A DNA stretch of 32,000 nucleotides, from the NCBI GenBank assembly GCA_934476085.1, contig CAKSNE010000002.1, forward strand, positions 28,188 through 60,187. Reading direction: 5' to 3'. The stretch comes from an uncultured Eubacteriales bacterium. GTDB taxonomy: Bacteria > Bacillota > Clostridia > Oscillospirales > Acutalibacteraceae. The first letter of the stretch is position 1. Each line of letters begins with the position of its first letter. A model generated the notes under the pieces. It saw only the letters and a list, made by a program, of their open reading frames with translations. It was not told where the DNA came from and searched no databases. Shown one piece after another: positions 1-32,000 of the stretch. The position numbers and the translations under genes were made by a program.

Positions 1-669
1 TGACTGAACAGTTTTTATTCCGGATTTATCAAGATAATTTTTAATAACCGATCCAACCGATACCATATTTTTTTCTACATCGTTATCTCGCTCTCCCCAG
101 CTTTTCGGATAATTTTCAACCAACGACGGAAAAAAGCTCTCTGTGGCATGAGTATGAACTATCAAAACCTGTGGTTTTGATGAATTTAGCTTAATTTTTA
201 AATTTGGTTTTTTAGACATTTCTGTTTTAATATTTATAGTTTTTTCGGTTTTATTTTTAACATAAACATCGCCGTAAGATGCGGTTGCACCCGCTTTATT
301 TATAGTTTGAGATTTTACTCTTCCGCCATATTCTTCGGCATTAGTCAAAACAGTTTTTTCATCTGTTTTCTTTGTTGTTGCATTATTTTTTGTTGTCGAT
401 ATGCTTTGTTTTTCAGTTGAACTCAAAGTGGTTTTTTCTCTTTCCTTGCTTTTTGTCTTATTATCGTTAAAAGCGGAAATATTACTATTCTGACTGTTAT
501 TTAAAAATGATGGAAGAACAAATTTAACAGCTGAACCGGAAAAAATATCAGCGAAAACTTTTACAGGTTTATAAAAGAGGCTGCTATTTGAAAAAACAGC
601 TACCAAAATCAAAAGTGAAATTACAAAAACAAGGTATTTTTTTATTCTTTTTACCGTTTTTCGCTTCAT
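1..669 (-). CDS. spoIIP: Stage II sporulation protein P (SpoIIP-like), N-terminal 223 codons; CDS continues past the left edge
   Basis: Absent from the ORF track because it is truncated. Manual minus-strand translation from ATG 669..667 is open to base 1. It reads MKRKTVKRIKKYLVFVISLLILVAVF (membrane anchor), an S/T/N/K-rich linker, then KPQVLIVHTHATESFFPS...NMVSVGSVIKNYLDKSGIKTVQS. This matches the HTH-x-TES core I recall for SpoIIP (memory only). Confidence 0.6.
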   Translation of the reverse strand, partial: MKRKTVKRIKKYLVFVISLLILVAVFSNSSLFYKPVKVFADIFSGSAVKFVLPSFLNNSQNSNISAFNDNKTKSKEREKTTLSSTEKQSISTTKNNATTKKTDEKTVLTNAEEYGGRVKSQTINKAGATASYGDVYVKNKTEKTINIKTEMSKKPNLKIKLNSSKPQVLIVHTHATESFFPSLVENYPKSWGERDNDVEKNMVSVGSVIKNYLDKSGIKTVQS

Positions 670-743
670 ACCCACTCGACCTTTTTAAATTTTTACAACA
701 TAATATATGAAAAATTTACTTATCTTATGAATAGGAGTTTTTT

Positions 744-1595
744 ATGAACGAGCTTACAAAATTAATCAAACCACGTGATAACAACGCTAACAAAGGGACC
801 TTCGGCAGAGCTTTGCTTATCTGCGGATCGTATACAATGGCGGGAGCGGCAATTATTGCAGCAGACGCTTGTATTAAAAGCGGAATCGGAATTTGTGATG
901 TTGCTTGCGAAGACAGGGTCTATCCAATCGTTTCCACAGCAGTTCCCGAAGCGGTTTTCACTCCGCTTTCTTTTGAATTTAATAGCCGTGACAAACAAAA
1001 TTTAAAAGCTTCAATAAAGCGTGCAAAATGTGTAGTTATCGGCTGCGGAATGGGCAACACCGAATATACAGATAAAATTTTGCAGACAGTTTTAGAGTTT
1101 TGCGAAGTGCCATTAATTATAGATGCCGACGGACTTAATGTTTTATCAAAAAACATTGAGCTTTTAAATCAAAAAAAGTGCGAGATAATAATAACCCCAC
1201 ACCCCGGCGAAATGGGAAGACTAATCAAGAAAACACCTGCAGAAATTAATGAACACAGAATTGAAACTGCGACAGAATTTTCAAAAAAACATCAGGTTGT
1301 AACCTTATTAAAAGGTCACAACACAGTAATATCGGACACATTCGGCGAATATTTTATTAATAAAAGCGGTAATTCAGGAATGGCGACCGGCGGTTCGGGT
1401 GATTGTTTAAGCGGAATAATCGCCGCTTTGATTTGTGACGGACTCTCCCCTTATGATGCAGCGTGTGTTGGTGCTTATATTCATGGGCTGGCCGGAGATA
1501 AGTCTGCGAAAAAATATTCAAAACACTCAACCAGTGCCAGAACAATGCTTAATGAATTGCCAAATGTTTTTCTTGAAATTGAAAACGAACAATAG
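744..1595 (+). CDS. nnrD: ADP-dependent NAD(P)H-hydrate dehydratase (YjeF C-terminal domain only)
   Basis: 283 aa. KGTFGRALLICGS near the N-terminus and MATGGSGDCLSGIIAAL near the C-terminus are typical of the YjeF_C/YxkO family. AGGAG lies 6 nt upstream of the ATG. Confidence 0.85.
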   Translation: MNELTKLIKPRDNNANKGTFGRALLICGSYTMAGAAIIAADACIKSGIGICDVACEDRVYPIVSTAVPEAVFTPLSFEFNSRDKQNLKASIKRAKCVVIGCGMGNTEYTDKILQTVLEFCEVPLIIDADGLNVLSKNIELLNQKKCEIIITPHPGEMGRLIKKTPAEINEHRIETATEFSKKHQVVTLLKGHNTVISDTFGEYFINKSGNSGMATGGSGDCLSGIIAALICDGLSPYDAACVGAYIHGLAGDKSAKKYSKHSTSARTMLNELPNVFLEIENEQ

Positions 1596-1606
1596 GGGGC
1601 ATTTTT

Positions 1607-2098
1607 ATTAAAAAACTTTTTTGTGTTTTAATTTTCATATTAATAACATTTACAGGATGTGAAACATCACAGGAAATTAAACCGAAAAATGTTTTTGCCG
1701 GCGGATTTACGCTGAATTATAACGGAATGAAAATTGACGGCGATATCGGTATTGAAGACAGCGGAATTATCAACATTAAAGTTAAAAAACCGAAAACGCT
1801 GAGTGGAATGACCGTTAATATGACAAACGAAAAAGTGCGAGTTGGCTATCTAGGAATAAACAGTGAATTTTCTAAAGATGAATTGCCCAACGGCGCATTT
1901 TTTTCGCTTATAAGCAATGCAATGGATAAGATTAACAGCAATGATAAAGCTCATTTTGAAAAAGACAATGAAGACTTTATTGCAAAATTTGATTCCGAAT
2001 TTGGTAAAATAAATGTAAAAATTGATAAAAATTATTCGATTAAATCAATCACAATTGATAATGTCGGCTTTAATCTAATCCTATTCCAAAATTTTTAG
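1607..2098 (+). CDS. Small lipoprotein of unknown function, probable non-canonical ATT start
   Basis: The track gives 1727..2098 from the first ATG, but the frame is open from 1583. Codons from 1607 read (I/M)KKLFCVLIFILITFTGC-ETSQ, a textbook lipoprotein signal peptide plus lipobox Cys. There is no ATG/GTG/TTG in 1583..1726. AGGGGG (1594..1599) lies 7 nt before ATT 1607. The last codons and the TAG stop lie inside repeat M1. Confidence 0.5.
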   Translation: MKKLFCVLIFILITFTGCETSQEIKPKNVFAGGFTLNYNGMKIDGDIGIEDSGIINIKVKKPKTLSGMTVNMTNEKVRVGYLGINSEFSKDELPNGAFFSLISNAMDKINSNDKAHFEKDNEDFIAKFDSEFGKINVKIDKNYSIKSITIDNVGFNLILFQNF

Positions 2099-2170
2099 TT
2101 CCGCTCCCATTAGGTTGTTAGGTTAAAGTATGCTAACTCTCCCTAACAGCCGGGTTTGGTTGCCGACGAT
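2092..2170 (+). repeat. M1 element, copy A1
   Basis: TTTTTAGTTCCGCTCCCATTAGGTTGTTAGGTTAAAGTATGCTAACTCTCCCTAACAG (2092..2149) is 58/58 identical to 31834..31891. The rest differs at 2 positions. Predicted stem GGTTGTTAGG (2113..2122) pairs with CCTAACAGCC (2142..2151). Confidence 0.9.
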
Positions 2171-2178
2171 ATTTTTAA

Positions 2179-2246
2179 CTCCGCTCCCATGAAGTTTTAT
2201 TGGGTTTTGTATGCAAACTCACCCTAACGACTGGGTTTGGTTACCA
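2179..2246 (+). repeat. M1 element, diverged copy A2 (a further tail-only fragment lies at 2296..2322)
   Basis: CTCCGCTCCCATGAAG...CACCCTAACGACTGGGTTTGGTTACC shares the head, the CCCTAAC arm and the GGGTTTGGTT tail with A1. Confidence 0.75.
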
Positions 2247-2267
2247 CAAAATCGCATATTCATCATT

Positions 2268-2293
2268 GTAGGGCGTGACGACCCGGCACGCCG
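2268..2293 (+). repeat. REP hairpin, variant a (GTAG head, GGCGTG/CACGCC stem)
   Basis: GTAGGGCGTGACGACCCGGCACGCCG is identical to 31593..31618. Confidence 0.9.
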
Positions 2294-2343
2294 ATCCCCC
2301 TAACCGCTGGGTTTGGTTACCACAAAATCGCATATTCATCGTT

Positions 2344-2370
2344 GTAGGGTGGGGGCTTGGCTAAACGCCG
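2344..2370 (+). repeat. REP hairpin, degenerate variant b
   Basis: GTAGGGTGGGGGCTTGGCTAAACGCCG is a decayed form of GTAGGGCGGGGGCTTGCTCCCGCCG. It has the same 5' linker (ATATTCATCGTT) as the copy at 31675. Confidence 0.7.
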
Positions 2371-2382
2371 TTCATCTTTCGA

Positions 2383-2503
2383 GTGAAAAATAAATTATAT
2401 ATTAACACGCTTTAAGCGTGGGATAAACCTACCACTCTCGTTTTCAGCATTATGACGCTTTTCAATAAAGCCACTAGTTTTAATTCGCTGTGCGGTCATA
2501 ATG
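2383..2503 (+). repeat. M3 element (121 nt), copy A
   Basis: It aligns end to end with 31712..31832. Conserved parts are GTGAAAAATAAATTATATATTAACACGCTTTAAGCGTG and CAGCATTATGACGC...GCGGTCATAATG (9-bp inverted repeat CATTATGAC/GTCATAATG). The 24-nt core 2421..2444 is unrelated between the two copies. Confidence 0.85.
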
Positions 2504-2518
2504 CGTCGGGCGGACAAC

Positions 2519-2680
2519 AAAGCGTTCGGGATTTTCAAGGAACTCCTTGAATTTCTTTTCGTCCTTTTGTGAAATGACAAAAGGACTGCCTGCGCGGCAT
2601 GAGCGCATGAAAGATAAAAGTTACAACAAAACTTTAATTTGAAATTCTTTATCGTCAAACTATTTGTTGCCACCTAACAA
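2519..2680 (-). repeat. M4 element, copy A
   Basis: Its reverse complement aligns with 8271..8418, with about ten substitutions over ~140 nt by manual alignment plus a 13-nt insertion. It has perfect hairpins GTCCTTTTGT-GAAATG-ACAAAAGGAC and TTCAAGGA-AC-TCCTTGAA. Confidence 0.85.
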
Positions 2681-2700
2681 TCCATTTGGTTGTGCAACAT

Positions 2701-2726
2701 CGGCGTGCCGAGTCGTCACGCCCTAC
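2701..2726 (-). repeat. REP hairpin, variant a
   Basis: The reverse complement is GTAGGGCGTGACGACTCGGCACGCCG, one loop substitution away from 2268..2293. Confidence 0.85.
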
Positions 2727-2833
2727 GGAGCGAGTTGAAATGAATCCCACCGAGTTTTGCTCATTAGAATGAATCCCACCGTCTTGCTTTTCAAGCAATC
2801 CACCTCCCTTTGACAAGGGAGGCTCAATAGGTG

Positions 2834-2858
2834 CGGCGGCACCAAGGCACCGCCCTAC
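2834..2858 (-). repeat. REP hairpin, variant c
   Basis: The reverse complement is GTAGGGCGGTGCCTTGGTGCCGCCG. It has the same length (25), head, tail and CTTG loop as variant b, with altered upper-stem pairs. It is preceded by the linker CTATGCGACCATAATATC, as is the copy at 8223. Confidence 0.85.
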
Positions 2859-2908
2859 GATATTATGGTCGCATAGAACTGTGTGGCAAACCACGGGCCT
2901 AAAATCTT

Positions 2909-3193
2909 TTAATGAAAAATAAAAAACAAAACTGTAGCAAGAGTTACAAGATAACCGCCTAGAATAAAAAACAATCGACGGCGTTTTTTTATTCGTTCAT
3001 CAAAATCTTCGTAATTAAACCCGCCTATTTTTTCAGGCTTTTGAATGCTCTCAATATACTCTTTTGCCTTTGCTTCAAGCTCGGCGGTAGACTTGTTTGC
3101 ATACTCGGGACGGATATAAAAAATCGCTTTTTCAAAAAACTTTTCCCCGGTATCATTTACTTCAATAATAACTTTATTAACGCCTTTTAGCAT
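2909..3193 (-). CDS. Hypothetical tail-anchored membrane protein, last gene of the spoVA-type operon
   Basis: 94 aa. The N-terminal half is soluble and charged (VIIEVNDTGEKFFEKAIFYIRPEY...). The C-terminus reads KKRRRLFFILGGYLVTLATVLFFIF, a single TM helix. The start lies 9 nt downstream of the spoVAD stop. I do not recognise it as SpoVAE. Confidence 0.5.
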   Translation of the reverse strand: MLKGVNKVIIEVNDTGEKFFEKAIFYIRPEYANKSTAELEAKAKEYIESIQKPEKIGGFNYEDFDERIKKRRRLFFILGGYLVTLATVLFFIFH

Positions 3194-3202
3194 AAAAATC
3201 TC

Positions 3203-4213
3203 CTACTTTGAAACAATTTCAATCAAATGGGCGATGCCCGGAATAGACAAGCCCTGGTTTGTCGATGTCGGAGAAAGCAACGCTCCTGTCGGAATAAATA
3301 AAATTCGTTGCAACTCGCCCGATTGCAGCTTGCTCATTATACTAGTTGCAAAAACGCTTGCCGAACATCCGCAACCCGATCCGCCTGCGGCAATGTCTTT
3401 GTCATTTGTATCAAAAATCATCAAACCGCAGTCATTATGAACTGATGATATATCAATATTTTCTTTTTCAAGAAGTTCTATCAACAATTTTGAGCCGATT
3501 TTTCCAAGATCGCCTGTCAAAATCAAGTCGAAATCATCAGGCTTTGTATTGGTATCATCAAGATACGCTTTAATAGTGTCCGCCGCCGCAGGTGCCATTG
3601 CCGCACCCATATTATTCGCATCGGTCACATCATAATCCTTGATTTTGCCGAATGTAACGGCGTTTATGCGTGGTTTTCCGCTGCCTTCTTTCAGCACAAA
3701 CGCACCCGAGCCTGTAACGGTTCTTTGTGAGTTCGGAGTTCTTTTTGAGCCATATTCAAGCGGAAATCTAAACTGTCGCTCGGCGGTGCAAAAGTGTGAA
3801 GAAGTCGCTGCGAGTGCTAAATTAACCGCTCCGCTATCAATCAAAACAGACGCTAATGCGTTTGACAAACCACAGGTTGAGCAAGCTCCGAAAAGCCCGA
3901 TATGCGGTGTTGAAAAGTCCTTTATACCGTAGGTTGACGACATACTTTGGTCAAGCAAATCGCCGATAAGGATTAATTCAATCTCGCTCATTTCAACATC
4001 TGCTTTTTTGCAAGCTGTAAGACAAGCATTTTTTATAAGCATACTTTCTGCTGCTTCAAAAGTCGGCTGACCTAGATACTCATCGTCAAAAACCATATCA
4101 AACCCGTCGCCGAGCGGACCTTCGCCTTCTTTTTTGCCGACAACACCTGCCGAGCCGGCTATAATTATGTTTTTATCAAGTTTTATTGTTTGTTTTCCAA
4201 TTCTTTTTGCCAT
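3203..4213 (-). CDS. spoVAD: Stage V sporulation protein AD
   Basis: 336 aa, thiolase-like. The N-terminus GKQTIKLDKNIIIAGSAGVVGKKEGEGPLG and the overall length match SpoVAD as I recall it. It lies directly downstream of spoVAC. Confidence 0.85.
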   Translation of the reverse strand: MAKRIGKQTIKLDKNIIIAGSAGVVGKKEGEGPLGDGFDMVFDDEYLGQPTFEAAESMLIKNACLTACKKADVEMSEIELILIGDLLDQSMSSTYGIKDFSTPHIGLFGACSTCGLSNALASVLIDSGAVNLALAATSSHFCTAERQFRFPLEYGSKRTPNSQRTVTGSGAFVLKEGSGKPRINAVTFGKIKDYDVTDANNMGAAMAPAAADTIKAYLDDTNTKPDDFDLILTGDLGKIGSKLLIELLEKENIDISSVHNDCGLMIFDTNDKDIAAGGSGCGCSASVFATSIMSKLQSGELQRILFIPTGALLSPTSTNQGLSIPGIAHLIEIVSK

Positions 4214-4226
4214 TAAAAAACCGCCT

Positions 4227-4664
4227 TTAAAATAAAGTAAAAATATAATATATTAATCCGTAAATCCAACCTGCAAAAAGTCCGTAAACAATAACAGGAC
4301 CGGAAATTTTAAAAAGGTTTGCACCAACGCCTAAAACCTGACCTTCGGTTTTAAATTCAATAGCAGGAGAAGCACAAGCGTTTGCAAAGCCTGTTATCGG
4401 AACAAGCGTTCCTGCACCTGCATATTTAGAGATTTTAGGATAAATATTAAGACCTGTTAAAATAATAGATAATGCTATCAGCGAAATTGACGAAAGAGTT
4501 TTAGCTGAAGTTAAATTTACACCGATTTTAAAATACAAATCGCCAAGTACCTGACCGATAACACAAATCAGTCCGCCGACTAAAAATGCCCAAACACAAT
4601 CAATAAAAACAGTCGATTTATCGCAAGCCTTTTCAGTCATTTTAGAATATTCTTTATTTGTCAT
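4227..4664 (-). CDS. spoVAC: Stage V sporulation protein AC
   Basis: Polytopic membrane protein containing FLVGGLICVIGQ and PITGFANA motifs. The track start at 4682 is itself the RBS (AAAGGAGC), so I use the ATG at 4664, 8 nt after GGAG. Confidence 0.8.
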   Translation of the reverse strand: MTNKEYSKMTEKACDKSTVFIDCVWAFLVGGLICVIGQVLGDLYFKIGVNLTSAKTLSSISLIALSIILTGLNIYPKISKYAGAGTLVPITGFANACASPAIEFKTEGQVLGVGANLFKISGPVIVYGLFAGWIYGLIYYIFTLF

Positions 4665-4876
4665 AATTTTTGCTCCTTTCATAAAATAAGTTTTGGCAAA
4701 AATAATGTAAAATATTTATCGTTTTTTATAAAAATTTTGAATAAAACTATACCAAATTAGTCTAGTTTGTGAAAAATCTAGTCAAAAACTAATAAAAAAC
4801 CATATATTTTGTGCAAAATTAATATAATAACCACTATATTTTGATTATTTTCTACATTCATAATTTGAAAAATCAA

Positions 4877-4905
4877 TTGATTATTTCTTGCTTTTATGCT
4901 ATTAT
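4877..4905 (+). promoter_or_regulatory. Candidate sigma-A promoter for pflB (TTGATT-17-TATTAT)
   Basis: The hexamers were read directly. The -35 overlaps the 12-bp perfect palindrome AATCAATTGATT (4871..4882). Weak call with several AT-rich alternatives. Confidence 0.3.
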
Positions 4906-4993
4906 AATCTTGCTGAGTAGTATATTGACGACTAGTAACGGGATTAAACCCCCTTTATATATAAAAAATATGGAAATAAAACAGGAGGCTAAA

Positions 4994-7237
4994 ATGTTAG
5001 ATTTTAAGCAATGGGCCGGATTTACCGGTGAAAAATGGCGTGAAGAAATTAACACACGCGACTTTATTCAACACAACTACACACCTTATGATGGTGATGA
5101 AAGCTTTTTGGAAGGACCTACCGAAGCTACAAACAAGCTTTGGGACGAGCTTCAACAGCTTCAAAAAGAAGAACGTGCTAAAGGCGGCGTTCTTGATATG
5201 GACACTCATATTGTTTCTGACATCACTTCACACAACCCTGGTTATCTTGATAAAGATTTAGAGAAAATCGTTGGTTTACAGACTGATAAACCACTTAAAC
5301 GTGCTTTTATGCCTTTTGGCGGTATCAGAATGGCAGAAGAAGCTTGTAAAACTTATGGTTACGAGCCTGATCCTGAGCTTCACAAAATCTTTACCAGATA
5401 TCATAAAACACATAACCAAGGTGTTTATGATGCTTATACCCCGATGATGCGTGCTGCAAGAAAAAACAAAATCATAACAGGCTTGCCTGATACTTACGGC
5501 CGTGGCAGAATCGTCGGCGACTACCGTCGTGTAGCTCTTTATGGTATCGACCACTTAATCGAAGCTAAACAAGAAGACCTTGATAACTGCGGTAACGGTA
5601 AAATGCGTGACGATGTTATCCGTCAGCGTGAAGAAATTGCTATGCAACTTCGTGCTTTAAGAGAAATGAAAGAAATGGCTGCATCTTACGGCTTTGATAT
5701 TTCAGAACCTGCTAAAGACGCTAAAGAAGCTTGTCAATGGTTATACTTTGGTTATCTCGCAGCTATCAAAACTCAAAACGGTGCTGCAATGAGTGTTGGC
5801 AGAATTTCAACATTCCTTGATATTTATATTCAGCGTGATATTGACAACGGCACTTTAACCGAGTCAGAAGCTCAAGAGCTTATCGACCATATGGTAATGA
5901 AATTCAGAATGGTTAAATTCGCTCGTATCCCATCTTATAACGAATTGTTCTCAGGCGACCCTGTTTGGGCAACATTAAGCGTCGGCGGCGAAGGCGTTGA
6001 CGGTCGTTCAATGGTTACTAAAAACGACTTCCGTTTCTTACACACACTCGAAAATATGGGACCTTCACCTGAGCCAAACTTGACAGTTCTTTATACAGAA
6101 AACTTGCCTGAAGCATTCAGACGCTATGCTGCTGCAATCTCTGTCAGAACAAGTTCAATTCAATACGAAAACGATGATGTTATGCGTGTTGAATGGGGCG
6201 ATGACTATGCAATTTGCTGCTGTGTATCTGCAACTCAAACAGGTAAAGAAATGCAGTTTTTCGGTGCTCGTGCTAACCTTGCTAAATGCTTGCTTTACGC
6301 TATAAACGGCGGTATCGACGTTAAAACAAGAGCACAAGTCGGTCCTAAATATGTTCCGATTACTTCAGAATATCTTGATTATGATGAAGTTATCGCAAAA
6401 TACGATGAAATGATGACATGGCTTGCAAGTGTTTATGTTCATACATTGAACCTTATCCACTATATGCACGATAAATATTATTATGAAGCTGCTGAAATGG
6501 CTCTTATTGATACTGATGTTCGCCGTACATTTGCAACAGGTATCGCAGGCTTCTCACACGTTGTTGACTCACTTTCAGCTATTAAATATTCTAAAGTTAA
6601 AGTTATCCGTGATGACGATGGTTTGGCTGTTGACTTTGAAACAGAAGGCGACTTCCCTAGATACGGTAATGACGATGACAGAGCAGACGAAATCGCAGTT
6701 TGGTTGTTAAAAACATTCTTACAGAAGATTAAACAGTGCCACACATATCGTGATTCAGAGCCTACAACATCAATTCTTACTATTACTTCAAACGTTGTTT
6801 ACGGTAAAGCAACAGGTGCTCTTCCTGACGGAAGAAAAGCAGGCGAACCGCTTTCACCTGGTGCTAACCCATCTTACGGTGCTGAACAAAACGGTCTTTT
6901 GGCTTCACTTAACTCTGTTGCTAAACTTCCTTATGAATGGGCACTCGACGGTATTTCAAATACACAAACAATCAACCCTGACGCTCTCGGTCATTCAGAA
7001 GACGAACAGGTTACAAATCTCGTTAATGTTCTTGACGGTTACTTTGAAAAAGGCGCTCATCACCTTAACGTAAATGTATTTGGTAAAGAAAAACTGATCG
7101 ATGCTATGGAACATCCTGAAAAAGAAGAGTATGCAAACTTTACAATTCGTGTTTCGGGTTATGCGGTTAAATTTATTGACCTTACTCGTGAACAACAGTT
7201 AGATGTAATTTCTCGTACTTGCCACGCATCAATGTAA
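4994..7237 (+). CDS. pflB: Formate C-acetyltransferase (pyruvate formate-lyase)
   Basis: The C-terminal glycyl-radical motif is [12 protein letters not shown]. The active-site CC is in [13 protein letters not shown] lies 6 nt before ATG 4994. The track extension from TTG 4841 is a low-complexity leader and is rejected. Confidence 0.95.
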
Positions 7238-7317
7238 GAGTATAAAAATATCCTCTTTAGCAAATGCTAAAGGGGATATTGTTGTTTTATAGAGAGTAAT
7301 TTTTTAAGGAGAAAAAA

Positions 7318-8052
7318 ATGGCTGAACTAAAAGGAATTGTTCATTCTACCGAAAGTTTCGGTGCGGCAGACGGCCCGGGCGTTAGATTTATCGTGTTTTT
7401 AAAGGGCTGTAATATGCGCTGTAAATATTGCCATAATCCTGATACTTGGGGCGGTAAAACGAGTGAAAGTATGACCGCCGATGAACTTATTAAAAAAGCT
7501 CTTCGCTTTAAAAGCTATTGGGGAAAAGAAGGCGGTATTACCGTCAGCGGCGGCGAACCGCTTTTGCAAATTGACTTTTTGACAGAACTGCTTAAAAAGG
7601 CTAAAGAAAACGGTATTCATACAACGATTGATACCGCAGGTCAGCCGTTCACCCGTGATGGTGAGTTTTTTGATAAGTTTAATGAGCTTATGAAGTACAC
7701 CGACCTTGTTATGCTCGATATTAAGGAGATTAATAATGAGCGTCATAAAGCACTTACGGGCAAGACAAACGAAAATATTCTTGATATGGCGAAATATTTA
7801 TCCGAAATCGGCAAACCAATGTGGATAAGATATGTTTTAGTTCCTGAAAATTCTGATTTTGACGAAGATTTAGAAAAGTTATCAGAGTTTATTGATACAT
7901 TAAAAACTGTTGAAAAAACCGAAGTTTTACCGTATCATACTTTGGGTAAATTCAAGTGGGAGCAGTTGGGTTTGCCTTATGAGCTTGAAAATATTGATCC
8001 GCCAACTGCCGAGCGAGTAGAAAATGCAAAGAAAATTTTAAAATGCAAATAA
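7318..8052 (+). CDS. pflA: Pyruvate formate-lyase activating enzyme (radical SAM)
   Basis: It has the CNMRCKYCHN (CxxxCxxC) cluster and a GGEPLL motif. It lies immediately downstream of pflB. Confidence 0.95.
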   Translation: MAELKGIVHSTESFGAADGPGVRFIVFLKGCNMRCKYCHNPDTWGGKTSESMTADELIKKALRFKSYWGKEGGITVSGGEPLLQIDFLTELLKKAKENGIHTTIDTAGQPFTRDGEFFDKFNELMKYTDLVMLDIKEINNERHKALTGKTNENILDMAKYLSEIGKPMWIRYVLVPENSDFDEDLEKLSEFIDTLKTVEKTEVLPYHTLGKFKWEQLGLPYELENIDPPTAERVENAKKILKCK

Positions 8053-8057
8053 TAAAA

Positions 8058-8097
8058 CCCCTGATACTGCTTATTAGTATCAGGGGTTGATTTTTTT
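8058..8097 (+). terminator. Rho-independent terminator of pflBA
   Basis: 11-bp stem CCCCTGATACT/AGTATCAGGGG with a 7-nt loop, followed by TTGATTTTTTT. Confidence 0.85.
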
Positions 8098-8174
8098 AAA
8101 AAAGTGTCTCCTTCTTTGAAAAAACTGCAACAGCTATGTTGACAGTAAGGAGTTTCAAACAAAATGTCCTATTC

Positions 8175-8188
8175 GTAGGGCGTGACGA
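8175..8188 (+). repeat. REP variant a, truncated inside the loop
   Basis: GTAGGGCGTGACGA is then replaced by unrelated sequence. No 3' arm is present. Confidence 0.7.
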
Positions 8189-8222
8189 TTTGATGAATGA
8201 TTTTCTATGCGACCATAATATC

Positions 8223-8249
8223 GTAGGGCGTGACGACCACGGCACGCCG
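8223..8249 (+). repeat. REP hairpin, variant a
   Basis: GTAGGGCGTGACGACCACGGCACGCCG, preceded by the linker CTATGCGACCATAATATC (8205..8222). Confidence 0.85.
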
Positions 8250-8270
8250 ATTAAGTAGCAACTAGATTAA

Positions 8271-8418
8271 TTGTTAGGTTGACGATAGGTAGTTTCAAAT
8301 TAAAGCTTTATTGTAACTTCTATCTTTCATGCGCTCAAGCCGTGCAGGCTGTCCTTTTGTCATTTCACAAAAGGACAAAAAGAAATTCAAGGAGTTCCTT
8401 GAAAATCCCGAACGCTTT
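8271..8418 (+). repeat. M4 element, copy B
   Basis: See 2519..2680. Hairpins are GTCCTTTTGT-CATTTC-ACAAAAGGAC (8351..8376) and TTCAAGGA-GT-TCCTTGAA (8386..8403). Confidence 0.85.
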
Positions 8419-8431
8419 ATTTTCGCCTACT

Positions 8432-8503
8432 ATCGTCGGCAACCAAACCAAGCTGTTAGGGTGAGTAGACATACTTTAACCTAACAACTTTATGGGTGCG
8501 GAA
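8432..8503 (-). repeat. M1 element, copy B1
   Basis: The reverse complement aligns with 2099..2170 with about 8 substitutions. The M1-M4 junction (GCCGACGATAGTAGGCGAAAA) is the same as in cluster C. Confidence 0.85.
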
Positions 8504-8570
8504 TTAAAAATATTTACTATTTTAAATATTTATATTATAATGTAAATATACTACTTTTGGGGGCGATTTT

Positions 8571-9287
8571 TTGAAACGGATTATTACATATTTATTAAGC
8601 GTTATTTTGGTGTTTTCTATGCTCGGCCTTATTTCCTGCGGAAACAGCCAAAAAAGGCTTGTTGTTTTAGGCGACAGCATTGCCGAAGGCGTCGGTGCAT
8701 CAAAACCGGAAAATTCTTATGCTAATATTTTAGCAAACGAGCTTGATTTTTCACTTGAAAACTTTGCAAAAAGCGGCGATACAACCGCTGACCTTATTAA
8801 AAAATTAAAAAAAGACGATGTAAAAAAAGCAATCAGCCAAGCGGATTTTATCGAAATTTCAATCGGCGGAAATGATTTTTTAACCAAACGTGATGAATTG
8901 CTCGATTTATATAATAATCGCAGCCTTTTGTCTTTGGCAAGCGAAGTCAGCGAAATTTCAAGCGACGTTGAAAAAAATATGAATAAAATCGCCGAAACGA
9001 TTACAAATATCAATCCAAATGCAAAAATTGTTATTCAAACACTATATACAATTGATATTTATAAGCTGAGAAGCACTCTTGAGCTTTTTATAGATGGATT
9101 TAATGAGATTTTCACAAATCTCGCAGAAAAATACGAAAATGTCAGCGTAAGTGATGTTAGAACTGCATTTAAAAACTCAAAAGAAAACTGTATTTCCGAA
9201 GATGAAGTTCATCCTAGTGATTACGGCCACAAATTGATAGCAAAAACTATAAAAGAAACCTTTTCAAAATTAGAAGAAAATAAATAA
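8571..9287 (+). CDS. SGNH/GDSL-family hydrolase lipoprotein
   Basis: TTG start with GGGGG upstream. Signal peptide with lipobox LISC. SGNH blocks are VLGDSIAEG, SIGGNDF and DEVHPSDYGH. Confidence 0.75.
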   Translation: MKRIITYLLSVILVFSMLGLISCGNSQKRLVVLGDSIAEGVGASKPENSYANILANELDFSLENFAKSGDTTADLIKKLKKDDVKKAISQADFIEISIGGNDFLTKRDELLDLYNNRSLLSLASEVSEISSDVEKNMNKIAETITNINPNAKIVIQTLYTIDIYKLRSTLELFIDGFNEIFTNLAEKYENVSVSDVRTAFKNSKENCISEDEVHPSDYGHKLIAKTIKETFSKLEENK

Positions 9288-9309
9288 AATTTGAATAATT
9301 GCTTTATTA

Positions 9310-9338
9310 TTGACAAATTGTTGAAATTATTGTAAAAT
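9310..9338 (+). promoter_or_regulatory. Sigma-A type promoter (TTGACA-17-TAAAAT)
   Basis: Perfect -35 hexamer with 17-nt spacing, and TG immediately upstream of the -10. It lies 36 nt before ATG 9374. Confidence 0.6.
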
Positions 9339-9373
9339 ATTTGTTAGACAATAAAAAATTTCAGGAGCAAAAA

Positions 9374-10849
9374 ATGAGAAAAATTCTTATGAGAGGCGCT
9401 CTTTCGCCTGTTGAAAATAATGACCCTTATGAAGTTTTGATTGAAGATTTAATCGGCACTAACACGGGTAATATGATTTTTATGAACAGCGTTTACAGAA
9501 CACTTATGGTCGAAGACACTGTTATTGATACAATTAAAATCCATAATAAAATTTTTACAAATGAAGATATCGAAGAAATTAACAACACTTATGATTGTTT
9601 TGTAATGCCGCTTGCTAACGCTTTTAGAAAAACTTTTATTAATGAGTTAAAAAGCCTTACTAACCTTGTAAAAAAATTAAAAATTCCATGTTTCGTTATC
9701 GGCGTTGGCGTTCAGGTTCCTATGGAAAGGTCTATGGAAGACTTTTATCCTTATAAAGATGAAGCTAAAGAATTTATAAATGCGGTTTTGGAAAAATCAA
9801 ATATAATCGGTGTTCGTGGCAAAACTACCGCCGATTTTATGAAAAGCTTAGGCTATAAAGAAGAAAAAGATTTTACTGTTATCGGCTGTCCTTCTATGTA
9901 TACTTACGGCGAAGATTTGCCTGATTTCAGCAATGTTTCAATTGATAAAAATTCAAAAATTGCAATAAATTCAAAACCTGTTCACGAGAAAAAACCTTAT
10001 ATTTATGAGTTTTTTGAAGAATTGGTTAAAAAGTATCCTAATTATACTTATTTTCCGCAACATATTCGTGATTTAAGAAGAGTCTTTTTCGGCGAAGGTC
10101 CGGGCGAACAAAAAGAATTAAAATTTTATGAAGATAAAAACGCTTTGGCTTTTACTAATATGCAAAAATGGTTTGATAATTTTAAAGGCTTTGACTTAAG
10201 CGTCGGCACTAGAATTCACGGAAATATTGCCGCTATCATCGGTGGTGTTCCTTCTATAATAATTCCGCCGGATAACCGTGTTTTAGAGCTTGCTTCTTAC
10301 CACAACATTCCGTATATCCCGATTAAAGATGTTGAAAACGGTATCAATTTTGAAAAAATTCTTAAAGAAACCGATTTTAACAGTATTCATATCGGTCATA
10401 AAGAGCGTTTTCATCATTATGTTGAATTTCTTGATAAAAACAATCTTGATCATATTTATAAACATAAATATGACGGCGACGCTCCTTTTGACAAGGTTGT
10501 TAAAACCACTATTGACGATACCGCAGTTTTAACTCCTTTTGACACTTGTGATACCGAAGAAAAAATCAAGCGCCTTGAAATTGCGAGAAAGCTTTATGAA
10601 AACAAATTCCGTGATACAATCGCAATTAATAAAGATTTAAGAAGAAGAACCAGACAATTCGATAATTTAGTTAAAGAAAATGAAAAACTTCATAATTATA
10701 TCGAGTCGCTCGGCACTGCAAGAAAGCTTGATTCTTTCATAACTTCTATTAAACATCCAAAGCTTTTAAAACTTGTTATTCAAGAGAAATTCGGCAAAGA
10801 TGTTACTGAAGAAGCAGAAAAAATTAAAAAAGAAATAGGAAAAATATAA
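9374..10849 (+). CDS. Polysaccharide pyruvyl transferase family protein with C-terminal coiled-coil-like tail (tentative)
   Basis: AGGAG lies 7 nt before ATG 9374. The track TTG 9341 falls inside the promoter. IGTNTGNMIF near the N-terminus and GTRIHGNIAAIIGGVPSIII resemble the PS_pyruv_trans family as I recall it. The last ~100 aa are K/E/R-rich. Confidence 0.5.
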   Translation: MRKILMRGALSPVENNDPYEVLIEDLIGTNTGNMIFMNSVYRTLMVEDTVIDTIKIHNKIFTNEDIEEINNTYDCFVMPLANAFRKTFINELKSLTNLVKKLKIPCFVIGVGVQVPMERSMEDFYPYKDEAKEFINAVLEKSNIIGVRGKTTADFMKSLGYKEEKDFTVIGCPSMYTYGEDLPDFSNVSIDKNSKIAINSKPVHEKKPYIYEFFEELVKKYPNYTYFPQHIRDLRRVFFGEGPGEQKELKFYEDKNALAFTNMQKWFDNFKGFDLSVGTRIHGNIAAIIGGVPSIIIPPDNRVLELASYHNIPYIPIKDVENGINFEKILKETDFNSIHIGHKERFHHYVEFLDKNNLDHIYKHKYDGDAPFDKVVKTTIDDTAVLTPFDTCDTEEKIKRLEIARKLYENKFRDTIAINKDLRRRTRQFDNLVKENEKLHNYIESLGTARKLDSFITSIKHPKLLKLVIQEKFGKDVTEEAEKIKKEIGKI

Positions 10850-10855
10850 AATAAA

Positions 10856-10890
10856 AAATCTCTGTTTAAAACAGAGATTTTTTGTTTTTT
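10856..10890. terminator. Bidirectional rho-independent terminator between convergent genes
   Basis: 10-bp stem AAATCTCTGT/ACAGAGATTT with a TTAAA loop. T-runs follow on both strands. Confidence 0.8.
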
Positions 10891-12916
10891 AAGATGAAGT
10901 TTTTTGTTTAAACAACTCATTTACGCTTTGTTTTAGCCCTATATTTTCTTCGCTGTCTAAATTCGGATCGGATTTTAAGATTTCTCCGGCAACTTTAGCA
11001 GTAGTTTTTAAAACTTCTCTGTCATCAAGAATACTTGCGATTTTCAAAGACGGAAGACCATGTTGCGAAACTCCGAAAAAGTCGCCCGGCCCACGAAGTT
11101 TTAAATCTTCATCCGCAATTTTAAAGCCGTCTGTCGTTTTACACATAATATCAAGACGAGCCTTCGCTTCTTCGTTTTCAGCGTCAGACACCAAAATACA
11201 AGTAGCCTTTTTATCGCCACGCCCTACTCGTCCACGCAACTGATGCAGCTGTGACAAGCCGAAACGCTCGGCATTTTCAATAACGATAATATTAGCATTC
11301 GGCACATCAACGCCGACTTCGATAACAGTTGTCGCAATAAGCAATTGAATTTCTCCGCTTGCAAACGCAGACATAACCGCATCTTTTTCGCTCGTTTTCA
11401 TTTTTCCGTTTAAAAGACCTAATTTATATCCTTTAAAAAATCCGTCTTTTAAGCTTTCATAAAATTTTACCGCTGATGCTAAATCGGTTTCGCCTTCATC
11501 AACCATCGGACAAACAATGTAGCCTTGCAATCCGCTATCAAGATGTTTTTTAACATAAGTATATGCTCGGCGGCGGAGCTTTGAGCCGACAGCATAGGTT
11601 TCAACCGACTTTCTGCCCTTTGGCATTTCATCAAGCACCGAAACATCAAGATCGCCGTAAATAACTAATGCGAGTGTTCTCGGAATCGGTGTTGCACTCA
11701 TAACCAAAGTATGAGGATTTTTGCCCTTTTCGGTTAAAGATGAGCGTTGTTTTACGCCAAAACGATGTTGTTCATCAGTAATAACAAGCCCTAGCTTTTT
11801 AAATTCAACATCATTTTGAATTAATGCATGAGTACCGATTATAATATCTATTTCACCGCTTTTTAAAAGCTCATAAATTTTATTTTTTTCTTTTGTCGGA
11901 GTTGAGCCTGTTAATAACATAACTCTGATTCCGCTGCCGTTCATCATTTTTGAAAGCGAAGAATAATGCTGATAAGCCAAAATTTCAGTAGGTGCCATAA
12001 AGGCAGATTGAAAACCGTTTTTTGACGCATTATATAAAAGTGCTGCTGCAACCAGCGTTTTACCCGAGCCTACATCGCCTTGTAACAACCTGTTCATCGG
12101 AACTTCGCTTTTGCAATCGTCTACCCCTGATTTAATTGCCCTTAACTGTGCATTTGTTGGCGTAAACGGCAATTTATTTAAAAATTCATTGGTATAATCG
12201 TTTGAAATTGCATTGGTTTTTTCTTCTCTTGTTCTTTTACGAAGTTTTAAAAGTCCTAATTGCAATTCTAACAGCTCTTCAAACACAAGACGCTTTTTTG
12301 CAATTTCAACCGCTTGCATATCATCGGGAAAATGAATTTTTTCAATTGCATAGCGTTTATGACAAAGTTTATATTTTTCTCGAATACTTTTTGGCAAAGG
12401 ATCGGATAAATCATCGTCTATAAGCGATATCGCCTGTGAAACGCATTTTTCAATAAATTTTGAATTCAGCCCTTCGGTTGCATGGTATATAGGGCGAATT
12501 TTTTCGCTTGAAACCTCTTCAATTGCCGGCGAACTCATTTCTTTTCTGAAAAAATTACCTTTAACTTTGCCGAAAAATAAAAATTCTCCGCCACGATAAA
12601 GTTTTTCTGCGGTGTATTTTGTGTTAAAAAGCGTAACATACATATTAAATTCGCCGTCGGTAACGGTAAATTTATAAAGCGTAAGCCCTTTTCTGATTTT
12701 AGCTTCATGAATTGCCGATGAAATACAGCCCTTTACACAACAATTTTCACCGAGAGGAGCGGTTGAAACAGTATAACAATTGCTCCAATCTTCATAATGA
12801 CGCGGAAAAAATTCAAGCAAATCATCAACAGAATTAATACCGAGTTTTTTAAACTTTTCAATTCGTTTTTTGCCAAGACCGCCGATTTTAGTCAGATCGG
12901 CATTAGTATATTTCAT
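10889..12916 (-). CDS. recG: ATP-dependent DNA helicase RecG
   Basis: 675 aa. Walker A is GDVGSGKT, motif II is DEQHRFG and motif VI is QLRGRVGRG. An N-terminal wedge-type region is present. Confidence 0.95.
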   Translation of the reverse strand: MKYTNADLTKIGGLGKKRIEKFKKLGINSVDDLLEFFPRHYEDWSNCYTVSTAPLGENCCVKGCISSAIHEAKIRKGLTLYKFTVTDGEFNMYVTLFNTKYTAEKLYRGGEFLFFGKVKGNFFRKEMSSPAIEEVSSEKIRPIYHATEGLNSKFIEKCVSQAISLIDDDLSDPLPKSIREKYKLCHKRYAIEKIHFPDDMQAVEIAKKRLVFEELLELQLGLLKLRKRTREEKTNAISNDYTNEFLNKLPFTPTNAQLRAIKSGVDDCKSEVPMNRLLQGDVGSGKTLVAAALLYNASKNGFQSAFMAPTEILAYQHYSSLSKMMNGSGIRVMLLTGSTPTKEKNKIYELLKSGEIDIIIGTHALIQNDVEFKKLGLVITDEQHRFGVKQRSSLTEKGKNPHTLVMSATPIPRTLALVIYGDLDVSVLDEMPKGRKSVETYAVGSKLRRRAYTYVKKHLDSGLQGYIVCPMVDEGETDLASAVKFYESLKDGFFKGYKLGLLNGKMKTSEKDAVMSAFASGEIQLLIATTVIEVGVDVPNANIIVIENAERFGLSQLHQLRGRVGRGDKKATCILVSDAENEEAKARLDIMCKTTDGFKIADEDLKLRGPGDFFGVSQHGLPSLKIASILDDREVLKTTAKVAGEILKSDPNLDSEENIGLKQSVNELFKQKTSS

Positions 12917-12956
12917 CTTTTTTCACCGCCTTTTTTTAACACTGAAATTAAAAAAT

Positions 12957-13322
12957 TTATTTTACCAACAATTGACCGCCGAAAACCGCAAAAATACTTA
13001 AAACAACGCTTAAAACTATATACAAAATTGCAAGCCACACTTTACCGGTTGAAATTAAATCTCCGGTTTCAAAAGCGAATGTTGAAAATGTAGTAAATCC
13101 ACCGCAAACACCAATTTTAAGCATTAAAATCAGTTTTTCTGAAATATACGGATTTTTTGCTGAAAGGCTTACAATAATTCCGATTAAAAATGCACCGACT
13201 ATATTAATAACAAGCGTTTTTATCGGAAAAACGCTGCCGCTTTTTATTGGAATTAATCCGATTAAATATCTTAAAATGCTGCCGAGTGCACCGCCAAGCC
13301 CTACTAAAATACAATTAACCAT
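12957..13322 (-). CDS. crcB: Fluoride ion channel CrcB/FluC
   Basis: 121 aa, four TM segments, with the GGFTTFSTF signature. Confidence 0.85.
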   Translation of the reverse strand: MVNCILVGLGGALGSILRYLIGLIPIKSGSVFPIKTLVINIVGAFLIGIIVSLSAKNPYISEKLILMLKIGVCGGFTTFSTFAFETGDLISTGKVWLAILYIVLSVVLSIFAVFGGQLLVK

Positions 13323-13340
13323 TTAAAATTCTGCCTTTTC

Positions 13341-13375
13341 TTTTTTTACGAAAAACGGGCGGAAAAATCCGCCCG
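13341..13375 (-). terminator. Rho-independent terminator after the DAK2-domain gene
   Basis: The minus strand reads CGGGCGGA-TTTT-TCCGCCCG followed by TTTTTCG. Confidence 0.8.
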
Positions 13376-13391
13376 ATAATCTATCAATATT

Positions 13392-15059
13392 TTACTCAAC
13401 GGAAATAATGTAATAATATACAGGTTGACCGCCGGGAATTAATGTTACTTCTGCATCAGCAGGAAGCTTAGCTTCCAATGCCTCTTTAGCTTTCACTGCA
13501 TCTTCTTCTGCAACATCTTCACCATAAATAAGAGTTACAAACTGACTTTCTTTTTTAAACAAGTTTTTTGTAAGCTTAACAACTGCTTTTTCTGTATCCT
13601 GTTCAACAAAAGAAAGCTTTCCGTTTTCAAGCGCTAAAATTTCGCCTTGTTTAATTTTATGGCCTTCATAATCAGAATCTCTTGCAGCAAATGTTATCAT
13701 ACCTGTTCCAACCGAATCGGCAGCCGACTGCATATTATCAGCGTTTGTATCAACATCTGCGTCAGGATCAAACATAAGCATAGCTGAAATTCCCATAGGA
13801 ATAGATTTTGTTTGTAAAACAACTACTTTTCTTGTTGATAAACGAACAGTTTGCTCAGCTGCCATAATAATATTTTTATTATTAGGTAAAACAAAAACAG
13901 TTTTAGCAGGAGTAAGCTCAACCGCTCTTAAAATATCGTCGGTAGACGGATTCATTGTTTGACCGCCTGAAACGATATGGTCAGCGCCAAGGTCATTAAA
14001 CAAACTTTTTATACCATCGCCTGCTGCGATAGCAACAAAACCATAGTCTTTTTCAGGAGCAACAGGAGTATAAGCCCCTTCATCGTCAGACTGAACAGTA
14101 GACTCGATTTTTGCGTTCTTCTTAGCTTCTTCATGTTGTTCACGCATATTTTCGATTTTCATATTAATAAGCGAGCCGTTTTCAAGACCTTTTTGAAGAG
14201 CCTTACCCGGATTATCTGTATGAACATGAACTTTAATAATGCTCTCATCATCAACAACTACAACACAATCGCCTATTGTTTCAAGATAAGTTCTGAGTCT
14301 AAGTGCATCAGCGGATTTACCGCTTTCTTTTTTAACGATAAACTCAGTGCAATAGGTAAATGTAATTTCGCCTTCCCATTCAGCAGCAGCATTTGAAGCC
14401 TTTTTCTCAACAGGCTTTTGGTCGGCGGCGTTATCGTTTTCGATAACTTTTCCGTCTTTGAAAACCGAAAGCATACCTTCAAAAATCTTAACTAAACCGG
14501 CACCGCCTGCGTCAACAACACCGGCTTTTTTAAGTACAGGTAAAATTTCAGGAGTTTTTTCGAGTGCCGCTTTAGCCCCGTCAAAAGCAATTTCAAAAAC
14601 TTCAACAAAATCGGTTTTTCCGTCTTTAACTGCATTTTCAGCAGCTTCGCCGGCTTCTCTTACAACAGTTAAAATTGTACCTTCGGTCGGTTTCATAACT
14701 GCACCGTAAGCAGATTTTGTACCCTTTTTAAAAGCTTCAACCAATTGTTCGCCATCAGCACTGTCGCAATCTTTAAAGCCTTTTGAAAAACCTCTGAAAA
14801 TAAGAGATAAAATAACGCCTGAGTTACCTCTGGCACCTCTAAGAAGTGCTCCGGCAGTAATTTTTGATATTTCAGAAACAGAATCTGACTCTGCAACATT
14901 AAGCTCTTTAGCGGCATTGCCGATAGTAAGCGACATATTTGTACCTGTATCGCCGTCAGGTACCGGGAAAACGTTTAATTCATCAACCGCAACGCGATTA
15001 TTAGAAATATTATTAGCGCCGGAAATTACGGCTTTTCTAAAAATATCACCGGTTATCAA
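13392..15059 (-). CDS. yloV: DAK2 domain fusion protein (YloV family)
   Basis: 555 aa with a TTG start. The N-terminal DAK2 motif is PVPDGDTGTNM. Its position between an Asp23 gene and recG is the conserved Firmicute arrangement. Confidence 0.8.
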   Translation of the reverse strand: MITGDIFRKAVISGANNISNNRVAVDELNVFPVPDGDTGTNMSLTIGNAAKELNVAESDSVSEISKITAGALLRGARGNSGVILSLIFRGFSKGFKDCDSADGEQLVEAFKKGTKSAYGAVMKPTEGTILTVVREAGEAAENAVKDGKTDFVEVFEIAFDGAKAALEKTPEILPVLKKAGVVDAGGAGLVKIFEGMLSVFKDGKVIENDNAADQKPVEKKASNAAAEWEGEITFTYCTEFIVKKESGKSADALRLRTYLETIGDCVVVVDDESIIKVHVHTDNPGKALQKGLENGSLINMKIENMREQHEEAKKNAKIESTVQSDDEGAYTPVAPEKDYGFVAIAAGDGIKSLFNDLGADHIVSGGQTMNPSTDDILRAVELTPAKTVFVLPNNKNIIMAAEQTVRLSTRKVVVLQTKSIPMGISAMLMFDPDADVDTNADNMQSAADSVGTGMITFAARDSDYEGHKIKQGEILALENGKLSFVEQDTEKAVVKLTKNLFKKESQFVTLIYGEDVAEEDAVKAKEALEAKLPADAEVTLIPGGQPVYYYIISVE

Positions 15060-15091
15060 TTGTAATTCATCCTTTCAAATCCGACATAAAC

Positions 15092-15451
15092 CTAGTCGTT
15101 TATATTCATTCCGTCTATATGAACAGTAACTTTATTAACTTGGATACCTGTTGCTTCTTCAACCGAGTACTTTACCTTATGAACAATACTCTTTGAAATA
15201 GCATTAATATTTACACCGTACATAACGGTAATATATAAATCGACATTGATTTTATCAATATTTCCGGTTACAACAATACCGGTATCATGATAATCCTTTT
15301 TAGTAAGCAATCTTCTGATTCTCTGTGTACCTTTAGCAACCATTCCGGAAACACCGTAACAAGAAGCAACCGCATTTCCGATAAACTCTGCAAAAAACGA
15401 ATTTTCAATTGTGATTTCGCCGTATCTTGTTTCAAAACGAATCATATTCAT
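15092..15451 (-). CDS. Asp23/Gls24 family envelope stress protein
   Basis: 119 aa. GVSGM, and the ...VDLYI...YG.NI pattern, are typical of Asp23 (the YloU position). Confidence 0.8.
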   Translation of the reverse strand: MNMIRFETRYGEITIENSFFAEFIGNAVASCYGVSGMVAKGTQRIRRLLTKKDYHDTGIVVTGNIDKINVDLYITVMYGVNINAISKSIVHKVKYSVEEATGIQVNKVTVHIDGMNIND

Positions 15452-15466
15452 CTTCCTTTCTGGAAT

Positions 15467-17056
15467 TTATTTTTTAGAGATTTTTTCGATATTATAATAA
15501 GGGTCGCTTATTGAAGAAATAAGGTCGACCGAAAAATCTTTTGAATAACTAACCGTTCCGAGTCTAAAAACAAGCGGTATAAACGGAAGTTCTTCAGAAA
15601 ATGAAGCCAGCATATCAGAAACAGACTTGTCGCCCTTCATATAGCTTTCATAAGCCTTTAAAAAAGTATCGGTAGATTTTGTTGCTTTTTTGCCCTTGCC
15701 TGTTTTTTTACCGACAATTTTAGAATTAAGCAGGTCAAAATAATTAAAGCTTTTAGTAAGTCTTATCTCGGCTAAATAAATATCATAATCTTTATTTTTT
15801 ATTCTTGATTTATAACTGTTTTTATCGGCAGGATCTTCTTTAACATCAATACCGCCCGCCTTAAACTGTTTAACAAGATTTTGAGCCGCCATACTTTGCA
15901 TACTGTTGTCTTTATTATACAAAAGACCTATCGAAACATGGTTTTTATCACTGTTTTGATAATAGCCCTCGCTGTTTAACGAATAATATCCGCTTTTTGA
16001 TAAAAACTGAGCCGCATTAGGTGCATTATCTTCAAGCTCAAAAACAGCCTTCTGATTTTCAATAACCTTATTAGAATTATTAAAAAGGCTTGTAGCAGGG
16101 GTTGAAAGCGAATAATAACATTTATCGGAAATATTTGTTCTGTCGCAAGAAGCCGACAAAGCTTTTCTAATATTATTATCGCTTAAAACGCTACGACTTT
16201 GATTTATACCGAGATAAACTAAATTAGTAAGCGTAACGCTTCCGGTTTTGCCTTTTAATTCCGGCATTTCTTTTGCGTCAAAACCGCTGTAATAAGCATC
16301 AATAGAGTTTGAACGAATAGAATATTCGAGAGCGTCATAATCAGGAACATTAGAAAGTTTTATAGTATTTTTCGGTTTACCGCCATAATAATATTCATTG
16401 CCTTTTAATGAATACTCGCCAAAATTATCAACTAAAACATATCTTCCTGAGCCAATCGGCGGAACGGATTTACCGTCGGAATTTGTTTTATTAACACTAC
16501 CCCGTTTTACAATCGGAAAATCAAGCAAGCAAATTGCATTTTTATCATAGTTATTTAATGTTAAAACAACTTTACCGCCTGACGCTGAATAGCTTTTTAC
16601 ATTTGAAAGCTGATTAACATAGGCGCCTTCTTTAGCTTTTTTGCATTTTTCAATTGAATAGATAACATCATCGGTAGTAACAACATCGCCGTCAGAAAAA
16701 CGGTAACTGTTAAGCGTAATTGTAACAGTTTTTCCGCTGACTGTTACATCGTTTGCCAAAACCTTATGCGGATTTAAATCATTATCCAATTTTATTAGTG
16801 AATCAAAAAGCAAACCGCAAACGCTTCGGTTACCCGAGCTTTTTGCCTGATAAGGATCAAGGCTGTCGGAATAACAAAAATAAAGCGAGATATTTTTGCT
16901 TTTTTTAACCTTTTTAGTAACTGCTTTTGTTTCGCCGTTTTTATCGGTTACAAAAACAACTTCGGTTTTTTCGGTATCATCAGAGGTCTTATTACCGCAA
17001 GATACTGCGCTTAATAAAATCAATGCACAAAGCATAAAAACTAAAACTTTACGCAT
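15467..17056 (-). CDS. Family-5 (peptide/nickel type) ABC substrate-binding lipoprotein, orphan
   Basis: 529 aa. Signal peptide with LSAVSC lipobox. The length and the FSDGD..T.DDV / GSGRY patterns resemble SBP_bac_5. No permease or ATPase gene is adjacent. Confidence 0.65.
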   Translation of the reverse strand: MRKVLVFMLCALILLSAVSCGNKTSDDTEKTEVVFVTDKNGETKAVTKKVKKSKNISLYFCYSDSLDPYQAKSSGNRSVCGLLFDSLIKLDNDLNPHKVLANDVTVSGKTVTITLNSYRFSDGDVVTTDDVIYSIEKCKKAKEGAYVNQLSNVKSYSASGGKVVLTLNNYDKNAICLLDFPIVKRGSVNKTNSDGKSVPPIGSGRYVLVDNFGEYSLKGNEYYYGGKPKNTIKLSNVPDYDALEYSIRSNSIDAYYSGFDAKEMPELKGKTGSVTLTNLVYLGINQSRSVLSDNNIRKALSASCDRTNISDKCYYSLSTPATSLFNNSNKVIENQKAVFELEDNAPNAAQFLSKSGYYSLNSEGYYQNSDKNHVSIGLLYNKDNSMQSMAAQNLVKQFKAGGIDVKEDPADKNSYKSRIKNKDYDIYLAEIRLTKSFNYFDLLNSKIVGKKTGKGKKATKSTDTFLKAYESYMKGDKSVSDMLASFSEELPFIPLVFRLGTVSYSKDFSVDLISSISDPYYNIEKISKK

Positions 17057-17098
17057 TTACAAAACCTCCTAATTAACACCTTTTACTAGTGATATATT

Positions 17099-17127
17099 AT
17101 TATATCATAATTTTTTTAATTTATCAA
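17099..17127 (-). promoter_or_regulatory. Sigma-A type promoter (TTGATA-17-TATAAT with TG extension)
   Basis: The minus strand reads TTGATAAATTAAAAAAATTATGATATAAT. The -10 lies ~43 nt before ATG 17056, with AGGAGG as the RBS. Confidence 0.55.
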
Positions 17128-17134
17128 TAATTAT

Positions 17135-17578
17135 TTATTCATCAAGCTTTGATGTACAGCAAGGACAACGGGTTGCTTTTATGCTGATTTCGCTTTGACA
17201 AAACGGACAAATTTTTGTTGTAGGCGCTTCTTCGATTTCGCCTTTTTCTGATGTAATTTCTTTGATTTTTTCGTTAATATTATTAACAATTCTAATGATT
17301 AAAAATACAACAAAAGCAAGAATTACAAAATTAATAAGTGAAGTTATAAACGCACCGTATTTAATATTAGTTTCGCCAATAGTAATTGAAAGTGTTGAAA
17401 AATCAACCTTTCCGATGAAAATACCTATAATAGGGCTGAAAATATTATCAACAAGAGAAGAAACCAAATCCTTCATAGCAGCACCGATAATAACGCCGAC
17501 TGCCATGCTCATAGCATTGCCTTCAAACAAAAACTTTTTAAAAGCCGCAAAAAATCCTTCTTTTTCTTTTTTAGCCAT
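17135..17578 (-). CDS. mscL: Large-conductance mechanosensitive channel MscL with C-terminal CxxC...CxxC zinc ribbon
   Basis: GNAMSMAVGVIIGAA and the two-TM layout are MscL hallmarks. The C-terminal 24 aa read CPFCQSEISIKATRCPCC. Confidence 0.85.
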   Translation of the reverse strand: MAKKEKEGFFAAFKKFLFEGNAMSMAVGVIIGAAMKDLVSSLVDNIFSPIIGIFIGKVDFSTLSITIGETNIKYGAFITSLINFVILAFVVFLIIRIVNNINEKIKEITSEKGEIEEAPTTKICPFCQSEISIKATRCPCCTSKLDE

Positions 17579-17603
17579 TTTAAACTTCTTCCTTTTTATT
17601 ATT

Positions 17604-18812
17604 TTACTTTACACCTTTTGAACCTTTTGTTCCGAAAGATCTCGATTGTTCAAGAATATTTGTATCAAAAGAGAATTTTAAATTATCTCTTACTCTTGCA
17701 CGCTTAAAGCCAAGTTCAATAATTCTATCAAGCAATTTTGTATATTTAACACCCGCCGGCTCCCAAAGATAGAATGAAAGCGAGCCCGGAATTGTATTTA
17801 TCTCGTTTACATATACCTTATCGGCATCGGTATCATATAAAAAGTCAATTCTTATAACGCCGTTTGCACCAACTGCTTTAAAGGTTTCTTTTGAATATTT
17901 CTCAACTTCCGATTTGATTTTATCAGAAATATCAGCAGGGATTTTTCTTGAAAGCGAAGCCATACCCGAAGATTTTGAACCGTCTTTAGCACCTTTAGAG
18001 CCTTTTGAACCGCCTTTATATTTATCGTCATAAGATAAAATTTTACCGCTCATAACAGGCTCTTCAATAACTGAAGTTTCACATTCAAGTGCATCACCGA
18101 CAACAGAACAGTTAAGCTCTCTTAAAGCTGTTACCGCAGGCTCAACCAAAATTTTTGAAGCATAATTCATAGCGTCTTTAATTGATGAAAGCAATTCATC
18201 CTTATCATCGGCTTTTGAAATGCCGACCGATGAGCCGAGATTAGCAGGTTTTACAATAACAGGATAGCCGAATTTATCTTCAATCTCTTTTATGATTTCA
18301 TCTTTTTTTGCAACATATTCTTTAGCATAAAATAAAACGCAATCCAAAACCGGAACATTAGCTTTTTGCAAAACATATTTACAAACCGCTTTGTCCATAC
18401 CGACTGAAGCAGATAAAATATCACAGCTTACATAAGGAATTCCTAAAAGCTCAAACCAACCGACAATCGCACCGTCTTCACAATTTGTTCCGTGAACAAT
18501 AGGAAAAGCGATATCAACAGAACAAATAACCTTTTTAAACAAGCCTTTTTTAAGCTCAATAATGTTATACTTATCGCCTTGTTTTACCATTGTTACATTC
18601 ATAGATTTTTCAAGCAAAGCAGGAATATTGCGAAATTCATCAATATTAAGCATTTCTTTGCTATAATACATTTCGCCGTTTTTTGTAATATAAATAGGAG
18701 TAATATCATATTTTTCGGTATCCATTGAATTCATAGCCTGAACCGCAGAAATTACCGCAACCTCGTGTTCTACCGAACGTCCGCCGAAAAATACCGCAAC
18801 ATTAGTTTTCAT
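17604..18812 (-). CDS. ddl: D-alanine--D-alanine ligase (long form)
   Basis: The N-terminus is VAVFFGGRSVEHEVAV. It has an ATP-grasp core, and K-Y is retained in the omega-loop region (DDKYKGG). A G/S/K-rich insertion covers residues ~266-288. Confidence 0.9.
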   Translation of the reverse strand: MKTNVAVFFGGRSVEHEVAVISAVQAMNSMDTEKYDITPIYITKNGEMYYSKEMLNIDEFRNIPALLEKSMNVTMVKQGDKYNIIELKKGLFKKVICSVDIAFPIVHGTNCEDGAIVGWFELLGIPYVSCDILSASVGMDKAVCKYVLQKANVPVLDCVLFYAKEYVAKKDEIIKEIEDKFGYPVIVKPANLGSSVGISKADDKDELLSSIKDAMNYASKILVEPAVTALRELNCSVVGDALECETSVIEEPVMSGKILSYDDKYKGGSKGSKGAKDGSKSSGMASLSRKIPADISDKIKSEVEKYSKETFKAVGANGVIRIDFLYDTDADKVYVNEINTIPGSLSFYLWEPAGVKYTKLLDRIIELGFKRARVRDNLKFSFDTNILEQSRSFGTKGSKGVK

Positions 18813-18837
18813 AATATATCAAATCCTTTAAAAAGTT

Positions 18838-20415
18838 TTATTTTGCATAGTTATCAGGTAAATCATTTTCAAAAATAACAACTGTGTTTTTGTCACACAT
18901 CGGTCTGAAAATTTCAACTGCATCATTAAATGTTTTTGCAATATAAAGATTTTCTTCGTTAAATCCGCCTGCCAAAACACCTTTTTTAATAGGAACAGAG
19001 CGTTTTTCGCCGACCAAAATTATAACATCGGCATTTTTTGAAGCTTCAAGACCGAGTGCTTCATTGCACTCTTCTTCTTTTTCGCCGAGTTCAACAAGTC
19101 CCGGAGTAACAACAATCCTTTTCATAGGCGAAAACGAGCCGATAACTCGCATAGCTTCAAGACAACCTGATGGGTTTGCATTATAAGCGTCATCAATCAA
19201 AAGTGCACCGTTAAACAACGGTTTTAATTGTAATCTATGCTCGGTTGCCTGTAAACTTTCAACCGCATATTTAATATCATTGTCGCTTAAACCAAGGTCA
19301 ATAGCAATACCAACCGCTGACATAATATTAAGAACATTATGCGAACCTAAAAGCGAAGTAGTAAGATTTAATTTTCTTTCTTTATAAGAAACGGTAAATT
19401 TAAGTCCGTTTTTATCACATTTAACATCAGTAGCAACAATATCTGCACCGTCGCCACCGATTGAATAAGTAATGCTGTCATATTCGCCTTGTTTTTTAGC
19501 GATATACTCATTATCAACATTAAGATAAACCTTACCGCCGTTTTGTTTAACCTCATCGGCAAGTTCAAATTTTGTTTTAGTAACATTTTCGATTGAGCCG
19601 AATGTATTAAGATGCTGTGGGCCGACAGAAGTGATAATACCTGTTGTAGGATGGACTAAATCGCAAATTTCTTTAATATCGCCGACTTTTTTCGCACCCA
19701 TTTCAACAACAAAAATTTCGGTACTCGGTGTTAAATGATTGCGAACTGTAATAACAACGCCCATCGGTGTGTTAAAACTGCCCGGTGTTATAACTGTATT
19801 ATATTTTTCAGATAAAATTCTGCCTAAAATATATTTAGTAGAAGTTTTTCCGTAAGATCCGGTAAGACCGATAATCTTTAAATCAGGCATTGATTTTAAA
19901 ATCTTTTTAGCGTCATTTATGTAATACTGTTTAACTGCTTTTTCAATCGGCGAATTAATAAGATTAAGTAAACATACAAAAAACGGAGAAAACAGCAACA
20001 CTAAATTTGCAATAAAAATACAAGCTTTGGCAGAATATATGCCAAAACCGCAAAGCAGCACAATAATTGCGAAAATAACAATCGCAGTTAAATAAAAACG
20101 CTTAATTCTTGCGGTAAAAGCAATGCCTTTTTTGGCATTTTTAATTTTATAAACAGTATAAAAAATTCTTATTGCCGAGAAAATAACTGTTAAAACAAGC
20201 GTTAAAACAGCATAGTCAAAAATCGCAAGATTAATAATTATAGCCGCACCCAGTAATGACCAAACTGAAATCATATTAAATTCATCTTTAAAATAATCAA
20301 AAAAGCGAGAGTTGTAATATGAATTAAGCTGTAAAAAATGAAGTTGTCTTGTAATTGTAACTGCCGCACAGCCAAAAAGCAAAACGGCACTAATTATAAG
20401 TAAAACGTTATTCAT
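18838..20415 (-). CDS. murF: UDP-MurNAc-tripeptide--D-Ala-D-Ala ligase (MurF-like) with polytopic membrane N-terminal domain
   Basis: Residues 183-192 are GLTGSYGKTS (P-loop). EMGAKKVGDI, SVGPQHLNTFGS and DDAYNANPSG match MurF. Residues 1-~155 form about 4 hydrophobic helices in place of the usual soluble domain 1. The start overlaps the upstream stop (TAATG). Confidence 0.75.
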   Translation of the reverse strand: MNNVLLIISAVLLFGCAAVTITRQLHFLQLNSYYNSRFFDYFKDEFNMISVWSLLGAAIIINLAIFDYAVLTLVLTVIFSAIRIFYTVYKIKNAKKGIAFTARIKRFYLTAIVIFAIIVLLCGFGIYSAKACIFIANLVLLFSPFFVCLLNLINSPIEKAVKQYYINDAKKILKSMPDLKIIGLTGSYGKTSTKYILGRILSEKYNTVITPGSFNTPMGVVITVRNHLTPSTEIFVVEMGAKKVGDIKEICDLVHPTTGIITSVGPQHLNTFGSIENVTKTKFELADEVKQNGGKVYLNVDNEYIAKKQGEYDSITYSIGGDGADIVATDVKCDKNGLKFTVSYKERKLNLTTSLLGSHNVLNIMSAVGIAIDLGLSDNDIKYAVESLQATEHRLQLKPLFNGALLIDDAYNANPSGCLEAMRVIGSFSPMKRIVVTPGLVELGEKEEECNEALGLEASKNADVIILVGEKRSVPIKKGVLAGGFNEENLYIAKTFNDAVEIFRPMCDKNTVVIFENDLPDNYAK

Positions 20416-21179
20416 TATTTTCCTCCAAGAAAACTTTTTAAAATTGCGTCGGTTTGCACAGGATTTTCAATGAAATTCCAATGAGAACAACCCGGCATAA
20501 CCACAAGACCGCAATCTTTAATCTCTTTTTCCATAACCTTTGCCATCCAAAGCGGACTGGCTGTATCGTTTTCGCCCCAAATAAGAAGAGTTGAAGCATT
20601 AATTTTATGTAGCTTTTCAGTTACATCGGAATTAATAAGATTAACTAAAGTTTGACGCATAACAGGCGGAGCCGAATTATAATCAGCCGAGCCGAAATGC
20701 TTTCTTAAATTTTCAAGTGTTTCAGCGGTATAGTTTTTTATAATCGGCAATTCGAGTGTATGGCGTGCGGTTTTAAATGCAGTTTGACGCATTTTTTGTT
20801 TAAAAGTTTTTTTAGATTTTATACCTGCCGCACCAAAAAGCACAATCTTTTCAGGCGAAGCATAGCCATCGGCACACATATTAAGAATTGTTCTGCCACC
20901 GTTTGAATGACCTATCATAATAGGGTTTTCAAGCCCTAGTTTATCCATAAATTCTTTTACAAATTTGCAGTAATCGTCAGGAGTCATAGGGTTTTTAGGT
21001 AAGTCTGATTTTCCGCAACCAGGAAAATCAAGCGAAATACATCTAAAGCTTTGTGAAAGCGGTGCAATCATTCGTCTGAATGAATCAAGCGAGGCACCCC
21101 AGCCATGCAAAAACAAAATGTCTTCGCCCTGACCGCAAATTTCATAATTAATTTTTAATTCTCCGATTTCTACGGTCAT
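20415..21179 (-). CDS. Alpha/beta-fold hydrolase
   Basis: 254 aa. Oxyanion region LHGWGAS, nucleophile elbow GHSNGG and a C-terminal His in GCSHW. AGGAG RBS. Confidence 0.75.
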   Translation of the reverse strand: MTVEIGELKINYEICGQGEDILFLHGWGASLDSFRRMIAPLSQSFRCISLDFPGCGKSDLPKNPMTPDDYCKFVKEFMDKLGLENPIMIGHSNGGRTILNMCADGYASPEKIVLFGAAGIKSKKTFKQKMRQTAFKTARHTLELPIIKNYTAETLENLRKHFGSADYNSAPPVMRQTLVNLINSDVTEKLHKINASTLLIWGENDTASPLWMAKVMEKEIKDCGLVVMPGCSHWNFIENPVQTDAILKSFLGGK

Positions 21180-21203
21180 ATCAACACACTCCTAATAAAT
21201 TTG

Positions 21204-21716
21204 TTATAAAAAATATTTATCTAATTCCCATTTTATCGGGTTTTCATCAATGTATTTTCTTGTTTCTAAAAGCTCTTGCTCATTACGAATAATATGGTCA
21301 TAATATGAAGTTTGAAATACCTTTCTCCCGGTTACATTATCCATTTTATTAATCAACCTTGTAGTCAAAGATTTATATGAACAAATTACATTATTTAATG
21401 TAGGGCGGGGGCTTGCTCCCGCCGTCTCTTTTATTTCAATAATTATATGAATATGATTAGGCATAATAACATAATAATCTACTTTTATATTGTTATACCG
21501 TTTTTCCAAATCAAATAACTGTTGTTCTGCAATCTTACCATATCTAGTTAAATTAATTGTATATTCTCTTTTGGCGGGAGCAAGCCCCCGCCCTACGATT
21601 TTTGATAAAATTTTTACTCTTTTTTCAGTACATACAGTTACAAAATAATATCCGTTTTGACTGTAATCATACTCTCTTAATCTAGTATGCTTTCGATTTG
21701 AAAGTTTTTCTCTCAT
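21204..21716 (-). CDS. REP-associated tyrosine transposase-like protein (RAYT; IS200/IS605 TnpA-type Y1 HUH nuclease)
   Basis: 170 aa. The HUH motif is MPNHIHIII (H88-I-H90). Candidate catalytic Tyr lies in QTSYYDHIIRNEQEL, and the C-terminus has YIDENPIKW. The N-terminus REYDYSQNGYYFVTVCT is typical of this standalone transposase subfamily (COG1943-like, from memory). It is a single gene with no TnpB partner. Confidence 0.8.
   Translation of the reverse strand: MREKLSNRKHTRLREYDYSQNGYYFVTVCTEKRVKILSKIVGRGLAPAKREYTINLTRYGKIAEQQLFDLEKRYNNIKVDYYVIMPNHIHIIIEIKETAGASPRPTLNNVICSYKSLTTRLINKMDNVTGRKVFQTSYYDHIIRNEQELLETRKYIDENPIKWELDKYFL
21400..21424 (+). repeat. REP hairpin variant b, located inside the RAYT coding sequence
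   Basis: GTAGGGCGGGGGCTTGCTCCCGCCG is 25/25 identical to 31675..31699. On the coding strand it is read in frame as TAGASPRPT (residues 98-106). Confidence 0.9.
21573..21596 (-). repeat. REP hairpin variant b, inverted copy inside the RAYT coding sequence
   Basis: The reverse complement is GTAGGGCGGGGGCTTGCTCCCGCC, 24/24 with 21400..21423. It is read in frame as VGRGLAPA (residues 41-48). The upstream ATC matches the ATCGTAGGGCG context of the intergenic copies. Confidence 0.9.
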
Positions 21717-21720
21717 TCTA

Positions 21721-23553
21721 TTATTTGTTTCTGTGTAATTGTTTCATTCTTTGTTCTTTTGAAAGAATCATTTTACGAAGACGGATTGATTCAGGTGTAA
21801 CTTCAACCAACTCATCATCTTTAATAAACTCAAGCGAACGCTCGAGCGATAAAATTGATGGCGGTGTCAAACGAAGTGCCTCATCAGAGCCTGAAGCTCT
21901 TGTATTTGTAATATGTTTTTTCTTACAAACATTACAAACAATATCTTCGGCTTTTGGATTTTCACCAACAATTTGTCCTTCGTAAACTTCAACACCGGGA
22001 CCAACAAATAAACGGCCTCTGTCTTGTGTATTAAACAAGCCGTAGCTTGAAGTAGTACCTGTTTCAAATGAAACGATTGAACCTGAATTTCTTTGTTCAA
22101 AGTCGCCCTTGTAAGGTTCATAATCCGAGAAAATATGGTTCATAATACCGTTACCGTTTGTATCTGACAAAAATTCAGAACGATAACTCATAAGTCCACG
22201 GGCAGGAATCTTAAACTCAAGATGAGTCATACCTGTTTCACGAGTACCCATATTAATAAGTTCGGCTTTTCTGTTGCCGAGTTTCTCCATAACTGCACCA
22301 ACATAGCTTTCCGGAACTTCGATCATCAAAAGCTCGATAGGCTCAAGTCTTTCGCCGTTTGGACCTTGTTTAAAGATAACCTGCGGACGAGATACCTGGA
22401 ATTCATAGCCTTCACGACGCATTGTTTCAATTAAGATCGAAAGATGCAATTCACCACGGCCCGAAACCTTAAATGTATCAGCTGAATCGGTTTCTTCAAC
22501 ACGCATTGAAACATTGGTTTCAACTTCTTTAAAAAGACGGTCACGCAAGTTTCTTGAAGTAACAAATTTACCCTCTTTACCTGCAAAAGGAGAATCATTT
22601 ACCATAAAGTTCATTGCGATTGTAGGCTCATCAATTTTAACAAAAGCCATTTTTTCAACATGTTCAGGATCGCAAGCGGTTTCACCGATATTAAGATCTT
22701 CAATACCCGAAACACAAACAATATCGCCGGCAACGGCGCTTTCTGTTTCTACTCTTTTTAATCCGTCATAAGTATAAAGGCGAGAAATTTTAACATTTTC
22801 TTGAGTATCGTCTTGTTTGCAAAGAACAACTCTATCATTTACATGAACAACGCCACGCTCAACACGACCGATACCGATTCTGCCTACATAATCATCATAA
22901 TCAATATTTGAGAATAATAATTGTAACGGACCGTTTGGATCATTAGTCGGTTCAGGAGCTTCATTAATAATCATATCGAGAAGCGGTCTTAAATCAGTAC
23001 CCTTTTCATTTGGATCAAGTGAAGCATAACCGTCTCTGCCTGATGCGTAAACAACAGGAAACTCAAGCTGATCATCATCTGCACCAAGCTCGATAAATAA
23101 ATCAAGAACTTCGTCAATAACTTCTTCAGGACGTGCACCGTCACGGTCAATTTTATTAACAACAACGATAGGTTTTTTACCGAGACCGAGTGCTTTTTTA
23201 AGTACAAAACGGGTTTGAGGCATACAGCCTTCAAAAGCATCTACCAATAATAAAACTGCGTCTACCATTAAAAGAATACGCTCAACCTCACCGCCAAAAT
23301 CGGCATGACCCGGAGTATCAACAATGTTGATTTTATAATCTTTATAAGCAATACTTGTGTTTTTAGCAAGAATTGTGATACCTCTTTCACGCTCAAGGTC
23401 ATTAGAGTCCATAACTCTTTCTGCGACTGCTTCATTTTCTCTAAAAGTGCCCGATTGTTTTAACATCTCATCAACGAGTGTTGTTTTACCGTGGTCAACG
23501 TGGGCAATAATCGCAACATTTCTTAATTTTTTTGTGTCTGTAACATTAGTCAT
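21721..23553 (-). CDS. typA: Translational GTPase TypA/BipA
   Basis: 610 aa. G1 is AHVDHGKTT and G3 is DTPGHADF. The domain order is EF-G-like. Confidence 0.95.
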
Positions 23554-23593
23554 AAATTTAAAACTTCCCTTATAGCATATTTATACATATAAC

Positions 23594-23621
23594 ATTATAT
23601 CAAAATATAAATTTTTTACAA
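23594..23621 (-). promoter_or_regulatory. Candidate sigma-A promoter for typA (TTGTAA-16-TATAAT with TGA extension)
   Basis: The minus strand reads TTGTAAAAAATTTATATTTTGATATAAT. The -10 lies ~40 nt before ATG 23553. The RBS is AAGGGAAG. Confidence 0.4.
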
Positions 23622-23840
23622 GTAAATTATTGATTTTTTATGCTATGAAATGTAATTTTATGAGTTTTTCCAAAACCTTACCGTTTACATAAATAAAATA
23701 TGTTGAAAACTATGTTAAAATGTTAAAAATTCTAAGTCCTTATTTATCGCATTTTTTGAATATGTTAAATTATTACATTTACATAACAATATTTTTATAA
23801 TAATTTTCAACATAAAAATGTTAAAGTTTAATTATAACAT

Positions 23841-25397
23841 TCAGCCGATATTGTTAATCCCATCGGCAATCATTTTAAATATCGGAGCAGAAGTTTTTGA
23901 GCCGGAGCTTCCGTTTTCACATAACACTACTATCGTATATTCGGGATTTTTTGCCGGATAAAATCCGCCGAACCAAGTTTGGTAAACCGCTTTGCCGTTT
24001 TTATCAAAAATACCGGTTTGAGCTGTTGCGGTTTTTCCGCCTGCACCCGCAAAAATCGGCTTTGCAGCCCTGCCTGTACCCTTTTTAACGGTATTTATCA
24101 TATATTTTTGCAGCGTTTTCGCATCTTCTTTTTCTAAAAGAAAAGTCGGCAAAGTACGCTTTTCATTAGTTATTAAATTTCCTTTATAATCACAAATTCC
24201 TTCTACCAATGTTGGCATAATCTTTTTTCCGCCGTTTGCAATACACTGAATCATTGACGCAATTTGAAGCGGAGAAGTCATAATAACGCCCTGTCCGAAT
24301 GAGAAATTTGCAAGCTCGGCAGGCTTTTCTTCTAATTGCGAAAGCTTCGGAAGCAGTGCACCCGTTGAAACAATTGAATTGCAAAGCTTAATTTCATTAC
24401 CAAAACCAAAGCTTTTAGCAAAATCAAGCAAGCGTTTTGCGCCGATTTTTTCGCCGAGTTTTACAAAATAACAGTTACATGAAACACAAAGTGCTTGTTT
24501 CATATCGGTTTTTCCGTGATTTGCAAGGCAATTAAAACGAGTATCGCCGACATCAATAAAGCCTTTGCAATTAAAATTCAAATCAATATTATAATAAAGT
24601 GCACAAGCAGAAACCAAAAGTTTAAAAACAGAACCGCTGTTATAAGCGGCAATCGAACGATTAAAAAACGGCGAATTTTCATTATCAAGTGCTGCCGAAA
24701 CATTATTAGGGTCGTAACTCGGCACTGAAACCATAGCTCTGATTTTTCCGGATTTGTTTTCTAAAACAACAATTGCGCCTGCGGTCATATAATTTTTTGC
24801 TACATCTTCGCAAAGCTTTTGAATAGATTTATCAATTGTGAGCATAACTCCGTTGCCCTTATAATCTAAATCTCCGTCAAACTTGCCTAAATTGTCAATT
24901 ACTTGCCCGTTTACATCTGTTGAATAATTAATTTTTAATTTTTTCCCTTTTAAAATTTTATTATAAGCCATTTCAATCCCGCAAATTCCGTTTCCGTTTT
25001 CATTACAATAACCGATTAAATGTGATGCAACGCCGCTGTAACGCTTTGGAATTTTTAATACTCTTACAAAGCTTGAAACAAAATTTTTATCAACCTTAAC
25101 TGCAACAGGATAACCTGAAATAAGCGTTTTTCTTTGAGAATCAGTCAGATACTTTGAAACTGATTTTATCGCCTTTGAATTTGGCGAAACCGCTGCAAAA
25201 TATTCATATTCCGCATTAGTAAGCCGTCCGCCGTTTTTATCAAAAATTGTACCCCGAACCGAACCGAGATCAAGAGTTTTCGATGAATTATTAATTGATG
25301 CAAAATCGGATTTTTCATTTATAATAAAACCTATTCTTACAACGCCGACAATTAAAAATATAAAAATAAATAAATAAGAAACAATAATTCTTTTCAA
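23841..25397 (-). CDS. Class B penicillin-binding protein / peptidoglycan D,D-transpeptidase (FtsI/SpoVD family, no PASTA domains)
   Basis: 518 aa with a TTG start after AGGTGA. It has an N-terminal TM anchor. SxxK is SVFK in SGSVFK and SxN is SCN. The third box reads GGKTATAQ (KTA, not KTG). Confidence 0.85.
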   Translation of the reverse strand: MKRIIVSYLFIFIFLIVGVVRIGFIINEKSDFASINNSSKTLDLGSVRGTIFDKNGGRLTNAEYEYFAAVSPNSKAIKSVSKYLTDSQRKTLISGYPVAVKVDKNFVSSFVRVLKIPKRYSGVASHLIGYCNENGNGICGIEMAYNKILKGKKLKINYSTDVNGQVIDNLGKFDGDLDYKGNGVMLTIDKSIQKLCEDVAKNYMTAGAIVVLENKSGKIRAMVSVPSYDPNNVSAALDNENSPFFNRSIAAYNSGSVFKLLVSACALYYNIDLNFNCKGFIDVGDTRFNCLANHGKTDMKQALCVSCNCYFVKLGEKIGAKRLLDFAKSFGFGNEIKLCNSIVSTGALLPKLSQLEEKPAELANFSFGQGVIMTSPLQIASMIQCIANGGKKIMPTLVEGICDYKGNLITNEKRTLPTFLLEKEDAKTLQKYMINTVKKGTGRAAKPIFAGAGGKTATAQTGIFDKNGKAVYQTWFGGFYPAKNPEYTIVVLCENGSSGSKTSAPIFKMIADGINNIG

Positions 25398-25490
25398 AAT
25401 AAATCACCTAAATTTATTTTGCCGAAAAATTGAATAAAAATTAATTTTTTTGGTAAAACTAATCACAAATAAATTAAGGAGATGACACAA

Positions 25491-25700
25491 ATGTTTGATA
25501 AAATTGCATTAATTATTGCAATAATCGGCGGTATTAACTGGGGAAGCATCGGTCTTTTCGGGTTTGATATTGTTGCTTGGATTTGTGGCGGTCAAGGCTC
25601 AATTTTAAGCAGAATTATTTATACTGTTGTGGGACTCAGTGCGGTTTGGTGTATTTCTTTGTTATTTAGAGAAAATGACCATGAAGTTTCGGAAGCATAA
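25491..25700 (+). CDS. DUF378-family small membrane protein
   Basis: MFDKIALIIAIIGGINWGSIGLFGFDIV is the DUF378/YuzA-type signature as I recall it. AAGGAG abuts the track ATG 25482, so the ATG at 25491 has better spacing. Confidence 0.7.
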   Translation: MFDKIALIIAIIGGINWGSIGLFGFDIVAWICGGQGSILSRIIYTVVGLSAVWCISLLFRENDHEVSEA

Positions 25701-25704
25701 ATAA

Positions 25705-25730
25705 AACAGCGGTCATAAAAACCGCTTTTA
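25705..25730 (+). terminator. Weak rho-independent terminator
   Basis: AGCGGT-CATAAAA-ACCGCT followed by TTTTAC. Confidence 0.45.
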
Positions 25731-25823
25731 CATAATAACTCAAAATTTAATAAGCATTCACCTTTTAGTCATATTGCACATAAAATACAAGTGTTGTTTA
25801 TGCAAATTCAACAAATATTTTCA

Positions 25824-25852
25824 TTGACAAAATTAATCAAAGGTAGTATTAT
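25824..25852 (+). promoter_or_regulatory. Sigma-A type promoter (TTGACA-17-TATTAT)
   Basis: Perfect -35 with 17-nt spacing. It lies ~50 nt upstream of ATG 25904. Confidence 0.6.
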
Positions 25853-25903
25853 AAAGATGGAAAACATAGTGTTTTCTAAAAAAATCTAAAAGGAGGCAAA
25901 TTT

Positions 25904-26155
25904 ATGAGAACAGAATTAAACTTGTATAAGCTTAATGCTTCGGAATTTATCGACGCTGTTATGCACTGCAAGGGTAATGTGTTTCTTGAAACCGACGAGG
26001 GCGACATCTTAAACTTAAAGTCGAGATTACTTTTGTTGTCTGCGCTAGGTCAGATGATTAATGGTAAGATTGAGAAAACAACTGTTAGATGTGAGCTTCC
26101 GGAGGATGAAACAAAATTATTCAGATTTGCGCTTTACGGCGAAAAGCCTGAATAA
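25904..26155 (+). CDS. Hypothetical small cytoplasmic protein (83 aa)
   Basis: Strong RBS AAAGGAGG with its own promoter and terminator. I could not assign a family with confidence, apart from a faint resemblance to small HPr-like fold proteins of Clostridia. Confidence 0.5.
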   Translation: MRTELNLYKLNASEFIDAVMHCKGNVFLETDEGDILNLKSRLLLLSALGQMINGKIEKTTVRCELPEDETKLFRFALYGEKPE

Positions 26156-26193
26156 ACCTTACGGTAAAAATAACAAAAGTTGATATACAAAAA

Positions 26194-26232
26194 ACTGTCA
26201 AGACTAATATTGTCTTGGCAGTTTTCATTTTT
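26194..26232 (+). terminator. Rho-independent terminator
   Basis: 11-bp stem ACTGTCAAGAC/GTCTTGGCAGT (one G-T pair) with a TAATATT loop, followed by TTTCATTTTT. Confidence 0.75.
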
Positions 26233-26264
26233 CTAAATCTTTTATAACTTTTTTGTATATAAAA

Positions 26265-26297
26265 AACCTGTTTGCAATAAGCAAACAGGTTTTATTT
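26265..26297 (-). terminator. Rho-independent terminator of gyrA (bidirectional hairpin)
   Basis: AACCTGTTTGC-AATAA-GCAAACAGGTT. On the minus strand it is followed by TTTTTTATATA. Confidence 0.8.
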
Positions 26298-28796
26298 TTA
26301 TTCTTCTGTAATTTCAGTTTCTGTCGATTCAACAGCTTCGCTGTTTTCTTCATCAGCTTTAACTTCTTCAGGTTGCTCTTCTTCCTTATCGGTAATAGAC
26401 ATTGTAATAATTCTTTCGCCGTCTTTTACTTTCATAACTCGAACACCCTTTGAAGGACGGGCAAATTTTGAAATAGAATCAGCAGAAATACGAATTACAA
26501 TACCGTCTGATGAAATCAAGATTACATCTTTATCTTCATCAACCATAGCAATTTGAGCAACATCGCCGAATTTTGCAACACGATAATTGGTAATACCTTT
26601 ACCGCCACGGGATTGAACACGATAATCATCAACGCTCGACTGTCTTCCGTAACCGGTTTCGGTAATTGTAAGAAGTTGTTTATTTTCTTCAACAACTGCC
26701 ATTCCGATAACTTCGTCATCGGGTTTCAGCGTAATCGCCTTAACACCACGAGCGGTACGGCCAAGCGGACGGGCATCATTTTCATTAAAGCGAATTGCCA
26801 TACCCTTTTTAGTAGCAACGATAAGATCGTCATCACCGTCAGTCATATAAGCAAATCTTAACTCATCGCCTTCATCAAGGGTAACCGCATTAACGCCGCC
26901 CTTACGGTTTGTTCTGTAAACAGATAATTGTGAACGCTTAACAACACCGTTTTTAGTACCCATAACGATATATTTATCATCATCAAACTCGCCCATTTTA
27001 AGCATAGCTGTTACACGCTCACCTGATTCAAGCGGCAAGAGATTGACAATATTAAGACCTTTTGAAGTACGGCTTCCTTCCGGTACAACATAAGCCTTAT
27101 TATGATAAACTCGACCGTAATTTGTGAAGTAGAATACATGGTCATGAGTTGAACAGATAAACATATGCTCGGCATAATCTTCTTCACGGGTAGTCATACC
27201 CTTTAAGCCTCTGCCACCACGATTTTGAGCATGGTAAGTATCAACCGGCAAACGCTTAATATAACCCATTTTTGTCAAAGTTAAAACGCAGTCTTCTTCA
27301 GGAATTAAATCTTCAATATCAACTTCGCCTTCAACATTTGTAATTTCAGTGCGTCTGTCATCGGCATATTTATCACGAATTTTAAGTGCTTCGTCTTTAA
27401 CGATTTCAAGAATTCTTGTTTCATTAGCAAGAATATCTTTATAGTCTGCAATTTTTTCCTGTAAAGCTAACAATTCGCTTTCAATTTTTTCTCTTTCCAA
27501 GCCTGTCAATTGAGCCAAACGCATATCAACAATATGCTTAGCTTGAACTTCATCAATAGGAAAACGCTCCATCAAGCTTTCTTTAGCTTCATTAACAGTT
27601 TTTGAAGCACGAATTATTTTAATAACTTCATCAATATAATCAAGAGCTACCTTTAAACCTTCTAAAATATGCTCTCTGTCTTGAGCTTTTTTAAGGTCAA
27701 AACGAGTTCTACGCTCGATAATGCTCTCTTGATATTTAACATAGTTTGATAAAACATCTTTAAGCGATAATGTTTTTGGAACACCGTCAACAAGTGCAAG
27801 CATTATAACGCCAAAAGTAGATTGAAGTTGAGTATAAGAATAAAGTTTATTTAAAACAACTTGTGGATTAACATCTTTTTTAAGCTCGACAACTACTCTC
27901 ATACCATTGCGGTTTGAATAGTCGGCAACATCATCAATACCTTCGATTTTTTTAGAATCAGCAAGGTCAACAATTGTTTTAACAAGCTTCTTTTTATTAA
28001 CCTGATAAGGAATTTCGGTGATAATAATTCTGAATTTATTTGTTTTTTCTTCTTCGATTTCGGCTCTGCCTCGAACACAGATTTTGCCTCGACCGGTTGC
28101 ATAAGCAGCTCTAATACCGCTTCTGCCCATAATAATACCGCCTGTCGGAAAGTCAGGGCCCGGTAAATATTCCATCATTTCTTCAACAGAAATATCTTTA
28201 TTATCAATATAAGCTACCATACAATCAATAACTTCTGCAAGATTATGAGGCGGAATATTTGTTGTCATACCAACAGCGATACCCATTGAACCGTTAACCA
28301 AAAGGCTAGGAATTCTTGATGGCAAAGTTACAGGTTCTTTCAAACGGTCATCATAGTTAGGTACAAAATCAACTGTATCTTTTTCAATATCCGTAAGCAT
28401 TTCAACTGCCATTTTGCTCATTCTGGCTTCGGTATAACGATAAGCAGCGGCAGGGTGACCGTCAACAGAACCAAAGTTACCGTGACCGTCAATCATTTCA
28501 TATCGCATTGAAAAGTCCTGTGCCATACGAACGAGTGCATCATAAACAGAGGCGTCGCCATGTGGATGGTAAGAACCGAGCACCGCACCGACGATATCGG
28601 CACATTTACGATATGCATTATCAGGAGTTAAGTTTCTTTCATGCATTGTATAAAGAATTCTTCTGTGAACAGGTTTTAAACCGTCACGAACATCAGGCAA
28701 CGCACGAGAAACGATAACCGACATTGAATATTCCAAAAAGGCTTTTTCGACTTCATCGGAAATTTCTATTGGAATAATTTTTTCATCTAAACTCAA
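26298..28796 (-). CDS. gyrA: DNA gyrase subunit A
   Basis: 832 aa with a TTG start. The QRDR reads YHPHGDASVYDALVRMAQ and the active-site region AAAYRYTEARM. The C-terminal tail is acidic. Confidence 0.97.
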   Translation of the reverse strand: MSLDEKIIPIEISDEVEKAFLEYSMSVIVSRALPDVRDGLKPVHRRILYTMHERNLTPDNAYRKCADIVGAVLGSYHPHGDASVYDALVRMAQDFSMRYEMIDGHGNFGSVDGHPAAAYRYTEARMSKMAVEMLTDIEKDTVDFVPNYDDRLKEPVTLPSRIPSLLVNGSMGIAVGMTTNIPPHNLAEVIDCMVAYIDNKDISVEEMMEYLPGPDFPTGGIIMGRSGIRAAYATGRGKICVRGRAEIEEEKTNKFRIIITEIPYQVNKKKLVKTIVDLADSKKIEGIDDVADYSNRNGMRVVVELKKDVNPQVVLNKLYSYTQLQSTFGVIMLALVDGVPKTLSLKDVLSNYVKYQESIIERRTRFDLKKAQDREHILEGLKVALDYIDEVIKIIRASKTVNEAKESLMERFPIDEVQAKHIVDMRLAQLTGLEREKIESELLALQEKIADYKDILANETRILEIVKDEALKIRDKYADDRRTEITNVEGEVDIEDLIPEEDCVLTLTKMGYIKRLPVDTYHAQNRGGRGLKGMTTREEDYAEHMFICSTHDHVFYFTNYGRVYHNKAYVVPEGSRTSKGLNIVNLLPLESGERVTAMLKMGEFDDDKYIVMGTKNGVVKRSQLSVYRTNRKGGVNAVTLDEGDELRFAYMTDGDDDLIVATKKGMAIRFNENDARPLGRTARGVKAITLKPDDEVIGMAVVEENKQLLTITETGYGRQSSVDDYRVQSRGGKGITNYRVAKFGDVAQIAMVDEDKDVILISSDGIVIRISADSISKFARPSKGVRVMKVKDGERIITMSITDKEEEQPEEVKADEENSEAVESTETEITEE

Positions 28797-28798
28797 AT

Positions 28799-29308
28799 TT
28801 ATTCACCTATCTTTTCTTGATTTTCATCATTTATATCAGCTAAATAATTTAAAACTTTTTCAAAAGGCGATTTTACTTCGCCAACCAAAACACGTTTTGG
28901 AATTGCCATTAAGCGACCGTCATCAAGCGCAATAATAACTTCTAAATCGTTTTCTAATATTTTTAAAACATCTTGTTTTTCAATATTCCAATTTGCTTCA
29001 TAAGCTTCAACAACTACATTTATATATGTATCATAAGCGGTAAGAACGGTAAGTTCACCGGTTGTTGAACCACGAACAGTATTTTCTTCATGTTTTTTAT
29101 AGCCGAAATAAGCAAACAAGTTTGCAAAACCCAAAGCTACTATTATTGAATAAGTTGTAGGCTCGCCGGGAACAAAAGTTAAAACACAAAATACAACAGA
29201 AAATACTAAAATTAAAATCATTTTCTTTTTATAAGGCTTTAACACCCCCGCGGTAAACAGTGCTTGTTTTACTTCATCAGCAGATAAAATATAAGAAATA
29301 CTATTCAT
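28799..29308 (-). CDS. Two-TM membrane protein (YcxB-like, tentative) encoded between gyrB and gyrA
   Basis: 169 aa. There are two hydrophobic helices (residues ~30-47 and 52-69) followed by a soluble domain. AAGGAG RBS. Its stop lies 2 nt before the gyrA TTG start. Confidence 0.5.
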   Translation of the reverse strand: MNSISYILSADEVKQALFTAGVLKPYKKKMILILVFSVVFCVLTFVPGEPTTYSIIVALGFANLFAYFGYKKHEENTVRGSTTGELTVLTAYDTYINVVVEAYEANWNIEKQDVLKILENDLEVIIALDDGRLMAIPKRVLVGEVKSPFEKVLNYLADINDENQEKIGE

Positions 29309-29347
29309 TATTACTCCTTTTTAATTTTAAAAGTTTATAGTTTATAA

Positions 29348-31312
29348 TTAAAAATCGAGATTTTCAACAAATTGAGCGTTTTCTTCAATAAACTTTCTTC
29401 TAGGTTCAACTTCGTCACCCATCAAAAGTGTAAACACTCCGTCTGCACGCTCAGCGTCAGACATTGTAACTTTTCTCATTGTTCTGAAAGCCGGATCCAT
29501 AGTAGTTTCCCAAAGTTGTTCCGGATCCATCTCACCAAGACCTTTATAACGCTGAATTGAAGCATTTCCGCCTAATTGAGCATTATACTGATCTCTTTCT
29601 TCTTCATTAAACGCATATTTTTTAACTTTACCTTTTTTAACTTCAAAAAGAGGCGGTTGAGCTAAATAAACATGGCCTTGAGAAATAAGTTCAGGCATAT
29701 ATCTAAAGAAAAATGTCAAAAGAAGTGTTCTGATATGAGCACCGTCGACATCGGCATCGGCCATAATAATAATTTTGTCATAACGAAGCTTTGAAATATC
29801 AAAATTATCGCCGATACCTGTTCCGAGAGCTACTACAACAGGAGTTAATTTATCATTACCGTAAACTTTATCAACTCTTGCTTTTTCAACATTAAGCATT
29901 TTACCCCAAAGCGGTAAAATAGCCTGAAAGTTTGAATCACGACCTTTTGATGCAGAACCGCCCGCAGAGTCACCCTCTACGATATAAAGCTCTGTACGGC
30001 TGGCATCTTTTGAAATACAATCATCAAGTTTTTCAGGCATTCTTGATTTACCGATACCTGAAGATTTTGTACGCTCAAGCTCTCTTGCTTTTTGAGCTTT
30101 TTCTCTCGCATTAGATGCACTCATTACCTTTGAAATAAGGATTTTTGCAATTTGAGGATTATTTTCAAGATAGTCATTTAAATTTTCGGTCATTGCATTT
30201 GAAACCAATGTTCCGATATAAGTATTACCGAGTTTTGCTTTAGTTTGTCCTTCAAACTGTGCATCGGTAAGCTTAACTGAAATTACGGCAATAAGGCCTT
30301 CTTGAACATCTTCGCCTTTAAAATTAGAATCATTATCTTTTAAAAACTTAAATTTTCTTGCATAGCTGTTAATAACTCTTGTAAGTGATGTTTTAAAAGC
30401 TGATTCATGAGTACCGCCGTCAACGGTATGAATATTATTTGCAAAAGATATAATATTTGTATCATAACCTGTATTATAAAGCATAGCAATCTCAACCATT
30501 GCGTCGCCTTTTGTTGCTGATACATAAATAGGCTCATCAAAGAATTTATCTGCACGCTTTTTCTCTAAAATAAACTCACAGTAAGAGCGGATACCGCCTT
30601 CAAAATGAAGAACATCTTTTCTTAAATTACCGTCATCATCTGTTTCGCCGTCGTGACGTTTATCTTCAAGATTAATTCTGATACCGGCATTTAAGAAAGC
30701 TTGTTCACGAAGTCTTGTCAACAAAATATCATAATCGTATCTTGTAGTTTCTGTAAAAATATCAGCACTAGGTTTGAAAGTAACTGTTGTACCTGTTTCA
30801 TCAGTATCTCCGATAACCTTTAAATCGCCAACAGGATTTCCCTTTTCAAAACGCTGAAAATGTCTTTTTCCGTCTTTTCTTACTTCAACTTCAAGCCAAT
30901 CAGAAAGAGCATTTACAACTGATGAACCAACACCGTGCAAACCGCCCGAAACCTTATAGCCCGAACCACCGAATTTACCGCCGGCATGAAGTACAGTAAA
31001 TACAACTGTAACCGCAGGAAGTCCCATTTTTGCTTGAATATCAACAGGAATACCACGTCCGTTATCAGAAACTCTGATAATATCGTCGTCAAGTATTTCA
31101 ACATCAATATCTGAACAATATCCGGCAAGTGCTTCATCAATAGAGTTATCAACAATTTCATAAACCAAATGATGAAGTCCTCGTTCGCCTGTTGAACCGA
31201 TATACATACCCGGTCTTTTTCTTACAGCTTCAAGTCCTTCTAATACCTGTATCGCAGACGCGTCGTATTCTTCTTCAACAACAGTGTTCATTACATTTTC
31301 GTTATTATCCAA
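29348..31312 (-). CDS. gyrB: DNA gyrase subunit B
   Basis: 654 aa. The TTG start lies 7 nt after GAGGA. It contains [16 protein letters not shown] (GHKL ATPase), the Toprim motif EGDSAGG and [12 protein letters not shown]. Confidence 0.97.
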
Positions 31313-31340
31313 ACCTATTTCCTCTTTTCAATATTTTTTT

Positions 31341-31570
31341 CATAGCTCCCATCAAGTTGTTAGGTTAAAGTATGCCAACTCCCCCTAACAGCCCGAAATG
31401 GTAACCGTATATTTTTTTAATTCATAGCTCCCATCAAGTTGTTAGGTTAAAGTATATCTACTCCCCCTAACAGCCCGAAATAGTAGCCGTATCTTTTTTA
31501 AATTCATAGCTCCCATCGGGTTTTTAAGTTAAAGTATGCTAACTCTCCCTAACAGCTGGGTTTGGTTACA
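31341..31570 (+). repeat. Tandem array of three M1 copies (starts 31341, 31423, 31505; period 82 bp)
   Basis: The unit CATAGCTCCCATC...GTTAGGTTAAAGTAT...CCCTAACAGC...GGTAACCGTAT recurs, separated by T-rich junctions. The third copy is more diverged in its 5' arm. Confidence 0.9.
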
Positions 31571-31592
31571 ACACAATCACACATTTAACATT

Positions 31593-31628
31593 GTAGGGCG
31601 TGACGACCCGGCACGCCGTTTGCCCTAC
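31593..31628 (+). repeat. REP hairpin variant a plus inverted head fragment
   Basis: GTAGGGCGTGACGACCCGGCACGCCG (31593..31618) is 26/26 identical to 2268..2293. It is followed by TTT and GCCCTAC (31622..31628), the reverse complement of the head. Confidence 0.9.
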
Positions 31629-31674
31629 GGATGCATAATGTGTTCCGATATAACATAATCACATATTCATCGTT

Positions 31675-31699
31675 GTAGGGCGGGGGCTTGCTCCCGCCG
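31675..31699 (+). repeat. REP hairpin variant b (intergenic reference copy)
   Basis: GTAGGGCGGGGGCTTGCTCCCGCCG has an 8-bp stem (one G-T pair) and a CTTG loop. It is identical to the copy inside the RAYT gene. Confidence 0.9.
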
Positions 31700-31711
31700 T
31701 TCTTGTTTCGG

Positions 31712-31832
31712 GTGAAAAATAAATTATATATTAACACGCTTTATGCGTGTGAAAAAGCATATCAAGTCACAATCAGCATTATGACGCTTTTCAATAAAGC
31801 TACAAGTTTTAGTTCGCTGTGCGGTCATAATG
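31712..31832 (+). repeat. M3 element, copy C
   Basis: 121 nt, collinear with 2383..2503. The core 31750..31773 differs completely from that of copy A. Confidence 0.85.
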
Positions 31833-31833
31833 T

Positions 31834-31912
31834 TTTTTAGTTCCGCTCCCATTAGGTTGTTAGGTTAAAGTATGCTAACTCTCCCTAACAGTTGGGTTTG
31901 GTTGCCGACGAT
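31834..31912 (+). repeat. M1 element, copy C4
   Basis: 58-nt exact identity with 2092..2149, then 2 mismatches out to GCCGACGAT. Confidence 0.9.
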
Positions 31913-31913
31913 A

Positions 31914-32000
31914 GTAGGCGAAAAATAAGCGTTCGGGATTTTCAAGTATCACCTTGAATTTCTTTTCGTCCTTTTGTGAAATGACAAAAGGACTGCCTGT
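31914..32000 (-). repeat. M4 element, copy C (truncated by the window end)
   Basis: It starts with GTAGGCGAAAAATAAGCGTTCGGG, the same junction as in cluster B. The GTCCTTTTGT/ACAAAAGGAC hairpin is intact. The second hairpin keeps 6 of 8 bp. Confidence 0.8.

Follow-up and report, generated by a model that had tools for sequence, protein, structure and literature searches.

The DNA analyzed here, a 32,000-nucleotide stretch that we call the window, is part of a 113-kb metagenomic contig and has a G+C content of about 35%. It carries a RAYT-like gene for a Y1/HUH tyrosine nuclease, which starts 4 nt past the bipA stop codon and ends 24 nt before an alpha/beta-hydrolase gene. Two GTAG-headed REP hairpins, referred to below as arm 1 and arm 2, lie inside this gene, and further REPs of types A, B, and C lie elsewhere in the window. 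The features are as follows.

21204..21716, minus strand: RAYT-like Y1/HUH tyrosine nuclease gene, an ORF of 170 aa (profile and AF2 model)
21447..21455, minus strand: HUH motif codons H88-I-H90, between both arms (direct reading of the sequence)
21252..21254, minus strand: candidate catalytic tyrosine Y155, in the YIDENP (Y---NP) motif (alignment and model)
21573..21596, minus strand: arm 1, REP forward on the coding strand, read as VGRGLAPA (residues 41-48)
21400..21424, plus strand: arm 2, REP forward on the non-coding strand, its antisense read as (T)AGASPRPT (residues 98-106)
31675..31699, plus strand: intergenic type-A REP upstream of gyrB, 25/25 identical to arm 2
2344..2370, plus strand: degenerate type-A REP, GTAGGGTGGGGGCTTGGCTAAACGCCG
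2268..2292, plus strand: intergenic type-B REP, GTAGGGCGTGACGACCCGGCACGCC
2702-2726 (minus strand), 8223-8248 (plus strand), and 31593-31617 (plus strand): other type-B REPs
2833..2858, minus strand: intergenic type-C REP, GTAGGGCGGTGCCTTGGTGCCGCC, one copy

The 170-aa protein matched the Pfam family Y1_Tnp (PF01797) with 32.7 bits, above the curated threshold of 23. Its best-scoring family was NCBIfam REP_Tyr_transpos (71.9 bits, under the cutoff of 80), and the NCBIfam transpos_IS200 profile scored 20.3 bits, short of its cutoff of 55. An AlphaFold (AF2) model had a pLDDT of 80.9, and its top Foldseek match in the PDB was the REP-bound E. coli TnpAREP (4ER8; TM 0.62), followed by ISDra2 and IS608 TnpA. 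Both histidines of the HUH motif, H88 and H90, are invariant in the alignment of homologues, as are Y155, N159, and P160, and the model places Y155 in a predicted helix of residues 146-165. Taken together, the profile match, the HUH motif with a single tyrosine in the C-terminal helix, and the IS608 TnpA/TnpAREP fold mark this protein as a member of the Y1 HUH superfamily, and YIDENP agrees with the Y---NP signature of class 2 RAYT/TnpAREP proteins (PMC6006769). No further RAYT copy was found in the window, where the gene is single copy, unlike a multicopy IS. The 4-nt and 24-nt gaps to its neighbors in the window contain no REP, and none flanks the gene because it is wedged between bipA and the hydrolase gene.

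The 25-mer GTAGGGCGGGGGCTTGCTCCCGCCG occurs without mismatch at 21400..21424 (plus strand) and 31675..31699 (plus strand), and with one mismatch, at its 25th base, at 21572..21596 (minus strand), where the 24-mer is exact. The number of matches to the 25-mer expected by chance from dinucleotide shuffles was 0.00. The inverted, in-frame pair inside the gene is the 24-mer GTAGGGCGGGGGCTTGCTCCCGCC, which is identical to the intergenic copy at 31675. The two arms are separated by 148 bp that include H88-I-H90, and their GTAG heads face outward. The preliminary description of this DNA had reported the 25/25 identity, the 24-mer on the opposite strand, and the placement of both copies within the 170-codon ORF as VGRGLAPA and TAGASPRPT, around the HUH motif, with heads outward and no flanking REP. 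All of this was confirmed. The inverted repeat can be extended in the window to 41 nt at 80% similarity, an extension past the 24-mer that we judged to be chance similarity of AT-rich sequence and rejected.

We mapped both inserts onto the predicted model, as had been proposed, and both fell in low-confidence loops. Arm 1, which as DNA forms a hairpin with an 8-bp stem, encodes a hairpin tip between beta1 and alphaA, and arm 2 encodes the loop between the HUH strand and alphaC. The pLDDT falls below 50 at residues 44-49 in arm 1 and 99-102 in arm 2.

The four type-B copies in the window have the consensus GTAGGGCGTGACGACC(C/AC)GGCACGCC. The other hairpins of the window with a GTAGGGCG head (type B, type C, and degenerate type A) are all inside complex intergenic repeat clusters. 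There is no obvious excess of type-A over type-B REPs in the window strain. The preliminary description had the in-gene copy at 21573..21596 sharing an ATC 5' context with intergenic copies; this is true of type-B and type-C copies (8220 and 2858) but not of the type-A copy at 31675, where GTT precedes GTAG. Rfam and tRNA scans of the window and the repeat clusters returned no matches.

Relatives of the 170-aa protein number 6143 in a database clustered at 90%, and 22,839 clusters of a library clustered at 50% match at E≤1e-3. VGRGLAPA and AGASPRPT are the most conserved stretches in the alignment of close relatives. We scanned genomes for homologous loci with search patterns that did not include the arms, and were therefore unbiased for them. 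This gave 80 loci from Clostridia and other phyla, with about 20 kb per genome examined rather than whole genomes. In-gene GTAGGG hairpins were present in 73 of the 80 loci, and 64 had two or more, at the same two loop positions. The suggestion that homologues carry G/A/P/R-rich segments at these two positions was supported by the homologous loci. In 61 genes the pair is canonical, with a sense copy in the beta1-alphaA loop and an antisense copy past the HUH strand. In 24 of the 80 homologous loci, a REP flanks the gene within 300 nt.

The sequence of the arms differs widely from gene to gene, with 16 arm types among 49 genes. Within a gene the two arms differed at a mean of 1.35 of 24 positions, compared to 9.5 between genes. 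The peptides vary with them: example homologues encode the pairs VGQGLAPA/AGASPCPT, VGEGLAPP/GGASPSPT, VGDGLPVP/GTGNPSPT, VGEDIILP/GRIISSPT, and VGAIHESP/AIRESPLQ. Among 150 representatives of 50%-identity clusters, 71 had both segments, and the arm peptides of 47 of these 71 were compatible with reverse complementarity, compared to 6.6±2.2 when partner arms were shuffled. One or both arms have been lost, with the HUH and Y motifs kept, in some homologues (L018, L006, and L015), so that an ORF can stay intact without them.

Several homologues have rearrangements at the arms. In-frame tandem duplications beginning at arm 2 occur in P0007-P0009, P0022, and L022, arm 1 is duplicated in P0073, loop 1 of P0122 holds an additional REP doublet, and an insertion interrupts arm 2 of P0066. 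Such duplications and insertions may be signs of activity at the in-gene sites.

We compared the arms with GTAGGG hairpins outside RAYT genes, counting as a match at most 2 mismatches in 22 positions to the in-gene arm. Of the outside REPs within 300 nt, 53% matched an arm of their own locus, as did 24% of those beyond 1 kb; arms from other loci were matched in only 4-7%, own-locus matching being 4-8 times commoner. Counted by locus, 21 of 38 had a match to their own arm, compared to 3.8±1.75 in permutations (maximum, 10). The suggestion that in-gene segments track each genome's own REPs was thus supported by own-locus matching. Many loci yielded no outside copy of the in-gene REP type within 10 kb. 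In several loci of other genomes, two or three RAYT paralogues occur together; they are divergent, and each carries a REP type of its own in its arms. The lower stem of the in-gene arm was not common to the noncognate REPs at a locus (9% versus 8%), so these other-type REPs presumably belong to other paralogues.

A metagenome scan gave at least 144 occurrences of the exact type-A 24-mer, in at least 120 stretches. Among the matches listed, 11 of 144 were in RAYT-like ORFs and 133 of 144 were outside RAYT genes. Type A is therefore a real dispersed family that is common to many organisms. With the identity at 31675, these occurrences bear out the earlier claim that both segments are copies of a dispersed GTAG-headed REP, and the 38 loci associate the gene with such a family as well. 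As judged from these comparisons, the arm type matches a REP family dispersed in the same genome, and the arms have evolved together with the hairpins spread over the genomes of gut Clostridia.

Using ten type-A genes with 45-76% amino acid identity, we examined synonymous sites wherever the amino acid is invariant in the alignment. Within the arms, 95% of codons were the majority codon, compared to 54% in the rest of the gene (Mann-Whitney p=4e-7). Codon T106 has its third base just past the REP, as the first nucleotide beyond it, and this base varies freely. With synonymous sites frozen inside the arms and free just outside, conservation is therefore at the nucleotide level and ends at the REP boundary. 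The preliminary description had held that homologues carrying the same nucleotide segments would indicate ordinary protein-level conservation. Homologues do carry them, but this meaning does not follow, since the shared synonymous sites exclude such conservation rather than indicate it.

The differences between the arms of one gene are informative about which structure is constrained. Arm-arm mismatches within genes were absent from the head (0/222), reached 4.8% in the stem, and rose to 19.4% in the loop. Where a stem pair differed between arms, the change was compensated within the arm in 18 cases, left a wobble pair in 7, and was broken in 1. This mismatch pattern and the within-arm compensation mean that the constrained unit is the individual GTAG-hairpin, which is the known recognition unit of TnpAREP (PMC8266576; 4ER8). 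The free variation of the encoded peptides between types argues against a strong role at the protein level. Each arm is evidently kept as a hairpin at the nucleic-acid level, rather than as a peptide or as one strand of a duplex with the other arm.

Sister contigs, chosen for encoding GyrB or BipA proteins identical to those of the window, have three states at the site between bipA and the hydrolase gene. Three contigs have the window's type-A RAYT; about 16 have three 80-nt repeat modules, REPs, and a RAYT of 164 aa; and about 8 have repeat modules and a type-B REP with no RAYT. In the 164-aa allele, arm 2 is GTAGGGCGTGACGACCACGGCACGCC, which is exactly the type-B REP that lies in intergenic DNA at 8223 of the window and in sister strains, and arm 1 is a subtype of GTAGGGCGTGACGACCACGGCACGCC compensated within the arm. 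This allele was found by its context; a synthetic 44-aa query, meant to detect type-B arms in a RAYT, had earlier returned only three unrelated fragments and was discarded. Intact type-A copies occur in sister strains just upstream of gyrB (L203, position 9701), as in the window, and in the cluster of L204 equivalent to the window's 2344..2370 cluster.

The two RAYT alleles are 43% identical over residues 1-133 and show no DNA differences from about codon 135 through into the gene downstream. The 5' two-thirds of the gene, with both arms, has therefore been exchanged by recombination. We regard these strains as direct evidence, read from sequence, that the REP types of one species correspond to the in-gene arms of its RAYT alleles. 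The comparison also gives one putative mechanism for REP type switching, recombination between RAYT alleles, in which both arms of the gene evidently change together.

Enzymes with REPs nearby are familiar from other systems. In the E. coli REPtron, associated with the work of Ton-Hoang in 2012 and Messing in 2012 (PDB 4ER8), the REPs or BIMEs are reportedly extragenic and flank tnpAREP. The window gene resembles this arrangement in that an enzyme has inverted copies of a GTAG-hairpin substrate in cis, but it has no flanking REPs and both copies are inside the ORF. The Pseudomonas REPIN-RAYT system, associated with Bertels and Rainey in 2011 and 2017, is said to consist of an inverted REP doublet, with each RAYT having its own REP family. 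The inverted doublet, the pairing of RAYT with REP family, and the presence of several RAYT/REP families per genome are alike in our loci, whereas the in-gene doublet differs in its 148-nt coding spacer, in not being itself dispersed, and in the modest copy numbers of REPs here. In IS200/IS605 elements, subterminal hairpins lie on one strand outside the gene, and the elements are multicopy and identical, often with tnpB. None of these features was seen here, although the fold of the window protein, its HUH/Y chemistry, and its probable recognition of a hairpin with a guide tetranucleotide are like those of the IS608 and ISDra2 TnpA proteins.

REPs inside genes have been described before. Intragenic REPs and Rickettsia palindromic elements can be in frame and translated as extra loop residues (Di Nocera 2013, PMC3733652); those are sporadic insertions in unrelated genes, whereas here the REPs sit in the gene of their cognate enzyme, in an arrangement conserved in a large clade. 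Bertels et al. 2017 (PMC5581495) make no mention of in-gene REPs. The closest precedent is Quentin et al. 2018 (BMC Genomics 19:475; PMC6006769). That paper describes GTAG-headed REPs inside the tnpAREP ORF with the frame intact, inserted in the beta3-alphaC loop between HUH and Y, in TnpAREP subclass 2.4 (group 4 of Bertels), and regards these insertions as variable, probably neutral, and peripheral. The window gene is like subclass 2.4 in being Y1/HUH class 2 with NH[IFV]H and Y---NP motifs, in having GTAG REPs within the ORF, and in having an in-frame REP between HUH and Y (arm 2, residues 98-106). Its motifs fit those given there (NH[IFV]H, WQ, and YIxNNP) in part: NHIH is present, FQ stands for WQ, which many homologues of the window protein do have, and YIDENP approximates YIxNNP.

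The differences from subclass 2.4 are that the window gene has two sites (beta1-alphaA and beta3-alphaC) occupied by an inverted pair around the HUH motif, that window-type REPs are short and single-foot (24-26 nt), and that the hosts are Clostridia rather than Cyanobacteria or Bacteroidetes. Its Table S1, as available, lists no clostridial REP types, and its available text contains nothing on arm-arm covariation, freezing of synonymous sites, or tracking of dispersed REPs. The preliminary description had called the coupling undescribed. In-frame REPs inside tnpAREP are a basic phenomenon already published in 2018, so that this wording holds only for the covariation, which is not in the available text. 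What appears to be new here is a dual, HUH-bracketing, hairpin-constrained architecture in Clostridia that covaries with dispersed REPs. The beta1-alphaA site, the obligatory inverted pair, the compensatory evolution, and the allele swap within a species were likewise not found in the available text of these papers.

From the patterns above, we consider it probable that the arms are copies of the enzyme's own REP, maintained as hairpins, matched in type to the dispersed family, and probably replaced in step with it. Both arms are in frame and in opposite orientation, in flexible surface loops that border the HUH strand on its two sides, and the RAYT gene would in effect be a REPtron with its REPs inside the gene instead of flanking it. 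Either the RAYT or hairpin-directed recombination on single-stranded DNA during replication would treat the in-gene copies like any other REP, so that they would remain valid substrates and change along with the dispersed family. Recombination of a whole segment between RAYT alleles would swap both arms at once. The enzyme would thereby gain a permanent link to a seed pair of its substrate, also where a tight operon leaves no room for flanking REPs, and dual coding, as protein loop and as hairpin, may slow the drift of the REP sequence. We infer that the arms may serve as a seed copy linked to the enzyme or may take part in autoregulation. The gene may plausibly act as a master copy or a gene-conversion sink, two of the roles proposed for it in the preliminary description.

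A stronger form of this reading is possible, and we offer it tentatively. The RAYT gene could be the heritable reference copy of its own substrate, from which the dispersed REP family is seeded and repeatedly re-homogenized; with the arms inseparable from the enzyme, the gene would therefore do both. If true, this would account for the persistence of an identical 24-mer in species with RAYT proteins of only about 50% identity, and for the need of a joint swap of both arms when the REP type switches, as in the alleles of this species.

Regulation in cis is compatible with the arms being maintained copies of the enzyme's own REP, and as the main explanation we think it rather unlikely. Here, the hairpins or a 24-bp mRNA duplex would throttle translation or stability, or the RAYT would autoregulate by binding its own DNA or mRNA. 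In the predicted mRNA fold, the arms pair as a perfect 24-bp stem (ΔG of -79.7 kcal/mol compared to -41 kcal/mol for shuffles; z=-10), and RAYTs are typically held at low copy number (PMC5581495). However, the differences compensated within an arm break arm-arm pairing in each of the 18 cases, and we rejected the arm-arm mRNA duplex as the selected feature on these grounds.

An unlikely alternative is that the arms are neutral passengers, REPs that transposed at random, were tolerated in two permissive loops, and have no role, with recent insertion accounting for their similarity. The loops are disordered in the model, the encoded peptides differ widely between types, and arms have been lost from some genes. 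In-frame insertion of REPs is known in unrelated genes (PMC3733652), and the judgment of such insertions as peripheral in Quentin 2018 (PMC6006769) is in line with this. However, genes sharing 40-60% identity have their arms in a fixed position, orientation, and reading frame, the same 24-mer, its synonymous sites frozen, persists in genes that are only 45-76% identical, and compensation preserves the hairpin in each arm. Fixed placement, frozen sites, and compensation require continuing selection or homogenization rather than a single old neutral insertion.

We find it very unlikely that the REP-encoded loops are specificity determinants, i.e., that the peptide encoded by a hairpin helps to recognize that hairpin. 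The loops vary with REP type, and divergence in arm type partly parallels that in the rest of the protein (Mantel r=0.38, with 0/2000 permutations as high). Nevertheless, proteins with identical arms can share as little as 41% identity and proteins with different arms as much as 65%, model confidence in the loops is low, and in the homology modelling of PMC6006769 the beta3-alphaC insertion lies apart from the sites of DNA binding and catalysis.

The preliminary description had also raised an excision or inversion switch; the 148-bp catalytic core would be turned around or cut out at the arms, through recombination or through Y1 cleavage. Perfect 24-bp inverted repeats around the HUH motif would suit such a switch, but we consider it highly improbable. 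All 97 of 97 full-length homologous genes were collinear, with no inverted-core or core-deleted variants, although assemblies may miss low-frequency events in a population. Antisense tblastn matches were explained by arm symmetry alone. No dispersed copy of the 197-bp unit was seen, and a stand-alone arm-core-arm unit, as expected of a mobile REP doublet, was not found in 200 loci. We therefore rejected this unit as a mobile REPIN; its only partial match (L049, 8727-9057) is a RAYT remnant.

That two conserved protein motifs are reverse complements by coincidence can practically be dismissed: VGRGLAPA and AGASPRPT hardly vary in close homologues, but synonymous freezing only within the REP boundaries and within-arm compensation refute this, the peptides are wholly different between arm types while complementarity is kept, and the identical 24-mer is common in DNA outside genes.

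Copies of the enzyme's own REP, kept as hairpins within its gene, bear on two open questions, how REPs spread and stay uniform and why RAYTs persist as single-copy, vertically inherited genes. The practical impact is modest. A substrate written inside the ORF of its enzyme, of a type that covaries with the dispersed family over hundreds of genomes, would be a natural label of RAYT specificity that is readable from sequence, and this label would let the REP families of uncultured Clostridia be assigned to their enzymes from sequence alone.

The site between bipA and the alpha/beta-hydrolase gene, which holds the RAYT gene in the window, varies within the species (window 21180-21725 versus L208 4834-5800 and L211 4834-5330, two of the comparison loci). 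Three states were found: a RAYT with type-A REP arms, repeat modules plus a RAYT with type-B arms, and modules without a RAYT. The two RAYT alleles are identical in DNA from about codon 135 on, marking a recombination junction there.

The repeat modules in the window are as follows.

2092-2252, 31334-31577 and 31834-31913: modules of ~80 nt
8431-8514: ~80-nt module, inverted copy
2513-2662 and 31920-31999: further modules
8275-8424: further module, inverted
2366-2503/31695-31832: also further modules

The ~80-nt modules (TTAGTTCCGCTCCCAT..GTTAGG..CCTAAC..GGTTGCC) are frequently arranged in tandem, and in sister strains they also occupy the bipA-hydrolase site. Each has a conserved stem-loop on the minus strand (fold z-scores between -2.5 and -4), and a search of Rfam gave no match to them. 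They adjoin REPs, forming mosaic, BIME-like clusters. The further modules (60-166 nt, 90-95% identity) contain the hairpin CCTTTTGTCATTTCACAAAAGG and were invariably found alongside REPs and ~80-nt modules.

The window adjoins the replication origin region (window 26298-31312 and beyond; comparison locus L202 1-15015), where the gene order is parB-parA ... rnpA-rpmH / dnaA-dnaN-recF-gyrB-gyrA. Cumulative GC skew falls monotonically across most of the window, and the majority of window genes lie on the minus strand.

In one lineage of RAYT homologues, a unit of 13 or 26 amino acids is repeated in tandem and in frame, in one to four copies, each beginning at the arm-2 REP (NEAAGASPRPTIMDIVCAYKSLTTRE).

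L022 5568-5842; proteins P0007-P0009, P0022, P0032 and related: tandem-expanded RAYTs of 198-242 amino acids

The expansion varies in copy number and has the in-gene hairpin as its seed. The homologue at L018 9525-10043 has intact HUH and Y motifs, and the sequence at both of its arm positions has degenerated and become AT-rich (reading VEQEPTLVE and TAPKENFRTT), so that loss of the in-gene arms is possible. Two type-A REPs lie directly downstream of this gene. A tandem array of five type-A REPs with a 42-nt period (L006 10628-10819) lies directly downstream of a RAYT with a decayed arm 2.

The exact type-A 24-mer also occurs in metagenome loci within stop-free, non-RAYT-like frames of 460-960 codons.

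L099 (3169), L121 (1024), L162 (931) and L170 (9218): 24-mer in a non-RAYT-like open frame

They may represent REPs inserted in frame into other genes, for which long open frames are weak evidence because many of these contigs are GC-rich.

Using tblastn, we obtained weak antisense "homology" (29-37% identity) to RAYT residues 28-113.

L001 5737-5943, plus strand: antisense match
L008 1404-1622, minus strand: antisense match
L011 746-1021, minus strand: antisense match
L022 5558-5776, minus strand: antisense match

Since the two arms give similar peptides on either strand, we rejected this homology as an artefact, one that could misdirect annotation.
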